From Escherichia coli O157:H7 (GTDB lineage Bacteria; Pseudomonadota; Gammaproteobacteria; Enterobacterales; Enterobacteriaceae): a stretch of DNA of 64,000 nucleotides. The notes beneath the pieces were generated by a model. That model was not told where the DNA came from. It made no database searches and saw only the letters and a program-made list of their open reading frames with translations. How positions within the stretch are numbered: the first letter of the stretch is position 1; each line of letters begins with the position of its first letter. Below, piece by piece: positions 1 to 64,000 of the stretch. Both the position numbers and the translations under genes were made by a program. The stretch lies in the NCBI RefSeq assembly GCF_013167455.1, contig NZ_CP038328.1. One strand, written 5' to 3'.

Positions 1-10
1 TTTGTGGCAT
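1..10 (-). CDS. yejL: Extreme 5' end of a minus-strand gene running off the window; reverse complement of 1-10 reads ATG CCA CAA (MPQ), consistent with the start of small protein YejL (UPF0352) divergent from yejK
   Basis: Only 3 codons visible; call rests on the MPQ start and the expected divergent yejK-yejL arrangement recalled from K-12. Confidence 0.3.
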
Positions 11-191
11 AAATCGAAATCAGTTAGTTGATGAAAGGGCAACATATTACCGTAGCAACGGTTTTTTTTCTGCTTTTTTATGCGTTAAATCATTCTCGTT
101 ACGCCGCCTTCTGTAAAATGACCGCCATCTTTTATTGCGTCGCTTAACCGGCGGTGGTTGAATACCGCCCGGTCTTAAAGGAGAGTTTATC

Positions 192-1199
192 ATGAGTCTG
201 GATATCAACCAGATTGCTCTGCACCAGCTTATCAAGCGTGATGAGCAGAACCTTGAGCTGGTGTTGCGCGATTCATTGCTGGAACCGACAGAAACCGTCG
301 TTGAGATGGTAGCAGAACTGCATCGGGTCTATAGCGCCAAAAATAAAGCTTACGGCTTGTTTAGCGAAGAGAGTGAACTGGCGCAGACGCTGCGCTTACA
401 GCGTCAGGGTGAAGAGGACTTTCTGGCATTTAGCCGCGCGGCAACCGGTCGCCTGCGTGACGAATTAGCGAAATATCCTTTTGCTGACGGTGGATTCGTG
501 CTGTTTTGCCACTACCGTTATCTGGCGGTGGAGTATCTGCTGGTGGCAGTCCTGAGCAACCTGAGCAGTATGCGCGTTAACGAAAATCTCGACATCAACC
601 CAACCCATTATCTTGATATCAATCATGCGGATATTGTTGCGCGTATCGATTTAACCGAATGGGAAACCAATCCAGAGTCGACCCGCTATCTCACTTTCCT
701 GAAAGGGCGAGTAGGGCGCAAAGTGGCGGATTTCTTTATGGATTTCCTCGGGGCCAGCGAAGGATTGAACGCGAAAGCGCAAAACCGTGGGCTGTTGCAA
801 GCGGTTGATGATTTCACTGCCGAAGCACAACTGGATAAAGCAGAGCGACAGAACGTGCGCCAGCAGGTTTATAGCTACTGTAATGAGCAGCTGCAGGCAG
901 GCGAAGAGATCGAACTGGAATCGCTGTCGAAAGAGCTGGCAGGCGTCAGCGAAGTGAGCTTCACGGAGTTTGCGGCTGAAAAAGGCTACGAACTGGAAGA
1001 GAGCTTCCCGGCAGACCGTAGCACACTGCGTCAGTTGACGAAGTTTGCCGGTAGCGGCGGTGGCTTGACTATTAATTTTGATGCGATGCTGTTGGGCGAA
1101 CGGATTTTCTGGGATCCGGCGACCGATACCCTGACTATTAAAGGCACGCCGCCGAATTTGCGCGATCAATTGCAGCGCCGGACGTCCGGCGGCAATTAA
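192..1199 (+). CDS. yejK: Nucleoid-associated protein YejK (NdpA)
   Basis: 335-aa [22 protein letters not shown]... recognised as YejK; AGGAG-type RBS upstream (ggagagtttatcATG). Confidence 0.93.
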
Positions 1200-1293
1200 T
1201 CGGTTTTGTGTTATGAATGCCAGATGCGGCGTGAACGCCTTATCTGGCCTGCAAAAAATAGCAATATCGTAATCAGGCATAATCTGCAGATAC

Positions 1294-1321
1294 AAAAAAC
1301 CCCGCCGGAGCGGGGTTTTTT
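1294..1321. terminator. Bidirectional rho-independent terminator shared by convergent yejK and rplY
   Basis: aaaaaa-ccccgccggagcgggg-tttttt: GC stem flanked by A-tract on one side and T-tract on the other. Confidence 0.7.
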
Positions 1322-1337
1322 ACAACTTATTCAGCAA

Positions 1338-1730
<393 letters not shown>

Positions 1731-1746
1731 TCAATCAAAACTACCA

Positions 1747-3507
1747 TTAACCGCGTAATTCGTGCGCCCGACGAAAACGACCTTCGTAATCGAACACTTT
1801 TTCACGCACTTGCCAGTACTGACCTTTCATGCGGGCAACGACAAAATCCGGGTGTCGCAATAAGGCTTGCTGGGCGAGGATATCGGCGGCGGTGATCCAG
1901 CGCAGAGGGATGCCCGGTGTGCGCGTATGCGGGCGGATAAAAAGCTGCTCGAAGGCAGTTCGCTGGGCGGGCGTTTGCAGACGGAAACGCTCACTCACAT
2001 CCGCGCCGTCTTCATCGTAATAGGTGATTTTCAACCATTCGCCTTTCTCGTCGTGCCCATGCTGCAAAGACATGCCGCTACAGCGTAATACCAGCGCATC
2101 TTTCAGTCGTAGCGCCGCTTTTAACATATCATCCGGATCAACCAGTACCGTGTCACATTCGCGGCAGCGGCGAGCGGCAATATCATTTTCTGCGTTACAT
2201 TGCGGGCAATTTTTAAAACGGAAACGGAAGTCACACTGTTCGCGATGACCGTCGTCATCTTCAAACCATCCCTGACAGCGGCGACCAAAGTGTTCAATCA
2301 ATGTCCCGTCGGCGGTCGTTTTCCCCCAAAAGGTGTTGGCAAAACCGCAGGCAGGGCAGAAAACCTGTACCGGAACGTTGTCACTTTTGCCTTTCGGTGT
2401 ACCAACTTCCGGCGCGTAGAGATCGTGAGGATTACCCGCATAATCAAGAATTAAGCAATCAGTCTTGCCAGGAGCGAGACGCAGACCGCGCCCGACAATT
2501 TGTTGGTAAAGACTCACTGATTCGGTAGGGCGCAGAATGGCGATAAGATCGACGTGCGGGGCGTCAAATCCGGTGGTCAGTACCGCGACGTTGACCAGAT
2601 AGCGAAAACGCTGGGCTTTAAAATCTTCAATTAACACATCGCGCTCAGCGCCGGGGGTGTCGCCAGTAATCAGTGCAGCATCTTCGGCGGGTAGTAATCC
2701 CACAATCTCTTTTGCGTGTTCAACGGTGGCGGCGAAAATCATCACCCCTTTGCGCGTTGCAGCAAACTCCATAATCTGGCTGATGATGTGCGGGGTAATA
2801 CGTTGTTGTTTTTTTAGCTCGCGGTTGAGATCGGCTTCGCTGAATAGCCCGTTACTCTGTGCCTGCAAGCGGCTGAAATCGTATTGCACTACTGGCATAT
2901 CCAGTCGTTCTGGCGGCGTCAGATAGCCGTGTTTAATCATATAACGCAGCGGCAGTTCATAAATGCAGTCACGGAAAAGGGCTTTCTCATCGCCGCGTAC
3001 CATGCCGTGATAATGGAACTGGTAGATCCAGCCTTTGCCCAGTCGAAAAGGCGTGGCAGTCAGCCCCAGCAGGCGTAAGTGGGGATTCACTTTTGTCAGG
3101 TGAGTGAGGATTTGCTGATACTGGCTCTCTTCATCGTCACCAATACGGTGACATTCATCGACAATCAACAGCGAAAATTCACCCTGAAAGGCATCAAGAT
3201 TACGGGCGACCGACTGCACGCTGCCAAATACCACTTTACCGTGGCTCTCTTTGCGCTTTAGCCCGGCGGCAAAAATATCGGCTTCCAGCCCCAGCGCCTG
3301 ATACTTTGCATGGTTTTGCGCCACCAGTTCTTTAACGTGTGCCAGCACCAGCACGCGACCACGAGCCAGCCGCGCAAGTTCCGCTATCACCAGGCTTTTA
3401 CCTGCACCGGTGGGCAGCACGATAACGGCAGGGGTTTTATGACGACGAAAATGGTTGAGCGTGGCATCCACGGCTTCTTGCTGATATGGGCGGAGTGTAA
3501 AAATCAT
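1747..3507 (-). CDS. radD: ATP-dependent DNA repair helicase RadD (YejH), SF2 helicase with C-terminal zinc-finger region
   Basis: 586-aa ORF with Walker A (PTGAGKS), DECH box and cysteine-rich C-terminal part. Confidence 0.92.
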
Positions 3508-3655
3508 GGTCTCGCGTAGGTAGATTATTCTGCTAATAGTATGCCACGGTTCTTTTTCCCTTGAGGGAAGTTATTAGACCGCTATACTGGGCAGACAACA
3601 GTTCAGATTTTCGGGTCAATGCCCGACCTCCGTTTTTACAGGCAAAATCACACAC

Positions 3656-4351
3656 ATGCGACTTGATAAATTTATCGCACAGCAACTCGGCGTTAGCCGT
3701 GCTATTGCCGGGCGTGAAATCCGCGGCAATCGTGTCACCGTCGATGGCGAAATCGTCCGTAATGCAGCGTTCAAACTGCTTCCTGAACATGATGTCGCTT
3801 ACGATGGCAACCCGCTGGCGCAGCAACACGGTCCACGTTACTTCATGCTCAATAAGCCTCAGGGCTATGTTTGCTCCACGGACGACCCTGATCACCCAAC
3901 GGTGCTCTATTTTCTAGATGAACCAGTGGCGTGGAAACTGCACGCCGCAGGGCGGCTGGATATCGATACCACCGGTCTGGTACTAATGACAGATGATGGT
4001 CAGTGGTCGCACCGCATTACTTCTCCGCGCCATCATTGCGAGAAGACCTATCTGGTGACGCTGGAATCACCCGTAGCTGACGATACGGCAGAGCAATTTG
4101 CTAAAGGCGTGCAGCTGCATAACGAAAAAGATCTCACTAAGCCAGCGGTGCTTGAAGTGATTACCCCAACGCAGGTTCGTCTGACCATCAGCGAAGGGCG
4201 TTATCATCAGGTGAAACGCATGTTCGCCGCCGTGGGTAACCATGTGGTTGAGCTGCATCGTGAACGTATTGGCGGCATTACGCTGGATGCTGATTTAGCC
4301 CCCGGTGAATATCGTCCGTTAACTGAAGAAGAAATTGCCAGCGTCGTCTAA
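3656..4351 (+). CDS. rsuA: 16S rRNA pseudouridine(516) synthase
   Basis: 231-aa ORF with N-terminal S4 domain ([15 protein letters not shown]) and RsuA-family catalytic core. Confidence 0.93.
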
Positions 4352-4378
4352 CTTTTCAATGACTTTCAGGAGCCCGTT

Positions 4379-5569
4379 GTGACCACCCGACAGCATTCGT
4401 CGTTTGCTATTGTTTTTATCCTTGGCCTGCTGGCCATGTTGATGCCGCTGTCGATTGATATGTATCTGCCCGCGCTACCGGTAATTTCAGCGCAGTTTGG
4501 CGTACCGGCGGGCAGTACGCAGATGACCCTCAGTACTTATATTCTGGGCTTTGCGTTGGGGCAGTTAATCTACGGGCCGATGGCAGACAGCTTCGGGCGT
4601 AAGCCGGTGGTTCTTGGCGGTACGCTGGTGTTTGCCGCCGCCGCGGTGGCGTGTGCGTTGGCACAAACCATCGATCAGCTGATTGTGATGCGTTTCTTCC
4701 ACGGGCTGGCGGCGGCTGCGGCCAGCGTGGTTATCAACGCTTTGATGCGTGATATCTACCCGAAAGAAGAGTTCTCGCGGATGATGTCGTTTGTCATGCT
4801 GGTGACGACCATTGCACCGCTGATGGCACCGATAGTTGGCGGCTGGGTGCTGGTGTGGCTGAGCTGGCATTACATCTTCTGGATCCTCGCCGTGGCGGCG
4901 ATTCTGGCTTCGGCAATGATCTTCTTTCTGATCAAAGAAACCTTACCACCGGAGCGTCGCCAGCCTTTTCACATTCGTACCACTATTGGTAACTTTGCGG
5001 CGCTGTTCCGTCATAAGCGTGTCCTGAGTTATATGCTGGCCAGTGGTTTCAGCTTTGCCGGGATGTTCTCGTTCTTAAGCGCCGGACCGTTTGTCTACAT
5101 TGAAATTAACCACGTCGCGCCGGAAAACTTTGGTTATTACTTTGCACTAAACATTGTTTTCCTGTTCGTGATGACCATCTTTAATAGCCGCTTCGTCCGC
5201 CGTATTGGCGCGTTAAATATGTTCCGCTCGGGGTTGTGGATACAATTTATTATGGCAGCGTGGATGGTCATCAGTGCGCTGCTGGGTCTGGGATTTTGGT
5301 CGCTGGTGGTTGGCGTTGCGGCGTTTGTGGGCTGCGTGTCGATGGTGTCATCCAATGCGATGGCGGTCATTCTTGATGAGTTTCCCCATATGGCGGGAAC
5401 GGCATCTTCGCTGGCAGGAACCTTCCGTTTTGGCATAGGGGCAATTGTTGGCGCATTGCTTTCTCTTGCGACCTTTAACTCTGCATGGCCGATGATTTGG
5501 TCAATTGCATTCTGCGCAACCAGCTCCATTCTCTTCTGTCTGTACGCCAGTCGGCCGAAAAAACGGTGA
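4379..5569 (+). CDS. bcr: Bicyclomycin/multidrug efflux MFS transporter (GTG start)
   Basis: 396-aa hydrophobic 12-TM ORF; GTG at 4379 preceded by caggag RBS; 27 bp downstream of rsuA. Confidence 0.9.
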
Positions 5570-5583
5570 TCTATTGCACAACG

Positions 5584-5608
5584 AGGAAGCTAAAAGGCTT
5601 CCTTTGTT
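5584..5608 (+). terminator. Rho-independent terminator after bcr
   Basis: aggaagc-taaaag-gcttcct stem-loop followed by ttgttg. Confidence 0.55.
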
Positions 5609-5901
5609 GATGCATGTCAACCACAAATCTATCATTCCCCCGATATATGTTTATTTTATGTAAAATCAATTTATGTAAAAAGTCACATCATTGTAGTTAA
5701 AAAGGTTGAGTTAGATCGCAGAAACGGGTACATATAGCCCCGCAAACGTGACCACGCCCGCAGATATTACTTAAATCAGAGCCATAGAGGCCACGCAGGC
5801 GAGGCATCAATCTTTACGATCTGTATAAAGACGGATTGTTGATGATGTGTTAAAATTGATGTAAACAAATTGTGAAGTAAATGTGCTTCCGGGGAAAATA
5901 A

Positions 5902-6246
5902 GTGACTTCATTACAACTCTCAATCGTCCATCGACTGCCGCAGAACTATCGCTGGTCTGCTGGTTTCGCAGGTTCGAAGGTTGAACCGATTCCGCAAAAT
6001 GGACCGTGCGGTGACAACAGCCTGGTGGCGCTTAAATTGCTTAGCCCGGATGGTGATAATGCATGGTCGGTGATGTATAAACTAAGCCAGGCGTTAGGCG
6101 ACATCGAAGTTCCATGTTCGGTGCTGGAGTGTGAAGGTGAGCCGTGCCTGTTTGTAAATCGCCAGGACGAGTTTGCTGCAACATGCCGATTGAAAAATTT
6201 TGGTGTGGCAATTGCCGAACCCTTTTCAAACTACAATCCTTTTTAA
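5902..6246 (+). CDS. yejG: Uncharacterised protein YejG
   Basis: 114-aa [21 protein letters not shown]... recognised as YejG. Confidence 0.85.
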
Positions 6247-6249
6247 GCG

Positions 6250-7839
6250 TCAGCTCAACGCCAGTAGCTGACGCGTATACTCCTGCTGCGGTGTGGCAAA
6301 CACGCGCGCGCACGGTCCTTGTTCCACTACTTCCCCTTGTCGCAGTACGATAACCTGATGACATAACGCGCGGACAACGTGCAAATCGTGGCTGATAAAC
6401 AAATAGGCCAGTTGATGCTTTTGTTGCAATGATTTCAATAGCGTCAATATTTGCGCCTGTACCGTTTTGTCGAGTGATGATGTCGGTTCATCAAGTATGA
6501 TCAGCGAGGGCTTAAGAATTAATGCCCTGGCAATCGCAATACGTTGTCGCTGACCACCAGAGAACTCCGCCGGATAACGGTGGCGTGTTTCAGGATCTAA
6601 TCCCACTTCATGCATCACGTCTATCACTTGTTGTTCGCGTTGTGCGGCAGAAAGCGTCGGCTGGTGAACCCGTAAGCCTTCCTCAATAATCTGCAAAACG
6701 TTGAGTCGTGGGTTGAGCGAGGAGTTTGGATCCTGAAATACCACCTGAATGCGATGACGAATAGGTAACAGCTGGCGGCGATTTAAATTTTGCAGTGGCT
6801 GACCGTCAAAGATGATGCTGCCCTGAGAATTAATCAGTCGCAGCAGCGCCAGTCCCGTCGTGCTTTTCCCGGAACCGGACTCGCCCACTAAACCCAGTGT
6901 TTCACCCGCTCGTAGCGTAAAACTGATGTTTTTCACCACCACATTATGATCCACAATGCGCTTCAAAATCCCTTTGCGAATGGGGAAGGCAACCTGAAGC
7001 TGTTCAACATCCAGCAACGTTGAGGCAGGTTCTGGCAACGGCACTGGATCGCCTGACGGTTCACTGTTGAGTAGCTTTTGTGTGTAAGGATGAGTGGGTG
7101 AGGCAAATAGCGTAGCGGCGTAATTTTGCTCGACACAGCGACCGTTTTGCATTACCGCCACGCGGTGGGCCAGTTTTCTGACAATGCTGAGGTTATGAGT
7201 AATAAACAGCATGCCCATATTCAACTCGCCTTGCAGTTCGCGCAACAGCTGTAAAATCTGCGCCTGGACAGAGACGTCCAGTGCGGTGGTCGGTTCATCG
7301 GCAATTAATAATTCCGGTCGCGTTAACAGCGCCATCGCAATCATCACCCGCTGGCGTTCGCCGCCGGAGAGCTGATGCGGATAATCTGTCAGCCGTTTTG
7401 CCGCCTGGCGGATACCAACGCGATCAAGGCAGTTAAGAATTTCGCCACGAGCCGCTTCCCGACGCATCCCGCGGTGGAGTGAAAGCACTTCATAAAGCTG
7501 TTTTTCCAGGGTATGCAATGGATTTAACGACACCATCGGCTCTTGAAAAATCATGGCGATCTTATTACCGCGTACACCGCGCAACGTTTGGTCGCTGGCA
7601 TGAAGCAGCGATTCGCCATGAAAACGAATATCGCCGGAGAGATATTCAACCGGCGGGGAAGGGAGCAGGCGTAAAATTGACAGCGCGGTAACGCTTTTGC
7701 CTGAACCTGACTCACCCACCAGCGCCAGCGTTTCGCCAGCCTCAATCTGTAGTGAAACATCATTGACTACTGTACGTACGGTTTGCTGATGGCGAAAACC
7801 CACCGACAAATCTTCAATCGCTAACAGAGTTTGCGTCAT
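6250..7839 (-). CDS. yejF: ABC transporter ATP-binding protein with duplicated ATPase domains (YejABEF peptide/microcin C uptake system)
   Basis: Two Walker A motifs (GESGSGKS twice) and two LSGG signature motifs; start placed at MTQTLLAIEDL (ATG 7837-7839) rather than the 545-aa ORF start. Confidence 0.9.
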   Translation of the reverse strand: MTQTLLAIEDLSVGFRHQQTVRTVVNDVSLQIEAGETLALVGESGSGKSVTALSILRLLPSPPVEYLSGDIRFHGESLLHASDQTLRGVRGNKIAMIFQEPMVSLNPLHTLEKQLYEVLSLHRGMRREAARGEILNCLDRVGIRQAAKRLTDYPHQLSGGERQRVMIAMALLTRPELLIADEPTTALDVSVQAQILQLLRELQGELNMGMLFITHNLSIVRKLAHRVAVMQNGRCVEQNYAATLFASPTHPYTQKLLNSEPSGDPVPLPEPASTLLDVEQLQVAFPIRKGILKRIVDHNVVVKNISFTLRAGETLGLVGESGSGKSTTGLALLRLINSQGSIIFDGQPLQNLNRRQLLPIRHRIQVVFQDPNSSLNPRLNVLQIIEEGLRVHQPTLSAAQREQQVIDVMHEVGLDPETRHRYPAEFSGGQRQRIAIARALILKPSLIILDEPTSSLDKTVQAQILTLLKSLQQKHQLAYLFISHDLHVVRALCHQVIVLRQGEVVEQGPCARVFATPQQEYTRQLLALS

Positions 7840-7840
7840 G

Positions 7841-8866
7841 CTACACCGCCTTATTAGGATCAAATGCGTCGCGGACGGCTTCACCAATAAAGATCAGCAA
7901 AGACAATAATATCGCCACCGACAAGAAGGCGGTGATCCCAAGCCACGGAGCCTGAAGGTTATTTTTCCCTTGTAACAGCAGTTCACCGAGTGACGGTGAA
8001 CCGAGCGGCAGACCGAAGCCGAGGAAATCGAGTGAGGTCAGGGTGGTGATCGAACTACATAAAATAAACGGTAAAAAGGTGAGGGTAGCGACCATTGCAT
8101 TCGGCAACATATGACGCAGAATAATACTGCGATCGCTGACGCCAAGCGCCTGTGCCGCGCGGATGTAGTCGAAATTGCGGGTACGTAAAAACTCCGCCCG
8201 CACCACGCCGACCAGACTCATCCAGCCAAATAAGACAGTAATTGCCAGCAGCCACCAGAAGTTAGGTTGCACAACGCTGGAAAGCAGAATAATCAAAAAC
8301 AGCGTTGGCATCCCCGACCATACTTCAATAAAGCGCTGCCCCCAGAGATCGACCTTACCGCCGTAATAGCCTTGTAGCGCCCCCGCCAGCACGCCCATCA
8401 CGCTGGAACAGAGAGTCAGCATCAGGCCAAACAGAACCGAGATCCGCGTGCCATAGAGAATACGTGCCAGCACATCGCCGCCGTTGGCATCCGTTCCCAG
8501 CCAGTTTTGCCGGGAGGGGGGAGAAGGGAAGGGCTTATCGGTAGCAAAGTTGATACTGGTAGCACCAAAGCGAATCGGTGCCCACAGTACCCAGCCATTA
8601 TTTTCCAGCCGTTGTTTCAGCCACGGGTCCTGATAATCAGCCTGACTTGCCAGCGGGCCGCCAAAATCGCTTTCGCTGTAGTTTTTCAACAACGGGAAAT
8701 ACCAACTGCCGTCATAACGCACCAGCAACGGTTTATCGTTGGCGATAAGTTCAGAACACAAACTCAAACCAAACAAAACGAGGAAAATCCATAACGACCA
8801 GTAGCCGCGACGGTTATGGCGAAAACGCGCCCAACGGGCCTGATTGACGGGGTTGAGTCGCGACAT
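7841..8866 (-). CDS. yejE: ABC transporter permease (YejABEF system)
   Basis: 341-aa multi-TM ORF; stop directly abuts yejF start. Confidence 0.9.
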   Translation of the reverse strand: MSRLNPVNQARWARFRHNRRGYWSLWIFLVLFGLSLCSELIANDKPLLVRYDGSWYFPLLKNYSESDFGGPLASQADYQDPWLKQRLENNGWVLWAPIRFGATSINFATDKPFPSPPSRQNWLGTDANGGDVLARILYGTRISVLFGLMLTLCSSVMGVLAGALQGYYGGKVDLWGQRFIEVWSGMPTLFLIILLSSVVQPNFWWLLAITVLFGWMSLVGVVRAEFLRTRNFDYIRAAQALGVSDRSIILRHMLPNAMVATLTFLPFILCSSITTLTSLDFLGFGLPLGSPSLGELLLQGKNNLQAPWLGITAFLSVAILLSLLIFIGEAVRDAFDPNKAV

Positions 8867-9960
8867 TAACGTCCCTCAAAATCTATACGCGGATCGACCA
8901 GCGTATAGCTGATATCACTGACAATATTCAGCAGCAGGCCAATCAGGGTGAAAATATACAAGGTACCAAACATTACAGGATAATCGCGCGAGACGGTCGC
9001 TTCGTAGCCCAGTAAGCCAAGACCATTGAGTGAAAACATCACCTCAATCAGCAGCGAGCCGGTAAAAAACATGCTGATAAACGTCGCCGGAAAACCGGCA
9101 ATCACCAGCAGCATGGCGTTGCGGAACACATGTTTCCAGAGAATATTTTTTTCACTTACCCCTTTCGCACGCGCGGTCACCACGTATTGCTTGCGTACTT
9201 CATCAAGGAATGAGTTTTTTGTCAGCATAGTCAGCGCCGCAAAGCCACCAATCACCGTCGCCAGCACCGGCAGCGTGATATGCCACAGATAATCGGTGAT
9301 TTTCTGATACCACGGCAGCGAATCAAAGTTAGCGGAAACCAGGCCGCGTAGAGGGAACAGGTCGAAATAGCTGCCGCCTGCGAAGAAGACAATCAGCAGG
9401 ATGGCAAACAAAAAGGCCGGAATGGCGTAGCCGATGATGATAAATGCGCTACTCCAGACGTCAAAGCGGCTCCCATTATAAACAGCTTTGCGAATGCCTA
9501 ACGGAATCGACACCAGATAGATAATCAGCGTGCTCCACAATCCGAGGGTGATGGAAACCGGCAGACTGTCTTTAATCAGCGTCAGCACCGAGGCGCTGCG
9601 AAACAGGCTATCGCCAAAATCAAAGCGGATGTAGTCCCAGAGCATTTTGAAGTAACGTTCGTGGATCGGCTTATCGAAACCGTAGCGATGAGTGATCTCG
9701 GCGATCACTTCTGGATCTAATCCGCGTCCGCCACGGTAATTACTGTCGCTGATATTACCGACGCCCGTTTGCGCATGGCTGGCGCGAACGCCTTCACCGC
9801 CTGCGCCGGGTAATACTCCGGCATTACCAAACTCAATGGCGGCGATGGCCTGGTCGACCGGACCGCCAGGCGCAATTTGCACGATGAAAAAGTTGATAGT
9901 GATAATCGCCCATAACGTTGGGATCACCAGCAACAGACGGCGAATCAGATAAGCGCCCAT
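8866..9960 (-). CDS. yejB: ABC transporter permease (YejABEF system)
   Basis: 364-aa multi-TM ORF; overlaps yejE start by 1 nt. Confidence 0.9.
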
Positions 9961-11775
9961 CTACTCTCCCTGTTGTCTGGCTGACGGCAGTTTGGCCGCT
10001 TTATTAACATCATACCACCAGGTATCGATACCCAGACTGTAAACAGGGCGCACAGCGGGTTGGGAGAATTTATCCCACCAGGCGAGACGGTCTTCCGCCA
10101 TGTACCACATTGGCAGCATGTAATAATTCCACGTTAATACGCGATCCAGTGCTCGCCCTAACGGCAGTAATTTTTCTTTATTTCCCTGCGCGGCAATAAT
10201 TTGGTTGATCAGCGAGTCGATAACCGGGCTTTGCACGCCGGGGGCATTATAAGTGGAATTGATATATTCCGATGACCAGGAAATCTGTAAATCGGAACTG
10301 GGCCACGGCATCGCCCGCCATAGGCGCGGCATCATGTCATAGTCGCGACTGCGCATGCGGTTGGTGATTTGCGAGTGATCCACCTTGCGAATGTCCATGT
10401 TGATACCCAGCCGTTGCAGGCTGTGCTGGAACGGCAATACCCACTGACTATTGCTGCTTGCAGGAAGCAATAATTCAAAGCTGAGCGGCTGACCCGTAGT
10501 GGCATTAACGCGTTGCTGACCTTTCAGCACCCAGCCCGCTTCGTTGAGAAGTTTGTCGGCTTTTAACAGGTTGTCACGATCGTAGCCATCGCCTTTCGAT
10601 ACCGGCGGCTGGTAGATTTGTGTGAAGACTTCTGGCGGTAAATCTTTTTTCATTGGTGCCAGAAGCACCAGCTCCGCGGCGTCGGGGTAATTTCTGGCCG
10701 CGTATTCGGTATTCTGAAAATAACTGTTCGTGCGACTCCAGGCATTGTAAAACAACGCCTTGTTCATCCATTCAAAGTCAAAGGCGAGGGTGATTGCTTC
10801 CCGGACCCGGCGATCGCTGAATACCGGACGTTGGATATTAAACGCCAGCCAGCGCGTATCCTGGGCTGATTCGTTCTTTTGCTCATCTTTGATGATGTAT
10901 TTTTTATCGAAATTTTTACCGCTATAGCGTGTGGCCCAGTTTTTGGCGTCGTTTTCCATACGCAAATCAAAGGCACCTGCTTTAAACGCTTCAAAGGCGA
11001 CATTATCATCGAGGTAATAATCGTAGCGAATGGTGTCGAAATTCCAGCGTCCACGGTTTACCGGTAAGTTTGCTGCCCAGTAATCTTTCACGCGGGAATA
11101 GACAATATTTTGCCCCATTTTCCAGGACGTAATTCGGTACGGACCACTGGCAAGCGGAGGCGTGGCGAGCGGATCGCTAAGTTTGTGATCCTTCCAGTAC
11201 TTTTCTGGAAATACCGGCAGCGAAAACAGACTCAACATATCTTCTTTGCCGGGTTTAGCTAACTCAATGCGCACGGTTAACGGCGCAATGGCTTTGACGG
11301 TGGTGCCTTTGTAGACCAGACGAAATTGCGGCACGCCTTCAGTCATAAATTTTTGAAAAGTAAACTCTACATCGCGGGCAGTAATGGGCGAACCATCATG
11401 AAAACGGGCGCGAGGATTAATAGCGACCTCCACCCAGGAATAATCGTCAGCATAGCGTGCGCTTTCAGCAATCAGCGGGTAATAACTGCCTGGTTCGTCA
11501 TCGGAAGTCGTAAATAGCGTGTCGTACAGCTGCTCGGTGCGTGCGCCCGGGTTGCCGCGCAGTGCATAGCGGTTGAAATTATCGAAGGTACCGAGGGCTG
11601 ACAACGTTATCTGCCCACCTTTTGGCGCGGCGGGGTTCACATAATCAAAATGGTTGAAATTAAACGCGTACCGGGGTTCGCCCAGCACGGCAAAGGCATA
11701 GCTTTCCTTGATAGCCTGCGCCTGCGCACCAAAGGTGAACAGAGCGATAAACAGCAGCAGTATGCGCACAATCAT
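9961..11775 (-). CDS. yejA: Periplasmic substrate-binding protein of the YejABEF ABC transporter
   Basis: Signal peptide [21 protein letters not shown], family 5 SBP-like; track ORF starts at an upstream TTG, ATG at 11773-11775 preferred. Confidence 0.88.
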
Positions 11776-11856
11776 CTGCAACGGATTTCCTTTTACTCAT
11801 CATTAGCCGCAATCCGGCATGCTTTCACTATGAATAATAAGGGACGTAAGCACACC

Positions 11857-13413
11857 TTACCACTGCGGCGTATACGGTTTCTTCAGCCAGCGGACAAAAT
11901 CGTCCAGCGGTAACGGGCGACTAATCCAGTAGCCTTGCATGAAATTAACGCCGCGTTCGCTTAGCCATCGCGCCTGTTCCGGCGTTTCGACCCCCTCAGC
12001 AACCGTCAGCATATTGAGGCGTTTCGCCAGCGTCAGCACCGCGTCAAGTACGGGTGAAGTGATCGTTTCCGTACCGATGGCGTTGATAAATCCACGGTCA
12101 ATTTTCAGATAATCGAGCGTAAAACGCTCAAGATAGATAAGCGCGCTGTGCCCGGTGCCGAAGTCATCAATAGCAATTTCTACGCCGACCGAGTGCAGCC
12201 AGGCGAAGAGTTGTGTGGCTTCTTGCTCTTTCAGCATATCGCGCTCGGTAATTTCCAGCACAATCTGGAAATGGTGTGCGGGTAGGGAAGTGAGCAGTTT
12301 CTGGATATTTGCTTTAAAGCTTTCGCTGTGCAGATGGTCCGGCGCAATGTTAATGCCAAATTTGACGCCTACCGGCAGCACTTTTTCTAATTCTGCGGCA
12401 TCGCGGGCAATTAACTCAAACAGGTGCTGAGTCAGCGGCACAATCATCTTTTGCGATTCGGCAAAGTTAATGAAGGCATCCGGGGGAATTTCTCCCGCGA
12501 CAGGATGCCGCCAGCGTAGCAGTACTTCCAGGCCCGTTACTCGCAAAGCTTGTGTATCCACCACCGGTTGATACGCCACGTAAAATTGTTCGCGCTTGAT
12601 GGCGGTCATGATTTCTCTGCCGGGGCGCATACGTACGCTCATCAGGTAATAGCAGAGCAGGCCAACGACAGTTCCACTCATGCCGCCCAGTAAAAATGCG
12701 TACCACACATCGTTCCATGTCCAGTCATCTGCATAAAGCCGAACGGTCAGAGGAATGCCCGCAATTTTAGTTTCACGGACTGGCATGTCGGTTAATTCGT
12801 TAACGTTCATCAAACGTGAAGAAAAGGTAGATAGCGCAGTATTGCCAATAATGAGGGCGACGCCATCGTAATCTTCCTGCCGTGAGCTATAAAAGAGAGA
12901 AGGCGTCAGGTTGAGATTCAGAGCGGCAAAGACGCCGCTATTTTTCAGCAAAGGGTTGCGATACCAGATGACGATTGCGGGTTTGTTCGGCACCATCGGC
13001 GTGCCGGGTAAGATCGCCATATCGACATTTTTATTAATGTCGAGCGCAGGAATCAATTCATTGAGTGGAATGTCCATCTCACCGGTCGCAGATGAACAGA
13101 ATGTTTTTTTATCTTTCACCAGCACAAACGTTCGGACATTCATGCTAAACGCCGCGCGGGCGGTCAGTTCGGGGTTAGCTTGCTTGCATGTATCTAAGGT
13201 CAGCGGCTGGAGCCGGTCAGTAGTGGATTTCAGGTCGGCAAAATAGGTATCGAGATACTTTTGTACGTCGGTAATCAGTGTGTCGTATTTGACTTCGTGC
13301 TTATGCCAGGCCACTAAAAACTGAAGGCAGCTCACCAGTATCGCAATCATTACGCCTGCAACAATGCAGGTAAGCAGGAGCTTACGTCCAGAATTGGGAG
13401 CGCGTATGAACAT
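11857..13413 (-). CDS. rtn: EAL-domain c-di-GMP phosphodiesterase with periplasmic sensor domain (Rtn/PdeN)
   Basis: 518-aa ORF with two TM segments and C-terminal EAL domain (ELEKVLPVGVKFGINIAPDHL...). Confidence 0.88.
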   Translation of the reverse strand: MFIRAPNSGRKLLLTCIVAGVMIAILVSCLQFLVAWHKHEVKYDTLITDVQKYLDTYFADLKSTTDRLQPLTLDTCKQANPELTARAAFSMNVRTFVLVKDKKTFCSSATGEMDIPLNELIPALDINKNVDMAILPGTPMVPNKPAIVIWYRNPLLKNSGVFAALNLNLTPSLFYSSRQEDYDGVALIIGNTALSTFSSRLMNVNELTDMPVRETKIAGIPLTVRLYADDWTWNDVWYAFLLGGMSGTVVGLLCYYLMSVRMRPGREIMTAIKREQFYVAYQPVVDTQALRVTGLEVLLRWRHPVAGEIPPDAFINFAESQKMIVPLTQHLFELIARDAAELEKVLPVGVKFGINIAPDHLHSESFKANIQKLLTSLPAHHFQIVLEITERDMLKEQEATQLFAWLHSVGVEIAIDDFGTGHSALIYLERFTLDYLKIDRGFINAIGTETITSPVLDAVLTLAKRLNMLTVAEGVETPEQARWLSERGVNFMQGYWISRPLPLDDFVRWLKKPYTPQW

Positions 13414-13514
13414 GATTCCGTTAATTTCCTGAAATTACGACAACATTTAAAAGATAACAATGACCGGACTATAGCCTGGATCAAGACGCGGAAACATCAT
13501 TTTCTCTGATGAAT

Positions 13515-13548
13515 GAAAACAAAAAAGCACTGCCTAAACAGTGCTTTC
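13515..13548 (-). terminator. Rho-independent terminator downstream of mepS (minus strand)
   Basis: Reverse complement gives agcactg-tttagg-cagtgct followed by ttttttgtttt. Confidence 0.6.
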
Positions 13549-13593
13549 AGTTAACTCGTCAGGATAGCCAAGGGATTGCATCCAAACGGTTTA

Positions 13594-14160
13594 TTAGCTG
13601 CGGCTGAGAACCCGGCGTGCTTCGTTGTAACGCTTCTTCCAGTACGGTTCATTCATGCTGGAAATAATAACACCACTGCTGGTGGAAGCATGGACAAACT
13701 GATTGTTGCCGATATAAATACCGACATGGCGTCCCGTTGAACCGGCACGGAACAGAACTAAATCACCCGTACGCAAATTACTGCGGGAAACAGATTTACC
13801 CATTTCCTGCTGTTCGTAAGTCGAACGCGGAAGTTCTAAGCCAAATTGCTCACGGAATGTACGCTGTACGAAACCAGAACAATCGATACCTTTTTTAGTG
13901 CTGCCGCCCAGACGATAACGTACGCCTTTCCAGTCAGCATACTGATCCATAATTCGCGATTTTACGTCGACATTACGAACCAGGTTTTCAAATTCATCCT
14001 GAGAAGCTTGCAGTGATGATGTTTCACTACCCACTGCACGTGTCTCAGGATGCATATTCTTTGCGGTGTTATTTGCACTACATGCAGAAAGCAGAACCGC
14101 TACTGCAATCGCGGGGATCCCGCGCAAGATATATCTCAAAATCGGTTGAGATTTGACCAT
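13594..14160 (-). CDS. mepS: NlpC/P60 peptidoglycan DD-endopeptidase lipoprotein MepS (Spr)
   Basis: 188-aa ORF with lipobox (LLSAC), catalytic Cys in GIDCSGFV context. Confidence 0.92.
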
Positions 14161-14572
14161 GTTGTTTGTTTTCCCTTGAAGTCCTTAACGACAAATATCG
14201 TTATAAAAAAAATGCCAAGCGACACGAGACTAATTACCAGGGCATGTTGAAACAATTCCTTAAGGCCAAATCTGTGGACTAACGCACAAAATTATATGCT
14301 GTGAGGATAATCTACCGCCGAGGCAAAACGAGTTCGAGATTACCCGATTGGTGCGGTCTTGGCGAGCGGTTTTACATGATTTTTTATAAGAAAAAGTGAT
14401 ACAGAAAGTTAATAAGCGGGATTGGTCAATTAAAGTACGATTGAGTGAAATGCATGCAATCCATTCATTTACTTAGAGAATGATTTTTGCTTTCGATGGA
14501 TGAAAGCACGGTGCGCATCATCAGGATTATCCTCACTATAAAAATAAACCTGATGATGTTAAGTACTGTGAG

Positions 14573-15286
14573 TTATTTGTTTTGGAAATGTTTGTTTTTT
14601 CCCGGTAGTGATTTGTCAAAAAAGGTGATTAATCGATCACTTAATGGCGTCAGCAACACCCAGGGCAAACCGATCAATATCACGGTCATCGAACCGACAA
14701 TGATGTCAGTAAACCAGTGTGCGCCAATCATTACTCTGGGAAACGCAAAAACCACAAAAATAATAAGGGCGATAAGACCTGCAACTTTGCCGAAATAACG
14801 CCACATGAATGCCGAAAAAATAAGCAGCATCATGCCGTGATCGCCGGGAAAGCTATCTCGTGAGGCATCTTTCGTGGGGACAGAGAGCAGTTCGCTGACG
14901 CGGTTAATATCGGTAAAAGTCAATGTTGGGCTGGCCCGTTTTACAGGAATTAATGCCTGACCCAGCTGGTTTAATACCACTGCAGTTAATAGCATGACCA
15001 GACCAATAATCACGATACGTCGTCTGCCTGGGGCGTTTTCTTTCAGCCAGAAACTCAGCATCAACATTCCCATTGCCAGCAGTGAACAACCGTCGAAAGC
15101 GCGATTGTTGGTCAATGCAACCAGCCACAAAAAGGCCTTACTTTCGACCAGTTTCTGATTAAAGAAATAAAAAATATCCGCATCAATCGGCAACCAGAAT
15201 CCATGATTAACGGGAATATACCAGGAAAGAAACAGCGCGAGGCCGACAATATTCAACAACACTATTTGCGGCAAATTTTTAATCAT
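14573..15286 (-). CDS. lpxT: Lipid A 1-diphosphate synthase, PAP2 family (LpxT/YeiU)
   Basis: 237-aa membrane protein MIKNLPQIVLLNIV...; track ORF has a 12-codon upstream extension. Confidence 0.88.
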   Translation of the reverse strand: MIKNLPQIVLLNIVGLALFLSWYIPVNHGFWLPIDADIFYFFNQKLVESKAFLWLVALTNNRAFDGCSLLAMGMLMLSFWLKENAPGRRRIVIIGLVMLLTAVVLNQLGQALIPVKRASPTLTFTDINRVSELLSVPTKDASRDSFPGDHGMMLLIFSAFMWRYFGKVAGLIALIIFVVFAFPRVMIGAHWFTDIIVGSMTVILIGLPWVLLTPLSDRLITFFDKSLPGKNKHFQNK

Positions 15287-15324
15287 ATTTTCTCTAATTA
15301 TCTTACTGAAAAACGCAGGCAACC

Positions 15325-16311
15325 TTACGCGGTAGTCGCTAAACGAAGCTTCAACAGCGCGCTCTGCAAGGCATTCCAGTCAGCTTCGCTGCTGGAAATC
15401 AGCTCAATACGGCTGTCCGGTGGCGCAACGTTTTGCGTTTCAATGTGCAGGTCATCGCCCTGACGGTTGATTCGCACCAGCCCTTCGGGAATACGCAGCA
15501 CGCCTTTGACGCGTTCCACCGGTGCAAGTCGCGCCCATTCCAGAATGCCAATGGTGTCGAATACCGTATCAGCGTCGAATATCCAGCCGCAGGCCTGATG
15601 TCCTTGTCCACTGTTCAGACTGCGACGCCAGCGTTGATGCTCTGGCAGGCTTAACGCTGCTAACCCTTTTTTCACGACATGCTGATGAGAATGCGCGGCG
15701 CTGGCGGGCAACTCGGCTAAATTGTGACGCGGCAAATCCAGAAGATGACCGGCAACTTTCCCATGCTCACTGTGAATTAATTGCCGATCGCCACCATTTT
15801 GCTGCCACCAGCGCTGTAGCGCTTGCTCGCTTTCAGGTGTCGCACGGTCGGATTTATTGGCGACAATGATGTCTGCGGCAGCCAGCTGGTCACGGAAGTT
15901 TTCATTGCTGGCGCTTTTTTCGTCCAGCAGCAGGCGTGGATCGAGAATGCACAACGTGGCGCGCAGATCTATCCACGGTTCATAGACTGGTGCGGTTAAC
16001 AGATCGAGGATCTGTTTCGGATGGCCCAGCCCAGTCGGCTCTATCAACAAGCGGTCTGGTTTTCCCTGACGCAGTAAGGTATTCAACCCTACCTGCATGG
16101 GTAAACCATTAACGCAGCACATGCAGCCGCCGGGGATCTCTTTCAGCAGTGCGCCGCTATCGGCGAGCAAAGCACCATCAATTCCGACTTCCCCAAATTC
16201 ATTAACCAGTACCGCCCATTTTTCGTTGGGATCTTTATGGGCTAACAGATGAAGAATCGACGTGGTTTTCCCGCTGCCGAGAAAACCGGTGATGAGGTTG
16301 GTCCTGGTCAC
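15325..16311 (-). CDS. yeiR: COG0523/CobW-family zinc-binding GTPase YeiR
   Basis: 328-aa ORF with GFLGSGKTT P-loop and CxCC metal motif (GGCMCCV). Confidence 0.88.
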   Translation of the reverse strand: MTRTNLITGFLGSGKTTSILHLLAHKDPNEKWAVLVNEFGEVGIDGALLADSGALLKEIPGGCMCCVNGLPMQVGLNTLLRQGKPDRLLIEPTGLGHPKQILDLLTAPVYEPWIDLRATLCILDPRLLLDEKSASNENFRDQLAAADIIVANKSDRATPESEQALQRWWQQNGGDRQLIHSEHGKVAGHLLDLPRHNLAELPASAAHSHQHVVKKGLAALSLPEHQRWRRSLNSGQGHQACGWIFDADTVFDTIGILEWARLAPVERVKGVLRIPEGLVRINRQGDDLHIETQNVAPPDSRIELISSSEADWNALQSALLKLRLATTA

Positions 16312-16428
16312 AACAGCTCCGCAATACTCTGGTAAGTTAACTGAGCGTTAATCCTGGCTAAAAACGGCAGAAAAGAGAAGGGGAGAGCGGACGAAGGCGA
16401 GCTTCATCCGCTTTAACCGCAGAAATCG

Positions 16429-17895
16429 TTAAATTTTGAGGGTGTTTAATAGCGCCTGATGCGCGCCGAATTGTGCGATTTGTTGCCGGGCTTGTTCGAT
16501 GGCCTGCACAAAATGCGGGTTATCTGGCAGATCATCACCGAAAACTTCACGCAGGGAAAGCAGGGCGGTGACGCGTTGCTCACTGATGCTGCCCGCAACA
16601 AGATCGCGAATTTTATCGCTAAGCGGATCGCGAACATCAATGGCATTTCCGGCATCATCAACGCCGCTGACGTAACGCATCCAGCCTGCAACGCCTAATG
16701 CCAGCAACGACCAGTCCGTTTCGCGCCCCAGATGTATGCGAATACCTGCCAGCATGCGTTGCGGTAATTTCTGGCTGCCATCCATCGCGATTTGCCAGGT
16801 CTTACGTTTCAGCGCCGGATTAGCAAAACGTGCAATTAACTTATCCGCATATTGTGTTAAATCGACATCTTTAATCCGCAGTGTCGGCGCTTGCTCATCC
16901 AGCATTAATGTTCTGGCGGCATGGCGAAATGCGCGATCCTGCATGCAATCACTGATATGGGCGAATCCTGAGAGGTAACCCAGATAAGCGAGAAAAGAGT
17001 GGCTGCCATTAAGCATCCGCAGTTTCATCTCTTCCCATGGCAGGACATCATTCACCATTTGTACACCTGCGACTTCCCAGGCAGGACGCCCAGCGACGAA
17101 GTTATCTTCCACCACCCACTGGATAAACGGTTCGCAGCTAATCGCGCAGGGATCATTTACCCCCAGATGCTGGCTGATTTCTGCCAGTGATTCGTCGGTT
17201 GCAGCCGGAACAATGCGGTCGACCATGGTTCCCGGAAAACTGACGTGTTCTTTTATCCACCCGGCGAGTTCTGGCGAACGTTTTTCTGCCATTCCCAGCA
17301 CCGCGTTTTTCACCACATGGCCATTGTCGGGAATATTGTCGCAGGAGAGCACGGTAAACGGTGTAAGGCCGCGCTCACGGCGGCGTTTCAGTGCTTCGAC
17401 GAGAATACCCGGTGCGGAGTGAGGTTCTTCAGGGGTTTGTAGATCGTGAATAATCCGCGGATTGCTGGTGTCGAGTGCACCGGTGGCCGGGTCAATACAA
17501 TAGCCTTTTTCGGTAATCGTCAGGGAAACAATTGCCACCTGTGGCTCGCAAAATTTCTCAATAATTGCCGCTAAGGAATCCAGTTTTGCATTCAGGCATT
17601 CGTGAACGGCACCGACAATTATCGCCTGATTGCCGTCCGCCCCTTTCTCCAGCACGGTATATAAATGGTTCTGTGCGCGGAGCTGGCTCATCAGTTGATC
17701 ACCGCTGAACAAGCTGATTTCACAGATCCCCCAGTCGCCGCCCTGGGCATTCAGCACACGATCGGTCAGTAACGCCTGATGTGCGCGGTGAAAGGCTCCA
17801 AAGCCAAAATGAACGATACGTGATTGCAACTGCTGGCGATCGTAGCGTGGAGCGTGTACATGATGCGGGAGCGTAACGGAGGCGATTGTATTCAT
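16429..17895 (-). CDS. yeiQ: Mannitol dehydrogenase-family oxidoreductase YeiQ
   Basis: 488-aa ORF starting MNTIASVTLPHH; long-chain mannitol dehydrogenase family. Confidence 0.88.
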   Translation of the reverse strand: MNTIASVTLPHHVHAPRYDRQQLQSRIVHFGFGAFHRAHQALLTDRVLNAQGGDWGICEISLFSGDQLMSQLRAQNHLYTVLEKGADGNQAIIVGAVHECLNAKLDSLAAIIEKFCEPQVAIVSLTITEKGYCIDPATGALDTSNPRIIHDLQTPEEPHSAPGILVEALKRRRERGLTPFTVLSCDNIPDNGHVVKNAVLGMAEKRSPELAGWIKEHVSFPGTMVDRIVPAATDESLAEISQHLGVNDPCAISCEPFIQWVVEDNFVAGRPAWEVAGVQMVNDVLPWEEMKLRMLNGSHSFLAYLGYLSGFAHISDCMQDRAFRHAARTLMLDEQAPTLRIKDVDLTQYADKLIARFANPALKRKTWQIAMDGSQKLPQRMLAGIRIHLGRETDWSLLALGVAGWMRYVSGVDDAGNAIDVRDPLSDKIRDLVAGSISEQRVTALLSLREVFGDDLPDNPHFVQAIEQARQQIAQFGAHQALLNTLKI

Positions 17896-18117
17896 AGGAG
17901 TCATGTCTTAGTAACGATTAATTAACAATGACAGTGTAAAGTTATATGACAGCAATTGAAATTGGTCTGGATTGTTAATGCGATGAAGTGTGAGGGCGAT
18001 CAATCAACGAGTGAAAATTGAGGGCGTAAGGTGTTCAGGAAGCGCAAAATAGAAGATTGGTATAATAAATTAAAAAAGGGACAGCCTGAGCTATCCCTTT
18101 TCTGCATGCGGCTGAAG

Positions 18118-18690
18118 TTAGTCAGCACGCCCCATATAACGGCGTTCTTCGATATGGATACGAATTTTTTCGCCCGGGCTTAAGTATTCTGGTACCTGAA
18201 TCACCAGACCAGTGCTCAATGTCGCCGGTTTGTTACGGGCGCTGGCAGATGCCCCTTTGATGCCTGGTGCGGTTTCAACGATTTCCAGATCAACGGTCTG
18301 CGGCAGCTCAAGCGCCAGCAGTTGACCGTCCCAGGTCAGCACCTGCATGTCCGGCATGCCGCCCTCTGGCATAAACAGCAACTCTTCTTCAATCTGATCT
18401 TTGGTGAAGGTATACGGGGTATAGTCTTCTTTATCCATAAAGACATATTCGTTGCCATCGACATAGGAGAAGTCAACGTAACGGCGGGTCAGCGTCACGG
18501 TGTCAACGATATCATCTCCTTTGAAACGCTCTTCTACTTTCAGCCCGGTACGGACATCAGAAAAACGCATTTTGTACAGCGTAGCGGCACCGCGGGCAGT
18601 GGGCGACTGAATATCAATGTCCTTAACCAGCAGCAGTTTGCCGTTGTAATTCAGTACCATACCTTTTTTAATTTCGTTCGCTCTTGGCAT
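18118..18690 (-). CDS. yeiP: Elongation factor P-like protein (YeiP/EfpL)
   Basis: 190-aa product [25 protein letters not shown]...; the 275-aa track ORF is an N-terminal over-extension. Confidence 0.88.
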
Positions 18691-18844
18691 CGAAAAATTC
18701 CTGTAGTCGAAAATGTCAAAAATATCGCGACAAAGTACTCGCGACGAGCCTTTCGGGCAAGTGGTATTCGCACTTTTGCTGGTGCAAAAAAGGTGGTACT
18801 GTGCGCGCTCATCAATCCGGTGGTTAACCTTAAGAGAACAACGT

Positions 18845-19099
18845 ATGGAATGCCGTCCGGGTTGCGGGGCGTGTTGCACTGCCCCTTCAATTTCCAGCCC
18901 TATTCCCGGTATGCCAGATGGCAAGCCCGCCAATACGCCCTGCATTCAGCTTGATGAACAGCAACGCTGTAAAATTTTCACCTCGCCACTGCGGCCGAAA
19001 GTCTGTGCAGGCTTACAAGCCAGCGCTGAAATGTGCGGTAACTCGCGTCAGCAGGCAATGACCTGGCTTATCGATCTGGAAATGCTGACCGCGCCTTAA
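18845..19099 (+). CDS. yeiW: Small cysteine-rich protein YeiW (UPF0153)
   Basis: 84-aa product [15 protein letters not shown]...; track ORF over-extended upstream; 3' end overlaps convergent setB by 4 bp. Confidence 0.8.
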
Positions 19100-20277
19100 A
19101 CATCTTTAATCCGCAGTAAGCAAAACAGAGTGGCGATAATCATCACCATCGCAAACCAGAACACAGCGTGATAATTCCAGATCTCGGCGACGATGCCCGC
19201 CACTGATCCCGCGATGATCCAGCCCACGCGCGACGTGTTGGTATAGAGCGTGGTGGCTGAACCTGCCTGACCGGGCATCAGATCCTGAAAATAGAGCATC
19301 CCGATACCGCCCAGAATGCCAATAAAAATAGCATTTAGCAGCTGCAAGCCCAACAGAATGACAGGAGAATGCGCCATCAGCATTCCTGCGTAAAAACAGA
19401 CGCCACCCACGGCAGCAACGCGCATTAAGAAACGCTTACCCAGACGTTTGGCGAAATATCCGGCAATCAACATGGTCGGGATTTCCAGCCCGGCGGCGGT
19501 CCCCATCATCACACCGGCCAGTTTCTCGGGAAGATGGAGTTCGTTGATAATAAATAGCGGCATGTTGATGATGTACAGGCTGTTCGAGCCCCACATCAAT
19601 GTACAAATGACAAACAGCAGCAGCGTATCGCGACGGTTACGGCGCGGCGCTTCAACCGTGCCGGTCGCCAGCGGAAGCTCTTTTTGCATCGACGGTAAAA
19701 ACAGCCACACCATCACGCCGCAAACAATAAATGCTACCGCTGCGCTCAGATACATTACCGTAAAGCTGAAACCCATCGCTAAGGCATAAGCCAGCGGTGG
19801 GCCAATGACCCATGCCAGTGAAACCTGAGCGCGTAAAAAAGAGCTGAACATCACCGCCTCACGTCCGGTTTTGTCGGCATGTTCACGGGCAAGGGCAAAC
19901 ATTTGCGGGTTAGCGGTCGAGCCAAAGCTGCTAAGAAAGACGCCAACGAATAGCAAAACAAAGTAGTTGCGATTCCAGGCAAAAAGGGTGCAGGCCAGCA
20001 CGCCTAACAGGCAGCAAAAGACAATCAGCGATTTGCGATCGCCGCGCTTATCAGAGCGCCCGGCGAGAAACTGACTCACCAGAACCCCAATGACAGCGCT
20101 GCCGGTAAAGAAGAATCCCACCATCGCCGGACGGGCATGTACTTCATCGGTAAGAAAAATACTGAGTGTCGGGGTTTGCAGAGCGCCCGCAATACCGGTG
20201 AGAAAGGCAACGATTAAAAACGCCGTCGAGGTCAGGTCAAACGATTTCGCGCTGGAGACTGCGGGGGAGTTATGCAT
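19096..20277 (-). CDS. setB: Sugar efflux MFS transporter SetB
   Basis: 393-aa 12-[33 protein letters not shown]... Confidence 0.9.
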
Positions 20278-20542
20278 GCTGGTCGATCACTGGAAGAGGA
20301 AGACGCGGAGTTTACGCTGCTTGTCAGAAAATAAACAGACAGCGAAATCAAAAGCGCCACGAATAATCAAAATGCCATTTCACTGTTGCTGATTGGCTGC
20401 TGACGCTGCTGAAATGAAATTGCTGATAACGGATTTTCCCATCAGCAATTAGGAAAAATGACAAAAAATTGTGCAGCACATCAAACTTTTGCTCATAACT
20501 TTACGGCTTTCCTTGCGTGCTGAAACAGAAGTATTATGCTTT

Positions 20543-20559
20543 CTTGAAACGTTTCAGCG
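20543..20559 (+). promoter_or_regulatory. Putative Cra (FruR) operator in the fruBKA promoter
   Basis: cttgaaacgtttcagcg matches the palindromic Cra consensus (GCTGAAACGTTTCA) about 90 bp upstream of fruB. Confidence 0.6.
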
Positions 20560-20609
20560 CGATCTTGTCTTTAACCCTAAGCCAGGTTGGCGCTTTTTTT
20601 CTCATAGAA

Positions 20610-20630
20610 GCTGAATCGTTTCAATTCAGC
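20610..20630 (+). promoter_or_regulatory. Second putative Cra operator or palindrome upstream of fruB
   Basis: gctgaatcgtttcaattcagc, inverted repeat with Cra-like half-sites, about 15 bp upstream of the fruB RBS. Confidence 0.55.
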
Positions 20631-20644
20631 AAGAGAGGAGAACT

Positions 20645-21775
20645 ATGTTCCAGTTATCCGTACAGGACATCCATCCGGGCGAAAAGGCCGGAGACAAAGA
20701 AGAGGCGATTCGCCAGGTCGCTGCGGCGCTGGTGCAGGCCGGTAATGTAGCAGAAGGCTACGTCAATGGCATGCTGGCGCGCGAACAGCAAACCTCAACG
20801 TTCCTCGGCAATGGTATTGCTATTCCACACGGCACTACCGACACCCGCGATCAGGTGCTGAAAACCGGCGTTCAGGTATTTCAGTTCCCGGAAGGCGTCA
20901 CCTGGGGTGACGGTCAGGTAGCGTACGTAGCGATCGGTATTGCTGCCAGCTCGGATGAGCATCTGGGCCTGCTACGCCAGCTGACCCACGTACTGAGCGA
21001 TGATTCCGTTGCTGAACAACTGAAGTCAGCAACAACAGCAGAAGAACTTCGCGCATTGCTGATGGGCGAAAAGCAGAGTGAGCAGCTGAAGCTCGACAAC
21101 GAAATGCTGACGCTGGATATCGTCGCCAGCGATCTGCTGACTCTTCAGGCGCTGAACGCTGCGCGTCTGAAAGAGGCGGGGGCAGTTGACGCCACTTTCG
21201 TCACCAAAGCCATCAATGAACAACCGCTGAACCTCGGACAGGGTATCTGGCTGAGCGATAGCGCCGAAGGCAATCTGCGTAGCGCAATTGCGGTAAGCCG
21301 TGCGGCAAATGCTTTTGATGTGGACGGCGAAACGGCAGCCATGCTGGTGAGTGTGGCGATGAATGACGATCAGCCCATTGCGGTTCTTAAGCGTCTCGCT
21401 GATTTGTTGCTCGACAATAAAGCTGACCGCTTGCTGAAAGCGGATGCGGCAACGTTGCTGGCGCTGCTGACCAGCGATGATGCGCCGACCGACGACGTGT
21501 TAAGCGCGGAGTTTGTGGTGCGCAATGAACACGGCCTGCATGCTCGTCCAGGTACCATGCTGGTCAACACCATTAAACAATTTAACAGTGATATTACCGT
21601 GACAAACCTTGATGGCACCGGCAAACCGGCAAACGGACGTAGTCTGATGAAAGTTGTGGCACTTGGCGTTAAGAAAGGTCATCGCCTACGCTTTACCGCC
21701 CAGGGTGCAGATGCTGAACAGGCGCTGAAAGCAATCGGCGACGCTATCGCTGCTGGTCTTGGGGAGGGCGCATAA
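20645..21775 (+). CDS. fruB: Fructose PTS multiphosphoryl transfer protein (IIA-M-FPr)
   Basis: 376-aa ORF with IIA-like N-terminus and HPr-like C-terminus ([10 protein letters not shown]). Confidence 0.93.
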
Positions 21776-22713
21776 TGAGCAGACGTGTTGCTACTATCAC
21801 CCTTAATCCGGCTTATGACCTTGTTGGTTTCTGCCCGGAAATTGAACGCGGCGAAGTGAACCTGGTGAAAACCACCGGTCTGCATGCGGCGGGTAAAGGC
21901 ATCAACGTGGCCAAAGTATTAAAAGACCTGGGAATTGATGTCACCGTTGGCGGCTTCCTCGGTAAAGACAATCAGGATGGTTTTCAGCAACTGTTCAGCG
22001 AGCTGGGCATTGCCAACCGTTTCCAGGTTGTACAGGGGCGCACCCGAATTAACGTTAAGCTGACGGAAAAAGACGGCGAAGTGACCGACTTCAACTTCTC
22101 GGGTTTTGAAGTCACCCCCGCCGACTGGGAACGCTTTGTGACTGATTCTCTGAGCTGGCTCGGTCAGTTCGATATGGTCTGTGTCAGCGGAAGCTTACCG
22201 TCAGGCGTCAGCCCGGAAGCGTTCACCGACTGGATGACTCGCCTGCGTAGTCAGTGCCCTTGCATTATCTTTGATAGTAGCCGTGAAGCGTTAGTAGCAG
22301 GTTTGAAAGCGGCACCGTGGCTGGTGAAACCTAACCGCCGCGAGCTGGAAATCTGGGCAGGCCGTAAACTGCCTGAAATGAAAGATGTGATTGAAGCTGC
22401 GCATGCGCTGCGTGAACAAGGTATTGCGCATGTCGTTATTTCACTGGGTGCCGAAGGCGCGCTTTGGGTTAATGCCTCCGGCGAATGGATCGCCAAACCA
22501 CCGTCAGTCGATGTCGTAAGCACCGTTGGCGCAGGGGATTCTATGGTTGGTGGCCTGATTTATGGCTTGCTAATGCGTGAATCCAGTGAACACACACTGC
22601 GTCTGGCGACTGCTGTTGCAGCCCTGGCGGTAAGTCAAAGCAATGTGGGTATTACCGATCGTCCGCAGTTGGCCGCAATGATGGCGCGCGTCGACTTACA
22701 ACCTTTTAACTGA
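21775..22713 (+). CDS. fruK: 1-phosphofructokinase
   Basis: 312-aa PfkB-family ORF; overlaps fruB stop by 1 nt. Confidence 0.93.
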   Translation: MSRRVATITLNPAYDLVGFCPEIERGEVNLVKTTGLHAAGKGINVAKVLKDLGIDVTVGGFLGKDNQDGFQQLFSELGIANRFQVVQGRTRINVKLTEKDGEVTDFNFSGFEVTPADWERFVTDSLSWLGQFDMVCVSGSLPSGVSPEAFTDWMTRLRSQCPCIIFDSSREALVAGLKAAPWLVKPNRRELEIWAGRKLPEMKDVIEAAHALREQGIAHVVISLGAEGALWVNASGEWIAKPPSVDVVSTVGAGDSMVGGLIYGLLMRESSEHTLRLATAVAALAVSQSNVGITDRPQLAAMMARVDLQPFN

Positions 22714-22729
22714 CAGCAGGAGAGGCATA

Positions 22730-24421
22730 ATGAAAACGCTGCTGATTATTGACGCTAATCTCGGTCAGGCACGCGCCTATATGGCGAAGACCCTGCTGGG
22801 CGCGGCGGCGCGAAAAGCAAAACTGGAAATCATCGACAATCCGAACGACGCAGAAATGGCGATTGTTCTCGGTGATTCCATCCCGAATGACAGCGCGCTG
22901 AACGGTAAAAATGTCTGGCTGGGCGATATTTCCCGGGCAGTTGCGCACCCTGAGCTGTTCCTGAGTGAAGCCAAAGGCCATGCGAAACCTTACACTGCGC
23001 CGGTCGCTGCGACAGCACCGGTTGCCGCCAGCGGTCCGAAACGCGTAGTTGCGGTGACTGCTTGCCCGACTGGCGTAGCACACACCTTTATGGCGGCTGA
23101 AGCCATTGAAACCGAAGCGAAAAAACGTGGCTGGTGGGTGAAAGTTGAAACCCGTGGTTCTGTTGGCGCGGGTAATGCAATCACTCCCGAAGAAGTAGCC
23201 GCAGCGGATCTGGTGATTGTGGCGGCAGATATCGAAGTGGATCTGGCGAAATTTGCTGGTAAACCGATGTATCGCACCTCTACCGGTCTGGCGCTGAAGA
23301 AAACCGCGCAGGAACTGGATAAAGCGGTTGCTGAAGCAACGCCGTATGAACCGGCGGGCAAAGCTCAAACGGCGACCTCTGAAGGTAAGAACGAGAGTGC
23401 AGGCGCATACCGTCACTTGCTGACGGGCGTCTCTTACATGCTGCCGATGGTCGTTGCAGGTGGTCTGTGTATCGCGCTTTCTTTTGCTTTTGGTATCGAA
23501 GCGTTTAAAGAGCCGGGTACGTTGGCAGCGGCGCTGATGCAGATTGGTGGTGGTTCAGCCTTTGCGCTGATGGTGCCGGTACTGGCAGGTTATATTGCCT
23601 TCTCCATTGCCGATCGTCCGGGTCTCACGCCGGGTCTGATTGGCGGTATGCTGGCGGTCAGCACCGGTTCTGGCTTCATTGGCGGTATTATTGCGGGCTT
23701 CCTGGCTGGTTACATTGCGAAGTTAATCAGTACGCAACTGAAACTGCCACAGAGTATGGAGGCGCTGAAACCGATCCTGATCATTCCGCTAATTTCCAGT
23801 CTGGTGGTCGGTCTGGCGATGATCTACCTGATCGGTAAACCGGTTGCTGGCATTCTCGAAGGGTTGACTCACTGGCTGCAGACCATGGGGACTGCGAATG
23901 CGGTTCTGCTGGGGGCGATCCTCGGTGGCATGATGTGTACTGACATGGGCGGTCCGGTAAATAAAGCAGCGTACGCATTCGGTGTGGGTCTGCTGAGTAC
24001 TCAAACCTATGGCCCGATGGCGGCGATTATGGCGGCAGGTATGGTGCCACCGCTGGCAATGGGTCTGGCAACAATGGTGGCGCGTCGCAAATTTGACAAA
24101 GCGCAGCAGGAAGGTGGCAAAGCCGCTCTGGTTCTTGGTCTGTGCTTTATTTCGGAAGGTGCAATTCCTTTTGCTGCTCGTGATCCGATGCGTGTGCTGC
24201 CGTGTTGTATCGTTGGTGGGGCGCTGACTGGCGCAATCTCAATGGCGATTGGTGCGAAACTGATGGCACCGCACGGTGGTCTGTTTGTTCTGCTGATCCC
24301 TGGCGCTATTACGCCGGTACTGGGTTACCTGGTAGCAATTATTGCCGGTACGCTGGTGGCGGGTTTGGCCTATGCCTTCCTGAAACGTCCGGAAGTGGAC
24401 GCAGTAGCGAAAGCCGCGTAA
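22730..24421 (+). CDS. fruA: Fructose PTS permease IIB'BC
   Basis: 563-aa ORF with IIB domains and large integral membrane IIC domain. Confidence 0.93.
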   Translation: MKTLLIIDANLGQARAYMAKTLLGAAARKAKLEIIDNPNDAEMAIVLGDSIPNDSALNGKNVWLGDISRAVAHPELFLSEAKGHAKPYTAPVAATAPVAASGPKRVVAVTACPTGVAHTFMAAEAIETEAKKRGWWVKVETRGSVGAGNAITPEEVAAADLVIVAADIEVDLAKFAGKPMYRTSTGLALKKTAQELDKAVAEATPYEPAGKAQTATSEGKNESAGAYRHLLTGVSYMLPMVVAGGLCIALSFAFGIEAFKEPGTLAAALMQIGGGSAFALMVPVLAGYIAFSIADRPGLTPGLIGGMLAVSTGSGFIGGIIAGFLAGYIAKLISTQLKLPQSMEALKPILIIPLISSLVVGLAMIYLIGKPVAGILEGLTHWLQTMGTANAVLLGAILGGMMCTDMGGPVNKAAYAFGVGLLSTQTYGPMAAIMAAGMVPPLAMGLATMVARRKFDKAQQEGGKAALVLGLCFISEGAIPFAARDPMRVLPCCIVGGALTGAISMAIGAKLMAPHGGLFVLLIPGAITPVLGYLVAIIAGTLVAGLAYAFLKRPEVDAVAKAA

Positions 24422-24577
24422 TAAAAGGTGTGTTACAGGGCAGAAATTTACTGCCCCGTATCATTGGATGAGCGCAAAGAGAATGACCGGTTTGTGAATG
24501 TAATTTTATGAATTTAAATGGTTTTATCTTTCAGTAGAAACCTGAAACGTTCATCAAACACTAAGGTTATTTCCTCA

Positions 24578-24606
24578 AGGGCAGATTCTTTTCTGCCCTT
24601 TTTTAG
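24578..24606 (+). terminator. Rho-independent terminator downstream of fruA
   Basis: agggcag-attcttt-tctgccct followed by ttttt. Confidence 0.65.
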
Positions 24607-24844
24607 TGTTCATGTTCTGTGCATCCCGTCACAAATTCCTCGCTTTTGTAATTCAGGCATTTAATCGCATTTTGTGAGCCTGCTCAAATCTGCCCGCTTT
24701 GCCTCTCTGGCGGCAATTTACTTTACGTAAAACATGCATACTATGAGCACATGTTTAAATATGAACACATGTTTAAACCGTCTTTGCAGTATCTATATCC
24801 TTGTGGATTGACAGGGTTGGTAATTTTTTACCAGAGGACGTGCT

Positions 24845-25786
24845 ATGCGCGAAAAGGATTATGTCGTAATTATAGGCTCGGCGAATATTGATGTCGCCGG
24901 ATATTCACATGAATCATTAAATTATGCGGATTCAAATCCAGGTAAAATAAAATTTACGCCTGGTGGGGTAGGGCGCAATATTGCACAAAACCTGGCGTTG
25001 CTGGGTAATAAAGCCTGGCTACTGAGCGCCGTAGGCAGTGATTTTTATGGCCAATCGCTGCTAACGCAAACCAATCAATCTGGCGTTTATGTCGATAAAT
25101 GCCTGATTGTGCCGGGAGAAAATACGTCGAGCTATTTATCATTACTCGATAATACCGGTGAAATGCTGGTTGCTATAAATGACATGAATATTAGCAACGC
25201 TATTACAGCTGAATATCTCGCACAGCACCGTGAATTTATTCAGAGGGCAAAGGTCATTGTCGCGGACTGTAATATCAGTGAAGAGGCACTGGCATGGATT
25301 CTGGATAATGCTGCCAACGTACCCGTATTTGTCGATCCGGTTTCCGCGTGGAAATGCGTCAAAGTACGCGAGCGATTAAGTCAAATCCATACTCTCAAGC
25401 CAAACCGCCTTGAAGCGGAAACCCTGAGTGGGATTGCGCTGTCAGGGCGTGAAGATGTGGCAAAAGTTGCTGCCTGGTTCCATCAACATGGCCTGAACCG
25501 ACTGGTATTGAGCATGGGCGGCGACGGCGTTTATTACAGCGATATCAGCGGTGAAAGTGGCTGGTCTGCGCCGATCAAAACCAATGTTATTAATGTTACC
25601 GGAGCGGGCGATGCCATGATGGCGGGACTTGCTTCGTGTTGGGTAGACGGAATGCCGTTTGCCGAATCTGTTCGTTTCGCACAGGGATGTTCGTCAATGG
25701 CGCTCTCCTGTGAATACACCAATAACCCCGATTTATCGATTGCCAACGTTATATCGTTAGTGGAGAACGCAGAATGTCTGAATTAA
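24845..25786 (+). CDS. psuK: Pseudouridine kinase (PfkB family)
   Basis: 313-aa ORF MREKDYVVIIGSANIDVAGYS...; overlaps psuG by 13 bp. Confidence 0.9.
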   Translation: MREKDYVVIIGSANIDVAGYSHESLNYADSNPGKIKFTPGGVGRNIAQNLALLGNKAWLLSAVGSDFYGQSLLTQTNQSGVYVDKCLIVPGENTSSYLSLLDNTGEMLVAINDMNISNAITAEYLAQHREFIQRAKVIVADCNISEEALAWILDNAANVPVFVDPVSAWKCVKVRERLSQIHTLKPNRLEAETLSGIALSGREDVAKVAAWFHQHGLNRLVLSMGGDGVYYSDISGESGWSAPIKTNVINVTGAGDAMMAGLASCWVDGMPFAESVRFAQGCSSMALSCEYTNNPDLSIANVISLVENAECLN

Positions 25787-26712
25787 AAATTTCCCCTGAA
25801 TTATTACAAATTTCCCCGGAAGTGCAGGACGCTTTAAAAAACAAAAAACCGGTTGTGGCGCTGGAATCGACCATTATTTCTCACGGGATGCCGTTCCCAC
25901 AAAATGCCCAGACCGCAATTGAAGTAGAAGAAACTATTCGTAAACAGGGCGCAGTACCTGCCACTATCGCCATTATTGGCGGCGTGATGAAAGTGGGTTT
26001 AAGCAAAGAAGAAATTGAATTACTGGGTCGTGAAGGGCATAACGTGACTAAAGTTAGTCGTCGCGATTTACCTTTTGTCGTTGCCGCAGGAAAAAATGGT
26101 GCAACCACCGTGGCTTCAACGATGATTATTGCGGCGCTTGCCGGAATTAAAGTATTTGCCACCGGCGGAATTGGTGGTGTTCATCGAGGGGCGGAACATA
26201 CCTTCGATATTTCTGCCGATTTGCAAGAACTGGCAAATACTAATGTCACCGTTGTTTGTGCCGGGGCGAAATCTATTCTCGATTTAGGATTAACCACTGA
26301 GTATTTAGAAACCTTCGGTGTGCCGTTAATTGGCTATCAGACTAAAGCGCTACCTGCGTTTTTCTGCCGTACCAGCCCGTTTGACGTCAGCATTCGTCTC
26401 GACAGCGCCAGTGAAATTGCCCGTGCAATGGCGGTGAAATGGCAAAGCGGGCTGAACGGTGGCCTCGTGGTAGCGAACCCGATCCCGGAACAGTTTGCGA
26501 TGCCAGAACACACTATCAATGCGGTGATCGATCAGGCGGTAGCTGAAGCTGAAGCGCAGGGTGTTATTGGTAAAGAAAGTACGCCATTCCTGCTGGCGCG
26601 CGTTGCTGAGCTGACCGGCGGTGACAGCCTGAAATCCAACATCCAGCTTGTGTTCAACAACGCCATTCTGGCGAGCGAAATTGCCAAAGAATATCAGCGT
26701 CTCGCGGGTTAA
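25774..26712 (+). CDS. psuG: Pseudouridine-5'-phosphate glycosidase
   Basis: 312-aa ORF of the IndA/YeiN family. Confidence 0.9.
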   Translation: MSELKISPELLQISPEVQDALKNKKPVVALESTIISHGMPFPQNAQTAIEVEETIRKQGAVPATIAIIGGVMKVGLSKEEIELLGREGHNVTKVSRRDLPFVVAAGKNGATTVASTMIIAALAGIKVFATGGIGGVHRGAEHTFDISADLQELANTNVTVVCAGAKSILDLGLTTEYLETFGVPLIGYQTKALPAFFCRTSPFDVSIRLDSASEIARAMAVKWQSGLNGGLVVANPIPEQFAMPEHTINAVIDQAVAEAEAQGVIGKESTPFLLARVAELTGGDSLKSNIQLVFNNAILASEIAKEYQRLAG

Positions 26713-26805
26713 TTTCTGACGGGCAGAAAGCCGTCGCCCGTACTCATCAAACATACCGAAACCTGGCGCTGACGCCGGGTTTACTGGCATGAAGGGAAAA
26801 TCATT

Positions 26806-28056
26806 ATGGACATAATGAGAAGTGTTGTGGGGATGGTGGTGTTACTGGCAATAGCATTTCTGTTGTCAGTGAATAAAAAGAGCATCAGTTTGCGTACGGT
26901 TGCAGCCGCACTACTGCTGCAAATTGCTCTTGGTGGCATCATGCTCTATTTTCCGCCGGGAAAGTGGGCTGTAGAACAGGCGGCATTAGGCGTTCATAAA
27001 GTGATGTCTTACAGTGATGCTGGTAGCGCCTTCATTTTTGGTTCGCTGGTCGGGCCGAAAATGGATGTCCTCTTTGACGGTGCGGGTTTTATCTTCGCCT
27101 TTCGCGTACTTCCGGCGATTATCTTCGTCACTGCGCTCATTAGTCTGCTGTACTACATTGGCGTGATGGGGCTGCTGATTCGCATCCTTGGCAGCATTTT
27201 CCAGAAAGCCCTCAACATCAGCAAAATCGAATCTTTTGTCGCAGTCACCACTATTTTCCTCGGGCAAAATGAGATCCCGGCGATCGTTAAACCGTTTATC
27301 GATCGCATGAATCGAAACGAGTTGTTTACGGCTATTTGTAGCGGGATGGCGTCCATTGCTGGTTCGATGATGATTGGTTATGCCGGAATGGGCGTACCAA
27401 TTGACTACCTGTTGGCGGCATCGCTGATGGCGATCCCCGGCGGTATTTTGTTTGCACGTATTCTTAGTCCAGCAACCGAGCTTTCGCAGGTCACGTTTGA
27501 AAATCTGTCGTTCAGCGAAACGCCGCCAAAAAGCTTTATCGAAGCAGCGGCGAGCGGTGCGATGACCGGGCTGAAAATCGCCGCTGGTGTGGCGACGGTG
27601 GTAATGGCATTTGTGGCAATTATTGCGCTGATCAACGGCATTATCGGCGGAATTGGCGGCTGGTTTGGCTTCGCCAATGCTTCTCTGGAAAGTATTTTTG
27701 GCTATGTGCTGGCACCGCTGGCGTGGATCATGGGTGTGGACTGGAGTGATGCCAACCTTGCGGGTAGCCTGATTGGGCAGAAACTGGCGATTAACGAATT
27801 CGTCGCTTACCTGAGTTTCTCCCCATACCTGCAAACGGGCGGCACGCTGGAAGTGAAAACCATTGCGATTATCTCCTTTGCGCTTTGTGGTTTTGCTAAC
27901 TTTGGTTCTATCGGTGTTGTCGTTGGGGCATTTTCGGCTATTTCGCCAAAACGCGCACCGGAAATCGCTCAGCTTGGTTTACGGGCGCTGGCAGCAGCAA
28001 CGCTTTCCAACCTGATGAGCGCGACCATTGCCGGGTTCTTTATTGGTCTGGCGTAA
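26806..28056 (+). CDS. psuT: NupC-family nucleoside (pseudouridine) transporter
   Basis: 416-aa CNT-family ORF, close paralog of the ORF at 29996-31246. Confidence 0.9.
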   Translation: MDIMRSVVGMVVLLAIAFLLSVNKKSISLRTVAAALLLQIALGGIMLYFPPGKWAVEQAALGVHKVMSYSDAGSAFIFGSLVGPKMDVLFDGAGFIFAFRVLPAIIFVTALISLLYYIGVMGLLIRILGSIFQKALNISKIESFVAVTTIFLGQNEIPAIVKPFIDRMNRNELFTAICSGMASIAGSMMIGYAGMGVPIDYLLAASLMAIPGGILFARILSPATELSQVTFENLSFSETPPKSFIEAAASGAMTGLKIAAGVATVVMAFVAIIALINGIIGGIGGWFGFANASLESIFGYVLAPLAWIMGVDWSDANLAGSLIGQKLAINEFVAYLSFSPYLQTGGTLEVKTIAIISFALCGFANFGSIGVVVGAFSAISPKRAPEIAQLGLRALAAATLSNLMSATIAGFFIGLA

Positions 28057-28065
28057 TGCTCAATT

Positions 28066-28106
28066 TGTAGACCGGATAAAACGCATCAAGCGTTGCATCC
28101 GGCAAT
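28066..28106. repeat. REP-like palindromic element downstream of psuT
   Basis: accggataaaacgcatcaagcgttgcatccggc, inverted ccggat/atccgg arms. Confidence 0.55.
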
Positions 28107-28126
28107 CGCGCTATTGCAAATAATTT

Positions 28127-28786
28127 TTACTGCATCATCCCGGAGAATTTATTCTCCGGGTCCATCTCCAGTGCCAGCCCTGACAACTGCTTTCTGTTTT
28201 TAATTAGATATCCTTTCTTGCTTTTAATTAATAAACCGTCGTGAATGAATTGCGCGAGAACATATAAAAGATGTCGATAAGAAACGCCTAAATACTCTGC
28301 CGCTTGCGTATGCTTTTCGTGATAAAGATCACCTTCTTGTGAGAGTAATATAAATGCTGCCAGGCGATTCACTAACGGAAATGATTGATTCTGAGTTAAA
28401 GAAACAATATTACGATAATTTTTATGACTTAAGGTGACGCAAAGTTTTCGTAAAAATAGGGTGTCGTTTAATAACAGCGGACGGTAATGTTTCATAGGGA
28501 GCGCAAGGCACCAACACTCTTCAATAGCCTGTACCGCACGCGGTTCATGGTCTTTATCGATTAACTCAATCTCACCAATAAAACAGGGGGCGGCAAAGAA
28601 ATCGATCAGCGACACGCGACCATTAGCTAGCGTGGCGTAAAGCCTGGCGCGGCCTCGCGTCAGGTAAAACAGCCAGGACGGCTGTTGCCCTTCCTGCACA
28701 ATGTAGTCACGCGCTAAAAAATGAAACAGCCGCGTATCGGCTGAAACATCCGTTAAAAAGCAATCCTTAAACGCGGATTCACTCAT
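28127..28786 (-). CDS. yeiL: CRP/FNR-family transcriptional regulator YeiL
   Basis: 219-aa product from [10 protein letters not shown]; cNMP-binding-like domain plus C-terminal HTH; 13-codon upstream extension in the track ORF. Confidence 0.85.
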
Positions 28787-28954
28787 CAATTGCTGCTTAA
28801 GATCATTATTGTGGATTTCTTTCACGATGTTTATCCGCTATGAGATTTCTCATATTTAGCATACGTACGCTGTTGTTAAGATTCAATCATCGGCCCGATC
28901 GAAATTTCTTTGCTGTAGAAAAAATAACGCAACTGGAAACAGAGGAAATAAACA

Positions 28955-29896
28955 ATGGAAAAGAGAAAAATTATTCTGGATTGTGATCCGGGTCATGATG
29001 ATGCTATTGCTATAATGATGGCGGCGAAACATCCGGCAATAGATTTATTAGGCATCACTATTGTAGCGGGTAATCAGACGCTTGATAAAACATTAATTAA
29101 TGGCCTGAATGTTTGCCAGAAACTGGAGATTAATGTTCCGGTTTATGCGGGGATGCCACAACCCATTATGCGGCAACAAATCGTTGCCGATAATATTCAC
29201 GGTGATACCGGACTGGATGGCCCGGTATTCGAGCCGCTGACCCGCCAGGCAGAAAGCACTCATGCGGTGAAATACATCATTGATACCCTGATGGCAAGCG
29301 ATGGCGATATCACTCTGGTGCCGGTTGGTCCGCTTTCAAATATCGCGGTGGCAATGCGTATGCAACCCGCGATCCTGCCCAAAATCCGTGAAATTGTGCT
29401 AATGGGCGGCGCTTACGGTACAGGCAACTTCACGCCATCTGCCGAGTTCAACATCTTTGCTGACCCGGAAGCCGCACGCGTGGTGTTCACCTCTGGCGTT
29501 CCATTAGTGATGATGGGCCTCGATCTCACCAACCAGACCGTTTGCACCCCGGACGTGATTGCACGAATGGAAAGGGCAGGCGGCCCTGCCGGAGAGCTGT
29601 TCAGCGACATCATGAACTTCACTCTCAAAACCCAGTTCGAAAACTACGGCCTGGCTGGCGGCCCGGTGCACGACGCCACCTGCATCGGTTATCTGATTAA
29701 CCCTGATGGCATTAAAACCCAGGAGATGTACGTCGAAGTGGACGTCAACAGTGGCCCTTGTTATGGGCGTACCGTCTGCGACGAGCTGGGCGTTCTTGGC
29801 AAGCCCGCTAATACCAAAGTCGGCATCACTATTGATAGCGACTGGTTCTGGGGCTTAGTCGAAGAGTGCGTGCGCGGCTACATCAAAACCCATTAA
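28955..29896 (+). CDS. rihB: Pyrimidine-specific ribonucleoside hydrolase
   Basis: 313-aa ORF with DCDPGHDD nucleoside hydrolase signature. Confidence 0.9.
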
Positions 29897-29995
29897 GTGT
29901 TGATAACAAGCCGGGCCGGTATCGCAAGATGCAGGCCTGGCTATTTCTGATGGGCAGAAAGCCGTCGCCCAATATGACATGAAGAGATAATCACT

Positions 29996-31246
29996 ATGGA
30001 TGTCATGAGAAGTGTTCTGGGAATGGTGGTATTGCTGACGATTGCGTTTTTACTGTCAGTAAACAAGAAGAAGATCAGCCTGCGTACCGTTGGCGCGGCG
30101 TTAGTGTTACAGGTCGTGATTGGCGGCATTATGCTTTGGTTACCGCCAGGGCGTTGGGTCGCTGAAAAAGTCGCTTTTGGTGTGCATAAAGTGATGGCGT
30201 ACAGCGACGCGGGTAGCGCATTTATCTTCGGTTCTCTGGTCGGACCGAAAATGGACACCTTATTTGATGGCGCAGGATTTATCTTTGGTTTCAGGGTATT
30301 ACCGGCAATTATCTTCGTCACTGCACTGGTGAGTATTCTCTACTACATCGGTGTGATGGGGATTTTAATTCGCATTCTCGGCGGTATATTCCAGAAAGCA
30401 TTAAATATCAGCAAGATTGAGTCATTCGTCGCGGTCACTACCATTTTCCTCGGGCAAAACGAAATTCCGGCGATTGTGAAGCCCTTTATCGATCGGCTGA
30501 ATCGCAATGAATTATTTACAGCGATTTGTAGCGGCATGGCCTCGATTGCTGGTTCGACAATGATTGGTTATGCCGCACTGGGCGTGCCTGTGGAATATTT
30601 GCTGGCGGCATCGTTAATGGCGATCCCCGGGGGGATCTTGTTTGCCCGCCTGCTAAGCCCGGCTACGGAATCTTCGCAGGTTTCTTTTAATAACCTCTCT
30701 TTCACCGAAACACCGCCAAAAAGCATTATTGAAGCCGCCGCGACAGGGGCAATGACCGGGCTGAAAATCGCCGCAGGTGTGGCGACAGTAGTGATGGCAT
30801 TCGTCGCCATCATTGCGTTAATTAACGGTATTATCGGCGGCGTTGGCGGCTGGTTTGGTTTTGAACATGCCTCGCTGGAGTCCATTGTAGGTTATCTGCT
30901 GGCCCCACTGGCGTGGGTAATGGGTGTTGACTGGAGTGATGCGAATCTTGCCGGGAGTTTGATTGGACAGAAACTGGCAATAAATGAATTTGTCGCTTAT
31001 CTCAATTTCTCACCCTATCTGCAAACGGCTGGCACTCTGGATGCTAAAACCGTGGCGATTATTTCCTTCGCGTTGTGCGGTTTCGCTAACTTTGGTTCTA
31101 TCGGGGTGGTGGTGGGGGCGTTTTCTGCGGTTGCGCCACACCGTGCGCCGGAAATCGCCCAGCTTGGTTTACGCGCGCTGGCGGCGGCGACACTTTCTAA
31201 CCTGATGAGTGCCACCATTGCCGGGTTCTTTATTGGTTTAGCGTAG
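29996..31246 (+). CDS. nupX: NupC-family nucleoside transporter
   Basis: 416-aa ORF, highly similar along its full length to the psuT product. Confidence 0.9.
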   Translation: MDVMRSVLGMVVLLTIAFLLSVNKKKISLRTVGAALVLQVVIGGIMLWLPPGRWVAEKVAFGVHKVMAYSDAGSAFIFGSLVGPKMDTLFDGAGFIFGFRVLPAIIFVTALVSILYYIGVMGILIRILGGIFQKALNISKIESFVAVTTIFLGQNEIPAIVKPFIDRLNRNELFTAICSGMASIAGSTMIGYAALGVPVEYLLAASLMAIPGGILFARLLSPATESSQVSFNNLSFTETPPKSIIEAAATGAMTGLKIAAGVATVVMAFVAIIALINGIIGGVGGWFGFEHASLESIVGYLLAPLAWVMGVDWSDANLAGSLIGQKLAINEFVAYLNFSPYLQTAGTLDAKTVAIISFALCGFANFGSIGVVVGAFSAVAPHRAPEIAQLGLRALAAATLSNLMSATIAGFFIGLA

Positions 31247-31260
31247 TGTGCGATTTATGA

Positions 31261-31295
31261 GCCGGATAAGATGCGGTCAAGCGTCGAATCCGGCA
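31261..31295. repeat. REP-like palindromic element downstream of nupX
   Basis: gccggataagatgcggtcaagcgtcgaatccggca. Confidence 0.55.
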
Positions 31296-31301
31296 ACATT
31301 G

Positions 31302-32390
31302 TTACACCATTGGCACTAATGAAAGCGCGTTATCGGCAGACAGGGTAGGGTTGTTTAAGCTGCCGCTGGCGCGTGAAATTGCCGCGCAGGCCATCGCAAA
31401 ACGGGCGCTGTCACGGAAATTGTTTCCTTCCAGAAAGCTATATACCAGGCCCGCCATAAAACCATCGTCAGCACCAAAACTGTCTACTGTCGTATGCGCT
31501 GGTGCGGTCAGCAAAAATTGTTCTCCATCCTTTTCGCTGCAATAAACTGACTCATCGGGCAAATAAACAAACAGTTGCTGAACACCTTGCTGATGCAACG
31601 CATTCACTGCAGCATTACGGTCAGCATCGCTGGTGATCGCCTGTCCCCATAAAATTTCCAGCTCCGGTAAAGTGGGTTTCAGGGTGTGAATATGCGCCAG
31701 CCAGTGTTTGATTTTGCCCGCTTTGAATTCTGAAACGGTATCGACAAACACCGGGATCTCACCAGCGAGGGTAAAGACCCATTCCAGCGCCTCGGCTGTC
31801 AGGTTGCAATCAGCCAGTACCACGCCCGCATGACGAAGTAAATCGCGCGACCCGTTCAATAATTGCGGCGATAACTGTTCCAGCAGATGGGTATCGTTAA
31901 TCGCCAGCACGGTTTCATCGTCTCGATTGGCAATTGCCAGATACGTCGATGTGCTTTGACCATGTAAACGAACGCAGCCGGAGACATTCACGCCGGCGCG
32001 GCGCGTTTCTTCCAGGAGCATTTCGCCATAAAAGTCATCGCCAATCACTGAAAGCAAATGGACGTCACGGCCTAACAGCGCCAGATTGTGGGCGATGTTG
32101 CGTCCCACGCCGCCCGCTGAGCAATGAATTGTACCGGGATGAGAAGCCGATTGCGGGTAACGGATATCCGCCATCCCGCGAATATCCATATTGATTGTCC
32201 CCACCACTACGCAGTATTCCTGCTCGGTGAGAATGTAACCTTTGCCTTTAATCCGGCCTTTGCGCATTAAATCCATAATATGCGCCGCAACGCGCGAACG
32301 GCTGATTTGCAGCATGTCCGCAATTTCGTTCTGCTGAATCAGCGGGTTACGCCGTAAAATTGCAAGGATCTCCTTTTCCCGGTTATTCAT
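31302..32390 (-). CDS. yeiI: HTH-domain-containing PfkB-family sugar/nucleoside kinase YeiI
   Basis: 362-aa ORF with N-terminal HTH and PfkB kinase domain paralogous to PsuK. Confidence 0.88.
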   Translation of the reverse strand: MNNREKEILAILRRNPLIQQNEIADMLQISRSRVAAHIMDLMRKGRIKGKGYILTEQEYCVVVGTINMDIRGMADIRYPQSASHPGTIHCSAGGVGRNIAHNLALLGRDVHLLSVIGDDFYGEMLLEETRRAGVNVSGCVRLHGQSTSTYLAIANRDDETVLAINDTHLLEQLSPQLLNGSRDLLRHAGVVLADCNLTAEALEWVFTLAGEIPVFVDTVSEFKAGKIKHWLAHIHTLKPTLPELEILWGQAITSDADRNAAVNALHQQGVQQLFVYLPDESVYCSEKDGEQFLLTAPAHTTVDSFGADDGFMAGLVYSFLEGNNFRDSARFAMACAAISRASGSLNNPTLSADNALSLVPMV

Positions 32391-32392
32391 CT

Positions 32393-33250
32393 TCAGGCTA
32401 CCGCTTTTTCAGTTTGTTGCGCTTTCAGCCAGGCGATCTCTTCTGCCCAGATATCCGGGTTGATGGTTTCGAGGATCAGCGGAATGCCGTCGAAACGGTC
32501 GTCCTGCATGATCCAGCGGAACGCATCATGACCGATATTGCCTTCACCGAGGCTATGATGGCGGTCAACGCGGCTGCCAAAGGTGCTTTTCGCATCGTTA
32601 AGGTGCATCCCGCGCAGATACTTAAAGCCGACAGTACGGGCAAAATCCGCGAATGTTTTCTCGCATTCGGCTGGAGTACGCAAATCATACCCGGCAGCGA
32701 AAGCATGGCAGGTATCAATGCAGACGCCGACGCGGGATTTATCTTCCACGCCGTCGATAATCGCCGCGAGATGTTCGAATTTAAACCCTAAGTTACTGCC
32801 CTGACCGGCGGTGTTTTCTATCACCGCTGTCACACCTTGAGTTTTATCCAGCGCAATGTTGATGGATTCGGCAATACGCGCAAGGCAATCCTCTTCTGAA
32901 ATCTGCATCAGATGGCTGCCAGGGTGGAAGTTGAGCAAAGAAAGCCCCAGCTGTTCGCAACGCTGCATTTCATCTATAAAGGCATCGCGCGATTTTTCCA
33001 GAGCTTCAGTGACCGGATGTCCGAGGTTAATCAGATAACTGTCGTGGGGAAGAATTTGCGCCGATGTGTAGTGATATTTTTCACAGGCGGCTTTGAATTC
33101 ATCGATGGTTTGCGTCGTGAGCGGTGCGGCACGCCACTGACGTTGGTTTTTGGTGAACAAGGCAAACGCGGTTGCGTCGATTTCGGCGGCGCGAATTGCG
33201 GCATTTGCCAGACCGCCAGCAGCACTAACGTGCGCTCCAATGTATTTCAT
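32393..33250 (-). CDS. nfo: Endonuclease IV (AP endonuclease)
   Basis: 285-aa [24 protein letters not shown]..., xylose-isomerase-like TIM barrel. Confidence 0.93.
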
Positions 33251-33323
33251 GCGAGGACTCCTGTTAAACCCGCTGGAGGAAAACGGTAATGATAGCGGGT
33301 TAACAGGAGCAAGATGTAGTGGT

Positions 33324-34373
33324 TTATGCGATGACGCTTTGAATCACATAGTTAATCGCACCACCACCAACAATCAGCCAGGCAAACAGTACCAGTGCCA
33401 TCAGCAGAGGTTTCGCCCCAGCTTTTTTCAGCGCGCTGACGTGAGTGGTCAGACCCAGCGCCGCCATCGCCATTGCCAGCAGGAAGGTATCCAGCGTTAC
33501 CAGCATGTTCACCACGCTCTGCGGTAACAGGTGGAACGAGTTAAAGATGGCAACTACGATGAACAAGATGGCAAACCACGGAATAGTGATTTTGCTTTTC
33601 TCGCCGCTGTTCGCCCCAGACAGCTGTTTAACACGCGCCGCCAGCAGGATGAGGAACGGAGCCAGCATCATCACGCGCAGCATTTTGGAAATAACTGCTG
33701 CGTTTTCCGCATCCGGGCTGATGGCATGACCTGCCGCCACCACCTGCGCCACTTCGTGCACAGTAGAACCAATGTAGATACCGAAAGTTTCCGGACTAAA
33801 CCATTGAGACATCAGCGGATATATCGCCGGGTAGAGGAAAATCGCGACGGTCCCGAAGATAACAACGGTTGCAACAGCCACGGTTACTTTACTGGCTTCC
33901 GCTTTCACTACCGGCTCAGTCGCCAGTACCGCGGCAGCACCACAGATACTGCTACCGGCACCGATCAACCAGCTGGTGTGCTTATCCAGACCAAACACTT
34001 TCTGCCCCAGGAAGCAAGCCAGCAGGAAGGTACTGGACAGCGTCAGCACGTCAATGATGATCCCACTGATACCGACATCGGCAATTTGCGAGAACGTCAG
34101 ACGGAAGCCATAAAGAATGATACCCAGACGTAATAAATATTGCTTGGCAAACAGCACACCACCGTCACAGCTTTTCCAGATGTGCGGATAGATGGTGTTG
34201 CCTAAAACCATCCCCAACAAGATTGCGAGGGTGAGGGCACTAAACCCGGCACCCGCAACCGCGGGAATGGAACCACCCCACAGGGCGACCCCGGTGATAA
34301 CTGCACTCAGGGCTAACCCCGGAATAAAATGCCACAGTGTACGATGTTGTTTCTGTAAGGTGATATTCGTCAT
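33324..34373 (-). CDS. yeiH: UPF0324 family inner membrane protein YeiH
   Basis: 349-aa multi-TM ORF divergent from a LysR regulator. Confidence 0.88.
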
Positions 34374-34471
34374 AACCCTCTCCTTTAACCGGGCATAAGG
34401 TTACGACTAACTGGTTTAAAAATAAAATTGATTATATATTTATAATTAATCTTTATAAGTGGTAAGCGACT

Positions 34472-35353
34472 ATGCACATCACCCTCCGGCAGTTGGAAGT
34501 TTTTGCAGAAGTATTGAAAAGTGGATCAACCACCCAAGCGTCGGTGATGCTGGCGTTGTCGCAATCAGCAGTGAGCGCAGCCTTGACCGACCTGGAAGGG
34601 CAGCTTGGCGTGCAACTGTTTGATCGCGTGGGGAAAAGACTGGTTGTTAATGAACACGGGCGGCTGCTCTATCCGCGTGCGTTGGCATTGCTTGAACAGG
34701 CGGTTGAAATCGAACAACTGTTTCGCGAAGACAACGGCGCGATTCGTATCTATGCCAGTAGTACCATCGGTAACTACATTCTGCCTGCAGTTATCGCCCG
34801 TTATCGCCATGATTATCCGCAGTTGCCGATTGAACTTAGCGTTGGGAATAGCCAGGACGTGATGCAAGCGGTGCTGGATTTCCGCGTTGATATTGGCTTT
34901 ATTGAAGGACCGTGCCACAGCACTGAAATCATTTCTGAACCGTGGCTGGAAGACGAGCTGGTGGTTTTCGCCGCGCCGACTTCGCCGTTGGCCCGTGGTC
35001 CGGTCACCTTAGAACAGCTGGCCGCTGCGCCGTGGATCCTGCGTGAACGCGGTTCCGGCACGCGGGAGATTGTCGATTATCTGTTGCTGTCACATTTACC
35101 GAAGTTTGAGATGGCGATGGAATTAGGTAACTCCGAGGCAATCAAACATGCGGTGCGTCATGGGTTGGGAATTAGTTGCCTGTCGCGACGTGTGATTGAA
35201 GATCAATTGCAGGCAGGCACATTAAGTGAAGTTGCGGTCCCTCTGCCGCGCCTGATGCGTACGTTGTGGCGTATACATCATCGGCAAAAACACCTTTCCA
35301 ACGCGCTACGGCGCTTTCTGGACTATTGCGATCCCGCAAATGTGCCGCGTTAA
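34472..35353 (+). CDS. yeiE: LysR-family transcriptional regulator YeiE
   Basis: 293-aa ORF with N-terminal HTH ([24 protein letters not shown]). Confidence 0.88.
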
Positions 35354-35557
35354 GTTGCTGTACAAGAACATGCTGGTGCTGTGTCGATTTCGTGACGCAG
35401 CGCCTTCAGCATGCATTCGCCAGAAAAGAGATTGGCTGCTTTACTTATAATCCCTGGGCGATCATGAAGGTGTCTTATAACCGTGTATTTCTGCCGGAAG
35501 GATTGCCAATCGTCTGCTACAATCGCGCCTCATTTTTTAGATGGATAGCATTTTTGT

Positions 35558-37027
35558 ATGGTTTCCGAAACTAAAACCACAGAAGCGCCGGGCTTACGCC
35601 GTGAATTAAAGGCGCGTCACCTGACGATGATTGCCATTGGCGGTTCCATCGGTACAGGTCTTTTTGTTGCCTCTGGCGCAACGATTTCTCAGGCAGGTCC
35701 GGGCGGGGCATTGCTCTCGTATATGTTGATTGGCCTGATGGTTTACTTCCTGATGACCAGTCTCGGTGAACTGGCTGCATATATGCCGGTTTCCGGTTCG
35801 TTTGCCACTTACGGTCAGAACTATGTTGAAGAGGGCTTTGGCTTCGCGCTGGGCTGGAACTACTGGTACAACTGGGCGGTGACTATTGCCGTTGACCTGG
35901 TTGCAGCTCAGCTGGTCATGAGCTGGTGGTTCCCGGATACACCGGGCTGGATCTGGAGTGCGTTGTTCCTCGGCGTTATCTTCCTGCTGAACTACATCTC
36001 TGTTCGCGGCTTTGGTGAAGCGGAATACTGGTTCTCACTGATCAAAGTCACGACAGTTATTGTCTTTATCATCGTTGGCGTGCTGATGATTATCGGTATC
36101 TTCAAAGGCGCGCAGCCTGCGGGCTGGAGCAACTGGACAATCGGCGAAGCGCCGTTTGCTGGTGGTTTTGCGGCGATGATCGGCGTAGCTATGATTGTCG
36201 GCTTCTCTTTCCAGGGAACCGAGCTGATCGGTATTGCTGCAGGCGAGTCCGAAGATCCGGGGAAAAACATTCCACGCGCGGTACGTCAGGTGTTCTGGCG
36301 AATCCTGTTGTTCTATGTGTTCGCGATCCTGATTATCAGCCTGATTATTCCGTACACCGATCCGAGCCTGCTGCGTAACGATGTTAAAGACATCAGCGTT
36401 AGTCCGTTCACCCTGGTGTTCCAGCACGCGGGTCTGCTCTCTGCTGCGGCGGTGATGAACGCAGTTATTCTGACGGCGGTGCTGTCAGCGGGTAACTCCG
36501 GTATGTATGCGTCTACTCGTATGCTGTACACCCTGGCGTGTGACGGTAAAGCGCCGCGCATTTTCGCTAAACTGTCGCGTGGTGGCGTGCCGCGTAATGC
36601 GCTGTATGCGACGACGGTGATTGCCGGTCTGTGCTTCCTGACCTCCATGTTTGGCAACCAGACGGTATACCTGTGGCTGCTGAATACCTCCGGGATGACC
36701 GGTTTTATCGCCTGGCTGGGGATTGCCATTAGCCACTATCGCTTCCGTCGCGGTTACGTATTGCAGGGACACGACATTAACGATCTGCCGTACCGTTCAG
36801 GTTTCTTCCCATTGGGGCCGATCTTCGCATTCATTCTGTGTCTGATTATCACTTTGGGCCAGAACTACGAAGCGTTCCTGAAAGATACCATTGACTGGGG
36901 CGGCGTAGCGGCAACGTATATTGGTATCCCGCTGTTCCTGATTATTTGGTTCGGCTACAAGCTGATTAAAGGAACCCACTTCGTACGCTACAGCGAAATG
37001 AAGTTCCCGCAGAACGATAAGAAATAA
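35558..37027 (+). CDS. lysP: Lysine-specific permease (APC family)
   Basis: 489-aa amino acid permease ORF MVSETKTTEAPGLRRELKARHLTMIAIGGSIGTGLF. Confidence 0.93.
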   Translation: MVSETKTTEAPGLRRELKARHLTMIAIGGSIGTGLFVASGATISQAGPGGALLSYMLIGLMVYFLMTSLGELAAYMPVSGSFATYGQNYVEEGFGFALGWNYWYNWAVTIAVDLVAAQLVMSWWFPDTPGWIWSALFLGVIFLLNYISVRGFGEAEYWFSLIKVTTVIVFIIVGVLMIIGIFKGAQPAGWSNWTIGEAPFAGGFAAMIGVAMIVGFSFQGTELIGIAAGESEDPGKNIPRAVRQVFWRILLFYVFAILIISLIIPYTDPSLLRNDVKDISVSPFTLVFQHAGLLSAAAVMNAVILTAVLSAGNSGMYASTRMLYTLACDGKAPRIFAKLSRGGVPRNALYATTVIAGLCFLTSMFGNQTVYLWLLNTSGMTGFIAWLGIAISHYRFRRGYVLQGHDINDLPYRSGFFPLGPIFAFILCLIITLGQNYEAFLKDTIDWGGVAATYIGIPLFLIIWFGYKLIKGTHFVRYSEMKFPQNDKK

Positions 37028-37045
37028 GTTTCTCCCTTCCTTGCT

Positions 37046-37073
37046 AAGCCCTCTCAACCGAGAGGGCTTTTTC
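37046..37073 (+). terminator. Rho-independent terminator downstream of lysP
   Basis: aagccctctc-aacc-gagagggctt followed by tttt. Confidence 0.75.
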
Positions 37074-37120
37074 AATTCCATTTCCCTGACAAATCATGCG
37101 GATATAAAATTTAACATTTG

Positions 37121-37155
37121 GATTGATAATTGTTATCGTTTGCATTATCGTTACG
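37121..37155 (+). promoter_or_regulatory. Fur box(es) in the cirA promoter
   Basis: gattgataattgttatcgtttgcattatcgtta contains overlapping GATAAT/ATTATC hexamers matching the Fur consensus, about 170 bp upstream of cirA. Confidence 0.6.
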
Positions 37156-37318
37156 CCGCAATCAAAAAAGGCTGACAAATCAGAGGCTGGTCCGGCTTTC
37201 TGGGATGATCACCTGCATACAAATAAGTCCACCGCGATGCTGCCGTACGCAAGGGGACGTGAAGAAGATGTGAGCGATAACCCATTTTATTTTCGTAGTT
37301 ACCTCATGGAGATATGGA

Positions 37319-39298
37319 ATGTTTAGGTTGAACCCTTTCGTACGGGTCGGGCTGTGTTTGTCCGCTATTTCTTGTGCATGGCCTGTGTTAGCGGTCGATG
37401 ACGATGGCGAAACGATGGTTGTCACTGCATCTTCCGTTGAACAAAACCTTAAAGATGCACCCGCCAGTATCAGCGTCATTACCCAGGAAGACCTGCAGCG
37501 AAAACCGGTACAGAATCTGAAGGATGTCCTCAAAGAAGTGCCTGGCGTACAACTGACGAACGAAGGGGATAACCGTAAGGGCGTTAGTATTCGTGGTCTG
37601 GACAGCAGCTACACCCTGATTCTTGTCGACGGTAAACGCGTTAACTCCCGCAATGCCGTCTTCCGCCACAATGATTTCGATCTGAACTGGATCCCGGTCG
37701 ATTCCATCGAACGTATTGAAGTGGTCCGTGGCCCGATGTCGTCGCTGTACGGTTCCGATGCGCTCGGCGGTGTAGTGAATATCATCACCAAAAAAATCGG
37801 TCAGAAATGGTCGGGTACCGTTACCGTCGATACCACCATTCAGGAACATCGCGATCGCGGTGATACCTATAACGGTCAGTTCTTTACCAGTGGACCATTA
37901 ATTGATGGTGTGCTGGGAATGAAAGCTTACGGCAGCCTGGCAAAACGTGAAAAGGATGACCCGCAAAACTCAACGACCACCGATACCGGAGAAACGCCGC
38001 GTATTGAAGGATTCTCCAGCCGCGACGGCAATGTCGAATTTGCCTGGACACCGAATCAAAATCACGATTTTACTGCCGGATACGGTTTCGACCGTCAGGA
38101 TCGTGATTCCGACTCGCTGGACAAAAACCGCCTGGAACGCCAGAACTACTCCGTCAGCCATAATGGGCGTTGGGATTACGGCACCAGCGAACTGAAATAC
38201 TACGGTGAGAAAGTCGAGAACAAAAACCCTGGCAACAGCAGCCCGATAACTTCCGAAAGCAATACGGTCGACGGCAAATACACGTTGCCGCTGACGGCGA
38301 TTAATCAGTTTCTCACGGTTGGCGGTGAATGGCGTCACGACAAACTTAGCGATGCGGTGAACCTGACCGGGGGAACCAGCTCCAAAACGTCTGCCAGCCA
38401 GTACGCGCTGTTTGTGGAAGATGAATGGCGGATCTTCGAGCCGCTGGCGCTGACGACCGGCGTGCGTATGGACGATCACGAAACCTACGGTGAACACTGG
38501 AGTCCGCGTGCCTACCTGGTTTATAACGCCACCGACACCGTAACGGTGAAAGGGGGCTGGGCGACGGCATTTAAAGCACCTTCTCTGTTGCAACTTAGCC
38601 CTGACTGGACGAGCAATTCCTGCCGTGGCGCATGTAAGATTGTGGGTAGCCCGGATCTGAAACCAGAAACCAGCGAAAGTTGGGAGCTGGGGCTTTACTA
38701 CATGGGTGAAGAAGGCTGGCTGGAAGGGGTTGAATCCAGCGTTACCGTTTTCCGTAACGATGTGAAAGATCGTATCAGCATCAGCCGTACGTCTGACGTC
38801 AATGCTGCACCGGGCTACCAAAACTTTGTTGGTTTTACAGCGAACGGTGTGCCGGTATTTAGCTACTACAACGTTAACAAAGCACGTATTCAGGGCGTGG
38901 AAACCGAGCTGAAAATTCCGTTCAACGATGAATGGAAACTGTCACTCAACTACACCTACAACGATGGTCGTGATGTCAGCAACGGCGAAAACAAACCGCT
39001 ATCCGATCTGCCGTTCCATACCGCTAACGGTACGCTGGACTGGAAACCGCTGGCGCGGGAAGACTGGTCATTCTATGTTTCTGGTCACTATACCGGGCAG
39101 AAACGAGCCGACAGCGCGACGGCTAAAACACCGGGCGGTTATACCATCTGGAATACCGGCGCGGCCTGGCAGGTGACTAAAGACGTCAAACTGCGCGCAG
39201 GCGTGCTGAACCTTGGCGACAAGGATCTCAGTCGTGACGACTACAGCTATAACGAAGACGGACGTCGTTACTTTATGGCAGTGGATTATCGCTTCTGA
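37319..39298 (+). CDS. cirA: TonB-dependent catecholate siderophore/colicin I receptor
   Basis: 659-aa ORF with signal peptide, TonB box (ETMVVTAS) and C-terminal terminal Phe (YRF). Confidence 0.93.
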
Positions 39299-39329
39299 TG
39301 AGAAGATGCCCGGCGAACCGGGCGGACTT

Positions 39330-40199
<870 letters not shown>

Positions 40200-40423
40200 T
40201 CATCATACCGTTTATTCAATGTGCTGTGAGTAACTTTCACTTCCGTATTTGCATAACGATGTTTTAACATCTGCTGATGAAAGGCAGCGGCAATTACAAT
40301 AATTATCGCTGTGAATACTGGATTATGTGCGCCGCCTCACGCACAATAATCAGGCTGTAAATCAGCTTAATAACTTTGCCCCCACGCAGGGCGGAGGCGT
40401 CACACCTGCAGGAGAAATCATAA

Positions 40424-41092
40424 ATGCCATCACTCAGTAAAGAAGCGGCCCTGGTTCATGAAGCGTTAGTTGCGCGAGGACTGGAAACACCGCTGCGCCC
40501 GCCCGTGCATGAAATGGATAACGAAACGCGCAAAAGCCTTATTGCTGGTCATATGACCGAAATCATGCAGCTGCTGAATCTCGACCTGGCTGATGACAGT
40601 TTGATGGAAACGCCGCATCGCATCGCTAAAATGTATGTCGATGAAATTTTCTCCGGTCTGGATTACGCCAACTTCCCGAAAATCACCCTCATTGAAAACA
40701 AAATGAAGGTCGATGAAATGGTCACCGTGCGCGATATCACTCTGACCAGTACCTGTGAACACCATTTTGTTACCATCGATGGCAAAGCGACGGTGGCTTA
40801 TATCCCGAAAGATTCGGTGATCGGTCTGTCAAAAATTAACCGTATTGTGCAGTTCTTTGCCCAGCGTCCGCAGGTGCAGGAACGTCTGACGCAGCAAATT
40901 CTCATTGCGCTACAAACGCTGCTGGGCACCAATAACGTGGCTGTCTCTATCGACGCGGTGCATTATTGCGTGAAGGCGCGTGGCATCCGCGATGCAACCA
41001 GTGCCACGACAACGACCTCTCTTGGTGGATTGTTCAAATCCAGTCAGAATACGCGCCACGAGTTTCTGCGCGCTGTGCGTCATCACAACTGA
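40424..41092 (+). CDS. folE: GTP cyclohydrolase I
   Basis: 222-aa [27 protein letters not shown]... with CEHH motif. Confidence 0.93.
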
Positions 41093-41108
41093 TTTAAAGG
41101 CAGGAACC

Positions 41109-42266
41109 ATGGAGCGCAACGTCACGCTCGACTTTGTTCGCGGCGTTGCCATTCTGGGGATCCTGCTATTAAACATCAGCGCCTTTGGGCTACCAAAGGC
41201 GGCTTATCTTAATCCCGCCTGGTACGGCGCTATTACGCCGCAGGATGCATGGACCTGGGCATTTCTCGATCTCATCGGCCAGGTGAAATTCCTCACGCTT
41301 TTTGCGCTGCTGTTTGGTGCTGGCCTGCAAATGTTGCTGCCCCGTGGCAGACGCTGGATCCAGTCGCGGTTAACGCTGTTAGTCTTGCTGGGCTTTATTC
41401 ACGGTTTATTGTTCTGGGACGGCGATATTCTGCTGGCTTACGGGCTGGTGGGCTTAATCTGCTGGCGGCTGGTGCGCGATGCGCCATCGGTAAAAAGCCT
41501 TTTTAATACCGGCGTCATGCTTTATCTGGTGGGGCTTGGCGTTTTGCTGTTATTGGGGTTGATTTCCGATAGCCAGACTAGCCGCGCCTGGACGCCGGAT
41601 GCATCGGCTATTTTATATGAAAAATACTGGAAGCTTCACGGCGGCGTTGAAGCGATCAGTAATCGTGCCGATGGTGTTGGGAACAGTTTATTGGCACTGG
41701 GCGCACAGTATGGCTGGCAACTGGCTGGGATGATGCTCATTGGTGCCGCATTGATGCGCAGTGGCTGGCTGAAAGGGCAGTTCAGCTTACGTCACTATCG
41801 TCGTACTGGTTTTGTGCTAGTGGCGATTGGGGTGATCATTAACCTTCCTGCCATCGCCCTGCAATGGCAGCTGGACTGGGCGTATCGCTGGTGTGCCTTC
41901 TTACTTCAAATGCCGCGGGAACTGAGTGCGCCGTTTCAGGCGATTGGCTATGCGTCGCTGTTTTATGGCTTCTGGCCGCAATTGAGCCGCTTTAAGCTGG
42001 TGCTGGCGATCGCCTGCGTCGGACGGATGGCGCTGACCAACTATCTATTGCAAACGCTGATTTGTACCACGCTTTTTTACCACCTCGGTCTGTTTATGCA
42101 GTTTGACCGTCTGGAATTGCTGGCGTTTGTTATTCCGGTATGGCTGGCGAATATTCTCTTCTCTGTTATCTGGCTGCGTTACTTCCGCCAGGGGCCGGTG
42201 GAATGGCTCTGGCGTCAGTTAACTTTGCGTGCTGCCGGACCGGCAATATCTAAAACATCAAGATAA
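41109..42266 (+). CDS. yeiB: DUF418-family inner membrane protein YeiB
   Basis: 385-aa multi-TM product from MERNVTLDFVRG; track ORF (428 aa) is extended into folE. Confidence 0.85.
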   Translation: MERNVTLDFVRGVAILGILLLNISAFGLPKAAYLNPAWYGAITPQDAWTWAFLDLIGQVKFLTLFALLFGAGLQMLLPRGRRWIQSRLTLLVLLGFIHGLLFWDGDILLAYGLVGLICWRLVRDAPSVKSLFNTGVMLYLVGLGVLLLLGLISDSQTSRAWTPDASAILYEKYWKLHGGVEAISNRADGVGNSLLALGAQYGWQLAGMMLIGAALMRSGWLKGQFSLRHYRRTGFVLVAIGVIINLPAIALQWQLDWAYRWCAFLLQMPRELSAPFQAIGYASLFYGFWPQLSRFKLVLAIACVGRMALTNYLLQTLICTTLFYHLGLFMQFDRLELLAFVIPVWLANILFSVIWLRYFRQGPVEWLWRQLTLRAAGPAISKTSR

Positions 42267-42314
42267 CGATCTGGATCACATTCGTTAACAAAACGGCTGT
42301 AACCGTTTCCATTG

Positions 42315-42330
42315 CTGTGACTCGATTCAC
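42315..42330 (+). promoter_or_regulatory. Putative CRP site upstream of galS
   Basis: tgtgactcgattcacg resembles TGTGA-N6-TCACA about 80 bp upstream of galS; a gal-operator-like ctgtaaccgtttccat lies just upstream. Confidence 0.45.
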
Positions 42331-42407
42331 GAAGTCCTGTATTCAGTGCTGACAAAATAGCCGGCAGCAAGCAGTCATTTACTGCAATCTCATAACAGGT
42401 AGTGAAT

Positions 42408-43448
42408 ATGATCACCATTCGTGATGTAGCGCGTCAGGCTGGCGTCTCTGTGGCAACGGTTTCCCGGGTGCTCAATAACAGCACGCTGGTCAGTGCCGAC
42501 ACGCGTGAAGCAGTAATGAAAGCCGTGAGTGAGCTGGATTATCGGCCAAACGCCAATGCCCAGGCGCTGGCAACTCAGGTTAGCGACACCATTGGCGTGG
42601 TGGTGATGGACGTTTCTGATGCGTTTTTCGGCGCGCTGGTAAAAGCGGTGGATCTGGTCGCTCAGCAGCATCAGAAATACGTGCTAATCGGCAATAGCTA
42701 TCATGAAGCGGAAAAAGAGCGTCACGCCATTGAGGTGTTAATTCGCCAGCGTTGTAATGCGTTGATTGTTCACTCAAAAGCATTGAGTGACGATGAACTG
42801 GCGCAATTTATGGATAACATTCCCGGTATGGTGTTAATCAACCGCGTTGTGCCGGGGTACACCCATCGTTGCGTTTGCCTGGATAATCTCAGCGGTGCCC
42901 GAATGGCGACGCGCATGTTGCTGAATAACGGTCATCAACGTATTGGTTATCTTTCTTCCAGCCACGGCATTGAAGATGACGCCATGCGTAAAGCAGGCTG
43001 GATGAGTGCGTTGAAAGAGCAGGATATTATTCCGCCGGAAAGCTGGATTGGCACTGGTACGCCGGACATGCCGGGCGGTGAGGCGGCGATGGTTGAACTG
43101 CTGGGGCGCAATCTACAACTTACCGCTGTATTTGCTTATAACGACAATATGGCTGCTGGCGCACTGACAGCATTAAAAGATAATGGCATTGCGATTCCGT
43201 TACATCTCTCAATCATCGGTTTCGATGATATTCCCATCGCCCGTTACACCGACCCGCAATTAACGACCGTGCGTTATCCCATTGCTTCAATGGCGAAATT
43301 AGCCACCGAACTGGCCTTGCAGGGGGCAGCAGGCAATATTGATCCTCGTGCCAGCCACTGTTTTATGCCGACGTTAGTGCGTCGCCATTCTGTCGCAACA
43401 CGCCAGAATGCGGCGGCGATCACTAACTCAACAAATCAGGCGATGTAA
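42408..43448 (+). CDS. galS: LacI-family galactose isorepressor GalS
   Basis: 346-aa [28 protein letters not shown]... Confidence 0.9.
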
Positions 43449-43460
43449 CCGCTTTCAATC

Positions 43461-43476
43461 TGTGAGTGATTTCACA
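43461..43476 (+). promoter_or_regulatory. CRP binding site in the mglBAC promoter, with adjacent gal-operator-like site
   Basis: tgtgagtgatttcaca is a near-perfect CRP palindrome; immediately upstream atgtaaccgctttcaat resembles a GalR/GalS operator. Confidence 0.65.
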
Positions 43477-43726
43477 GTATCTTAACAATGTGATAGCTAT
43501 GATTGCACCGTTTTAACGTTGTAACCCGTATGTAACAGTGAATAATCACTTTCACCGAGGTAATGCGTCATAACAACAATTAAAGCCGTTTTCTGGAGCG
43601 TTACCGGGCATGGAAGAACGAATTTTAAAAAGTGAGCTTCGGCGTTCAGTAACACTTCATTAACTCTACTGCCCCGCCGAGCATTTATCTCAAGCACTAC
43701 CCTGCATAAGAAAAACCGGAGATACC

Positions 43727-44725
43727 ATGAATAAGAAGGTGTTAACCCTGTCTGCTGTGATGGCCAGCATGTTATTCGGTGCCACTGCACACGCTGCTGA
43801 TACTCGCATTGGTGTAACAATCTATAAGTACGACGATAACTTTATGTCTGTAGTGCGCAAGGCTATTGAGCAAGATGCGAAAGCCGCGCCAGATGTTCAG
43901 CTGCTGATGAATGATTCACAGAATGACCAGTCCAAGCAGAACGATCAGATCGACGTATTGCTGGCGAAAGGGGTGAAGGCACTGGCAATCAACCTGGTTG
44001 ACCCGGCAGCTGCGGGTACGGTGATTGAGAAAGCGCGTGGGCAAAATGTGCCGGTGGTATTCTTTAACAAAGAACCGTCTCGTAAGGCGCTGGATAGCTA
44101 CGACAAAGCCTACTACGTTGGCACTGACTCCAAAGAGTCCGGCATTATTCAAGGCGATTTGATTGCTAAACACTGGGCGGCGAATCAGGGTTGGGATCTG
44201 AATAAAGACGGTCAGATTCAATTCGTACTGCTGAAAGGTGAACCGGGCCATCCGGATGCAGAAGCACGTACCACTTACGTGATTAAAGAGCTGAACGACA
44301 AAGGCATTAAAACTGAACAGTTACAGTTAGATACCGCTATGTGGGATACCGCTCAGGCGAAAGATAAGATGGACGCCTGGCTGTCTGGCCCGAACGCCAA
44401 CAAAATCGAAGTGGTTATCGCCAACAACGATGCGATGGCAATGGGCGCGGTAGAAGCACTGAAAGCACACAACAAGTCCAGCATTCCGGTGTTTGGCGTC
44501 GATGCTCTGCCAGAAGCGCTGGCGCTGGTGAAATCCGGTGCACTGGCGGGCACCGTACTGAACGATGCTAACAACCAGGCGAAAGCGACCTTTGATCTGG
44601 CGAAAAACCTGGCCGATGGTAAAGGTGCGGCTGATGGCACCAACTGGAAAATCGACAACAAAGTGGTCCGCGTACCTTATGTTGGCGTAGATAAAGACAA
44701 CCTGGCTGAATTCAGCAAGAAATAA
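43727..44725 (+). CDS. mglB: Periplasmic galactose/glucose-binding protein
   Basis: 332-aa ORF with signal peptide [23 protein letters not shown]. Confidence 0.93.
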
Positions 44726-44733
44726 GACTGATT

Positions 44734-44757
44734 GGGCGCAGTCTATTACTGCGCCCT
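44734..44757 (+). other. Intercistronic stem-loop between mglB and mglA (likely mRNA-stabilising or partial-terminator hairpin)
   Basis: gggcgcagt-ctatt-actgcgccc perfect 9-bp stem. Confidence 0.5.
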
Positions 44758-44785
44758 TATTGTATGGCCAACAAGGTAAAATTAT

Positions 44786-46306
44786 ATGGTCAGCTCAACG
44801 ACTCCGTCTTCCGGGGAATACTTGTTGGAAATGAGCGGTATCAACAAGTCTTTTCCTGGTGTTAAGGCACTTGATAACGTTAATTTAAAAGTCCGGCCAC
44901 ATTCTATCCATGCATTAATGGGGGAAAACGGCGCAGGAAAATCAACATTATTAAAATGCCTGTTTGGTATTTATAAAAAAGACTCCGGCACCATTTTATT
45001 CCAGGGTAAAGAGATCGATTTCCATTCGGCCAAAGAAGCACTGGAAAATGGTATTTCGATGGTACACCAGGAGTTAAATCTGGTATTACAACGTTCGGTG
45101 ATGGACAACATGTGGCTTGGGCGATACCCCACCAAAGGCATGTTTGTCGATCAGGACAAAATGTACCGCGAAACCAAAGCGATTTTTGATGAACTGGATA
45201 TTGATATCGATCCGCGTGCGCGCGTCGGCACATTATCTGTTTCGCAAATGCAGATGATCGAAATCGCCAAAGCGTTTTCCTATAACGCGAAAATTGTGAT
45301 TATGGATGAACCGACTTCTTCGTTAACCGAAAAAGAGGTCAATCATCTGTTCACTATTATTCGTAAATTAAAAGAGCGCGGCTGCGGTATTGTTTATATC
45401 TCGCATAAAATGGAGGAAATCTTCCAGTTATGTGATGAAGTTACCGTATTGCGCGACGGTCAGTGGATCGCCACCGAACCGCTGGCAGGGCTGACGATGG
45501 ACAAGATTATCGCCATGATGGTTGGGCGTTCTCTTAACCAGCGTTTTCCTGACAAAGAAAACAAGCCGGGCGAAGTCATCCTCGAGGTACGTAACCTGAC
45601 GTCACTGCGCCAGCCGTCGATTCGCGATGTCTCGTTTGATCTGCATAAAGGGGAGATCCTCGGTATTGCCGGTCTGGTGGGGGCGAAACGTACCGATATT
45701 GTTGAGACGTTATTTGGTATTCGCGAGAAATCGGCTGGCACCATTACGTTGCACGGCAAAAAGATCAATAACCATAATGCCAACGAAGCCATAAACCACG
45801 GATTTGCACTGGTAACTGAGGAGCGCCGCTCAACGGGAATTTATGCCTATCTGGATATTGGTTTTAACTCGTTAATTTCCAATATTCGCAACTACAAAAA
45901 TAAAGTTGGTTTACTGGATAACTCGCGGATGAAAAGCGATACCCAGTGGGTGATTGATTCGATGCGGGTAAAAACACCGGGGCATCGGACGCAAATTGGT
46001 TCGCTCTCAGGTGGTAATCAGCAAAAGGTGATTATTGGGCGCTGGCTGTTAACGCAACCAGAAATATTAATGCTCGATGAACCGACGCGCGGTATTGATG
46101 TTGGGGCGAAGTTTGAGATTTATCAGTTAATTGCCGAACTGGCGAAGAAAGGCAAGGGGATTATTATTATCTCCTCTGAAATGCCAGAGTTGTTAGGGAT
46201 AACAGACCGTATTCTGGTTATGAGCAATGGCCTCGTTTCCGGAATTGTCGATACAAAAACAACAACGCAAAACGAAATTCTACGTCTTGCGTCTTTGCAC
46301 CTTTAA
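44786..46306 (+). CDS. mglA: Galactose/methyl-galactoside ABC transporter ATP-binding protein
   Basis: 506-aa duplicated ABC ATPase (GENGAGKST Walker A). Confidence 0.93.
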
Positions 46307-46321
46307 GATTAGGGGCTTCCC

Positions 46322-47332
46322 ATGAGTGCGTTAAATAAGAAAAGTTTTCTTACTTACCTGAAAGAGGGCGGTATTTACGTCGTTCTTTTAGTTTTGCTTG
46401 CGATTATTATTTTCCAGGCCCCAACATTTTTAAGTCTGTTGAACTTAAGTAATATTCTCACCCAGTCATCGGTGCGTATTATTATCGCGCTCGGTGTGGC
46501 AGGGTTAATTGTCACCCAGGGGACCGACCTTTCTGCGGGGCGTCAAGTAGGGCTGGCGGCAGTGGTGGCAGCGACATTATTGCAGTCCATGGATAACGCC
46601 AACAAAGTGTTCCCGGAAATGGCGACGATGCCGATTGCGCTGGTTATTCTGATTGTCTGTGCCATTGGTGCGGTGATCGGTTTGATCAACGGTCTGATTA
46701 TCGCTTATCTCAACGTGACGCCGTTCATTACCACGCTCGGCACGATGATCATCGTCTATGGCATCAACTCGCTTTATTACGACTTTGTCGGGGCGTCGCC
46801 AATTTCTGGTTTTGACAGTGGCTTCTCTACCTTTGCTCAGGGCTTTGTCGCGCTGGGGAGTTTCCGTCTCTCTTACATCACCTTCTACGCGTTGATTGCG
46901 GTGGCGTTCGTCTGGGTGTTGTGGAACAAAACCCGCTTCGGTAAGAACATTTTTGCCATTGGCGGTAACCCGGAAGCGGCAAAAGTATCTGGTGTCAACG
47001 TCGGCCTGAACCTGCTGATGATCTACGCGTTGTCTGGCGTGTTCTATGCCTTTGGCGGGATGTTAGAAGCCGGACGTATCGGCTCTGCCACCAACAACCT
47101 CGGCTTTATGTATGAACTGGATGCTATCGCGGCGTGCGTGGTAGGCGGTGTATCGTTCAGCGGCGGTGTGGGGACGGTGATTGGCGTGGTGACCGGGGTA
47201 ATTATTTTTACCGTCATCAACTATGGCCTGACGTACATCGGCGTAAACCCATACTGGCAGTACATCATCAAAGGGGCGATTATTATCTTCGCCGTAGCGC
47301 TGGATTCACTGAAGTACGCGCGTAAGAAGTGA
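46322..47332 (+). CDS. mglC: Galactose/methyl-galactoside ABC transporter permease
   Basis: 336-aa multi-TM ORF. Confidence 0.93.
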   Translation: MSALNKKSFLTYLKEGGIYVVLLVLLAIIIFQAPTFLSLLNLSNILTQSSVRIIIALGVAGLIVTQGTDLSAGRQVGLAAVVAATLLQSMDNANKVFPEMATMPIALVILIVCAIGAVIGLINGLIIAYLNVTPFITTLGTMIIVYGINSLYYDFVGASPISGFDSGFSTFAQGFVALGSFRLSYITFYALIAVAFVWVLWNKTRFGKNIFAIGGNPEAAKVSGVNVGLNLLMIYALSGVFYAFGGMLEAGRIGSATNNLGFMYELDAIAACVVGGVSFSGGVGTVIGVVTGVIIFTVINYGLTYIGVNPYWQYIIKGAIIIFAVALDSLKYARKK

Positions 47333-47383
47333 AATGATTGTGGTCCGCATTCGGTCATAAACGCACATAACATCATGATCTGT

Positions 47384-47565
47384 GTGGTTTTGTAGGCCGG
47401 ATAAGGCGTTCACGCCGCATCCGGCGACAGGAGCCAAATGCCGGATGCAACGCTGGCGCGTTTTATCCGGCCTGCAATGAGCTCAACATACTGATTTGTA
47501 TGGTTTTGTAGGCCGGATAAGGCGTTCAAGCCGCATCCGGCGACAGGAACCAAATGCCGGATGCG
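47384..47565. repeat. BIME-type cluster: two near-identical ~64-bp REP-containing units spaced ~117 bp apart
   Basis: tggttttgtaggccggataaggcgttca(c/a)gccgcatccggcgacagga(g/a)ccaaatgccggatgc occurs at 47384-47448 and 47501-47564. Confidence 0.75.
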
Positions 47566-47574
47566 TCTCTGGTT

Positions 47575-48810
47575 TTACAACGTTACCGGGTGTTCTTTCT
47601 CGCCTTTCTTAAACTTCACTTCCCCGAGCTCAATACAACCCACCGGGCAGACGTGACCACAAAGCAGACAACCCACACATTTCTCGGTATTACAATGCGG
47701 TGTGCGGGTTTTCTCGCTCCATTCCATCGCCTGGTGACCGCCGTCGTAACAGGAAATATAACAGCGTCCACAGCCAACACATTTATCAAGATTGATACGG
47801 GGATAGACAATATAACTGCGGTCTAAATCTTCCGCCGGGACAATATTGTTATTCGCCAGACCTACCATCTCCTGCAACGAATCAAATCCCTGATCGGCGA
47901 GATAATGCGATAACCCGCTCGCCATATCTTCTACGATGCGATAGCCGTACTGCATAATGCCGGTGGTGACCTGTAACGTTGCTGCGCCGAGCAATAAAAA
48001 CTCCGCCGCATCCTCCCAGGTTTCAATGCCGCCGATACCGCTGATTGGGAAATCGCGCAGTTCTGGATGGGTGCGCATTTGCTGAATGAAGCGCAGGGCG
48101 ATCGGTTTTACCGCTTTACCGGAATATCCGGAAATACTCGATTTTCCGTTAACGATCGGCATACCGATTTTCTGATTAAGATCGATATTGGTGATGGATT
48201 TAACGGTGTTAATCGCCGCAATGCCATCTGCGCCGCCGCGCTTCGCCGCCAGCGCCACTTCGCACATATCACCGATATTCGGCGTCATCTTCGCCAGCAT
48301 TGGCAGCGTGGAACCCCGTTTCACTGCCCGACAATATTTTTCTACCAGCTCCGGGCTTTGCCCGACATCGCTACCCATCGCATGAGAAGTCATTTGCGGA
48401 CAGGAGAAGTTACACTCGATCATATCCGCGCCAGCTTCTTGCACCAGGCGCGCCAGCTCCTCCCATTGCTGCTCATTTTCCCCCATGATCGAAGCGATCA
48501 ATACTTTGTCCGGGTAATCTTCCTTCAGCCGACGCAGGGCGGCCAGATTCTCTTCCAACGGATGTTCAGCAATCTGTTCCATATTTTTGAAGCCGATAAA
48601 ACCGGTATCTTCTTTCACCAGATGATCAAAACGCGGCGAGACTTCGTTGGCGATAAAAAAGCCGATCGTTTTAAACACCACGCCGCCCCAACCTGTGTCG
48701 TAGGCTTTGGCACACATCTCATAGCAGTTGCCTACCGGCGAAGAAGAGAGGCAGAACGGGTTGGGAAACTTCACGCCGCAAAAAGTAATCGAAAGATCTT
48801 TCGTTAACAT
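47575..48810 (-). CDS. preA: NAD-dependent dihydropyrimidine dehydrogenase subunit PreA (4Fe-4S/FMN subunit)
   Basis: 411-aa product from [19 protein letters not shown]; C-terminal ferredoxin-like Cys clusters. Confidence 0.9.
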
Positions 48811-50042
48811 GAGCAAGCTCCCTCTAAATAGTGATGAATCGCCTCGGCGGCTTCTTTCCCGGTTTTCACGGCATAGACCACGGTTTTGTCACCCTCAACA
48901 ATATCGCCAGCAGCAAAGACTTGCGGATCGCGGGTCTGATAATTTTGTGTTTTGATGGTGTTACGCTGCGGCTCTAACTTCGCAAAGTCATCCAGTCTGG
49001 CATGCTGACCGACGGCGAGAATAATTTTATCTGCCGCCATCGTCAGTTCGCCCGATAACCGTACATGCTTAAACGTGACTTTATTGCCTTCCACGGCTAC
49101 TGGCGTGAATCCATCGATGATCGAAACGCCCAGCTCCCGGGCGCTGGCAAACTCTTTTTCGCTTGCCGGAAACTCATCTAACTCTTCACGCGCTACGCAA
49201 GTTACCGCCTGACAGCCGAGAACTTTCAGCGTGCTGGCTACGTCCATCGCGACATCACCGCCGCCGATAATTAATGCGCTTTGTGGAATGCTGATATCGC
49301 CTTGCGCCTGTCGTGCACGTAGCAGGAAGTCGACGGCAATCTCAACGTCGCTATGCTCAAACAGCGGTAGCCCGGAACCGCTTGATAACCCCACGGTGAC
49401 CAGTACCGCGCGGTTTTCCGCTTTCAGTTGCTCCAGGGTGAGTGTTTTACCGATTTCGTTATTGCACTTAATGGTCACGCCCATTTTTTCAATACGGGCG
49501 ATTTCTGCATCCAGCACTGATTGCGGTAACCGAAATTGCGGAATACCGTTACGCAACCAGCCACCGGGGTGCGCTTCTTTCTCATAAATCGTGACGTCAT
49601 AACCCTGGTTTGTTAGCGTCACACTGGCCTGCAATCCGGCAGGACCTGCGCCAATAATCGCGACTTTGCCGAGCGTTTTAGTACCGGGCTGATAAATTTC
49701 CATCCCGGTTTGTTGTTCAAAATCAGTAACAAAACGCTGTAAGCGGCCGATATCAATGGGAGCATCAACACCGGCACGGGTACAACCGCTTTGGCATAAT
49801 TTCTCCGTCGGGCACACTCTGGCACAAACGGCACCGAGGGCATTATTTTCGCGAATTGTCTCGGCAGCGCCTTTAAAATTACGAAAGTAGATTGAGCGAA
49901 TAAATTTCCCCGGATCGGTCTGTGCCGGGCAAGCCTGACTACAGGGAGCGTCGTGACATAATAAACAGCGAGAGGCTTCTTTAATCGCCAGTAACGGCGT
50001 AAAAGCCGGAGTGAGTTCATCCAGATAATTTTGTTGCGGCAT
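48804..50042 (-). CDS. preT: Dihydropyrimidine dehydrogenase subunit PreT (FAD/NAD-binding)
   Basis: 412-aa ORF with GAGPAG dinucleotide-binding motif; 3' end overlaps preA start. Confidence 0.9.
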
Positions 50043-50235
50043 GTGATCTTCCTTAATGCTATGAGTAATTAAGGCGAACGCTAAATAAATATTGCGTGCT
50101 GATATTAAGGCTATGCGCGTGGGGAAATTTAAACTGTGAAAGGATTCACAAATAGCTGCGGTTCAGAATGTTATATCCGCAGCTTATTGAGTGAAGTAAT
50201 AATTATTCTCAATAATTAACAGAAAAGAGAAAATA

Positions 50236-52231
<1,996 letters not shown>

Positions 52232-52360
52232 GGCGTTGCCTCATAATCATGTAATGGGATAACAGTTTACGAACCCGTTATGGCTTTATATGTGATCTGA
52301 ATCTCATTAATTATGCAACGCGTGAAACTTACATCAAAAATGCGCGACGCATCGCAAATT

Positions 52361-53487
<1,127 letters not shown>

Positions 53488-53581
53488 TTAATTCGTAAAA
53501 CGTGCTACCGATCACATTAAGAATTCTCAGCATAGTTGAATTTTAGGGAGGTAACCTCGGGCGAGCGCCCCGTTCAGCACA

Positions 53582-54490
53582 CTAATTCTGCTGTAAAAAG
53601 TGCAGAAACTGACTTAAAGCATAAGAAGGCGTTTCGTTATTGCGCCAGAACACACCGACGCTACCTTTCTGTTCTATCTTTGGCAGGTTGAGTATCACCA
53701 GTTGTCCCTGGCTGGCATAACGTTGCGCCAGGCGTAATGACAAAATAGAGATCATATCGCTGCTTTGTAACAGGTTGGTACTGACGTTCATCGACGCCGA
53801 CTCAATCGTGTTTTCTGGCAGCATTACGCCGTGGTCTACCAGCGCATTATCAATACTAATGCGAATGGGGGTACCCGTCGGCCAGACGATCCAGCGCCAG
53901 TTGGCAAGATCATTCCAGCTGAGGGTGGCGTATTTCGCCAGTGGGTGCTCAGGGCGGGCGACAAAGCATACTGGCTCGGTGTACAGCACCTGATAATTCA
54001 GTGGCAGCTGCAATGCGCGACCGCCAATTCGCCCAACGACCACATCGACAGAACCGGCCAATAGATCTTGCAGCAATGGGGTCATCACCTTCTCTTCGAT
54101 ATTCAGGTGTAGAGTTGGCATCTTCGTAAGCAAATGCAAAATCGCCTGGGATACGCAGTCAGTGGCGACGGGAGAACAGCCAATTTTCAGACTGCCGACC
54201 AGTCCACCTTGTTTAAAACGGGCCAGTTCATGTTGCGATCGCTCCATGTCATTGATTAACCGTTGGGCATGTTGCAATAACAATTTGCCGCCTTCAGTCG
54301 GACGTAATCCTTTGCTGTGCCGCTCAAAAAGTGTGATTCCAATCTCATCTTCGAGTTGTGACAACCATTTCGAAAGCGCAGGTTGGGTGATATTCATCAT
54401 TCGTGCGACATGGGTTAGATTGCCCTGTTCACCCAGCGCCACCAGCATTTCAAGGTGATGTAGTTTTAATTTTTGCGCCCAGTTCGCCAT
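53582..54490 (-). CDS. mhbR: LysR-family transcriptional regulator of the gentisate cluster (MhbR-like)
   Basis: N-terminal HTH (LHHLEMLVALGEQGNLTHVARMMNITQPALSKWLSQLE); start placed at MANWAQ with GAGG RBS rather than the 16-codon longer ORF; divergent from the transporter gene. Confidence 0.8.
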   Translation of the reverse strand: MANWAQKLKLHHLEMLVALGEQGNLTHVARMMNITQPALSKWLSQLEDEIGITLFERHSKGLRPTEGGKLLLQHAQRLINDMERSQHELARFKQGGLVGSLKIGCSPVATDCVSQAILHLLTKMPTLHLNIEEKVMTPLLQDLLAGSVDVVVGRIGGRALQLPLNYQVLYTEPVCFVARPEHPLAKYATLSWNDLANWRWIVWPTGTPIRISIDNALVDHGVMLPENTIESASMNVSTNLLQSSDMISILSLRLAQRYASQGQLVILNLPKIEQKGSVGVFWRNNETPSYALSQFLHFLQQN

Positions 54491-54495
54491 TTGCC

Positions 54496-54511
54496 ATAAC
54501 CTCAAGGTTAT
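54496..54511. promoter_or_regulatory. LysR-type palindromic box in the mhbR/mhbT divergent promoter
   Basis: ataacc-tcaa-ggttat perfect inverted repeat of T-N11-A type between the divergent regulator and transporter genes. Confidence 0.45.
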
Positions 54512-54616
54512 CTCTCTGCCCGAAATGCCATTGTACATCTCATCTCTTTAATCACAATATCGCAACATATACAAAACAAAAGAAACATCTACCTTACCTG
54601 CACTGAGGCATTTACT

Positions 54617-55975
54617 ATGACTCAACGACGTGATTTACAAGCACTTATCGATGCTGCTCCGGTCGGCAAGATGCAGTGGCGCGTTATCATCTGCTGTTTT
54701 CTGGTGGTAATGCTCGATGGTTTTGACACCGCGGCTATCGGATTTATCGCCCCTGATATTCGCACTCACTGGCAACTCACCGCAGGCGATCTCGCCCCGC
54801 TTTTTGGCGCGGGTCTGCTAGGATTAACCGCAGGCGCACTGCTTTGTGGCCCGTTGTCCGATCGCTTTGGTCGCAAGCGGGTGATTGAGCTGTGCGTCTT
54901 TTTGTTTGGCGCGTTAAGCCTCGCCTCGGCTTTCTCACCGGATCTGCAAACGCTGGTCTTCCTGCGCTTTCTCACCGGCCTGGGTCTGGGCGGCGCGATG
55001 CCGAACACCATCACCATGACCTCGGAGTATCTGCCTGCCCGCCGCCGCGGCGCGCTGGTGACGCTGATGTTTTGCGGCTTTACGCTGGGTTCGGCGTTTG
55101 GCGGGATTGTCAGTGCGCAGCTGGTGCCGGTGATTGGCTGGCACGGCATTCTGGTGTTGGGGGGCGTGTTACCGCTGATGCTGTTTGTCGCACTGCTGGT
55201 AGTTCTGCCGGAATCGCCACGCTGGCAGGTGCGCCGCCAGCTACCGCAGGCGGTGATTGCGAAAACCGTCAGCGCCATCACCCGCGAGCGTTATGTCGAT
55301 ACCCACTTTTATCTCATTGAATCAGCCTCCGTTACAAAAGGCAGCATTCGTCAACTGTTTATGGGACGTCAGTTACCCATCACGTTGATGCTGTGGGTAG
55401 TGTTCTTTATGAGCCTGCTGATTATTTACCTGCTCTCAAGCTGGATGCCGACGCTACTGAACCATCGCGGCATCGACCTGCAACACGCGTCCTGGGTCAC
55501 CGCCGCGTTCCAGATTGGTGGTACGTTAGGCGCGCTGGCGCTGGGTGTGCTGATGGATAAGTTCAATCCTTTCCGCGTGCTGACGCTGAGCTATGCCATA
55601 GGCGCTATATGCATCGTGATGATTGGCTTAAGCCAGGATGGATTATGGTTGATGGCGCTGGCGATTTTCGGCACTGGCATTGGCATTAGCGGATCGCAGG
55701 TGGGGCTGAATGCGCTGACCGCAACACTTTATCCAACACAAAGTCGAGCCACGGGCGTGAGCTGGTCAAATGCTATCGGCCGCTGCGGCGCGATTGTTGG
55801 TTCGCTGTCTGGCGGCGTGATGATGGCGATGAATTTCTCTTTCGACACCCTGTTTTTCATTATCGCTGTGCCTGCGGCGATCAGTGCGGTGATGTTAACC
55901 CTGCTGATTACCGTGGTTCGCCAGTCGACCTCTGTCCCTGACTCACTGCCTCGCGCAGGCGTTGTGAACGAATAA
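54617..55975 (+). CDS. mhbT: MFS aromatic acid:H+ symporter (AAHS family), probable 3-hydroxybenzoate transporter
   Basis: 452-aa 12-TM ORF with MFS motif [11 protein letters not shown]. Confidence 0.8.
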
Positions 55976-55986
55976 GGAGCATCTCA

Positions 55987-57015
55987 ATGACTGATAACAA
56001 TCAAAATAGCCGCGAGCAATTTTATCAGCATATTTCCGGGCAAAACCTGACCCCGCTGTGGGAGTCACTGCACCATCTGGTGCCGAAAACGCCCAACGCT
56101 AACTGTGCGCCAGCGTACTGGAATTATCAGGAGATCCGCCCGCTGCTACTGGAGAGCGGCGGCCTGATTGGTGCGAAAGAGGCCGTGCGCCGCGTGCTGG
56201 TGCTGGAAAACCCGGCGCTGCGCGGGCAGTCTTCCATTACCGCGACTTTATATGCCGGTTTGCAACTGATCATGCCGGGCGAAGTGGCACCGAGTCATCG
56301 TCATAATCAGTCGGCGCTGCGTTTTATTGTTGAAGGCAAAGGGGCATTTACCGCCGTTGATGGCGAACGCACGCCAATGAATGAAGGCGATTTTATCCTG
56401 ACCCCGCAGTGGCGCTGGCACGATCACGGTAACCCTGGCGACGAACCGGTTATCTGGCTCGATGGGCTGGATCTGCCATTAGTGAATATTCTGGGCTGCG
56501 GTTTTGCCGAAGATTATCCGGAAGAGCAACAACCGGTAACGCGTAAAGAGGGAGATTATCTGCCGCGTTACGCTGCCAATATGTTGCCGCTGCGGCATCA
56601 GACGGGGAACTCCTCGCCGATCTTTAACTATCGTTATGACCGCAGCCGCGAAGTGCTGCACGATTTAACCCGACTGGGCGATGCCGACGAGTGGGATGGC
56701 TACAAAATGCGCTACGTCAACCCGGTCACCGGCGGCTATCCGATGCCGTCGATGGGCGCTTTCCTGCAACTGCTGCCGAAAGGGTTTGCCTCACGCGTTG
56801 CGCGTACCACTGACAGCACCATCTACCATGTGGTGGAAGGTAGCGGGCAGGTCATCATCGGCAATGAAACCTTCAGCTTTAGTGCAAAAGATATCTTCGT
56901 GGTGCCGACCTGGCATGGCGTGTCGTTCCAGACCACGCAAGATTCCGTTTTATTTAGTTTTTCGGACAGACCGGTACAAGAAGCCCTGGGGCTGTTCCGC
57001 GAAGCGCGTTATTAA
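55987..57015 (+). CDS. mhbD: Gentisate 1,2-dioxygenase (bicupin)
   Basis: 342-aa ORF with cupin His motifs ([13 protein letters not shown]...WRWHDHGN). Confidence 0.85.
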
Positions 57016-57029
57016 TTTAGGAGAGAAAA

Positions 57030-57731
57030 ATGACTCAATACGTATTCGAACCGCAAGCGCCCGTTACCGTACCGGTTGTTGGCAGTGATGAACAATTCCC
57101 CGTGCGCCGCGTTTACTGCGTCGGACGTAACTATGCCGCTCACGCCCGCGAAATGGGCTTTGATCCGGATCGTGAACCGCCATTCTTCTTCTGCAAACCG
57201 GCGGATGCCGTTGTTCCGGTTGCCGCTGGTGAAACGCTGGCGCTGCCGTATCCGGCACAGACCGATAACTACCATTACGAAATTGAACTGGTGGTGGCGA
57301 TTGGTAAAAAAGGCAGCGATATCCCGCTGGAACACGCCCATGAATATGTCTGGGGTTATGCCACGGGTCTTGATATGACTCGGCGTGACCGTCAAATGGA
57401 AATGCGCCAGATGGGCCGCCCGTGGGAAATCGGTAAAGCGTTTGATCTCTCAGCGCCCATCGCGCCGCTGCACAAAGCCCGCGATATCGGCGGTATTGAT
57501 AATGCGCCAATCTGGTTACAGGTTAACGGCGAAGATCATCAGCGCAGCGATATTCGCCATCTCATCTGGTCGGTGAATGAAACCATCTGCTATCTGTCAG
57601 GCTTCTTTGAGCTGCAACCGGGCGATCTGATCTTCACCGGTACGCCGGAAGGGGTTGGCCCGGTAGTGAAAGGTGATGTGATCACAGGCAACGTCGAGGG
57701 CTTAACGCCTATCGCGGTGAAGATTGTCTGA
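57030..57731 (+). CDS. mhbH: Fumarylpyruvate hydrolase (FAH family)
   Basis: 233-aa ORF of the fumarylacetoacetate hydrolase family; 14 bp after the dioxygenase gene. Confidence 0.8.
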
Positions 57732-57736
57732 GGTGC

Positions 57737-58384
57737 ATGATGAAGCTGTACAGTTTTTTTAATAGTTCAGCGTCGTACCGGGTACGCATTGCGCTGGCGC
57801 TGAAAGGCATTAATTACCAGACCGAAGGGGTGAATATCCGTATTGGTCAGCAAAATGAACTGGCCTATCGGCGGATGAATCCGGTCGGGCTGGTGCCGAC
57901 GCTGCTGACTGACGAGGGCGAATCACTCGGACAATCGCTGGCGATTATTGACTGGCTGGAGAGGCACTACCCGCAAGTTCCGCTGGTGCCGCAGGAAGAG
58001 CCGGCCCGCAACAAGGTGCTGGAAATTGTCTATGCCATCGCTTGTGATATTCATCCATTGAATAACTTGCGCGTGCTGCGCTACCTGACCGAAGAACTGA
58101 ACGTCAGTGAAGAAGAAAAAAAACGTTGGTATGCGCACTGGATCCAGCAAGGGTTAAGCGCGGTGGAACAACTGTTGCGCCAGAACCAGTCGGGGCAATT
58201 TTGTGTGGGCGAGACGCCGACGCTGGCAGATTGCTGCCTTGTCCCGCAGTGGGCGAACGCGCTACGCATGAACTGCGATTTGAGCGGGTATCCACGCTGC
58301 AAAGCGGTGTACGACGCCTGCACACAGCTGCCAGCGTTCATTGCCGCAGCGCCAGAAAATCAACAAGATAAAATTTCAGCCTGA
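57737..58384 (+). CDS. mhbI: Maleylpyruvate isomerase (GST zeta / maleylacetoacetate isomerase family)
   Basis: 215-aa ORF with GST N-terminal thioredoxin-like fold (MKLYSFFNSSASYRVRIAL). Confidence 0.8.
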   Translation: MMKLYSFFNSSASYRVRIALALKGINYQTEGVNIRIGQQNELAYRRMNPVGLVPTLLTDEGESLGQSLAIIDWLERHYPQVPLVPQEEPARNKVLEIVYAIACDIHPLNNLRVLRYLTEELNVSEEEKKRWYAHWIQQGLSAVEQLLRQNQSGQFCVGETPTLADCCLVPQWANALRMNCDLSGYPRCKAVYDACTQLPAFIAAAPENQQDKISA

Positions 58385-58398
58385 CCAGGAGAACTATA

Positions 58399-59592
58399 AT
58401 GACGAAAGTGACACGCGCAGTAATTGTGGGAGGCGGGATCGGCGGTGCGGCAACTGCGCTGTCACTGGCCCGCCTGGGGATCAAAGTGGTGCTGCTGGAA
58501 AAGGCGCATGAGATCGGTGAGATTGGCGCGGGCATCCAGTTGGGGCCAAATGCGTTTTCGGCGCTGGACAGCCTCGGCGTCGGCGAAGTTGCCCGCCAGC
58601 GCGCGGTGTTTACCGATCACATTACCATGATGGATGCGGTGAACGCCGAAGAAGTGGTGTGCATTGAAACCGGGCAGGCCTTTCGTGACCATTTCGGCGG
58701 CCCTTACGCGGTGATCCACCGGGTTGATATTCACGCCTCGGTGTGGGAAGCGGTACTGACGCATCCGGACGTGGAATATCACACCTCCACCAACGTCGTG
58801 GATATTCGCGAGACGGAAGACGATGTCACCGTGTTTGACGATCGCGGCAATAGCTGGACCGGCGATATTCTGATTGGCTGTGACGGCGTGAAGTCAGTGG
58901 TGCGCCAGAGCTTATTGGGCGATGCGCCGCGTGTCACCGGACATGTTGTCTACCGTGCGGTTATCGATCGTGCCGATATGCCGGAAGATTTGCGCATTAA
59001 CGCACCGGTACTGTGGGCGGGGCCGCATTGTCACTTGGTGCATTACCCTTTGCGCGGCGGCAAGCAGTATAACCTGGTGGTAACATTCCACAGCCGCCAG
59101 CAGGAAGAGTGGGGCGTGAAGGATGGTAGTAAAGAGGAAGTGCTCTCTTACTTTGAAGGGATTCACCCCCGTCCGCGCCAGATGTTGGATAAACCGACTT
59201 CATGGCGACGCTGGTCAACCGCTGACCGTGAACCGGTGGCGAAGTGGGGAACGAAGCGCATAACGCTTGTGGGCGATTCGGCCCATCCGGTGGCGCAATA
59301 TATGGCGCAGGGAGCCTGTATGGCGCTGGAAGATGCAGTAACGCTGGGTAAGGCGCTGGCGCAGTGTGAGGGTGATGCGGCGCAAGCCTTTGCGCTGTAT
59401 GAGTCGGTACGAATTCCGCGCACCGCGCGCATCGTCTGGTCGACCCGTGAAATGGGGCGGGTTTACCACGCCGCAGGGGTAGAACGCCAGGTACGTAATC
59501 TGCTGTGGAAAGGGAAATCGCAGGCAGAATTTTATCGCGGCATGGAGTGGTTGTACGGCTGGAAAGAAGATAACTGTTTGCAACCACGCTAA
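58399..59592 (+). CDS. mhbM: FAD-dependent 3-hydroxybenzoate 6-hydroxylase (flavoprotein monooxygenase)
   Basis: 397-aa ORF with GxGxxG FAD motif (VIVGGGIGGAATA) and salicylate hydroxylase-like core. Confidence 0.8.
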   Translation: MTKVTRAVIVGGGIGGAATALSLARLGIKVVLLEKAHEIGEIGAGIQLGPNAFSALDSLGVGEVARQRAVFTDHITMMDAVNAEEVVCIETGQAFRDHFGGPYAVIHRVDIHASVWEAVLTHPDVEYHTSTNVVDIRETEDDVTVFDDRGNSWTGDILIGCDGVKSVVRQSLLGDAPRVTGHVVYRAVIDRADMPEDLRINAPVLWAGPHCHLVHYPLRGGKQYNLVVTFHSRQQEEWGVKDGSKEEVLSYFEGIHPRPRQMLDKPTSWRRWSTADREPVAKWGTKRITLVGDSAHPVAQYMAQGACMALEDAVTLGKALAQCEGDAAQAFALYESVRIPRTARIVWSTREMGRVYHAAGVERQVRNLLWKGKSQAEFYRGMEWLYGWKEDNCLQPR

Positions 59593-59751
59593 GCACTTCT
59601 TCACCCAATCAGGCGCACGGGCGGTCCCCTCGCCCCTTCGGGAGAGGGTTAGGGTGAGGGTAAAAATCTTGCCCGAATTAATCAGTAAGTCAGTTTGTCT
59701 GCAAACACAGGAGGCGCTAACATAGCGCCTCATTTTTTTGCGGGTGATGAT

Positions 59752-60702
59752 ATGCGTGTGTTACTGGCTCCGATGGAGGGAGTGCTTGACTCTCTGGTGC
59801 GTGAATTGCTGACCGAAGTTAACGACTACGATCTGTGCATCACCGAGTTCGTCCGCGTGGTGGATCAACTGCTGCCGGTGAAAGTCTTTCATCGCATTTG
59901 CCCTGAGCTACAAAACGCCAGCCGGACACCATCCGGTACGCTGGTGCGCGTGCAGTTGTTGGGTCAGTTCCCACAATGGCTGGCAGAGAACGCCGCCCGT
60001 GCGGTGGAATTAGGTTCCTGGGGCGTGGATCTCAATTGCGGCTGCCCGTCGAAAACGGTTAACGGTAGCGGTGGTGGGGCGACGTTACTCAAAGATCCTG
60101 AACTCATCTACCAGGGGGCAAAAGCGATGCGTGAAGCTGTACCGGCGCATTTGCCCGTCAGCGTGAAAGTGCGTCTGGGCTGGGACAGCGGTGAGAAGAA
60201 ATTTGAAATCGCCGATGCGGTTCAACAGGCTGGTGCTACGGAGCTGGTGGTGCATGGACGGACAAAAGAGCAGGGTTACCGCGCGGAGCATATTGACTGG
60301 CAGGCGATTGGCGAGATTCGCCAGCGGCTGAATATTCCGGTGATTGCCAACGGCGAAATCTGGGACTGGCAGAGCGCGCAAGAATGCATGGCGATCAGCG
60401 GCTGCGACTCAGTGATGATTGGTCGCGGGGCGCTCAATATTCCCAACCTGAGCCGGGTAGTAAAATATAACGAACCGCGAATGCCGTGGCCGGAGGTGGT
60501 TGCTTTGCTGCAAAAATATACCCGTCTGGAAAAGCAGGGCGATACCGGGTTATATCACGTAGCGCGGATTAAACAGTGGTTGAGTTATTTGCGTAAAGAA
60601 TACGATGAAGCAACAGAATTATTTCAGCATGTTCGTGTGTTGAATAATTCCCCTGATATTGCAAGGGCTATTCAGGCAATTGATATCGGTAAGCTGCGAT
60701 AA
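59752..60702 (+). CDS. dusC: tRNA-dihydrouridine(16) synthase DusC
   Basis: 315-aa product from [14 protein letters not shown]; track ORF has a 19-codon upstream extension. Confidence 0.9.
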
Positions 60703-61089
60703 TAGTGGAATCGCAGTTTATCAGAAACAATGAATCGCTTATTCAGCTTCATCATCTTGTTGCGCTCCTTTCATGAGCTAAGCCACATATTGCCACTGGC
60801 GCAAGGAGCGCGCAGGGGGAGGACAATCGCCTCCTCCCCCTGCACCCCCGGGCTCTGGCGAACAAAATCGCCGCTGCGCGGTACCTTCAGCTTATCCCCT
60901 TCGGCTACCGGGTCGGGCGCGAGGAAACGTCCTTGTAAGACGCGCCCTCAGCCCACATCCATGTGGGCTGCCCCGGCCTTCGGGGAACGCTTCAGCGATT
61001 TTGACGCCACCAACACCGGAGCTGTTTGCAAATCAAGTACACAAAATATCTAGTTCCTGACCTGACAACTTATATGTCATATCTGATTT

Positions 61090-61173
61090 TTAAAATATCA
61101 TCTTAAATACGCCAGTCACCACCAGTAGCCCAATCAGGAAAATAATCAATACAGCCCAGAGTATAATTTTCAT
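61090..61173 (-). CDS. yohP: 27-aa single-TM small membrane protein YohP
   Basis: Manual translation of the minus strand gives MKIILWAVLIIFLIGLLVVTGVFKMIF then stop; below the ORF-track size cutoff; weak RBS (aaaggaacgccaATG). Confidence 0.6.
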   Translation of the reverse strand: MKIILWAVLIIFLIGLLVVTGVFKMIF

Positions 61174-61396
61174 TGGCGTTCCTTTATTTGTGAGTGCTGA
61201 ATAAGTATAGGAAAAAACGAAGCCCTTTGCCGTTATCCATAAACGATTAAGATAAATCGGAAGATATCATTCACTTAGTGTATATTTTTCTGGATATGTC
61301 GTTTTATTGCTACTGATGTATTGCCACGCGAAACTAAAAAATATATCGCAACACACGGTAATCTCCGCGCACCTTTTCTTACCTGATTATTCCCCC

Positions 61397-62833
61397 ATGA
61401 ATCGTGATTCCTTTTATCCAGCCATCGCCTGTTTTCCGCTGTTACTGATGCTGGCCGGGTGTGCGCCTATGCATGAAACCCGCCAGGCGTTAAGCCAGCA
61501 AACGCCCGCTGCACAAGTTGACACCGCATTACCCACGGCGCTGAAAAATGGTTGGCCAGACAGCCAATGGTGGCTGGAGTATCACGATAATCAACTCACT
61601 TCCTTAATTAACAATGCACTACAGAACGCACCGGATATGCAGGTGGCTGAACAGCGCATTCAGTTAGCTGAAGCCCAGGCGAAGGCAGTTGCTACTCAGG
61701 ATGGTCCGCAGATCGACTTTTCTGCGGATATGGAGCGGCAAAAAATGTCGGCAGAAGGGCTAATGGGGCCGTTTGCTCTGAACGATCCGGCCGCAGGTAC
61801 GACCGGTCCGTGGTACACCAACGGAACTTTTGGCTTAACGGCGGGCTGGCATCTCGATATCTGGGGAAAGAATCGGGCGGAGGTTACTGCCCGCCTGGGT
61901 ACGGTTAAAGCACGGGCGGCGGAACGCGAGCAAACCCGCCAATTGCTGGCTGGCAGCGTAGCCCGCCTGTACTGGGAGTGGCAAACCCAGGCGGCGTTAA
62001 ACACGGTCTTGCAGCAAATCGAAAAAGAGCAGAACACCATTATCGCGACCGATCGCCAGCTATATCAGAACGGGATTACTTCTTCAGTTGAAGGTGTGGA
62101 AACCGATATTAATGCCAGCAAAACCCGGCAGCAGCTCAACGATGTCGCGGGGAAAATGAAAATTATTGAGGCACGGTTAATTGCACTCACAAATCACCAG
62201 ACTAAGTCATTGACGCTTAAACCGGTGGCGTTGCCGAAAGTGGCAAGCCAGCTTCCTGATGAACTGGGGTACTCCTTACTGGCCCGGCGGGCAGATTTGC
62301 AGGCGGCGCACTGGTACGTTGAGTCATCGCTAAGCACCATTGATGCGGCAAAAGCGGCATTTTATCCTGACATCAACCTGATGGCCTTCCTGCAACAGGA
62401 TGCGTTGCACTTAAGCGATCTGTTCCGTCATTCCGCGCAGCAAATGGGCGTTACGGCAGGCCTGACGCTACCCATTTTCGATAGTGGTCGTCTTAACGCC
62501 AATCTCGATATCGCAAAAGCCGAAAGCAACTTGTCTATCGCCAGCTACAACAAAGCGGTGGTTGAAGCGGTGAATGACGTGGCGCGGGCAGCCAGTCAGG
62601 TTCAGACACTGGCGGAGAAAAACCAGCATCAGGCGCAAATTGAGCGCGATGCCTTGCGTGTGGTAGGTCTTGCGCAGGCCCGCTTTAACGCGGGCATCAT
62701 TGCTGGTTCCCGCGTCAGCGAAGCCAGAATCCCCGCGCTGCGTGAGCGGGCCAATGGCCTGTTATTGCAAGGGCAGTGGCTGGATGCCTCCATTCAACTC
62801 ACTGGTGCGTTGGGCGGGGGTTACAAACGCTGA
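61397..62833 (+). CDS. mdtQ: Outer membrane efflux lipoprotein (OMF/NodT family), apparently intact MdtQ
   Basis: 478-aa product from MNRDSFYPAIACFPLLLMLAGC (lipobox LAGC); continuous reading frame with no internal stop. Confidence 0.8.
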   Translation: MNRDSFYPAIACFPLLLMLAGCAPMHETRQALSQQTPAAQVDTALPTALKNGWPDSQWWLEYHDNQLTSLINNALQNAPDMQVAEQRIQLAEAQAKAVATQDGPQIDFSADMERQKMSAEGLMGPFALNDPAAGTTGPWYTNGTFGLTAGWHLDIWGKNRAEVTARLGTVKARAAEREQTRQLLAGSVARLYWEWQTQAALNTVLQQIEKEQNTIIATDRQLYQNGITSSVEGVETDINASKTRQQLNDVAGKMKIIEARLIALTNHQTKSLTLKPVALPKVASQLPDELGYSLLARRADLQAAHWYVESSLSTIDAAKAAFYPDINLMAFLQQDALHLSDLFRHSAQQMGVTAGLTLPIFDSGRLNANLDIAKAESNLSIASYNKAVVEAVNDVARAASQVQTLAEKNQHQAQIERDALRVVGLAQARFNAGIIAGSRVSEARIPALRERANGLLLQGQWLDASIQLTGALGGGYKR

Positions 62834-62885
62834 TGATATGTGACTTCTATACTTAACGTTTATTCAGCGTTAAGTGGAGAACTCG

Positions 62886-63647
62886 ATGGCACAGGTAGCG
62901 ATTATTACCGCCTCCGATTCGGGGATCGGCAAAGAGTGCGCGTTATTACTGGCGCAGCAAGGGTTTGATATTGGCATTACCTGGCACTCAGATGAAGAAG
63001 GGGCAAAAGATACCGCGCGTGAGGTAGTTAGCCACGGCGTACGTGCGGAGATCGTGCAACTGGATCTCGGCAATCTGCCAGAAGGTGCGCAGGCGCTGGA
63101 GAAACTTATTCAACGGCTGGGGCGTATTGATGTGCTGGTGAATAATGCGGGCGCAATGACCAAAGTGCCGTTTCTTGATATGGCTTTCGATGAGTGGCGC
63201 AAGATTTTTACCGTTGATGTCGATGGTGCATTTTTATGCTCGCAAATTGCTGCCCGCCAGATGGTGAAACAAGGACAGGGTGGTCGCATCATCAACATTA
63301 CGTCGGTACATGAACATACGCCGCTGCCGGATGCCAGCGCCTACACAGCCGCTAAACATGCGCTCGGCGGGTTAACCAAAGCAATGGCGCTGGAGTTGGT
63401 CAGGCATAAGATTTTGGTGAACGCAGTCGCACCTGGGGCGATCGCTACGCCAATGAACGGCATGGATGATAGCGACGTGAAGCCCGACGCGGAGCCTTCG
63501 ATTCCTCTGCGGCGTTTTGGCGCAACGCATGAGATTGCCAGCCTGGTGGCGTGGCTTTGTTCGGAGGGCGCAAATTACACCACCGGGCAGTCGTTGATAG
63601 TGGATGGCGGCTTTATGTTGGCGAATCCGCAGTTCAACCCAGAATAG
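62886..63647 (+). CDS. yohF: Short-chain dehydrogenase/reductase YohF
   Basis: 253-aa product from MAQVAIITASDSGIGKECA (TGxxxGxG Rossmann motif), GGAGA RBS; track ORF starts at an upstream GTG. Confidence 0.88.
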   Translation: MAQVAIITASDSGIGKECALLLAQQGFDIGITWHSDEEGAKDTAREVVSHGVRAEIVQLDLGNLPEGAQALEKLIQRLGRIDVLVNNAGAMTKVPFLDMAFDEWRKIFTVDVDGAFLCSQIAARQMVKQGQGGRIINITSVHEHTPLPDASAYTAAKHALGGLTKAMALELVRHKILVNAVAPGAIATPMNGMDDSDVKPDAEPSIPLRRFGATHEIASLVAWLCSEGANYTTGQSLIVDGGFMLANPQFNPE

Positions 63648-63684
63648 CGCAGTGAGGTGTGTGGATATTTCAATGGGTAAAATT

Positions 63685-63770
63685 TTGGTAGGCATGATAA
63701 GACGCACAAGCGCCGCATCAGGCATGGTGAACCGGATGTCGGATGCGGCGCGCACGCCTTATCCAGGGCA
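63685..63770. repeat. Pair of REP elements (BIME) between yohF and yohD
   Basis: ggcatgataagacgcacaagcgccgcatcaggcatg and ccggatgtcggatgcggcgcgcacgccttatccagg in inverted orientation. Confidence 0.65.
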
Positions 63771-63776
63771 ATGGTT

Positions 63777-64000
63777 TTACGCCTGATTATCCGGCTTTTT
63801 CTTCCCGCGTCGTTTCAGCCACCAGCGCACGCCTACCACCAGAACCACGACCAGAATCAACCAGACCCAGTGCTTCAAATGCTGGTCGAGATTGTGCAAC
63901 CACGGCGCAATCACCTGACCACCAGCGTAACCGATAGTGGTAAAAATCAACGCCCAGGCAAATGCGCCGAGAATATTAAGCGGCAGAAAGATTTTCGGCG
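63777..64000 (-). CDS. yohD: DedA-family inner membrane protein YohD, C-terminal part (5' end lies beyond the window)
   Basis: Minus-strand frame ends ...VRWWLKRRGKKKPDNQA then stop (stop complement at 63777-63779); hydrophobic upstream codons; no start within window. Confidence 0.7.
   Translation of the reverse strand, partial: PKIFLPLNILGAFAWALIFTTIGYAGGQVIAPWLHNLDQHLKHWVWLILVVVLVVGVRWWLKRRGKKKPDNQA

Follow-up and report, generated by a model that had tools for sequence, protein, structure and literature searches.

A conserved pair of direct repeats upstream of yejG as a probable part of an ArcA operator

The repeat pair and the promoters of yejG

Two copies of the word TTTATGTAAAA (tttatgtaaaa) stand close together in the spacer between bcr and yejG, raising the question of whether they form a site for a regulatory protein, an element of a promoter, or only a by-product of AT-rich sequence. 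We examined this question in a stretch of 64,000 nucleotides of Escherichia coli O157:H7 DNA, hereafter the window. Both copies are exact, at 5655-5665 and 5670-5680 of the + strand, and their spacing is 15 bp when counted start to start, as the original prediction stated. The spacer does lie upstream of yejG and is AT-rich (local G+C 0.25-0.28), although its length is 332 bp, from the bcr stop at 5569 to the yejG GTG at 5902, rather than the 330 bp originally given. The repeats, the gene and its two promoters are arranged as follows.

5655 to 5665, + strand: copy 1 of TTTATGTAAAA, with the core ATGTAAAATC at 5658-5667, which is DR2 of the published ArcA box yejG2
5670 to 5680, + strand: copy 2 of TTTATGTAAAA, with the core ATGTAAAAAG at 5673-5682, which has a strong ArcA DR score
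5706 to 5742, + strand: promoter P2, with the -35-like hexamer TTGAGT at 5706-5711, a conserved -10 region TACATATAGC at 5729-5738, and its start at 5742
5848 to 5862, + strand: promoter P1, with the extended -10 TGtTAAAAT at 5848-5856 and a primer-extension start at 5862
5902 to 6246, + strand: coding sequence of yejG, the regulated gene (ORF list and RefSeq annotation)

The repeat pair is more than a chance occurrence. When the spacer was shuffled 5000 times with its dinucleotides preserved, 10 shuffles contained an exact direct repeat of 11 nt or longer inside 30 nt (P ~0.002), and shuffling its AT-rich core gave 4 of 5000; the whole 64-kb window holds one other such close-repeat locus, while the mean for shuffled windows is 0.23. 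Both copies share the core ATGTAAAA, a 9-bit ArcA direct-repeat (DR) element, and a third copy, AATTGATGTAAA, is found at 5854-5865 with a match of 11/12. The spacer matches O157:H7 genomes with 100% identity; K-12 MG1655 departs from it at a single base (5879) with no indels, and 5425 of 5426 complete E. coli genomes contain it. At its bcr end, a probable bcr terminator hairpin lies at 5583-5606 (AGGAAGC-TAAAAG-GCTTCCT, followed by TTTGTTG); a terminator scan did not call this hairpin, because its rule requires more T than the tail contains.

The window's one other close exact repeat lies in the fruA-psuK/yeiC spacer, where CACATGTTTAAA occurs twice, 18 bp apart, at 24748-24777, about 70-100 bp upstream of an ORF that starts at 24845. 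The word TTTACGTAAAA is found near this pair, at 24722, and a short distance upstream are two published CRP boxes, TGTGCATCCCGTCACA and TGTGAGCCTGCTCAAA.

Two yejG starts were mapped by primer extension at 2,276,299 (P1) and 2,276,419 (P2) of U00096.2 (Chung et al. 2013; dPeak, PMC3798280). Coordinates were transferred from the K-12 annotation as window position = 5902 + (2,276,259 - U00096.2 coordinate), and the mapping was verified by sequence: the ArcA site at 2,276,282-2,276,325 reads TTGTTGATG...GAAGTG, which is exactly window 5836-5879, and the P1 start is therefore 5862. The extended -10 of P1 is kept across the alignment described below as TGtTAA(A/T)AT. Several other features surround the two promoters. 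A conserved GATC (5714-5717) lies within the P2 spacer, and the P1 leader carries, at 5871-5893, a conserved short hairpin-like GAAGT...GCTTCC directly 5' of the yejG GGGG Shine-Dalgarno. An RpoH-holoenzyme genomic SELEX peak falls at P2 (2,276,452, window 5709), with an intensity of 3.1 against a cut-off of 3.0, and a weak sigma-32 ChIP-chip signal lies near it (2,276,466, window 5695); from these two signals, therefore, P2 may be readable by both sigma-70 and sigma-32. As a candidate, the sigma-32 reading was set aside, since both signals are at or near the cut-off and the -10 region is without the C-run of the consensus. Within yejG itself, a predicted GalR operator GCGGAATCGGTTCAAC is located at window 5980-5995 (U00096.3 2,278,144-2,278,159), and a Cra ChIP-exo site has also been reported inside the gene.

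Conservation of the spacer and what it says of several alternative readings

We scanned species-representative genomes for YejG, which gave 80 loci (including Escherichia, Salmonella, Citrobacter, Kluyvera, Klebsiella, Kosakonia, Enterobacter, Leclercia, Mangrovibacter and others), and aligned their spacers with MAFFT. Most loci carry a TGTAAA pair exactly 15 bp apart upstream of yejG. Over 81 Enterobacteriaceae species, a 95-bp block at 5647-5741 is highly conserved, with a mean information of 1.56 bits, on a par with codon positions 1 and 2 of yejG (1.60 and 1.69 bits, with 0.81 bits for position 3). The region of P1, 5836-5901, is conserved as well (mean 1.34 bits), and variable zones occupy 5621-5646 (mean 0.46 bits) and 5745-5835 (mean 0.51 bits). 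The conserved block stops at 5741, that is, at the mapped P2 start (5742). Inside it, the invariant cores TGTTT, ATGTAAAA, TGTAAAAAGTCAC, TTGTAG, AAAAAGGTTGAGTTAGATC and GGTACATATAGC are separated by variable linkers almost without indels, and this alternation, as read from the alignment, is characteristic of a promoter that carries sites for proteins. Of 5425 E. coli genomes, 5274 have the block at 99% identity or higher; RefSeq annotates no feature on 5647-5741. The original prediction named lack of conservation in orthologous spacers as the finding that would count against it; that refutation fails, because the repeats are conserved there.

These data bear first on the suggestion that the locus acts as a UP element or through intrinsic curvature, or is a chance AT-rich repetition, in each case with no sequence-specific protein. 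The local sequence is indeed A/T rich (G+C 0.25), and an A-tract adjoins the -35 hexamer of P2. Nevertheless, the UP-element reading fails because the position is wrong: the repeats lie at -87 to -62 relative to P2 and, relative to P1, at about -207 to -182, so that neither promoter has them in its -40 to -60 zone, which leaves the earlier proposal of a UP-like element unsupported. Curvature is disfavored by the distances between the A-tracts, which at 15 and 22 bp are out of helical phase, and chance by the shuffle value of P ~0.002 and by invariant cores with variable linkers, the pattern expected of protein-binding sites. The further proposal, that nothing more than AT-rich low-complexity sequence is present, is refuted by the conservation together with the shuffle test, and we regard this whole group of explanations as very improbable.

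A second possibility is that the repeats lie in a 17-codon ORF (5647-5700, MFILCKINLCKKSHHCS) and specify a recurring Leu-Cys-Lys there, or that they belong to a structured RNA. A period of 15 nt preserves the reading frame, and the ORF can be read in E. coli, Citrobacter and Salmonella. In many genera, however, it is truncated to 1-14 codons or lengthened to 25, it begins now with ATG and now with TTG, and its third codon positions are as conserved as the others; moreover, the block 5647-5741 lies upstream of the mapped P2 start. Because stops come early and the ends vary in many genera, the small ORF was rejected. When each strand of 5640-5745 was folded, no excess stability emerged (z 0.30 and -0.49), and searching 5400-6400 against Rfam (E up to 1) returned only a sub-threshold chance match to a eukaryotic lncRNA model. 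A coding or structured-RNA role for the repeats is thus scarcely credible.

A third candidate arises from a conserved sequence on the bcr side of the block.

5607 to 5620, no strand assigned: FNR-consensus-like box TTGATgcatGTCAA, directly 3' of the bcr terminator

This box matches at 9/10 or better in 65 of the 81 species, 41 of which have the perfect TTGAT-N4-ATCAA, and its centre is at -128.5 of P2. Its distance to DR1 and the conserved block is fixed at 41-42 bp, though the intervening sequence is unconserved. The repeats might accordingly fall in the initial transcribed region or the -10 zone of a third, anaerobic FNR-dependent promoter with a class II start near 5655, a reading that gains from the conservation of the box at a fixed distance from the block and from a sigma-70-like TTGATG-17-TATCAT predicted at 5607-5635. 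Against it, such a promoter would be without a conserved -10 at 5643-5649 (0.1-0.9 bits), and the only sigma-70 binding events and starts found, two of each, are those at 5742 and 5862 (Chung et al. 2013; PMC3798280). TTGATG-17-TATCAT, which is also quoted by Shimada et al. 2014, was the only + strand match of our sigma-70 scan in the spacer; it was rejected as a promoter, being without a mapped start and its TTGATG being the left half of the FNR-like box. Placement of the repeats in a third promoter is therefore improbable in our estimation.

Probable ArcA elements at the repeats and the competing regulator readings

ArcA is a response regulator whose phosphorylated form represses aerobic carbon-oxidation genes at low oxygen. 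The features that bear on its binding upstream of yejG, in addition to the two repeats, are these.

5647 to 5656, + strand: ArcA DR1 ATGTTTATTT, 11 bp upstream of the copy-1 core, which together with DR2 makes a canonical ArcA box
5694 to 5703, + strand: ArcA-DR-like element TAGTTAAAAA, scoring 10.8 bits and not listed by Park et al.
5836 to 5879, + strand: ArcA site yejG1 over P1 (Park et al. 2013, Table S4), at -26 to +18 of P1, holding AATTGATGTAAA as DR3

The supplements of Park et al. 2013 (PMC3798270) place two ArcA binding regions upstream of yejG. The first, yejG1, has a ChIP-seq enrichment of ~8 and four DRs over 2,276,282-2,276,325, with published Ri values of 8.6, 9.7, 9.8 and 5.3 bits (Table S4, PMC3798270). 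The second, yejG2, has its ChIP-seq peak centre at 2,276,488 (window 5673), a weak peak with an enrichment of 1.9, seen in replicate 2 only and lying inside a ChIP-chip enriched region (PMC3798270). Its ArcA box scores 17.6 bits, with the predicted site ATGTTTATTTTATGTAAAATCAATTTATGTA at window 5647-5677 and published Ri values of 8.0 bits for DR1 and 8.5 bits for DR2 (Table S4, PMC3798270); from the coordinates of this entry, copy 1 is therefore DR2 of the published box. In that study, extra elements were searched only at ~10-12 and 22 bp; a 1.4-bit "DR3" was assigned at 10 bp, and copy 2 and the 5694 element were not called (PMC3798270). The core ATGTAAAA recurs as DR1 of the published ArcA sites at fadI, fadH, yigG and rsd (PMC3798270).

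Expression data point the same way. The same study counts yejG among 85 operons called directly ArcA-regulated, reports an 11.9-fold increase of yejG in an arcA mutant under anaerobic conditions, an effect not attributable to the upstream as opposed to the P1 site, and finds anaerobic sigma-70 occupancy at yejG significantly reduced (PMC3798270). In a Salmonella Typhimurium arcA mutant yejG is 2.9-fold higher, and the gene is known for strong anaerobic repression and for induction by acid and at glucose exhaustion. Published work has thus shown that ArcA occupies the spacer in vivo, that yejG is under its repression and that the elements at 5647 and 5658 constitute a bona fide ArcA box.

To score individual elements, we rebuilt the 10-bp ArcA DR matrix from 132 elements of published two-DR sites (r = 0.97 against the published values). 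On the + strand, the elements of the upstream cluster score 7.3 bits (5647), 9.1 bits (5658, copy 1), 9.1 bits (5673, copy 2) and 10.8 bits (5694), and those of the P1 cluster 8.1, 10.1, 9.6 and 8.1 bits. The 5694 element occupies -48 to -39 of P2, sharing bases with the A-tract by the -35 hexamer, and its distance to the copy-2 core is 21 bp. Matches of at least 7 bits occur in the window at 1.46 per kb per strand, and the + strand of the spacer has eight where 1.6 are expected, a number reached in 0 of 5000 shuffles. Base composition accounts for part of this signal, because 85 of 5000 shuffles of the AT-rich 71-bp core reach its four matches of at least 7 bits. The elements at 5647 and 5658 have the same orientation and are 11 bp apart, as in a canonical ArcA pair; their best-box score is 16.4, a value that 119 of 5000 shuffled AT-rich cores attain. 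Across the 81 species, all four upstream elements stand at fixed spacing, and scores of at least 6 bits are kept at 5647 in 89%, at 5658 in 100% (81/81), at 5673 in 86% and at 5694 in 81%.

On this evidence we put the probability that the repeats are functional ArcA elements at roughly 0.7. The original prediction of a regulator-binding site is supported by the strong ArcA DR core, by the presence of copy 1 in a published ChIP-seq site and by the conservation of both copies across genera. In the mechanism that we propose, the words would serve as same-orientation half-sites for phosphorylated ArcA (ArcA-P). The upstream cluster would comprise four ArcA-type elements, with starts at 5647, 5658, 5673 and 5694, reaching from -95 to -39 of P2; over P1 lies a second cluster, stronger and also of four elements, that contains the third copy of the word. 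The upstream operator probably has four elements rather than two or three, and copy 2 and the 5694 element would likewise serve ArcA-P, paired at a distance of about two helical turns. ArcA-P bound to the upstream cluster would shut P2 by covering the alpha-CTD/A-tract region by the -35 hexamer, and it would also cover a CRP-like box at -62.5 whose left half is formed by bases of copy 2, an anti-activation, while the stronger downstream cluster would occlude P1.

Copy 2 lies 15 bp from DR2, off helical phase relative to the documented 11/22-bp (10-12 or 22) spacings, and its distance to the 5694 element is 21 bp, roughly two helical turns. Copy 2 and the 5694 element have decayed together in Siccibacter and in the Klebsiella oxytoca group, which is compatible with their acting as a pair, as judged from what are only about two independent events. 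Position 4 of the DR is A in 80 of 81 species for copy 1 and in 75 of 81 for copy 2, where ArcA prefers T, and this near-invariant A may point to an additional constraint.

These observations could also be taken to mean that a regulator other than ArcA reads TGTAAAA at a fixed 15 bp and that the likeness to ArcA elements is secondary. The 15-bp spacing is invariant and TGTAAAA almost so, including position 4, and copy 2 is off-phase for ArcA. Known consensuses include GTAAA-N5-GTAAA for CpxR and TGTAAA-N6-TTTACA for TyrR. However, when the consensuses of CpxR, TyrR, IHF, DnaA, NarL and GadE were compared with the locus by eye, none fitted both the conserved bases and the spacing, the patterns of CpxR, TyrR and IHF mismatching one or the other. 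For ArcA, moreover, binding in vivo and an effect on expression have already been recorded at this locus (PMC3798270), and we consider a different reader of the 15-bp pair quite unlikely.

A stronger competitor to ArcA for copy 2 is suggested by the bases that follow it.

5672 to 5687, no strand assigned: CRP-box-like 16-mer TATGTAAAAAGTCACA, matching 8/10 including G4 and C13 and overlapping copy 2

This box consists of copy 2 plus the adjoining GTCAC(A), with its centre at 5679.5, or -62.5 of P2. The GTCAC right after copy 2 is almost invariant (1.6-2.0 bits), lies outside the ArcA DR and is not explained by ArcA. Class I CRP sites are centred at -61.5, -71.5, -82.5 or -92.5 of the start, and the observed centre is 1 bp from -61.5, within the uncertainty of start mapping. 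Copy 2 may therefore be mainly the left half of a class I cAMP-CRP site (TaTGT-N6-TCACA) for P2, similar to that of lac P1, with its identity to copy 1 incidental. The box is kept at 8/10 or better in 59 of 81 species, reaches 9/10 in 9 species and reads TGTGT-N6-TCACA in several genera. A genomic SELEX study of CRP names the yejG-bcr spacer as a target, yejG rises 2.9-fold at glucose exhaustion together with fad genes, and CRP sites embedded in ArcA sites have been described, for example at paaA (Park et al. 2013; PMC3798270).

Several findings nonetheless stand against a primary CRP role. The boxes predicted by the authors of the SELEX study lie elsewhere, as the reverse complements of 5565-5580 and 5705-5720; the centre is at -62.5, where -61.5 is canonical; a single base pair within the box is deleted in three species; and 8/10 matches are expected once per 2.4 kb by chance. 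Furthermore, a CRP site would account for neither copy 1 nor the conserved 15-bp spacing. Assignment of copy 2 mainly to CRP is thus a real possibility that we nevertheless think doubtful, and it can plausibly coexist with ArcA binding. As for the two SELEX-predicted boxes themselves, the one at 5565-5580 (reverse complement TGTGCAATAGATCACC) overlaps the bcr stop and is poorly conserved beyond close relatives, and that at 5705-5720 (reverse complement TGCGATCTAACTCAAC) lies inside the P2 core and matches at 7/10 in 73 of 81 species.

The ArcA and CRP elements might also be combined in a composite redox/carbon switch, in which bases of copy 2 serve both an ArcA half-site and a CRP box's left half, at about -62.5, and ArcA-P competes directly with cAMP-CRP. 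The dual reading, or a third protein, would then keep the 15-bp spacing and the invariant A, and the FNR-like box may join the same nucleoprotein complex. We offer this as a speculative scheme and regard it as unlikely in this full form.

Comparison with known systems

The repeats invite comparison with the sites of the OmpR/PhoB family (PhoB pho boxes, OmpR F and C boxes, and PhoP boxes), which are head-to-tail repeats read by winged-helix dimers, as proposed here. For these sites too the 15-bp spacing is a problem. Within the block, TGTTTA-N5-TGTAAA (5648-5664) also has a resemblance in sequence to a PhoP-type box. In a Shigella phoPQ mutant, yejG is 2.7-fold higher.

Class I CRP promoters such as lac P1 (centre -61.5) share with P2 a TGTGA-N6-TCACA box at 8-9/10 about 62 bp upstream of the start and an A-tract separating that box from the -35 hexamer. 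Unlike in those promoters, the box here is a candidate, its centre is 1 bp off, and the published box predictions lie elsewhere. With paaA, an ArcA site with an embedded CRP site, the yejG spacer shares the overlap of a CRP-type box and an ArcA element.

The closest counterparts are the multi-repeat ArcA-P sites described by Park et al. 2013 at icdA, acs, astC, paaA, phoH and trxC. The yejG cluster differs from these in that the second identical word lies 15 bp off rather than at 10-12 or 22 bp, in that the cluster is upstream of P2 (-95 to -39), leaving the -10 hexamer and +1 uncovered, and in that the in vivo enrichment is weak. It shares with them 10-bp same-orientation elements of the (A/T)TGT(T/A)A type, arranged as an 11-bp core pair plus extra elements over or beside the promoter of an ArcA-repressed gene. 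This very site is already known from the 2013 ArcA binding study, and its class is that of the multi-repeat ArcA operators. What is new here is minor, namely copy 2 and the 5694 element as candidate DRs, the deep conservation, and a possible overlap with CRP. The repeat can be annotated as part of the upstream ArcA operator of yejG and has little meaning beyond annotation, and the additions may help the dissection of yejG control or of ArcA site architecture.

Follow-up and report, generated by a model that had tools for sequence, protein, structure and literature searches.

The convergent genes yeiW and setB of Escherichia coli O157:H7 share their stop codons in a single tetramer: geometry, transcript ends and conservation of a 4-nt overlap

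Genes and geometry of the junction

Within the window, by which we mean the whole analysed stretch of 64,000 nucleotides of Escherichia coli O157:H7 DNA, the genes yeiW and setB run towards each other and meet in the tetramer TTAA (Table 1). The sequence from 19090 to 19099 reads cgcgccTTAA, the stop codon of yeiW being the TAA at 19097-19099 of the plus strand and that of setB the TAA which constitutes the reverse complement of 19096-19098. The list of open reading frames contains setB with the boundaries given in Table 1 together with one plus-strand frame ending at 19099, and RefSeq, in its annotation of an identical genome of the O157 type, places both genes, in window coordinates, at the tabulated positions. 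In K-12 MG1655, where setB extends over 2263863..2265044 and yeiW over 2265041..2265295, the overlap likewise amounts to four nucleotides. The 4-bp overlap of two convergent genes proposed by the first-pass annotation is thus borne out by the sequence, the list of reading frames, RefSeq and the K-12 annotation alike. Bases 18600-19600 show 100% identity to several O157 genomes and are found in 5,413 of the 5,426 complete E. coli genomes.

Table 1. Features at and around the yeiW/setB junction, in window coordinates
Feature	Position	Strand	Basis
yeiP CDS; EF-P-like, three Pfam EFP domains, co-directional with setB and lying beyond the antisense passage through yeiW	18118..18690	-	annotation, Pfam
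Palindrome TCGCGA-N8-TCGCGA, then ATATTTTT, in the yeiW-yeiP spacer	18724..18745	-	scan, fold
yeiW CDS; 84 aa, CxxCxxCC cysteine-cluster protein of the YkgJ family	18845..19099	+	RefSeq, Pfam, orthologues
GC-rich hairpin GGGGCGTGTTGCACTGCCCC (18866-18885) plus TTCA, yeiW codons 8-15	18866..18889	+	scan, fold, Term-seq
setB read-through, first ~200 nt, antisense to yeiW	18895..19095	-	G-rich
Shared tetramer TTAA, general form YTAR	19096..19099	stop codons of both strands inside	sequence
setB CDS; 393 aa, MFS sugar efflux transporter	19096..20277	-	RefSeq, Pfam, conserved C-terminus
yeiW read-through, first ~140 nt, antisense to the setB 3' end; candidate Rho loading region	19100..19240	+	C-rich, G-poor

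YeiW matches the Pfam family PF03692 (CxxCxxCC) with E=7e-8, which is above the gathering score, and SetB matches MFS_1 with E=5e-44. The yeiW orthologues of 80 species, which reach as far as Betaproteobacteria, encode 84 amino acids with the same N- and C-termini at identities of 65-99%. Across genera YeiW ends in a conserved LTAP directly before its stop, and SetB ends in RIKDV before its own, the latter across Enterobacteriaceae. The junction accordingly presents itself as a convergent 4-nt YTAR overlap in every respect, i.e. two genes arranged tail to tail on opposite strands, a single tetramer common to both, and reading frames which are genuine up to their stops. Position 1 of the tetramer serves both as the wobble base of the final proline codon of YeiW and as the third base of the setB stop, and position 4 both as the third base of the yeiW stop and as the wobble base of the last SetB codon. 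Since these two positions are wobble bases or third bases of stop codons, the overlap constrains almost nothing in either protein.

Terminators, transcript ends and read-through RNA

As the first-pass annotation had stated, the stops leave no room for terminators between them: the four bases are common to both stops and our scan finds none there. Beyond the stops, the scan for terminator-like sites reveals no hairpin followed by a T-run on the plus strand between 19100 and 20700, and none on the minus strand from 19096 up to the yeiW-yeiP spacer. Rfam at gathering thresholds yields no RNA family at the yeiW/setB locus, and RNAalifold applied to 38 orthologous junctions returns 0 conserved pairs across the junction. 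Folding of the junction gives a small and weak palindrome, UUAAA-GAUG-UUUAA, which is not followed by a U-run and which we regard as a by-product because its inner stem is made by the conserved codons of IKDV and the subsequent stop. A terminator embedded in the junction, or a bidirectional one, is ruled out by the scan, by the weak folds devoid of a U-run and by the RNAalifold result. As no terminator is present between or across the stops, any full-length mRNA of either gene has to continue as untranslated antisense RNA into the respective partner. The assertion that full-length transcripts necessarily extend antisense into the neighbouring gene consequently stands as a structural premise, given a scan without terminator and a junction without conserved structure.

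Bidirectional intrinsic terminators, which need an intergenic hairpin placed between an A-tract and a U-tract, solve the same problem of ending two converging units in little space. A candidate within the window (39298-39330) belongs to the convergent genes cirA (+) and yeiG (-), which lie 31 nt apart; it is a GC hairpin (CCGCCCGGTTCGCCGGGC) with a Term-seq 3' end classed as primary with respect to yeiG and as antisense with respect to cirA. In contrast, the yeiW/setB junction offers neither intergenic space nor such a hairpin on either strand.

The two read-through RNAs are of different base composition. Determined in 80-nt windows, the C/G ratio within the first 140 nt of the yeiW read-through amounts to 1.3-1.75, corresponding to the 75th-95th percentile of the window (median 1.0, 90% quantile 1.53, 95% quantile 1.75), and the GC skew is negative. 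The setB read-through displays C/G ratios of 0.5-1.15 over some 200 nt; a surplus of C is not reached before the vicinity of the yeiW 5' end and the adjoining spacer. Judged by base composition, the yeiW read-through would be rut-like and that of setB a poor Rho substrate, and we infer a diffuse, Rho-dependent termination of the read-through RNAs. The locus resembles known cases of Rho suppressing untranslated or antisense read-through in that the RNA past the stop is untranslated and antisense and, for yeiW, C-rich and G-poor like a rut site. It differs from them in that the bicyclomycin data, whose coverage here is very low, identify no Rho region of significance.

Upstream of yeiP, between 18700 and 18760 of the minus strand, the spacer contains a block (CTTGCCTGAAA...CGCGAGTA-TTTG-CGCGATATTTT) which is strongly conserved in about 45 enterobacterial species and in which a CGCGA/TCGCG palindrome precedes a T-run. 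Conceivable roles of this block are that of a promoter of yeiP (TTGCCT-17-TAnnTT), that of an operator, or that of a hairpin or attenuator in the 5' UTR. The palindrome together with its T-run is the first terminator-like site which a setB read-through would meet; a strong terminator-like site follows after yeiP at 18103..18072. The palindrome is, however, also present in some species which have no setB at the locus (L009, L025). A role of the 18745..18724 hairpin as a dedicated terminator of setB is hence not supported, as it is equally conserved without setB and lies within a promoter-like block; for these reasons, and owing to its location upstream of yeiP, it more likely belongs to the promoter or 5' UTR of yeiP.

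Inside yeiW, a published Term-seq 3' end falls on a GC-rich hairpin which has a calculated folding energy of -13.1 kcal/mol and precedes TTCAATTT. Adams et al. 2021 (PMC7815308) locate this end at K-12 2265251/2265250, which corresponds to window positions 18889/18890 and to a distance of 44-45 nt from the yeiW start codon. They assign to it an intrinsic terminator score of 6.97 and a Rho score of 1.36, the latter classified as "No", i.e. not significant, at very low coverage. In their supplementary file, which contains one tab per growth condition, yeiW appears three times, and the table records no regulatory element for this gene. With the exception of the yeiW-internal end, the Term-seq data of the same study list neither a 3' end nor a region of Rho termination within K-12 2264400-2265599. 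The supplements of SMRT-Cappable-seq contain no entry for the yeiW/setB junction, and direct RNA-seq coverage on the strand of the yeiW end is low (26-27 reads per 800 nt). Owing to this internal end, setB may lie out of reach for an unquantified fraction of the yeiW transcripts.

The stem of this hairpin derives from the codons of the invariant CGACCTAP motif, among which Gly-Ala...Ala-Pro dictate four of the five pairs. Complementarity of the remaining, free wobble pair is observed in 38 of 80 species compared to 33±3 expected, with p ~0.09 in a calculation which ignores phylogeny. The notion of a selected attenuator at position +44 of yeiW is thus not supported, its pairs being codon-forced and the free wobble pair showing no significant covariation. 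We treat the hairpin as a presumable by-product at the level of E. coli.

Several further elements of the window may be recorded here. The fruB leader contains, at about 20558-20601 of the plus strand, a hairpin (GCGCGAUCUUG...CCAGGUUGGCGC) followed by U7, which ends at 20601, i.e. 44 nt before the fruB start codon, and whose position agrees with that of an "orphan" Term-seq 3' end with a high count, K-12 2263539. Its flanks, TGAAACGTTTCA and GCTGAATCGTTTCA, we take to be Cra/FruR operator-like, and the hairpin may act on fruBKA as a terminator or attenuator within the leader. Shimada et al. 2017 (PMC5493296) report an in vitro binding peak of the sigma-28 (RpoF) holoenzyme within setB, at K-12 U00096.2 2262454, as well as an RpoH peak in the fruB-setB spacer. 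The only two Rfam matches in the window which score above the gathering threshold are the REP-derived nucleoid-associated RNA naRNA4 at 47395-47472 (+), which follows mglC, and the L25 ribosomal-protein leader at 1644-1669 (-) upstream of rplY.

Convergent overlaps as a class and conservation of the tetramer

Overlaps of four nucleotides with the sequence CTAA, TTAA, CTAG or TTAG constitute the modal convergent overlap in prokaryotes (Lillo & Krakauer 2007, PMC2174442). For E. coli the same study counts 58 convergent overlaps, with a predicted rho-independent terminator in only 20% of the genes concerned, and Huvet & Stumpf 2014 (PMC4161906) arrive at 75 convergent overlapping pairs. At the transcript level, 276 of 370 convergent operons were found to overlap, the mean length of the overlap being 286 nt (Conway et al. 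2014, PMC4161252). The yeiW/setB junction matches the prokaryotic YTAR stop-stop overlaps described in the former two studies (PMC2174442, PMC4161906) in that the stops of two opposite-strand coding sequences fall into one tetramer of the modal length. Most genes of this class lack a predicted intrinsic terminator and its origin is ascribed to stop-codon mutation and geometry; we find no essential difference between the class and yeiW/setB. The seven convergent pairs present in the first 50 kb of the window are separated by gaps of 138, 3, -4, 70, 55, 31 and 242 nt, the value of -4 belonging to yeiW/setB. The arrangement is therefore no statistical surprise.

Scanning one genome per species, we obtained 80 yeiW loci, in 51 of which a setB homologue is convergent to yeiW. 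The overlap measures exactly 4 nt in 41 of these 51 species, which include Escherichia, Citrobacter, Kluyvera, Enterobacter, Kosakonia, Buttiauxella, Cedecea and others and extend out to Rahnella. All four allowed tetramers occur among them (TTAA 20, CTAA 18, CTAG 2 and TTAG 1), position 1 being T or C in 41 of 41. Evidence for an additional constraint on the wobble base of the terminal proline codon is nevertheless weak: the pyrimidine is universal where the overlap exists, yet purines are rare in its absence, too (3 of 22).

The species deviating from the 4-nt overlap reveal what happens when one of the stops is lost or displaced. In Entomohabitans (L042:3228-3255) yeiW ends with TGA, and because the complement of TGA provides no stop in the setB frame, SetB reads on and becomes 8 codons longer, which results in an overlap of -28. 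In an Enterobacterales MAG (L054:3258-3270) it is YeiW which is extended, by 5 codons, the overlap being -13. Gaps of 2-47 nt are present in Klebsiella, one Citrobacter, Pantoea and others, and in Edaphovirga cremea (L076:3256-3577) yeiW and setB are separated by a spacer of 322 nt in which a repeat of some 150 nt (GGGCTACTGCGCGTCGCC...CTCATGGACTTT...) occurs twice; a repetitive element has apparently been inserted there. SetB of Rahnella carries a different C-terminal tail which is about 14 aa longer and still stops on the complement of the yeiW stop. In many Erwiniaceae and in all betaproteobacterial matches, finally, an 84-aa YeiW is found without setB at the same position. As YeiW retains its length without a neighbouring setB, the position of the yeiW stop is ancestral and independent of setB. 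The use of four tetramers and the extension by a few codons after the loss of a stop fit a near-neutral, self-locking stop geometry which requires no selection for the overlap, so that the phylogenetic pattern can be explained without selection for coupling.

Interpretation of the overlap

ExcludonFinder (NAR 2025, PMC12288877) lists setB-yeiW among 165 convergent excludons detected in at least 50% of 58 MG1655 transcriptomes, and reports that excludon pairs as a class are less often co-expressed in single cells. Like the convergent excludons described so far (PMC12288877, PMC4161252), setB and yeiW are opposite-strand neighbours whose transcript 3' ends overlap. The listing as such adds little because overlapping coding sequences count as transcript overlap whenever both genes are expressed. 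A functional excludon implies demonstrated mutual repression, whereas what has been reported for setB-yeiW is transcript overlap only; neither interference nor RNase III nor phenotype data on the pair were found in the literature. Tables of p19-captured dsRNA contain no setB or yeiW entry among the rows listed, the expression of both genes being low. A yeiW promoter fusion is induced 4.3-fold by vanillin (PMC5291986). The convergent pair yejG (+, ending at 6246) and yejF (-, ending at 6250), whose coding sequences are separated by 3 nt without room for a terminator, is on the ExcludonFinder list as well.

We consider the junction to be an ordinary and ancient shared-stop overlap with obligatory antisense read-through at a low level, probably ended by Rho, and without a dedicated regulatory role, and estimate the probability of this reading at about 0.8. 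According to it, the stop codon of each gene would be held on the complement of the stop codon of its partner, within YTAR. Such a geometry should be self-locking, since any insertion or deletion, and most substitutions within the tetramer, would lengthen or frameshift one of the two proteins; being in addition nearly cost-free, it would allow the overlap to persist without needing a function. The natural variants match this prediction, as seen from the 8 additional codons of SetB in L042, the 5 additional codons of YeiW in L054 and the longer tail in Rahnella. Full-length transcripts of both genes would continue as untranslated antisense RNA and would most likely be ended diffusely by Rho. 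Within about 140 nt, the yeiW read-through would run into a stretch rich in C and poor in G, and the read-through of setB, G-rich across yeiW, would probably cross the whole 255-nt gene and come to its end in the yeiW-yeiP spacer or close to it. Under standard conditions the expression of both genes is weak, and part of the yeiW transcripts would end at the hairpin 44 nt into the reading frame. In view of weak expression and early yeiW ends, transcriptional interference or antisense pairing would be expected as a minor by-product rather than as a designed switch. There is no sign of a dedicated regulatory device in the overlap, and any regulatory coupling of yeiW and setB, which the first-pass annotation had considered, is probably weak.

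Alternatively, the pair might be a functional convergent excludon in which the read-through of each gene represses its partner via collision of RNA polymerases or cleavage of the duplex by RNase III, so that YeiW, a stress-induced cysteine-cluster protein in this scenario, and SetB, acting in sugar efflux, would be mutually exclusive and the overlap would be conserved for that purpose. The entry among the 165 listed excludons, the reduced single-cell co-expression of the class, the retention of the overlap in 41 of 51 species, the inducible yeiW promoter and a setB read-through which, as a poor Rho substrate, would cover all of yeiW are consistent with such a function. We nevertheless regard it as unlikely. 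Beside the fact that no experiment on the pair was found and that the listing carries little weight, expression is low on both strands, neither gene is among the p19 dsRNA rows listed, and part of the yeiW transcription ends 44 nt into the reading frame. Moreover, both genes are retained in lineages where they lie 2-47 nt or 322 nt apart or overlap more extensively, many species keep yeiW without setB at the same position, and a functional link between YeiW and SetB is not known. Decidedly improbable, in our opinion, is the more specific notion that selection maintains the overlap as a toggle, in which yeiW, induced by stress (vanillin, oxidative or metal stress), would lower SetB, and a Rho-resistant setB read-through would silence yeiW. 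The by-product reading has to face some arguments of the same kind: the single-cell exclusion observed at the level of the class leaves room for some mutual exclusion at setB-yeiW; survival of the overlap through several families of Enterobacterales, from Escherichia to Rahnella, could reflect selection; the involvement of Rho is deduced from base composition, the published Rho score referring to the internal 3' end and not to the read-through; and, as the yeiW promoter is inducible, interference could matter under other conditions.

The conserved order setB(-), yeiW(+), yeiP(-) together with the lack of a terminator-like site on the minus strand within yeiW and a G-rich read-through RNA on which Rho should load poorly would also suit a noncontiguous operon, in which setB and yeiP are co-transcribed across yeiW and one long transcript encodes both proteins and silences yeiW. 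This is very improbable, given that setB-yeiW-yeiP is absent from the noncontiguous operons, just three in number, which ExcludonFinder gives for E. coli (PMC12288877), that a hairpin with T-run precedes yeiP in the spacer, that the conserved -35-like/-10-like block of the spacer suggests a promoter of its own for yeiP, and that yeiW and yeiP stay adjacent in many species without setB there. Practically negligible is the probability that the overlap is an artefact of annotation, i.e. that one of the stops, or even yeiW as a small gene, is spurious. Although yeiW encodes just 84 aa, entered the K-12 annotation late (b4502) and is contained in a longer mechanical reading frame (18713..19099), its product matches PF03692 above the gathering score and shows 65-99% identity, with unchanged length and termini, across 80 species. 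The RIKDV terminus of SetB is conserved as well, and the Term-seq 3' end and the vanillin-inducible promoter attest to the transcription of yeiW.

With an ordinary shared-stop overlap as the preferred reading, the significance of the locus is small: the class is known, and a published genome-wide list already includes setB-yeiW. The overlap itself is already annotated throughout the E. coli genomes, in RefSeq for O157 strains as for K-12, its class is textbook knowledge and the pair has been catalogued as a transcript overlap. What is added here is the phylogenetic depth of the overlap, the usage of the four tetramers and the behaviour of the two genes when one stop is lost. Were the toggle to prove true, it would represent a conserved two-gene switch in Enterobacterales. 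As it stands, the junction is of modest value as a clean and phylogenetically deep example of a YTAR overlap which drifts among four tetramers and in which the loss of a stop costs a few extra codons, and setB-yeiW could serve as a low-expression test case for interference caused by convergent overlaps of coding sequences without terminators.

Follow-up and report, generated by a model that had tools for sequence, protein, structure and literature searches.

Conserved twin dyads at the psuK promoter of Escherichia coli, candidate operators for the kinase-like protein YeiI

Among the described regulators, the ROK repressors (NagC, Mlc and XylR of B. subtilis) combine an N-terminal winged-helix HTH (wHTH) with a sugar-kinase-like ligand sensor; they are paralogues of active kinases, and their operators are palindromes at catabolic promoters on which CRP acts too. 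BirA and NadR are pathway enzymes whose N-terminal wHTH represses their own operon, and in the case of BirA the reaction product is the corepressor. In the operators of ArgR, two adjacent imperfect 18-bp dyad units, the ARG boxes (TGAAT-N4-ATTCA), are placed over the promoter 3 bp apart, with a period of 21 bp, and can be read as a direct repeat. Here we analyzed a window of 64 kb, which is the whole stretch of E. coli O157:H7 DNA under study, with a focus on a short tandem repeat in front of psuK. Apart from psuKGT we know of no E. coli route for recycling pseudouridine, and among the modified nucleosides of RNA this one is the most abundant. The genes of the locus are:

21775-22713, plus strand: fruK
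22730-24421, plus strand: fruA
24845-25786, plus strand: psuK, pseudouridine kinase of the PfkB family, no HTH
25774-26712, plus strand: psuG, pseudouridine-5'-phosphate glycosidase
26806-28056, plus strand: psuT, nucleoside transporter
28127-28825, minus strand: yeiL, CRP/FNR family, 70 bp beyond psuT
31302-32390, minus strand: yeiI, winged-helix HTH (aa 1-48) and PfkB domain, proposed operator-binding regulator

YeiI consists of an HTH_24 domain (Pfam, E 1.2e-10) and a PfkB domain (PF00294), and over the kinase domain it is 39% identical to PsuK. With a wHTH fused to a kinase-like sensor, a kinase paralogue, palindromic sites and CRP at the promoter, the arrangement proposed below resembles that of the ROK repressors. 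The sensor domain of YeiI, however, has the PfkB ribokinase fold, whereas the ROK sensor has the ROK/ASKHA fold, and in many genera the HTH-PfkB fusion looks like the only kinase of the pathway, and a catalytically intact one. Such single-copy HTH-PsuK fusions, those of Yersinia, Pasteurella and Shewanella among them, would act in the manner of BirA and NadR, which differ from them in enzyme fold and ligand, but in E. coli the two roles appear to be split between PsuK and YeiI. Note that for a catabolic operon such as psuKGT the substrate is the expected inducer, in contrast to the product-dependent repression by BirA. In its DNA-binding part YeiI comes closest to the Lrp/AsnC proteins: a profile of the YeiI-family HTH found LrpA from Pyrococcus as its best match among solved structures (1i1g, E 1.6e-6), and the N-terminal domain of BirA was matched weakly (E about 5e-3). 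Unlike the Lrp/AsnC proteins, YeiI is devoid of a RAM/ACT effector domain and has the PfkB kinase as its C-terminal domain. YeiI would thus work like a ROK repressor or BirA, yet it is a member of neither family. No solved structure with the HTH-PfkB combination was found, and a literature search on HTH-PfkB regulators returned nothing relevant. On the side of the DNA, the sites at psuK share with the ARG boxes the two adjacent dyad units over a promoter, but they have a period of 18-19 bp and an RAACA half-site, and a hexameric protein of the ArgR type is not implied.

The feature from which the analysis started is the following:

24743-24778, plus strand: tandem repeat, two 18-bp units, 16/18 identical

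As the original prediction had it, unit 1, ATGAGCACATGTTTAAAT (24743-24760), is followed in direct succession by unit 2, ATGAACACATGTTTAAAC (24761-24778), with 16 of the 18 positions identical. The distance to the psuK start, given there as about 65 bp, is 66 nt from the end of the repeat to the ATG at 24845, and the small palindromes ACATGT and TTTAAA that had been pointed out were found in each unit. These two are not kept as such in other species, but a larger dyad, RAACA-N2-TGTTY, is. Tandem Repeats Finder described the repeat with a period of 18, 2.0 copies, 94% matches and a score of 65, which makes it one of only three arrays with a score of at least 50 in the window. As a degenerate 18-mer with up to three mismatches it occurs three times in the window versus an expectation of 0.20, a number that was reached in none of 100 shuffles. 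The spacer between fruA and psuK in which the repeat is located has a length of 423 bp and is 100% identical in several O157:H7 chromosomes.

Within E. coli, the 36 bp of the repeat were invariant in nine diverse strains, including both positions at which the units differ; the fruA-psuK spacers in this comparison diverge from that of the window by as much as about 5%. A stretch of 66 nt that encloses the repeat was present in 4219 of 5426 complete E. coli genomes. As psuG was found in 5403 genomes, the operon is not missing where the stretch is absent. Among the 4219 genomes with the allele of the window, designated type A, the stretch is at least 99% identical in 3279, the two-unit region is covered at an identity of at least 95% in 4214, and the copy number is two in essentially all. 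In the engineered strain UC4316 exactly one unit has been lost and a single one is left. A second promoter allele, type B, was found in 1046 genomes (strain 1437 is an example); it resembles that of E. albertii, and its units read ATGAACATGTGTTTAAAT and CTGAACACATGCTCTAAT. They are only 12/18 alike, yet they are found at the same place and with the same 18-bp period, and the near-perfect direct repeat is therefore lineage-specific. A likeness of about 12/18 between the units is also seen in other alleles and genera, while 16/18 occurs only in the Escherichia type A allele. Near-perfect unit identity is a feature of one Escherichia lineage that comprises about 78% of the E. coli genomes, and it may plausibly have arisen by local homogenisation of the units.

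The architecture of the promoter became apparent in an in-register alignment of 11 Enterobacteriaceae psuK promoters from four genera. The loci were taken from a PsuK scan of species-representative genomes (Escherichia spp., E. albertii, Citrobacter and Buttiauxella), and an Enterobacter locus was added later. In the coordinates of the window, the elements are:

24673-24688, unstranded: CRP-like box TGTGA-GCCTGC-TCAAA (TGTGAGCCTGCTCAAA), conserved in 11/11 Enterobacteriaceae promoters
24717-24722, plus strand: inferred -35 hexamer TTTACT, conserved in register, with a published SNP at 24719
24730-24741, unstranded: possible third, half-only site (AAACA) in the AAAACAyGC block, between -35 and -10
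24739-24744, plus strand: inferred -10 hexamer TACTAT, conserved in register as TACTAT, TATTAT or TATCAT
24745-24756, unstranded: putative operator O1, GAGCA-CA-TGTTT, half-sites conserved across genera, centre variable
24763-24774, unstranded: putative operator O2, GAACA-CA-TGTTT, half-sites conserved, at fixed spacing from O1
24819-24832, plus strand: small hairpin GGTAA-TTTT-TTACC, directly ahead of the Shine-Dalgarno sequence in the inferred 5' UTR

From the CRP-like box through the second unit the 11 promoters stay in register with not a single indel, and their conserved layout reads TGTGA-N6-TCAWA, a variable stretch, TTTACT, a spacer with AAAACAyGC, TACTAT, unit 1, six variable bases and unit 2. 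The conserved element in each unit is a dyad of 12 bp, RAACA-N2-TGTTY, a consensus that holds in 13 loci, and the distance between O1 and O2 is 18 bp from centre to centre. Half-sites and spacing are common to Escherichia, Citrobacter, Buttiauxella and Enterobacter, whereas the intervening bases vary: the dinucleotide in the centre of the dyads is CA, TG, CG or GA across the genera, and the 6 nt between O1 and O2 read AAATAT, AAATCT, GATAGT, GTTTGC or others, although the spacing is fixed. The left half of O1 is weakened in the allele of the window (GAGCA), and most genera of the alignment have TGCTC as the right half of O2. The AAAACAyGC block is conserved in all 11 promoters and matches the dyad with its left half only. 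Fixed half-sites that alternate with free spacers are the usual signature of protein-binding sites. The repeat had originally been taken to mark the binding of a regulator, and this part of the claim is upheld by the footprinting across 11 promoters and by the recurrence of the twin site in distant genera described below; its description as a direct repeat gives way to that of two palindromic operators. Absence from orthologous promoters had been named as the sign of a neutral duplication, but the two sites were present in every orthologous promoter examined. The comparison of promoter sequences thus supports the view that the repeat is a pair of conserved candidate protein-binding sites on the psuK promoter and not a neutral duplication. 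The units resemble the Gram-positive GAAC-N4-GTTC box in form only.

The inferred -35 and -10 hexamers are separated by 16 nt and match the consensus in 8 of 12 positions, below the threshold of a promoter scan, as is typical of an activator-dependent promoter. Transcription is expected to start near 24751. O1 starts directly after the -10 hexamer and spans this inferred start, O2 would occupy about +12 to +23, and such a placement on the promoter would be that of a repressor site. The CRP-like box matches 9 of 10 positions of TGTGA-N6-TCACA and is centred at 24680.5, about 70.5 bp upstream of the inferred start at about 24751. Class I CRP sites are centred near -61.5, -71.5 or similar. TGTGA-N6 dyads were also found in three of six distant promoters. 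In a study of evolution in long-term stationary phase, a SNP listed as 'psuK/fruA intergenic (-126/+297), A->C' and named psuKp was reported in three of four populations, as one allele, and the same position is also among the differences that were already present in the parental strains (PMC7858067). Position -126 corresponds to 24719 in the window, the third base of the inferred -35 hexamer, where a T on the psuK strand is replaced by G, turning TTTACT into TTGACT. A SNP that improves the -35 hexamer fits the promoter assignment.

A link to the SOS response was considered as well. A LexA box was rejected, as no CTGT-N8-ACAG of the E. coli type is found in 24700-24844. We take TdcE, DmsA, GlpA, MalK, TnaA and OmpW to be products of CRP/FNR-dependent catabolic genes, catabolic and anaerobic in function. 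PsuG and PsuK fall strongly in recA mutants under ciprofloxacin, and the six proteins named above fall together with PsuG (PMC11039860). This pattern fits the CRP box instead of LexA.

Beyond the four genera of the alignment, two-domain homologues with HTH and PfkB are common in Gammaproteobacteria. In eight distant loci (Yersinia, Serratia, Xenorhabdus, Pasteurella, Shewanella, Aliivibrio, Dongshaea and one further metagenomic locus) the gene for the HTH-kinase occupies the position of psuK, heading an operon that also contains psuG and often psuT. When 203 kb of loci were searched for pairs of RAACA-N2-TGTTY dyads at a distance of 17-20 bp, 14 matches were obtained versus 3.0 in shuffles, with a shuffle maximum of 8. 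The 5' end of either psuK or the HTH-PfkB gene carried a twin site in 10 of 11 loci, and in 12 of 13 when two more loci were included. It recurs in the promoters of Yersinia, Serratia, Pasteurella, Shewanella, Aliivibrio and Dongshaea, which cannot be aligned, with a spacing of 18 bp in Enterobacterales and Pasteurella and of 19 bp in Shewanella, Aliivibrio, Dongshaea and locus L033. In Xenorhabdus no twin site was detected at the threshold of the scan, and a single dyad lies about 300 bp upstream of the annotated start. The same motif emerged from an enumeration that presupposed none, in which every 5-Nx-5 dyad (1024 half-sites, spacers of 0-8) was counted in six distant, unalignable promoters. 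AAACA-N2-TGTTT, found in five of the six, was the only dyad present in at least four, and a count of five was reached in none of 500 dinucleotide-preserving shuffles of these promoters. The twin sites of Yersinia and Serratia overlap the ATG of the annotation, and the proteins there are nine residues longer than the others, for which reason the annotated start of the HTH-kinase is probably wrong.

In the window itself, the further twin-like matches at 9124, 20463 and 34694 and the single dyad at 9124 correspond to chance expectation, which amounts to about 2.5 single dyads for the window and, for all 203 kb of loci, about three twin matches; the copies at 9124 and 34694 are within ORFs. At 24541-24552 there is a Cra-like box, CTGAAACGTTCA, which varies among E. 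coli strains (it reads TTCAAACG in K-12) and is therefore probably due to chance.

The gene that accompanies the twin site is the one for the wHTH-PfkB protein. In E. coli, yeiI is located 3.2 kb from psuT, after yeiL-rihB-nupX, and in Citrobacter, Buttiauxella and Enterobacter it follows psuT directly, in convergent orientation, and encodes a wHTH + PfkB protein of 362-364 residues. In locus L034 the HTH-PfkB gene is likewise the convergent neighbour of psuT, and a separate psuK that lacks the HTH carries the twin site. The wHTH fused to PfkB is the sole transcription-factor domain that is consistently linked to these psu operons, and a second shared regulator gene was not found in the flanks of the psu loci examined. 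YeiI, the candidate that tracks the motif, had not been among those named in the original prediction.

The HTH has 20 of 58 positions invariant across nine genera, from YeiI to the Shewanella protein, and this invariant part includes SRS-VA--IM (SRSxVAxHIMNL) in the likely recognition helix. A conserved wHTH of this kind is consistent with the conserved half-site in the DNA. In the kinase domain, three residues of E. coli pseudouridine kinase, S30, N143 and K170, have been described as determining its affinity and fidelity for pseudouridine (PMC9061257). They correspond to S83, N196 and K223 in YeiI and are invariant in every sequence aligned. PsuK and every single-copy HTH-kinase have an intact catalytic PfkB motif, GAGD, which reads GADD in the YeiI clade and GIDN in the HTH paralogue of L034. 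With the catalytic Asp retained, E. coli YeiI may still be a kinase. The kinase domain of the Yersinia protein obtains a higher score with the NCBIfam model for PsuK than with the one for YeiI. Taken together, the sequences suggest an ancestral bifunctional kinase-repressor that was duplicated, after which PsuK lost the HTH while YeiI kept the HTH and the pocket and its catalytic site drifted. A single HTH-PsuK fusion seems to serve as enzyme and autoregulator at the same time in Yersinia, Serratia, Pasteurella, Shewanella and others.

On the comparative evidence, which supports it well, we consider it rather probable that the repeat constitutes a twin operator for YeiI, which would repress psuKGT until pseudouridine appears, with CRP as the activator; YeiI is the most likely binder by association, that is, by the linkage of its gene. 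In this model, YeiI dimers would bind to O1 and O2, one to each dyad, and would block RNA polymerase or promoter escape at a weak sigma-70 promoter. Pseudouridine, or its 5'-phosphate, would release YeiI upon binding to the kinase-like pocket, and cAMP-CRP would then drive psuKGT. Note that a spacing of 18 bp places two dimers on different faces of the helix, so that cooperative binding is not obvious. For the more general proposal, that YeiI and related proteins constitute a family of one-component regulators, uncharacterised so far, with a PfkB-fold pseudouridine kinase as the sensor, and that their bifunctional ancestor was split in Enterobacteriaceae, we see about even chances.

Since the assignment to YeiI was made from gene linkage only, it is conceivable that O1 and O2 are an operator pair for another, unlinked transcription factor that recognises AAACA-N2-TGTTT-like dyads. 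In some Gammaproteobacteria AAAC-N4-GTTT dyads, the PsrA-type sites, are used by other regulators, and the dyads at psuK are related to these. We nevertheless regard this as unlikely, as the twin architecture tracks psu operons over three or more orders and the wHTH-PfkB protein is the sole regulator-like gene product whose gene is always present at psu loci.

The linkage of genes likewise bears on YeiL, which had been named as a candidate in the original prediction. In E. coli its gene adjoins psuT, and where the two units meet they create a dyad of 16 bp with 6 of 8 pairs, TGTTT-N6-GAACA (24752-24767), whose 5-N6-5 geometry is CRP-like and is present in Enterobacterales. In Citrobacter, Buttiauxella and Enterobacter, however, the sites are conserved while psuT is followed by yeiI directly, and yeiL is found at the psu locus neither there nor in the distant loci that keep the sites. 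The junction dyad moreover becomes N7 at the 19-bp spacing of Shewanella, Aliivibrio, Dongshaea and L033, where each unit stays intact, and a single YeiL site at the junction does not explain that the outer half-sites, O1 left and O2 right, are conserved as well. We therefore hold binding of YeiL to the junction to be improbable. The other two candidates of the prediction did not fare better: CytR lacks its TGCAA-type repeats in the 11 aligned promoters, and CRP has a separate conserved box upstream of the repeat, at 24673-24688.

Further known site types were considered and rejected. Promoters of the CytR type have TGCAA/TTGCA octamer repeats flanked by tandem CRP sites; a CytR-CRP nucleoside promoter was dismissed, as the 11 promoters contain no conserved repeat of this type and only one conserved CRP box. 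A DeoR/GlpR-like junction dyad, TGTT-N8-AACA, was ruled out by the 19-bp spacing in four genera. PhoP-like or ArcA-like direct repeats (TGTTTA) would have a spacing of 11 bp, against the 18 bp found here, and the right half of O2 is mostly TGCTC. An NsrR-like ATGCAT is conserved nowhere outside Escherichia in the alignment.

A role of the repeat as RNA in the 5' UTR of psuK, whether by pairing with the sRNA RprA or by forming a small hairpin, is very improbable in our view. The greater part of the repeat would, by prediction, be included in the transcript, psuK is among the RprA partners that RIL-seq and TRIC-seq have in common, and CAUGUUUA, which is complementary to nt 28-35 of RprA, is found in each unit. 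The best predicted pairing with RprA, however, is located at 24814-24850 near the ribosome-binding site and not in the repeat, in windowed as well as run-based searches, and the energy of the full-length duplex is no better than for shuffled targets. Neither can a 5-bp stem with a 2-nt loop form within a unit, and in the 11 promoters the half-sites are conserved in sequence, with no compensatory change. The small hairpin at 24819-24832 is a separate element, for which a consensus fold was predicted among nine sequences with one compensatory pair (U-A versus C-G), giving it weak support. A permissive Rfam search of 24300-24950 returned only sub-threshold chance matches. Finally, a neutral local tandem duplication devoid of function is scarcely credible: the limitation of the 16/18 unit identity to the type A allele and the loss of exactly one unit in UC4316 would speak for it, but the two-site architecture is older than the genus, being in register in four genera, recurs in promoters that cannot be aligned, and is kept at a copy number of two in essentially all 4219 type A genomes.

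We found no publication that names a regulator of psuK or gives YeiI a function, in a search that covered few subscription journals or curated databases, and no report of ChIP, SELEX or EMSA on YeiI was found in the literature search. The protein appears as an 'uncharacterized' sugar kinase in papers from 2022 and 2025 and in a list of hypothetical transcription factors from 2018. If the twin sites are indeed operators for YeiI, a y-gene would obtain a function, together with a defined operator motif and a map of the promoter. The SNP in the -35 hexamer connects this promoter with nutrient scavenging in long-term stationary phase (PMC7858067). Strains have been engineered to make pseudouridine for use in mRNA manufacture (PMC10552469, PMC12500856, PMC13090712), and a pseudouridine-responsive pair of repressor and operator could serve as a biosensor in such producing strains. 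For the protein family, the turning of an enzyme into a transcription factor by duplication would be a parallel to the ROK family on the PfkB fold, and E. coli would gain a dedicated transcriptional sensor for a modified nucleoside from RNA turnover.

A single-nucleotide polymorphism annotated as intergenic -126/+297 in long-term stationary-phase cultures (PMC7858067) corresponds to position 24719 of the window, where it turns the inferred -35 element from TTTACT into TTGACT; the same position is also given among the differences of the parental strains in that study. Downstream of this element lie the two 18-bp units that we propose as operators, and in the complete genome of E. coli UC4316 one of them is precisely missing (L032:1766-1908, aligned with window 24690-24850), leaving a single chimeric operator in the promoter. 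This strain, an STEC mutant made by lambda-Red engineering, is described in PMC13340028, where searching the text for psuK and pseudouridine gave no mention of either. The loss could be due to recombination between the two units or to an assembly error.

The inferred leader of psuK carries a small predicted hairpin of the form GGYAA-loop-TTRCC (24819-24832) directly 5' of the ribosome-binding site. It is kept in four genera and shows one compensatory change from U-A to C-G, a weak covariation. The partners of RprA in RIL-seq and TRIC-seq include psuK (bioRxiv 10.1101/2025.09.11.675593), and the top predicted pairing of RprA (nt 30-75) on psuK, about -22.8 kcal/mol in a 30-nt window, falls on 24814-24850, where it covers the Shine-Dalgarno sequence and start codon as well as the hairpin.

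In three distant genera an additional, longer dyad is found some 245-300 bp upstream of the gene for the HTH-kinase, a winged-helix domain fused to a PfkB kinase:

Extra upstream dyad in Yersinia, Serratia and Xenorhabdus, at L023:5750-5772, L024:5750-5772 and L027 about 5700 (loci of the comparison genomes)

The Yersinia copy is perfect, AACCAAACA-CT-TGTTTGGTT, and those of Serratia and Xenorhabdus are imperfect. These dyads may be distal operators that would permit looping. The annotated HTH-kinase start codons of Yersinia and Serratia overlap the proximal twin site, the pair of RAACA-N2-TGTTY dyads at the 5' end of the gene, and are probably miscalled.

Downstream of fruA there are two related GGGCAGA...TCTGCCC hairpins (24436-24458 and 24577-24606), of which only the second is followed by a run of T. 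Transcription of fruBKA therefore appears to terminate about 185 nt past the stop codon, so that a long conserved 3' region remains. On its opposite strand, some RefSeq records annotate a hypothetical protein of 48 aa. A 21-bp tandem repeat of 1.9 copies at the psuK/psuG overlap (25782-25821) codes for the repeated peptide ISPELLQ/ISPEVQ in the PsuG N-terminus.

At the far end of the locus, only 2 nt separate the nfo stop from the yeiI start (32390-32393), so that yeiI may be co-transcribed with nfo; a genomic SELEX study gives a constitutive sigma-70 site between the two genes (PMC3946193). Only in Escherichia are psuT and yeiI separated by yeiL, rihB and nupX (28127-31246). In Citrobacter, Buttiauxella and Enterobacter the two are direct convergent neighbours, which makes the block of three genes look inserted. 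At the position that nupX occupies in the window, the annotation of strain 1437 has only a partial 'hypothetical protein' fragment.

Within E. coli, the fruA-psuK spacer and promoter exist as two strongly divergent alleles (window 24422-24844; L031:6591-7045), type A, that of the window, in 4219 genomes and the E. albertii-like type B, to which strain 1437 belongs, in 1046. The type B promoter is accompanied by psuG alleles of only 90-95% identity (1327 genomes), which suggests that recombination or introgression took place across the psu locus long ago.

Follow-up and report, generated by a model that had tools for sequence, protein, structure and literature searches.

The described systems closest to the leaders analysed here are stabilising stem-loops (the ompA 5' stem-loop and the malE-malF REP hairpin), the rph-pyrE and pyrBI leader attenuators, and a set of short recognition hairpins comprising PyrR sites, phage lambda boxB and ANTAR dual hexaloops. 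In the rph-pyrE attenuator, leader folding is modulated by the ribosome. In the window (the whole 64-kb stretch of Escherichia coli O157:H7 DNA that was analysed) two nucleoside transporter genes, psuT and nupX, share a 27-nt leader motif that very probably forms the core of a small RNA hairpin on the sense strand, H1, and is plausibly a modest mRNA leader element. Like the stabilising stem-loops, H1 is a small stable hairpin on the sense strand of an untranslated operon spacer, its structure has been kept more than its sequence, with unrelated hairpins substituting for it, and it would need no ligand or dedicated factor. It also adjoins the point where soluble-enzyme genes give way to a membrane-transporter gene. 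Unlike them, it is known from sequence alone, whereas the ompA type is 5'-terminal and the REP type protects 3' ends; it is single-copy per gene and not a dispersed repeat as REP is; and a hairpin with a purely generic stabilising role would not need an apical sequence as conserved as that of H1.

The likeness to the rph-pyrE and pyrBI attenuators, also drawn from sequence alone, is that H1 of psuT leaders lies 7-15 nt past the upstream stop codon and is followed by a G+C-rich hairpin (H2) and a short U run before a pyrimidine-nucleoside-related gene. However, H1 itself is not followed by a U tract, most nupX leaders lack H2, the hairpins that replace H2 lack a U tract, and neither an alternative pairing nor a conserved leader peptide was found. 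With PyrR sites, boxB and ANTAR hexaloops H1 shares a short stem, a partly conserved apical sequence and a place in a nucleoside-metabolism leader. It differs from them in that it matches none of them in sequence, has no Rfam match, is not accompanied at every locus by a gene for a cognate protein, and has an apical part that is 11 nt long rather than a penta- or hexaloop and is different in several genera. Literature searches found no published description of the psuT and nupX leaders.

Gene names were taken from the RefSeq annotation of an identical E. coli locus, where the order is psuK-psuG-psuT, yeiL(-), rihB-nupX, yeiI(-). Both psuT (26806-28056, + strand) and nupX (29996-31246, + strand) encode CNT-family nucleoside transporters of 416 aa, and their coding sequences have 78% nucleotide and 88% amino-acid identity. 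A sequence-only reading of this DNA had described a duplicated nucleoside-utilisation module. The transporter and its leader are indeed closely duplicated, but the description was partly overstated because only these are: PsuK and YeiI are distant paralogs (39% aa identity), and psuG (Indigoidine_A) and rihB (IU_nuc_hydro) belong to unrelated families. Bootstrap values for PsuT and NupX as separate clades were weak (39% and 24%). An RpoS-holoenzyme SELEX peak lies within psuG, ~330 nt upstream of H1, and is the one hint as to where a 5' end may be.

The motif, TTTCTGA(C/T)GGGCAGAAAGCCGTCGCCC, lies on the + strand at 26713-26739 in the psuT leader (TTTCTGACGGGCAGAAAGCCGTCGCCC) and at 29944-29970 in the nupX leader (TTTCTGATGGGCAGAAAGCCGTCGCCC), and the two copies are identical at 26 of 27 positions, exactly as the sequence-only reading had reported. 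A shuffle control gave 0 matches in 100 shuffles. The search for further copies which that reading had proposed found no third copy in the 64-kb window with up to 3 mismatches, and a median of 2 places per genome among 5424 E. coli genomes (BLAST, 51-nt query), these being the psuT and nupX leader loci; covariance model R1 found no further H1 copy across ~1.3 Mb of scanned sequence.

Homology between the two spacers begins 1 nt 5' of the motif, is broken after it by a 41-nt segment unique to the psuT leader, and returns at the Shine-Dalgarno/start block on the + strand (26787-26810 in psuT, GCATGAAGGGAAAATCATTATGGA, start codon at 26806; 29977-30000 in nupX, ACATGAAGAGATAATCACTATGGA, start codon at 29996). 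This block, which had already been noticed as common to both leaders, is conserved across genera. With the 41-nt interruption, the spacer does not show the uniform identity that would mark the motif as simply part of a recently duplicated block. Only 47% of 4-fold degenerate sites are identical between the psuT and nupX coding sequences, and 10 of 1225 coding 27-nt windows reached 26/27 (none reached 27/27), so the non-coding 26/27 block lies far beyond the neutral level. The 5' portion of the motif, TTTCTG (26713-26718, + strand, with an identical copy at 29944-29949), is common to both E. coli leaders, lacks conservation in other genera and falls outside the conserved hairpin; mean pairwise identity in the region 5' of H1 was 38%.

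In the psuT leader H1 spans 26719-26741 on the + strand, with a 5' arm ACGGGC (26719-26724), an apical part of 11 nt (AGAAAGCCGTC, 26725-26735) and a 3' arm GCCCGT (26736-26741). It starts 7 nt past the psuG stop codon (26710-26712), has a predicted local MFE of -11.1 kcal/mol and scored 41.9 bits with R1. The nupX copy (29951-29971, + strand; 37.7 bits) has arms TGGGC (29951-29955) and GCCCA (29967-29971) around the same apical sequence AGAAAGCCGTC (29956-29966), and its outer pair is U-A where psuT has C-G, a compensatory difference (alignment columns 9/29). The consensus is a basal stem YGGGC/GCCCR, often with an additional A-U pair, around exactly 11 nt; the stem is thus 5-6 bp, (A)YGGGC/GCCCR(U), and 2-4 further pairs, mostly wobbles, can form within the apical part. 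This apical helix is irregular, with an A.C mismatch that is conserved and G.U/U.G pairs in tandem, and it varies as an imperfect extension of the stem, the hairpins of Leclercia, E. hormaechei nupX and metagenome leader mgL199 being perfect over 11-12 bp. H1 is followed by GTACTCATC in psuT or AATATGACA in nupX, with no U tract.

The conserved fold YGGGC-N11-GCCCR reaches one base past the end that the sequence-only reading had given to the motif, and it is not the fold proposed there. That fold, TTTCTG-N5-CAGAAA, is disrupted in E. albertii and missing from Citrobacter and the other genera, and was rejected because its arms are not conserved outside E. coli. Another fold within the motif, GACGG/CCGTC, occurs in the E. 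coli MFE structure and was also set aside, since other genera (Citrobacter included) have GCGGTC in the apical part, which disrupts it.

Orthologous loci were gathered by protein search and contig look-ups, and the H1 sample comprised 29 distinct leader sequences from 13 genera and metagenomes. The metagenome search pattern pre-imposed part of the H1 stem (pairs 2-5); ~100 of 120 metagenome matches were chance matches and were removed by requiring the transporter N-terminus. H1 was present in 19 of 20 leaders of 13 genera and in 10 more distinct metagenome leaders, and it formed a sharply bounded island of conservation in all examined Enterobacteriaceae psuT/nupX leaders but one. Pairwise identity was 88% in the stems, ~38% in the flanks and 41% at variable apical positions, compared with 41-66% at 4-fold coding sites. 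The earlier claim that the leader motif is more conserved than the surrounding spacer therefore stood, and the contrast between stems and flanks supports a constrained cis element retained and inherited with the transporter gene.

The five core pairs of H1 were formed in 143 of 145 cells (29 sequences). Pair types were CG 18, UA 6 and UG 3 at one pair, GC 27 and AU 2 at another, and AU 13, GC 4 and GU 2 at the sixth; three of the six pairs changed on both sides (12 cells), the changes including C-G to U-A and G-C to A-U. Such compensatory changes were what the alignment of leaders across Enterobacteriaceae had been suggested to look for. Overall 93% of H1 cells paired, against 30-52% in slid registers, and the covariation score was 0.241 versus 0.157 in shuffles, a value reached by 0 of 500 shuffles, which ignore phylogeny. 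The sequences that covary share ancestry within a shallow clade (at least 85% aa identity); in a generic comparison for conserved structured RNA, again ignoring phylogeny, the compensatory substitutions went beyond conservation. Each of the 5 wobble cells in the core was a U.G on the sense strand, and there was a single C-A mismatch. Covariation was also seen inside single genomes, with C-G versus U-A in E. coli and CAGGC/GCCUG versus CGGGC/GCCCG in E. hormaechei, and apparently a wobble intermediate was resolved to C-G in one copy and to U-A in the other. As read from these substitutions, the comparison showed purifying selection on the pairing in both paralog lineages, and H1 is very probably a selected RNA hairpin.

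Seven apical positions of H1 (AG...GC.GUC) were 77% conserved, and the T of column 23 was invariant in 29 of 29 sequences. Leclercia and E. hormaechei nupX (AAUCCCGGAUU) as well as mgL199 (AACACCUCGUU) had very different apical sequences. H1 was retained in species that have only one of the paralogs (Citrobacter, E. albertii, Salmonella, Leclercia and Buttiauxella). Entomohabitans psuT and Hafnia/Serratia psuT carried unrelated stable hairpins at the H1 position, which argues for a structural rather than a sequence-specific role; an Rfam scan of the Serratia and Hafnia leaders gave nothing relevant. No leader matched R1 at 80 distant CNT-homolog loci (Vibrio, Pasteurellaceae, Burkholderia and others), and a 21.6-bit match at one of them (L070) was discarded as it lay inside a coding region. 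H1 is a small, clade-restricted element of an ordinary kind.

Further parts of the leader were compared in the same sequences. An A/C-rich single-stranded linker, ACTCATCAAACATACCG (26742-26758, + strand), was delimited by leader comparison; its block ATCA..ATACCRAAA occurs in many psuT/nupX leaders but not all, and E. coli nupX keeps a remnant only (29972-29978). H2, AAACCTGGCG-CTGA-CGCCGGGTTT (26759-26782, + strand), was seen in the RNAalifold consensus and the MFE fold as a terminator-like, G+C-rich hairpin with a short U run (UUU(U)). It is carried by psuT-type leaders and K. spallanzanii nupX and has been deleted from the nupX leader of E. coli. One pair of H2, a conserved U.G on the sense strand, is U-A in metagenome variant L164, and variant L106 has an unrelated hairpin in place of H2; the H2-replacement hairpins of L106 and Entomohabitans have no U tract. 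A terminator scan requiring at least 5 T in 8 did not flag H2. Just 3' of rihB and directly 5' of the nupX motif, a G+C-rich hairpin, H0, is predicted at 29909-29942 (+ strand), and in most other genera its place is held by hairpins of unrelated sequence (leaders compared by inspection). An upstream ORF of 8 codons in psuT and 3 in nupX, which would begin at the conserved cATGAAG, was rejected, as its ATG is missing in several genera and its length and frame are unconserved; cATGAAG was treated as part of the Shine-Dalgarno region. A pseudoknot of apical GGU(C) with linker ACC/GACC was also rejected, since it has at most 3-4 bp, is absent in E. coli psuT and showed no covariation by inspection.

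In the explanation that we prefer, H1 would form the 5' module of the leader, and this leader would have accompanied the CNT transporters of the PsuT/NupX clade ever since they were duplicated in Enterobacteriaceae. H1 would act in cis on the mRNA and mark the 5' edge of the transporter cistron, as a barrier to or an anchor for RNA decay and processing, and as an insulator that keeps the ribosome-binding region downstream accessible. In this way H1 could set how much transporter is made compared with the products of the enzyme genes upstream (psuKG, rihB), and in psuT-type leaders H1 and H2 may be active jointly. We rate the explanation as a whole, the hairpin together with a stability or insulator role in cis, just short of an even chance, which is a compromise figure; the stability/insulator mechanism taken specifically is a tentative proposal and rather more doubtful. 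The 77% conservation of apical positions counts against a stabiliser, as it could instead mean sequence-specific recognition.

Such recognition is the basis of the strongest competing account, in which a factor encoded elsewhere, either a protein or an sRNA plus chaperone, would act in trans by binding the RNA at H1, read apical AG...GCGGUC and co-regulate both transporters post-transcriptionally. The conserved apical bases with their invariant column-23 T suit this account, and so does the irregular helix, with an A.C mismatch and tandem G.U/U.G pairs of the kind that proteins often read. Both psuT and nupX mRNAs occur in Hfq-CLASH hybrids, although the hybrid sites are in coding regions. The two E. 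coli copies share the apical change to GCCGTC together with 8 upstream bases, which could reflect co-evolution with one partner. However, the apical sequence differs in Leclercia, E. hormaechei nupX and mgL199, unrelated hairpins replace H1 in Entomohabitans and Hafnia/Serratia, and the inner wobble helix also explains the conserved apical bases. No candidate factor is linked to the loci, and E. coli has two copies only, which implies no wider regulon. We consider this account unlikely. Its bolder form is less likely still: H1 would be the operator of a new post-transcriptional regulator (protein or sRNA) coupling the pseudouridine and pyrimidine-nucleoside transporters, with the E. coli apical identity and upstream octamer due to co-evolution and not to conversion. 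If true, Enterobacteriaceae would have a new small RNA regulon devoted to nucleoside scavenging.

An attenuator had been among the proposals of the sequence-only reading, and here the leader would be a transcription attenuator or riboswitch-like switch in which H2 is a leaky intrinsic terminator and H1 a sensing or anti-antiterminator hairpin deciding read-through. The layout is suggestive, with a hairpin, a conserved single-stranded linker and a G+C-rich hairpin with UUU(U) just 5' of the Shine-Dalgarno (psuT-type leaders and K. spallanzanii nupX). Since H1 starts 7-15 nt past the psuG stop codon in psuT leaders, a terminating ribosome could modulate its folding, and sub-threshold Rfam matches to two-hairpin sRNA models covered 26709-26783. 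These matches were weak in targeted scans (isrJ 19.3 bits, threshold 37; Yfr1 17.7 bits, threshold 38), and Rfam 15 gave no match at H1 in a 9-kb scan. H1, lacking a U tract, cannot be an attenuator alone, and most nupX leaders, E. coli included, keep H1 without the terminator-like H2. The tract of H2 is 3-4 U only, which the terminator scan missed, and its replacements in L106 and Entomohabitans have none. The RNAalifold consensus across species contained H1 and H2 only, with no mutually exclusive antiterminator pairing, and inspection of alignments A3 and A4 turned up neither a convincing antiterminator pairing nor covariation of loop and linker. An aptamer would have invariant apical and linker sequences, which these leaders lack: the apical part is divergent, whole hairpins are replaced and the linker is not universal. 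A Term-seq supplement for E. coli (PMC7815308) reports no 3' end within either leader and none for psuG or psuT, though the operons are poorly expressed in the laboratory and this one was probably not expressed in those conditions. Attenuation by this leader is improbable.

Equally improbable is that H1 is functionless, a duplication relic kept similar by gene conversion or chance with only incidental hairpin potential, although the E. coli copies do give this idea some ground. Paralogous copies of the motif match at 17/27 in Kluyvera and 15/27 in E. hormaechei against 26/27 in E. coli, so the E. coli figure overstates constraint and homogenisation does occur; the nupX orthologs of E. coli and Salmonella match at 22/27 in the motif. 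The lineage-specific change GCGGTC to GCCGTC and the 8 upstream bases are common to both E. coli copies, and their near-perfect identity looks like local homogenisation, an Escherichia-specific overlay. A gene-conversion tract of ~28 bp from the psuT leader to the nupX leader would be its most likely source, though a 28-bp tract with almost no flanking homology is mechanistically awkward. The clade is young, so some non-coding similarity could persist, and the weak bootstraps for PsuT and NupX make exchange between the paralogs hard to discount. Against a relic, identity has fallen to 38-50% in the flanking spacer and at 4-fold sites but is still 88% in the stem over 13 genera, and H1 is kept in single-paralog species, which have no conversion partner. 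Stem changes are compensated, and lineages without the H1 sequence carry another hairpin there.

The remaining proposal, that the CGGGC-N11-GCCCG palindrome is a DNA operator for a dimeric factor common to both operons, such as YeiL or the HTH-PfkB protein YeiI, draws on the inverted repeat with its fixed 11-bp spacing and on the regulator-like yeiL and yeiI within the E. coli locus, but it is very improbable, because the arms covary between two sites of one genome, as base pairing and not a half-site reading predicts, the wobble mismatches are U.G on the sense strand only, and neither gene is present at all H1 loci (E. albertii and K. michiganensis lack yeiL; Salmonella, Leclercia and Buttiauxella lack yeiI). 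No regulator gene was found to accompany every H1-bearing locus, and the half-sites, with centres 16 bp apart, are spaced unlike those of CRP/FNR-type sites. H1 is intercistronic, with no promoter-like site on the + strand by scan, and an internal promoter 5' of H1 was dropped for want of a consistent -35/-10 by eye or scan. Paired CACATGTTTAAA boxes 5' of psuK, conserved across genera, are a better candidate than H1 for an operator of the psu operon.

H1 is also not a dispersed REP/BIME palindrome, as it occurs at two places per E. coli genome, both of them psuT/nupX leaders; truly REP-like palindromes were found elsewhere, 3' of transporter stop codons. The resemblance of GCGGTCGCC to the ops element (which we take to be GGCGGTAGCGTG) was 8 of 11 at best, is not seen in E. 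coli and falls in the wrong operon type, and we judged it to be chance.

The psuKGT and rihB-nupX operons are poorly understood and largely silent in the laboratory. A covarying H1 in the leaders of both paralogs offers a mutable handle on transporter dosage relative to the catabolic enzymes, which is relevant as E. coli engineering for pseudouridine production manipulates psuT and psuG. As a hairpin that would act in cis, H1 is a compact case of a cis element outliving gene duplication.

The 27-nt motif was present in two copies, TTTCTGACGGGCAGAAAGCCGTCGCCC at 26713-26739 before psuT and TTTCTGATGGGCAGAAAGCCGTCGCCC at 29944-29970 before nupX, exactly where the sequence-only reading had placed them. 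No third copy was found in the 64-kb window even at 3 mismatches, and none in shuffles. Across E. coli, a 51-nt BLAST query matched 5424 of 5426 complete genomes at a median of two places per genome, the psuT and nupX leaders. The two coding sequences share 78% nucleotide and 88% amino-acid identity, and neutral sites are near saturation, since only 47% of 4-fold degenerate sites are identical; of the 1225 27-nt windows in the coding sequence, just 10 reached 26/27 identity. Spacer homology was patchy, with none upstream of the motif block, a 28-nt block identical at 27 of 28 positions, a 41-nt segment 3' of the block in the psuT spacer only, and a last shared part formed by the Shine-Dalgarno/start block (26787-26810 and 29977-30000). 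Given this patchiness and the 47% figure, the motif is not part of a recently duplicated block of uniformly high identity.

The locus lies downstream of fruA and, from ORF calls named via the RefSeq annotation of an identical E. coli locus, carries psuK (24845-25786, +), psuG (25774-26712, +), psuT (26806-28056, +), yeiL (28127-28825, -), rihB (28955-29896, +), nupX (29996-31246, +) and yeiI (31302-32390, -). The idea of a duplicated module held for the transporter with its leader, which is closely duplicated, but not for the enzymes, as PsuK and YeiI are 39% identical and psuG and rihB belong to unrelated families. The locus is modular among genera (loci L002, L081/L083/L088 and L084): E. albertii (L002) and K. 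michiganensis carry psuKGT-yeiI alone, Salmonella, Leclercia and Buttiauxella yeiL-rihB-nupX alone, and E. hormaechei both modules in the order opposite to E. coli. REP-like palindromes, CCGGATAA...ATCCGGCA, directly follow the psuT and nupX stop codons (28066-28105 and 31257-31296); they are mutually alignable and may have been co-duplicated or independently inserted. A weak naRNA4 match lies at 28070-28134 on the - strand.

Relatives do not preserve the stem first proposed for the motif, TTTCTG/CAGAAA: the 5' arm reads TTTCCG in E. albertii and AATTTTC in Citrobacter, and most genera have AGT... where that stem needs AGAAA. The supported helix, YGGGC/GCCCR (hairpin H1), ends one position past the motif's 3' coordinate; ViennaRNA also predicts it as a local fold, of -11.1 kcal/mol in the psuT leader and -8.3 kcal/mol in the nupX leader. 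Judged from its substitutions, the 11-nt 'loop' behaves as an imperfect helix extension, with 25 G.U and 3 A-U pairs at apical positions 2/10 and 13 U.G, 5 C-G and 1 U-A at positions 3/9. The entire element is a perfect 11-12 bp hairpin in Leclercia, E. hormaechei nupX and metagenome leader L199 (-15 to -18 kcal/mol; z-scores -4.9 and -7.5).

Among the matches listed in a genome-collection scan were E. albertii, three Citrobacter species and Superficieibacter. Through a protein search and nine contig look-ups the set grew to include Leclercia, Buttiauxella, Enterobacter hormaechei, Klebsiella spallanzanii, K. michiganensis, Salmonella, Kluyvera, Entomohabitans and Dryocola, with rihB-nupX, psuKGT or both. 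H1 was found in 19 of 20 leaders with its 5-nt arms, YRGGY and GCCYR, exactly 11 nt apart, frequently with an extra outer A-U or G-C pair; a context-anchored metagenome pattern scan with a transporter N-terminus filter gave 10 more distinct leaders. In the 29-sequence leader alignment the five core pairs were paired in 143 of 145 cells, part of the stem being pre-fixed by the regular expression and metagenome pattern and the outer pairs unconstrained. The outer core pair was C-G in 18 sequences, U-A in 6 and U.G in 3, with 2 sequences unpaired there; the second was G-C in 27 and A-U in 2; and the sixth was A-U in 13, G-C in 4 and G.U in 2. Separate events seem to underlie the A-U second pairs of E. 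hormaechei psuT (CAGGC/GCCUG) and L199 (UAGGC/GCCUA). The covariation score of 0.241 was reached by 0 of 500 shuffles (0.157 ± 0.019), which ignore phylogeny in a set of related sequences, and registers slid by 1-3 columns paired in only 30-52% of cells. Compensatory changes were found in the leaders, including between the two sites of one genome (E. coli, E. hormaechei). Every core wobble was a sense-strand U.G (5 cells), and there was one C-A mismatch.

Conservation has sharp edges at H1: average pairwise identity is 88% within the core stem, 77% over seven of the apical positions and 41% over the four others, and 38% in the flanking 7-8 nt. The clade has little depth, with amino-acid identity of at least 85%. 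A covariance model of H1 recovered the hairpin in these leaders alone, across 750 kb of loci, including 70 distant CNT homologs, and across metagenome loci, and Rfam 15 gave no family at or near threshold for H1 or the leader. Entomohabitans psuT lacks the H1 sequence, as does psuT of the more distant Hafnia/Serratia (73% amino-acid identity); their spacers carry other very stable hairpins (~-26 kcal/mol). The Hafnia/Serratia hairpin (L006-L009, ~2880-2960) is long, CCTGAAAGGTGG...CCTTTCAGG, conserved in its outer stem and variable inside. The Hafnia pseudouridine kinase (L007, 815-1933) has a fused N-terminal HTH domain resembling that of E. coli YeiI.

The near-identity of the two E. coli motifs (26/27) exceeds that of the Kluyvera (17/27) and E. 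hormaechei (15/27) paralogs and of the E. coli and Salmonella nupX orthologs (22/27). Paralog 4-fold identity in E. coli (47%) is similar to the values from other genera. Two features of the Escherichia psuT lineage, the apical GCCGTC and ATTTCTGA upstream, recur in E. coli nupX. We infer, as the most economical explanation, a ~28-bp conversion from the psuT to the nupX leader, with a donor resembling E. albertii or metagenome L150, both U.G at the outer pair; nupX would have retained its own 3' A, giving U-A, and a later T to C in E. coli psuT would have given C-G. The alternative is parallel selection by a shared factor.

No regulator gene is common to all H1 loci collected: yeiL is absent from E. 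albertii and K. michiganensis, and yeiI from Salmonella, Leclercia and Buttiauxella. Because of this, of whole-hairpin replacements, of within-genome covariation and of the sense-strand wobbles, the comparisons point to a cis-acting RNA structure using housekeeping machinery, rather than a DNA operator or ligand-binding aptamer. The sequence-only reading was right that an element has been retained under constraint but wrong in the fold it proposed, and neither an attenuator nor a binding site for a common regulator finds support. The tentative preference is consequently for a structural role at the transporter cistron's 5' boundary, where H1 would act as a decay or processing barrier and ribosome-binding-site insulator.

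Recognition of H1 by a trans-acting RNA-binding factor seems unlikely. A published Hfq-CLASH supplement contains CpxQ-psuT hybrids at exactly the conserved 5' coding stretch, and CpxQ-nupX and CyaR-nupX hybrids at the GGGGTGGTGGTGGGGG stretch late in nupX (~31085-31115), all in coding regions and not at H1. The first ~45 nt of both coding sequences (26806-26871, 29996-30060), ATGGAYnTnATGAGAAGTGTTCTGGGKATGGTGGTATTACTGGC, are conserved across genera even synonymously, rare AGA codon included. The shared cATGAAG block (26789-26815, 29979-29990) contains an upstream ATG that opens a short ORF, MKGKSLWT in psuT, with a stop overlapping the second in-frame ATG, and MKR in nupX; its presence, length and frame are not conserved in other genera.

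Attenuation by H1 together with a second, terminator-like hairpin, H2 (26759-26782, AAACCUGGCG-CUGA-CGCCGGGUUU), is improbable. RNAalifold recovered H2, which psuT-type leaders and K. spallanzanii nupX carry with a conserved sense-strand U.G pair (U-A in one metagenome variant). The U run after H2 is only 3-4 nt long and the hairpin went uncalled in the terminator scan; in two lineages unrelated hairpins lacking a U tract stand there instead, and most nupX leaders, E. coli included, have lost it. A published E. coli Term-seq supplement (PMC7815308) lists no 3' ends in either leader, the operons probably not being expressed there. Also frequent, though not present in every leader, is an A/C-rich linker, ATCA..ATACCRAAA. 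Directly 3' of rihB, a strong G+C-rich hairpin (H0, 29909-29942) followed by AUUUCU looks, from its predicted fold, like a weak terminator; most other genera have unrelated-sequence hairpins there.

A non-functional relic is equally doubtful beside the constraint on the stem, and a DNA operator is very improbable given the sense-strand wobbles, the within-genome covariation and lack of a common regulator. Upstream of psuK (24733-24782), CACATGTTTAAA occurs twice as a direct repeat, at 24748 and at 24766, and both copies contain the palindrome ACATGT. Similar paired GAACACATGT boxes precede psuK in E. albertii (L002, ~137-160), E. hormaechei (L084, ~7423-7446), Kluyvera and K. michiganensis (further loci L089, ~791, and L092, ~3926-3955) and are absent from the yeiL-rihB spacer. 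The boxes probably form an operator read by a regulator of the psu operon, which may be YeiI, the HTH-PfkB protein. A genomic-SELEX study reported an RpoS-holoenzyme peak inside psuG (U00096.2 position 2255672); mapped by offset from the yeiE/yeiH peak, it falls at window ~26386, ~330 nt upstream of H1, where psuT may have an internal promoter.

H1 is a leader hairpin of an ordinary kind, restricted to this clade and not described before, and its interest would be greater if a specific trans-acting partner were found. As a barrier and insulator, it would set the transporter-to-enzyme ratio.

Follow-up and report, generated by a model that had tools for sequence, protein, structure and literature searches.

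The presence of REP elements after the genes of Escherichia coli has been textbook knowledge since the 1980s, and roles in mRNA stability, attenuation and translation have been published for them. PMC12306157 states that REP hairpins stabilise mRNA and attenuate transcription; it cites Newbury 1987, Merino 1987, Khemici & Carpousis 2004 and Espeli 2001 for the blocking of PNPase and RNase II by REPs, and it refers to Liang et al. 2015 both for the stalling of ribosomes by REPs that lie <16 nt from a stop codon and for the estimate that about half of the catalogued E. coli REPs are found within 15 nt of a stop codon. REPIN/BIME-like units are thought to be mobilised by TnpA-REP (PMC3337134, PMC8266576), and for the E. 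coli TnpA-REP the GTAG tag is reported to be essential and to tolerate no mutation (PMC8266576). REPs have also been reported at recombination join-points (Shyamala 1990, as cited in PMC7661048), and the notion that REPs evolve by gene conversion is an old one, to judge from an entry in the reference list of PMC8266576 (Higgins 1988). The kind of element, the location and the presumed roles that are the subject of this report are already known; the tail-exchange polymorphism described below is a small new detail.

The DNA segment studied here (the window; the whole stretch of 64,000 nucleotides that was analysed) is part of an O157:H7-type E. coli chromosome, since a 4.7-kb query was 100% identical in megablast searches to several O157 genomes in which psuT, yeiL, rihB, nupX and yeiI are annotated. 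Open reading frames and annotation give the gene order psuK, psuG, psuT, yeiL, rihB, nupX, yeiI, nfo (see the table for coordinates). The two transporter genes psuT and nupX are NupC-family paralogs that are 78% identical at the nucleotide level and 88% at the amino acid level in a pairwise alignment, with 51% identity at third codon positions, and their homology also reaches upstream of the coding sequences into a shared leader. The REPs that follow them are presumably catalogued in EcoCyc/GenBank; the MG1655 RefSeq feature table lists no repeat_region features.

Table. Features of the psuT-nupX region; positions are those of the window unless a locus is named.
Feature	Position	Strand	Basis
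psuT (yeiM) CDS, CNT-family nucleoside transporter, 416 aa	26806..28056	+	ORF, annotation
24-nt run identical in psuT and nupX, psuT copy (CDS 1219-1242)	28024..28047	+	longest identical run in gene
psuT 3' tail dimorphism loci	window 28040-28126; L097, L098 3620-3720; L100 4520-4620		alignment
REP1 5' flank TGCTCAATTT, abuts the psuT stop codon	28057..28066	+	sequence; 11-nt flank with last stop base
REP1: GTAG tag (28067-28070) plus 33-nt imperfect palindrome, between convergent psuT and yeiL	28067..28104	+	sequence, fold, pattern
yeiL, convergent with psuT; stop codon 23 nt from REP1	28127..28786	-	ORF, annotation
rihB, upstream partner of nupX	28955..29896	+	ORF, annotation
nupX (yeiJ) CDS, psuT paralog, 416 aa	29996..31246	+	ORF, annotation
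24-nt run identical in psuT and nupX, nupX copy	31214..31237	+	paralog comparison
REP2 5' flank TGTGCGATTT plus degenerate tag ATGA (31257-31260) in place of GTAG	31247..31260	+	sequence
REP2: 34-nt imperfect palindrome, between convergent nupX and yeiI	31261..31295	+	sequence, fold, pattern
yeiI, sugar-kinase paralog of psuK, convergent with nupX	31302..32390	-	ORF, annotation

The 5' leaders of psuT and nupX contain a 23-nt hairpin of the form RYGGGC-AGnnnGCGGTC-GCCCRY (window 26719-26741 and 29950-29972, also 26759-26782) that is kept in psuT/nupX orthologues from nine genera, with compensatory stem changes from CG to UA and from GC to AU. In psuT-type leaders, a second hairpin comes next (AAACCTGGCG-CTGA-CGCCGGGTTT), which is terminator-like and part of a 41-nt segment that the E. 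coli nupX leader lacks. The 23-nt hairpin has no match in Rfam; it could be an attenuator, a riboswitch-like RNA or an operator, and beside the last of these options we note that homologues of yeiI possess HTH and PfkB domains.

A preliminary description of this DNA reported REP-like palindromes after psuT and nupX, each within 20 bp of the stop codon, and this proved accurate: the stems begin 15 nt after the TAA stop codon of psuT (28054-28056) and 14 nt after the TAG stop codon of nupX (31244-31246), the REP2 hairpin being at the same time only 7 nt away from the stop codon of yeiI. The palindromes read ACCGGATAAAACGCATCAAGCGTTGCATCCGGCA in REP1 (28071-28104) and GCCGGATAAGATGCGGTCAAGCGTCGAATCCGGCA in REP2 (31261-31295), and they are followed by AATCGCGC and ACATTG, respectively. 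Both elements have the same orientation, are of the same hybrid type, and their offsets from the stop codon are equal within 1 nt. A strict REP pattern (CCGGATAA-N8-24-ATCCGGC) has five matches in the window and none in 100 dinucleotide shuffles of it. Of the family arms GCC(G/T)GAT...ATC(C/A)GGC, those of REP2 (31261-31294) are exact, and those of REP1 (28071-28103) have one mismatch (A for G), the outermost position of its stem being an A-C mismatch. On the sense strand, both elements are predicted to fold into a two-tier RNA hairpin with an outer stem CCGGAU/AUCCGG, a 2x2 bulge and an inner stem of 5 bp (REP1, centroid of -16.6 kcal/mol, z -2.1; REP2, -21.9 kcal/mol, z -3.6), and the opposite strand folds as well in each case. 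The bulge is AA/GC in REP1; REP2 has AA/GA in the O157 window strain, as opposed to AA/GC in its K-12 and E. albertii counterparts.

A scan of the two intergenic regions (28057-28126 and 31247-31301) for intrinsic terminators returned no site, and no T-run follows either hairpin. A strict reading of REP1 and REP2 as terminators was therefore dropped. From the suggestion made in the preliminary description that the two elements probably act as mRNA 3' stabilisers or terminators, the role of a 3' hairpin is retained as an expectation that is backed by the literature (PMC12306157), while that of an intrinsic terminator, which calls for a hairpin plus a T-run, is not.

Both elements are confirmed as true REPs, and within the enterobacterial REP family they are ordinary. 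For comparison, a background set of 38 further REPs was drawn from the window and eight 50-kb pieces of the K-12 chromosome (400 kb), about 464 kb of DNA in which 40 REP copies were found altogether. Against this background, REP1 and REP2 show the arms, the AA/GC bulge, the length and the extragenic location between convergent genes that are characteristic of the family. No single canonical type (y, z1, z2) fits them, since they combine y-type CCGG arms with a z2-like core in a palindrome of 33-34 nt; in REP1, for example, a z2-like inner stem is joined by the AA/GC bulge to CCGG arms. The combination of CCGG arms and z2 core recurs just once among the 38 background REPs (window 47440-47471). 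In Rfam, the sole match of REP1 and REP2 is to naRNA4/REP325 (RF02564), the only REP-derived model in that database; with 31.3 and 19.6 bits versus a gathering threshold of 59.5, the matches are below threshold and cover one hairpin, with REP1 (31.3 bits) aligned to the z2 hairpin of the model. Further REPs in the window comprise a BIME cluster of three (y, hybrid, y; 47396-47541) and singletons at 51310-51339 and 63692-63723.

The GTAG tag is present in 32 of the 38 background REPs and in REP1. In REP2 of the window strain, ATGA takes its place; E. albertii and many E. coli strains share this ATGA, K-12 carries GTAG, and the alleles of K-12 and of a divergent E. coli (L002) read GTAG or GTTG. 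REP2 of the window strain lacks the GTAG tag and is therefore predicted to be inert for TnpA-REP; it is probably an immobile fossil.

The location of REP1 and REP2 next to stop codons is nothing special for REPs. Of the 18 REP clusters facing the end of a gene in the 400-kb K-12 sample, eight lie equally close, that is within 20 nt of a stop codon, and four lie within 15 nt of it. The cores of the two elements are likewise uninformative with respect to their history: their identity is 0.79, a value reached or surpassed by 36% of all REP pairs sampled, and the closest relative by core in our REP sample is the copy at window position 47440 for REP1 and a z2 copy near pepE for REP2. Because the two elements are not mutual nearest neighbours and their core identity is average, this measure cannot decide between common and separate origins.

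The DNA surrounding the cores is more telling. When the regions downstream of psuT and nupX are aligned, the homology of the coding sequences continues without a break past the stop codon and through the REP, interrupted by a single 1-nt indel in the loop, and ends at CCGGCAA; the flank plus REP of the two genes is 74-86% identical. The 15-nt linker between stop codon and stem was discarded as independent evidence of common ancestry, since GTAG and the T-rich stretch preceding it belong to the extended REP consensus. The remaining 11-nt flank, counted with the last base of the stop codon and without GTAG, is still unusually alike, and the shared-flank argument thus survives in a weaker form. 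It matches at 7 of 11 positions in the window strain and at 8-9 of 11 among the alleles, compared with a background mean of 2.9; 7, 8 and 9 matches are reached by 4.8%, 2.0% and 0.3% of background REP pairs, respectively. Rather than falling into different REP subfamilies without any similarity in their flanks, the two elements share both a rare hybrid subtype and much of the adjoining 11 nt. In the window strain, the 9 nt just before this flank differ at three positions (CTGGCGTAA versus TTAGCGTAG); hence, any conversion across the junction was not a recent one.

An analysis of the gene tails across E. coli and its relatives revealed a substantial polymorphism. The tail of E. coli nupX, REP2 and its flank included, is 96% identical to the tail of the single-copy psuT gene of E. 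albertii, versus only 74% to that of E. coli psuT. REP2 is orthologous to the REP that follows this E. albertii gene, and the E. albertii psuT type extends over the last two diagnostic sites of the nupX coding sequence and on through its stop codon and REP into the flank downstream. The psuT tail itself is dimorphic among 5,426 E. coli genomes: the window type (CTGGCG TAA followed by REP1) accounts for ~45% of them, and a second type, here called hap2 (TTAGCT TGA GTTTCATTGCCGGATG...GCTTATTAAGYGTTGCATCCGGCAATCGCGC), for ~55%. The left part of hap2 matches the K-12-type nupX tail (TTAGCT TGA GTGTCATTGCCTGATG...) at 24 of 26 positions, as counted by hand from the alignment, and its right arm and right flank remain psuT-specific. 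From its sequence, the hap2 REP looks like a BIME that has collapsed between its two REPs into a hybrid of both. In hap2 psuT of E. coli, as in E. albertii psuT, the switch from psuT-type to nupX-type sequence falls within the 24-nt run that is identical in both genes.

The nupX gene is equally variable at its 3' end. K-12 and ~23% of the complete E. coli genomes carry an extra z-type REP inside the last codon and stop codon of nupX (GCG TAG changed to GCT TGA), which turns the single REP at this site into an inverted pair (K-12, L001 5789-5896, corresponding to window 31244-31301). The divergent E. coli L002 possesses a 35-nt deletion derivative. In the same strain, a tract of ~110 nt within nupX (L002 7202-8452; CDS ~1083-1194) is identical to the strain's own psuT, which in sequence terms is clearly an ectopic gene-conversion tract.

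Two further observations concern individual alleles and the encoded proteins. E. coli ET734 (L099 4548-6065) has an IS1 element directly after the psuT stop codon and has lost REP1; the IS1 takes the place of yeiL, rihB and the 5' portion of nupX, of which a truncated pseudogene remains. The NupX entries of E. coli and Shigella range from 387 to 425 aa at about 93-99% identity (protein matches P0002-P0043), and REPs inserted or deleted at the stop codon may account for some of this variation in C-terminal length.

The interval between fruA and nfo is modular and polymorphic across the Enterobacteriaceae (window 24422-33250; loci L003-L006, L011, L082-L088, L101, L102). This survey comprises the genomes among the matches listed, a set without E. 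fergusonii, the majority of Salmonella and further Escherichia species. Only the psuK-psuG-psuT module, convergent with yeiI-nfo, is found in E. albertii, four Citrobacter genomes and K. michiganensis; for Citrobacter freundii, a PsuT protein and no NupX homologue have been described (PMC11241209). Only the module of yeiL and the divergent rihB-nupX genes is present at the fruA-nfo site in Leclercia, Buttiauxella and an assembly labelled 'Salmonella enterica', and K. spallanzanii has the rihB module elsewhere, between yeiW and setB. Kluyvera shares the gene order of E. coli, and E. hormaechei carries the two modules in the opposite order. Thus, psuG-linked and rihB-linked copies of the transporter gene are found together in Kluyvera, Enterobacter and E. 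coli. Because both gene types occur in several genera and because of the nucleotide and third-position identities given above (78% and 51%), the duplication that gave rise to psuT and nupX is, on sequence grounds, an old one. Neighbour-joining trees of 21 transporter genes, at both the nucleotide and the protein level, were star-like and mutually discordant, and they were left out of the polarisation of events.

Among the loci examined, a REP follows the transporter gene only in Escherichia, Citrobacter and the 'Salmonella' assembly (L084), with a half-REP in Superficieibacter. No REP was found after the transporter gene in Kluyvera and E. hormaechei (both copies), Leclercia, Buttiauxella, K. 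spallanzanii or K. michiganensis; these REP-less orthologues carry short GC-rich hairpins at the same spot, several of them with T-runs. The number of REPs between psuT and yeiI is 1, 1, 2, 1 and 4 in E. albertii and the four Citrobacter genomes, and in Citrobacter they occur in either orientation. In L084, the rihB-linked nupX gene has a REP 13 nt after its TAA stop codon that lacks the shared 11-nt flank. The Superficieibacter nupX gene (L011 5246-5290) is followed, 10 nt after its stop codon, by GCCGGATAAGGCG, an exact 13-nt left half of a y-REP that is embedded in a hairpin with a T-run (GCGCGCC-GGATAA-GGCGGGC-ACTTTTT); a decayed REP may have given rise to a terminator here.

On balance, we lean towards the view that REPs colonised the psuT-yeiL and nupX-yeiI intergenic regions after the gene duplication, and that the 3' tails of the two paralogs recombine and thereby copy REPs between them. 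REPs would have arrived in the Escherichia/Citrobacter lineage at spots that hold terminator hairpins in other genera, and the paralogous tails would then have recombined ectopically, by gene conversion or unequal crossover. For such an exchange, the left anchor could be the 24-nt run that both genes have in common where their coding sequences end, and the right anchor the right arm of the REP (CATCCGGCAA); one tail together with its REP would thereby be copied onto the other paralog. The two REPs would have their type, orientation, offset and flank in common because the paralog tails recombine. In favour of this proposal are the rare subtype and the similar flanks of the two REPs, the match between hap2 psuT and the K-12 nupX tail, the conversion tract of L002 and the E. 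albertii-like tail of E. coli nupX, as well as the fast turnover of REPs in this intergenic region, including the extra z REP of K-12; the unexceptional core identity of 0.79 counts against it. It should be noted that the TTAGCT-TGA-z-REP junction common to hap2 psuT and K-12 nupX could also result from two site-specific insertions of one element, and that an older association of REPs with these transporter genes is still conceivable in view of the REP material found after the rihB-linked nupX genes of L084 and Superficieibacter.

Among the alternative explanations, two separate landings without any later exchange fare best, although we regard them as rather unlikely. The equivalent positions would then reflect the general preference of REPs for sites just after stop codons, for which both our K-12 sample (8 of 18 clusters within 20 nt) and the proportion of roughly one half within 15 nt given in PMC12306157 can be cited; the varying number and orientation of REPs among E. 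albertii, the Citrobacter species and K-12 and the family-average core identity of the pair are consistent with this as well. What such landings do not readily account for is that a hybrid subtype seen in only 1 of 38 background REPs occurs twice in the same orientation and at an offset equal within 1 nt, that the likeness of the 11-nt flanks ranks in the top 0.3-5% of background pairs, and that tail haplotypes are common to psuT and nupX across the E. coli population. The equivalent positions noted in the preliminary description are confirmed; subtype, orientation, offset and flank speak against the fully independent insertion that it had offered as one of two possibilities.

It is less probable still, in our estimate, that REPs already existed in two parental loci, one of type A (psuKGT-REP-yeiI) and one of type B (yeiL-rihB-nupX-REP), and that a single recombination event in the 3' end of the transporter gene gave rise to the composite locus of E. 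coli and to an exchange of the tails. Single-paralog loci of both types do occupy the fruA-nfo site; in E. coli, nupX ends in the tail of type-A psuT, psuT ends in one (CTGGCG TAA) that is similar to those of type B, and L084 has a REP 13 nt after a TAA stop codon. However, this 11-nt flank is absent from the L084 REP, the composite order is found in Kluyvera with no REP at all, type A can be explained equally well by a deletion through recombination between psuT and nupX, and the direction of change is not polarised in the loci examined.

The other possibility raised in the preliminary description, a REP that already followed the ancestral transporter gene and was part of the duplication from which psuT and nupX stem, must be viewed as very improbable, even though coding sequence, stop codon and the whole of the REP form one unbroken stretch of homology, the shared 5' leader implies that the duplicated unit included non-coding flanks, and the nupX genes of L084 and Superficieibacter have REP material behind them. 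A duplication this old, with a third-position identity of 51%, should have randomised a neutral flank, yet flank and REP are still 74-86% identical; nor should it have left most lineages without REPs, as seen for both copies in Kluyvera and E. hormaechei and for the single copies in Leclercia, Buttiauxella and two Klebsiella species. The absence of REPs from both sites in most lineages with both paralogs is the trend so far, most loci outside Escherichia and Citrobacter carry hairpins that are not REPs, and the content of REPs at the site turns over within a species. Finally, that REP1 and REP2 are not REPs at all but chance palindromes or plain intrinsic terminators, for which the missing GTAG of REP2 in the window strain and the A-C mismatch in the outermost stem position of REP1 might be adduced, is effectively refuted by the absence of the REP pattern from shuffled sequence, the family-typical arms, bulge and length, the GTAG tag of REP1, the GTAG-bearing K-12 allele of REP2, the lack of a T-run after the hairpins, and the restriction of Rfam matches to the REP-derived naRNA4 model.

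With regard to function, a REP hairpin in the mRNA would be expected, by analogy with the family, to block 3'-to-5' exonucleases and thereby to define and stabilise the 3' ends of the psuT and nupX transcripts; on the opposite strand, it would offer the same protection to the yeiL and yeiI mRNAs, REP2 to that of yeiI in particular, and it may attenuate read-through into the convergent gene. Stems that begin 14-15 nt after the stop codon would fall just within the class reported to stall terminating ribosomes and to lower protein output. Both elements possess the features of REPs that stabilise mRNA or damp translation, namely hairpins of -16.6 and -21.9 kcal/mol at distances of 15 and 14 nt. 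By this analogy, we consider 3'-end protection of mRNA a likely function of REP1 and REP2 and a damping of translation a possible one. It is tempting to go further and to suppose that selection keeps the 14-15 nt placement, with the two REPs serving as matched post-transcriptional dampers or stabilisers, and that REP-anchored conversion is a general way in which paralogs keep the hairpins of their 3' UTRs in step; we offer this as a speculation in which we have little confidence.

The findings on this locus have little significance beyond bookkeeping, and their value as a worked example is modest. They illustrate that the position and the type of a REP can be common to paralogs through recombination of gene tails, and not through co-duplication or independent transposition. 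Furthermore, tails as strongly polymorphic as those found here (psuT, ~45% versus ~55%; extra nupX REP, ~23%) call for caution when REPs are used as markers of the history of a duplication.

When compared with known systems, REP1 and REP2 occupy the same spot as the hairpin-plus-T-run terminators that follow the orthologous genes in Leclercia, Enterobacter and Buttiauxella, but neither has a T-run, and the scan of both intergenic regions came back empty. REP1 resembles naRNA4/REP325 (RF02564) in that it aligns to the z2 hairpin of the model; as single hairpins that score 31.3 and 19.6 bits versus the gathering threshold of 59.5, the two elements are not a naRNA4 gene. The REPIN/RAYT (TnpA-REP) system finds its counterpart in the K-12 nupX allele, an inverted pair of a z-type REP and the REP2 homologue. 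In contrast, an inverted pair of the BIME/REPIN kind is present at neither site of the window, where the copies are singletons, and REP2, lacking GTAG, should not be a substrate of TnpA-REP.

The ribosome-stalling REPs, such as that of nrdAB (Liang, Rudd & Deutscher 2015), are similar in their distance from the stop codon, since the stems at our locus begin 14-15 nt after the psuT and nupX stop codons and 7 nt after that of yeiI; 14-15 nt is the edge of the reported <16 nt window, and the convention by which these authors count the distance may differ from ours. With the REPs that stabilise mRNA (malE-malF, gdhA) and with the attenuating BIMEs, the two elements share a hairpin in a 3' UTR or an intercistronic region. 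They differ from the stabilisers of the malE-malF/gdhA type by their location between convergent genes, where one hairpin could serve both strands. From the E. coli REPs (y, z1, z2) and BIMEs described to date (PMC8266576), REP1 and REP2 are set apart as hybrids of y arms and a z2 core that occur singly at each site without forming a BIME pair and, in REP2, without GTAG; with these same elements, they have in common the GTAG tag (in REP1), the GCC(G/T)GAT...ATC(C/A)GGC arms, the AA/GC bulge, a length of 30-37 nt, a place beside a stop codon and membership in a high-copy family.

Follow-up and report, generated by a model that had tools for sequence, protein, structure and literature searches.

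The mglC-preA repeat of Escherichia coli O157:H7 as a copy of the known BIME-2 array REP156

The tandem repeat lying between mglC and preA in Escherichia coli O157:H7 is almost certainly the O157:H7 copy of REP156, a BIME-2 array of repetitive extragenic palindromes (REPs). It consists of three intact palindromic units of alternating orientation (Y, Z2 and Y), together with a decayed terminal Z2 unit. We studied it within a 64-kb stretch of chromosome (64,000 nucleotides; hereafter the window). An earlier note on this DNA had described a REP/BIME cluster between mglC and preA, and that description was borne out by the consensus match, the BIME-2 architecture, the RefSeq genes and the REP156 annotation. 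The array was already known, its K-12 orthologue having been catalogued, and is not a new repeat system. With high confidence, we conclude that the best overall explanation is a REP156 BIME-2 array in the 3' region common to two converging operons, mglBAC and preTA. The value of this check is negative: the regular 116-bp periodicity is that of a catalogued BIME-2, rather than of a CRISPR-like or novel system.

Positions 47200-47750 of the window are 100% identical in several O157:H7 chromosomes. In this DNA, mglC (+) and preA (-) converge on a gap of 242 bp that is filled by the repeat. The mglC stop codon is TGA (47330-47332) and that of preA is TAA (47575-47577, - strand; PreA C-terminus ...EHPVTL*). 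The BIME is wholly extragenic, between the two stop codons, and sits in the 3' untranslated region of both genes. Its features, with the evidence for each in brackets, are as follows.

46322-47332, + strand: mglC coding sequence, galactose ABC transporter permease (ORF list; RefSeq annotation of 100%-identical O157:H7 DNA)
47333-47391, no strand: leader, from the mglC stop to the first palindromic unit (alignment; start of the direct repeat)
47369-47572, + strand: two 88-nt direct-repeat copies, full extent (repeat search)
47392-47425, - strand (strand of the classical consensus): Y unit 1 (34/34 consensus match; fold)
47426-47439, no strand: head-to-head linker 1, S-type, 14 nt, GACAGGAGCCAAAT (sequence)
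47440-47475, + strand: complete Z2-type unit (length and layout as in the REP325 Z2 units; fold)
47476-47507, no strand: tail-to-tail linker, 32 nt, AATGAGCTCAACATACTGATTTGTATGGTTTT (sequence)
47508-47541, - strand: Y unit 2 (33/34 consensus match; fold of -11.1 kcal/mol as DNA)
47542-47555, no strand: head-to-head linker 2, 14 nt, GACAGGAACCAAAT (sequence; within repeat copy 2)
47556-47578, + strand: truncated Z2 unit (alignment with the SCPM-O-B-8794, E69 and E. whittamii forms)
47575-48810, - strand: preA coding sequence, NAD-dependent dihydropyrimidine dehydrogenase subunit (ORF list; RefSeq annotation)

The direct repeat occupies 47369-47456 and 47485-47572, its copies sharing 90% identity at a start-to-start period of 116 bp. 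The array as a whole represents ~1.75 copies of this period (Y, S linker, Z2, tail linker). Each repeated unit takes in ~23 nt of non-REP linker upstream of its Y unit, while the two copies are separated by 28 nt that form the latter half of a REP. The earlier note had proposed two units of ~64 bp recurring every ~117 bp, with a third, partial REP between them. Two copies with REP-containing cores are indeed present, although the repeated unit measures 88 nt; the spacing is regular, but the repeat search places it at 116 bp; and a REP does lie between the copies, albeit a complete, self-folding Z2 unit (47440-47475). The truly partial unit was thus misplaced, as it ends copy 2 (47556-47578), where it failed to fold on its own.

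The repeat is real and far beyond chance. The window contains 5 copies of the REP tail motif TTATCCGGCCTRC compared to 0.20 expected, a count reached by 0 of 100 shuffles, and 3 of the 5 fall inside 47392-47520. Likewise, the REP head motif GCCGGATGCG, allowing at most 1 mismatch, is found 22 times compared to 8.2 expected, which no shuffle matched; 4 of these copies are inside 47416-47565. Tandem Repeats Finder reported nothing on 47000-48000 because the array has fewer than two full periods.

Seeded local alignment to the E. coli REP consensus GCCGGATGCGGCGTGAACGCCTTATCCGGCCTAC, as quoted in PMC12306157, matched every position of the first Y unit (34/34) and all but one position of the second (33/34), which settles the REP identity by the alignment that the earlier note had named as its test. 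The defining features of a palindromic unit (PU) are a hairpin and a GTAG/CTAC tetranucleotide (PMC3333891). Intact units of the array are imperfect palindromes flanked by GTAG/CTAC, with a conserved bubble (7 bp, 2x2 bubble, 4-5 bp, loop). On the + strand, Y unit 1 begins with GTAG (47392-47395), followed by its palindrome (47396-47425), and folds into 7 bp, a 2x2 mismatch bubble and 4 bp (-13.1 kcal/mol as DNA; z = -4.2); the GTAG of Y unit 2 is at 47508-47511. The Z2 unit, the first 10 nt of which are the end of repeat copy 1, comprises a 32-nt palindrome (47440-47471) and a CTGC tail (47472-47475), and folds alone at -12.2 kcal/mol as DNA. In the truncated Z2 unit, the head GCCGGATGCG (47556-47565) is followed by a 13-nt internal deletion and a TTAC tail, equivalent to CTAC, that overlaps the preA stop. 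Across 11 Z2 copies from the mglC-preA locus, other Escherichia and REP325, 97% of stem cells are paired, and two stem positions display compensatory change (G-C to T-A and G-C to A-T). In the MFE fold of the full-length RNA, neighbouring inverted units pair together and the local hairpins are not formed, so the structure in vivo is uncertain.

Head-to-head linker 1 is the counterpart of the 13-nt linker in REP325 and of the linker left unpaired in the Rfam naRNA4 model. The 32-nt tail-to-tail linker, which by its length may be of the named 'l' class, is locus-specific at high stringency: a 61-nt query over it matched a single place per genome across 1,822 E. coli genomes (megablast), with up to three linker copies in some genome. 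The last ~23 nt of the leader (47369-47391) are a copy of this linker. Positions 47343-47360, also in the leader, could conceivably be a remnant of a decayed first Z2 unit; when the five-unit allele of the record SCPM-O-B-8794 was aligned, a 25-nt gap fell in the leader region.

BIME-2 elements are described as inverse Y and Z2 units with a short S linker and flanking s/l/r motifs, repeated in tandem and varying in copy number between strains (PMC3333891). The order of units in the array is Y(-), Z2(+), Y(-), truncated Z2(+); its two head-to-head linkers are of 14 nt, compared to 13 nt in REP325; it is tandem, at a 116-bp period, and its alleles differ between strains. As expected of REPs, a 551-bp query covering the locus matches a median of 33 sites in each E. 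coli genome. Positions 47395-47472 (+) also match Rfam RF02564 (naRNA4) at 85.8 bits, relative to a gathering score of 59.5, as a two-hairpin Y-linker-Z2 RNA in the sense of the mglC mRNA; the second, truncated unit reached only 38 bits, below the gathering score. This above-threshold match, together with the report that REP325 naRNA4 binds HU and restores nucleoid condensation (PMC4550694), could be taken to indicate that the Y-S-Z2 unit is an independent naRNA4-type sRNA gene, the product of which binds HU and helps to condense the nucleoid. We consider this very unlikely. RF02564 was modelled on a BIME-2 unit from REP325, and both REP325 and mglC-preA have a Y-linker-Z2 that is co-linear with its consensus, so the match simply restates the BIME-2 identity; it speaks to membership in sequence and structure, and is not evidence of HU binding or a nucleoid role. 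Moreover, 46800-48100 contains no promoter-like site, indicating that any RNA would be part of the mglC 3' UTR. Finally, a 2026 preprint, whose authors include Adhya, senior author of the 2015 naRNA4 paper, finds REP325/naRNA4 to be without measurable chromosome compaction, and REP-REP contacts not to be HU-dependent.

The sole point in favor of a CRISPR-like or other spacer-acquiring array is the regular 116-bp spacing of a palindromic repeat, and we give this reading next to no weight. Such an array needs at least 3 identical repeats and unique spacers, as a rule with cas genes close by, whereas the mglC-preA locus has two copies only, separated by REP sequence rather than by a unique spacer. 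In addition, the repeats match the genome-wide REP consensus, and the array sequence is conserved across E. coli lineages, changing by whole units and acquiring no new spacers. No cas genes are annotated in the 64-kb window. The earlier note had cautioned that the periodicity might be mistaken for CRISPR, and it was right to do so: two copies, a 'spacer' that is itself REP and the lack of cas genes rule such an array out.

The identity of the array as REP156 comes from K-12. Its orthologue is named REP156, 'Convergent, preA/mglC', at 2236535-2236684 in the supplement of bioRxiv 10.64898/2026.03.23.713779, and this interval maps onto window 47391-47540, which corresponds to the three intact units. 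The name is taken from that preprint supplement and not from the RefSeq K-12 record, in which no repeat_region features are annotated at the mglC-preA gap.

Alleles were surveyed by comparing the 551-bp query (window 47200-47750) with 5,426 complete E. coli genomes. The long form, defined by coverage of at least 80% of the query, was present in 2,875 of them (~53%); nearly all remaining genomes cover 66% of the query, with the 70-bp remnant representing ~47%. Comparison of copy number among E. coli genomes, which the earlier note had suggested, thus revealed that the size of the array differs, with gaps of 242, 126 and 70 bp. The 242-bp allele is that of O157, K-12 and Nissle. The 126-bp allele is rare (a few genomes) and has lost exactly one 116-bp period; its leader is that of unit 1, its Y loop and S linker are those of unit 2, a mixture that points to a crossover inside the identical stretch 47388-47411. 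In the 70-bp allele, a perfect 12-bp hairpin, made up of the core palindrome GCCGGATGC-gct-GCATCCGGC and flanking TTG/CAA pairs, precedes the S linker and the truncated Z2, and the allele looks like a collapse of the Z2-linker-Y inverted pair. This hairpin exists in two loop-inverted forms, GCCGGATGC-GCT-GCATCCGGC and GCCGGATGC-AGC-GCATCCGGC (short allele, retrieved-locus positions 434-503, versus strain TR01; ~50 genomes), the pattern expected from hairpin or cruciform template switching. Junction queries identified 1,822 genomes for the inter-unit linker, 2,526 for the leader and 2,248 for the short allele; since megablast misses diverged alleles, these counts are lower bounds that do not sum to 5,426, and the proportions rest mainly on the 551-bp coverage classes.

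In the O157:H7 strain TR01 (NZ_CP033605.1), the mglC-preA spacer is chimeric (retrieved-locus positions 1379-1621): 123 nt identical to the O157 BIME are flanked on each side by the same 51-nt stretch of the short allele, in direct orientation, and this stretch includes the last 10 nt of mglC. This allele is either a private rearrangement or an assembly artefact, and was set aside because it is present in 1 of the 5,426 genomes.

Taken together, these findings demonstrate that unit number at mglC-preA changes when whole periods are gained or lost and when internal deletions occur. The locus represents a compact series of natural alleles, all lying between one and the same pair of convergent genes, extending from the five-unit form through the 242-bp (three intact units) and 126-bp (one intact unit) alleles to the 70-bp, single-hairpin remnant. 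This series could be a test bed for the debated role of REPs at mRNA 3' ends, whether as terminator, stabiliser or gyrase site.

The cross-species scan covered one genome per species. Each of six records labelled Escherichia, including E. albertii, E. whittamii and two named only as Escherichia sp., had its own arrangement, and the mglC-preA gap in the other Escherichia-labelled records ranged from 112 to 280 bp. The record labelled E. coli SCPM-O-B-8794 contains five units, Z2-l-Y-S-Z2-l-Y-S-Z2, at the same 116-bp period; its terminal Z2 is full-length, and the preA stop TAG is read from the CTAC tail on the opposite strand. In the E. coli E69 record and in E. whittamii, the terminal Z2 is truncated but the CTAC is kept, supplying the TAG stop of preA. 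The end of preA reads ...TTG TAG in these three genomes, and the TTAC of the window gives TAA. This TTAC, together with the 13-nt deletion relative to the full Z2 of SCPM-O-B-8794, indicates that the partial REP is a decayed Z2 abutting the preA stop. Since the tail of the terminal Z2 coincides with that stop, the array lies directly against the end of the preA reading frame and may have helped to shape it.

A stronger form of this idea holds that the array is what is left, after decay, of a BIME-2 with five units, the terminal Z2 of which reaches into the preA reading frame and matters there; we view it as improbable. The distance from the preA stop to the hairpin is 0 nt in the five-unit allele, while in the window it is 33 nt to the first intact unit and 6 nt to an alternative 13-bp hairpin. 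If the coincidence of tail and stop does matter, REP insertion and decay would set the distance from the preA stop to the first hairpin, and this distance could tune preA translation termination or trans-translation, as well as the mglC and preA 3' ends, lineage by lineage.

Outside Escherichia, the mglC gene of Klebsiella spallanzanii and of Pseudocitrobacter has a hairpin and T-run after it, of canonical terminator shape by eye, and preA is not its neighbour. Past this terminator-like hairpin, Pseudocitrobacter vendiensis carries a Y unit and, ~35 nt from it, a short Z-type unit that points the opposite way. This BIME-1-like pair suggests that the mglC 3' region attracted REPs independently in another genus.

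Returning to the REP156 array of the window, transcription from either side would yield stable REP hairpins at the mRNA 3' end, where they might impede 3'-to-5' exonucleases and so act as a stabiliser. Because no intrinsic terminator is present, we propose that the array may also serve as a partial, Rho-assisted transcription stop for both convergent transcripts. A search of both strands of the gap failed to identify an intrinsic terminator, the one consensus match, inside Z2, comparing with 1.4 expected; the reading of the array as an intrinsic (Rho-independent) terminator was rejected, as none of the units is followed by a T-run, whichever strand is read. For Rho, a peak of in-vitro binding in the preA sense is listed at K-12 2236464-2236532 (bioRxiv 10.64898/2026.03.23.713779 supplement), equivalent to window 47543-47611, and ends 3 nt from REP156. 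REP325 both protects upstream mRNA as a stabiliser and terminates transcription in a partly Rho-dependent manner, and the presence of REPs between convergent genes correlates with raised expression of the pair. Against such a role, terminal REPs show no general effect on half-life genome-wide, and short REP fragments are not Rho-dependent. As to whether a 3'-end hairpin or terminator role matters physiologically at mglC-preA, we judge the chances to be roughly even.

The Y-S-Z2 DNA could, in addition, be a site that DNA gyrase prefers to bind and cleave. BIME-2 elements are enriched in gyrase cleavage sites, mainly within their Y units and independently of transcription (PMC6379681); the text of the Topo-Seq supplement has no mglC, preA or yeiA entry. 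The array may have arisen, and may be resized, via TnpA-REP/RAYT, via recombination or slippage between the 88-nt repeats, or both. TnpA-REP cleaves and recombines BIMEs in vitro and is a proposed source of copy-number change (PMC3333891), and the exact one-period deletion is equally explained by recombination between the 88-nt repeats.

For the functional part of this reading, a serious alternative remains, namely that the array is purely selfish or neutral repeat DNA in a permissive gap, its hairpins and protein binding being by-products. Although we find this somewhat unlikely, several observations are consistent with it. Presence and size of the array vary freely, and the finding that ~47% of complete E. 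coli genomes have the 70-bp remnant only indicates that the full array is dispensable. Likewise, each sampled Escherichia species has a different arrangement, terminal units are decaying by internal deletion, and terminal REPs lack the genome-wide half-life effect referred to above. In contrast, every Escherichia allele, the 70-bp one included, has kept one or more strong hairpins (-16 kcal/mol as DNA) and lacks an intrinsic terminator, whereas the non-Escherichia relatives have one. That the Rho-binding peak abuts REP156 also argues against neutrality, as do the compensatory changes in the Z2 stems, albeit gene conversion among REPs could yield these as well.

The window contains five further REP loci, at 1219-1252, 28067-28103, 31261-31294, 51310-51339 and 63688-63764, which are single units plus one Z2/Y pair. 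According to the O157 annotation, four of the five are between convergent ends (yejK/rplY, yeiL/psuT, yeiI/nupX and yohD/yohF) and one is between the tandem genes cdd and sanA. The yohD/yohF pair corresponds to REP154 of K-12, which overlaps an in-vitro Rho-binding peak (bioRxiv 10.64898/2026.03.23.713779 supplement). Other features of the window include an ordinary Rfam L25-Gammaproteobacteria ribosomal protein leader (1644-1669, - strand, 46.9 bits), directly upstream of rplY (1344-1628, - strand), and pdeN (11863-13412, - strand), encoding a cyclic di-GMP phosphodiesterase, which is a frameshifted pseudogene in the annotation of the identical O157:H7 record. Between dusC and yohJ, the O157 annotation places a 3-hydroxybenzoate/gentisate catabolic cluster (~53581-59591) with mhbT, gtdA, maiA, a fumarylacetoacetate hydrolase family gene, 3-hydroxybenzoate 6-monooxygenase and a LysR regulator; this cluster is probably a strain-variable island.

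Among known systems, BIME-1 and RIB/RIP likewise place inverted REP pairs in 3' regions. BIME-1 is a single Y and Z1 pair with a long conserved L linker bearing an IHF site, and is not tandem (PMC3333891). A BIME-1 reading of the mglC-preA array was rejected, as its Y units are partnered by the long Z2 type across head-to-head linkers of only 14 nt, and the unit recurs in tandem. REP325/naRNA4 (yjdM-yjdN, K-12), the experimentally studied model for a dual terminator and stabiliser role, shares the two-hairpin Y-linker-Z2 unit, and its Z2 units are co-linear with the mglC-preA Z2. The two nevertheless differ in geometry and setting: REP325 has 12 units at a 100-bp period with a 17-nt tail linker and lies between tandem genes, whereas the mglC-preA array has a 116-bp period, a 32-nt tail linker and convergent genes. 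Their Z2 stems differ as well (GCCGGAT at mglC-preA compared to GCCTGAT in REP325). With the BIME-2 family as a whole (Gilson/Bachellier/Hofnung; Ton-Hoang et al. 2012, PMC3333891), the array shares the alternation of Y and Z2, the S linker, the longer tail-to-tail linker, tandem repetition, an extragenic position and a strain-variable unit number, although at 1.75 periods it is small for the class and its terminal unit is decayed. The closest counterpart is REP156 of K-12 MG1655, which is orthologous, with the same 242-bp gap and its parts in the same order (Y-S-Z2-linker-Y-S-truncated Z2). K-12-type genomes align with the 551-bp query at 98.4% identity, and the two forms are distinguished by few point differences, including the Z2 tail (CTAC in K-12, CTGC in O157) and one S-linker base. 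The catalogued REP156 interval takes in the three intact units only, leaving out the truncated fourth.
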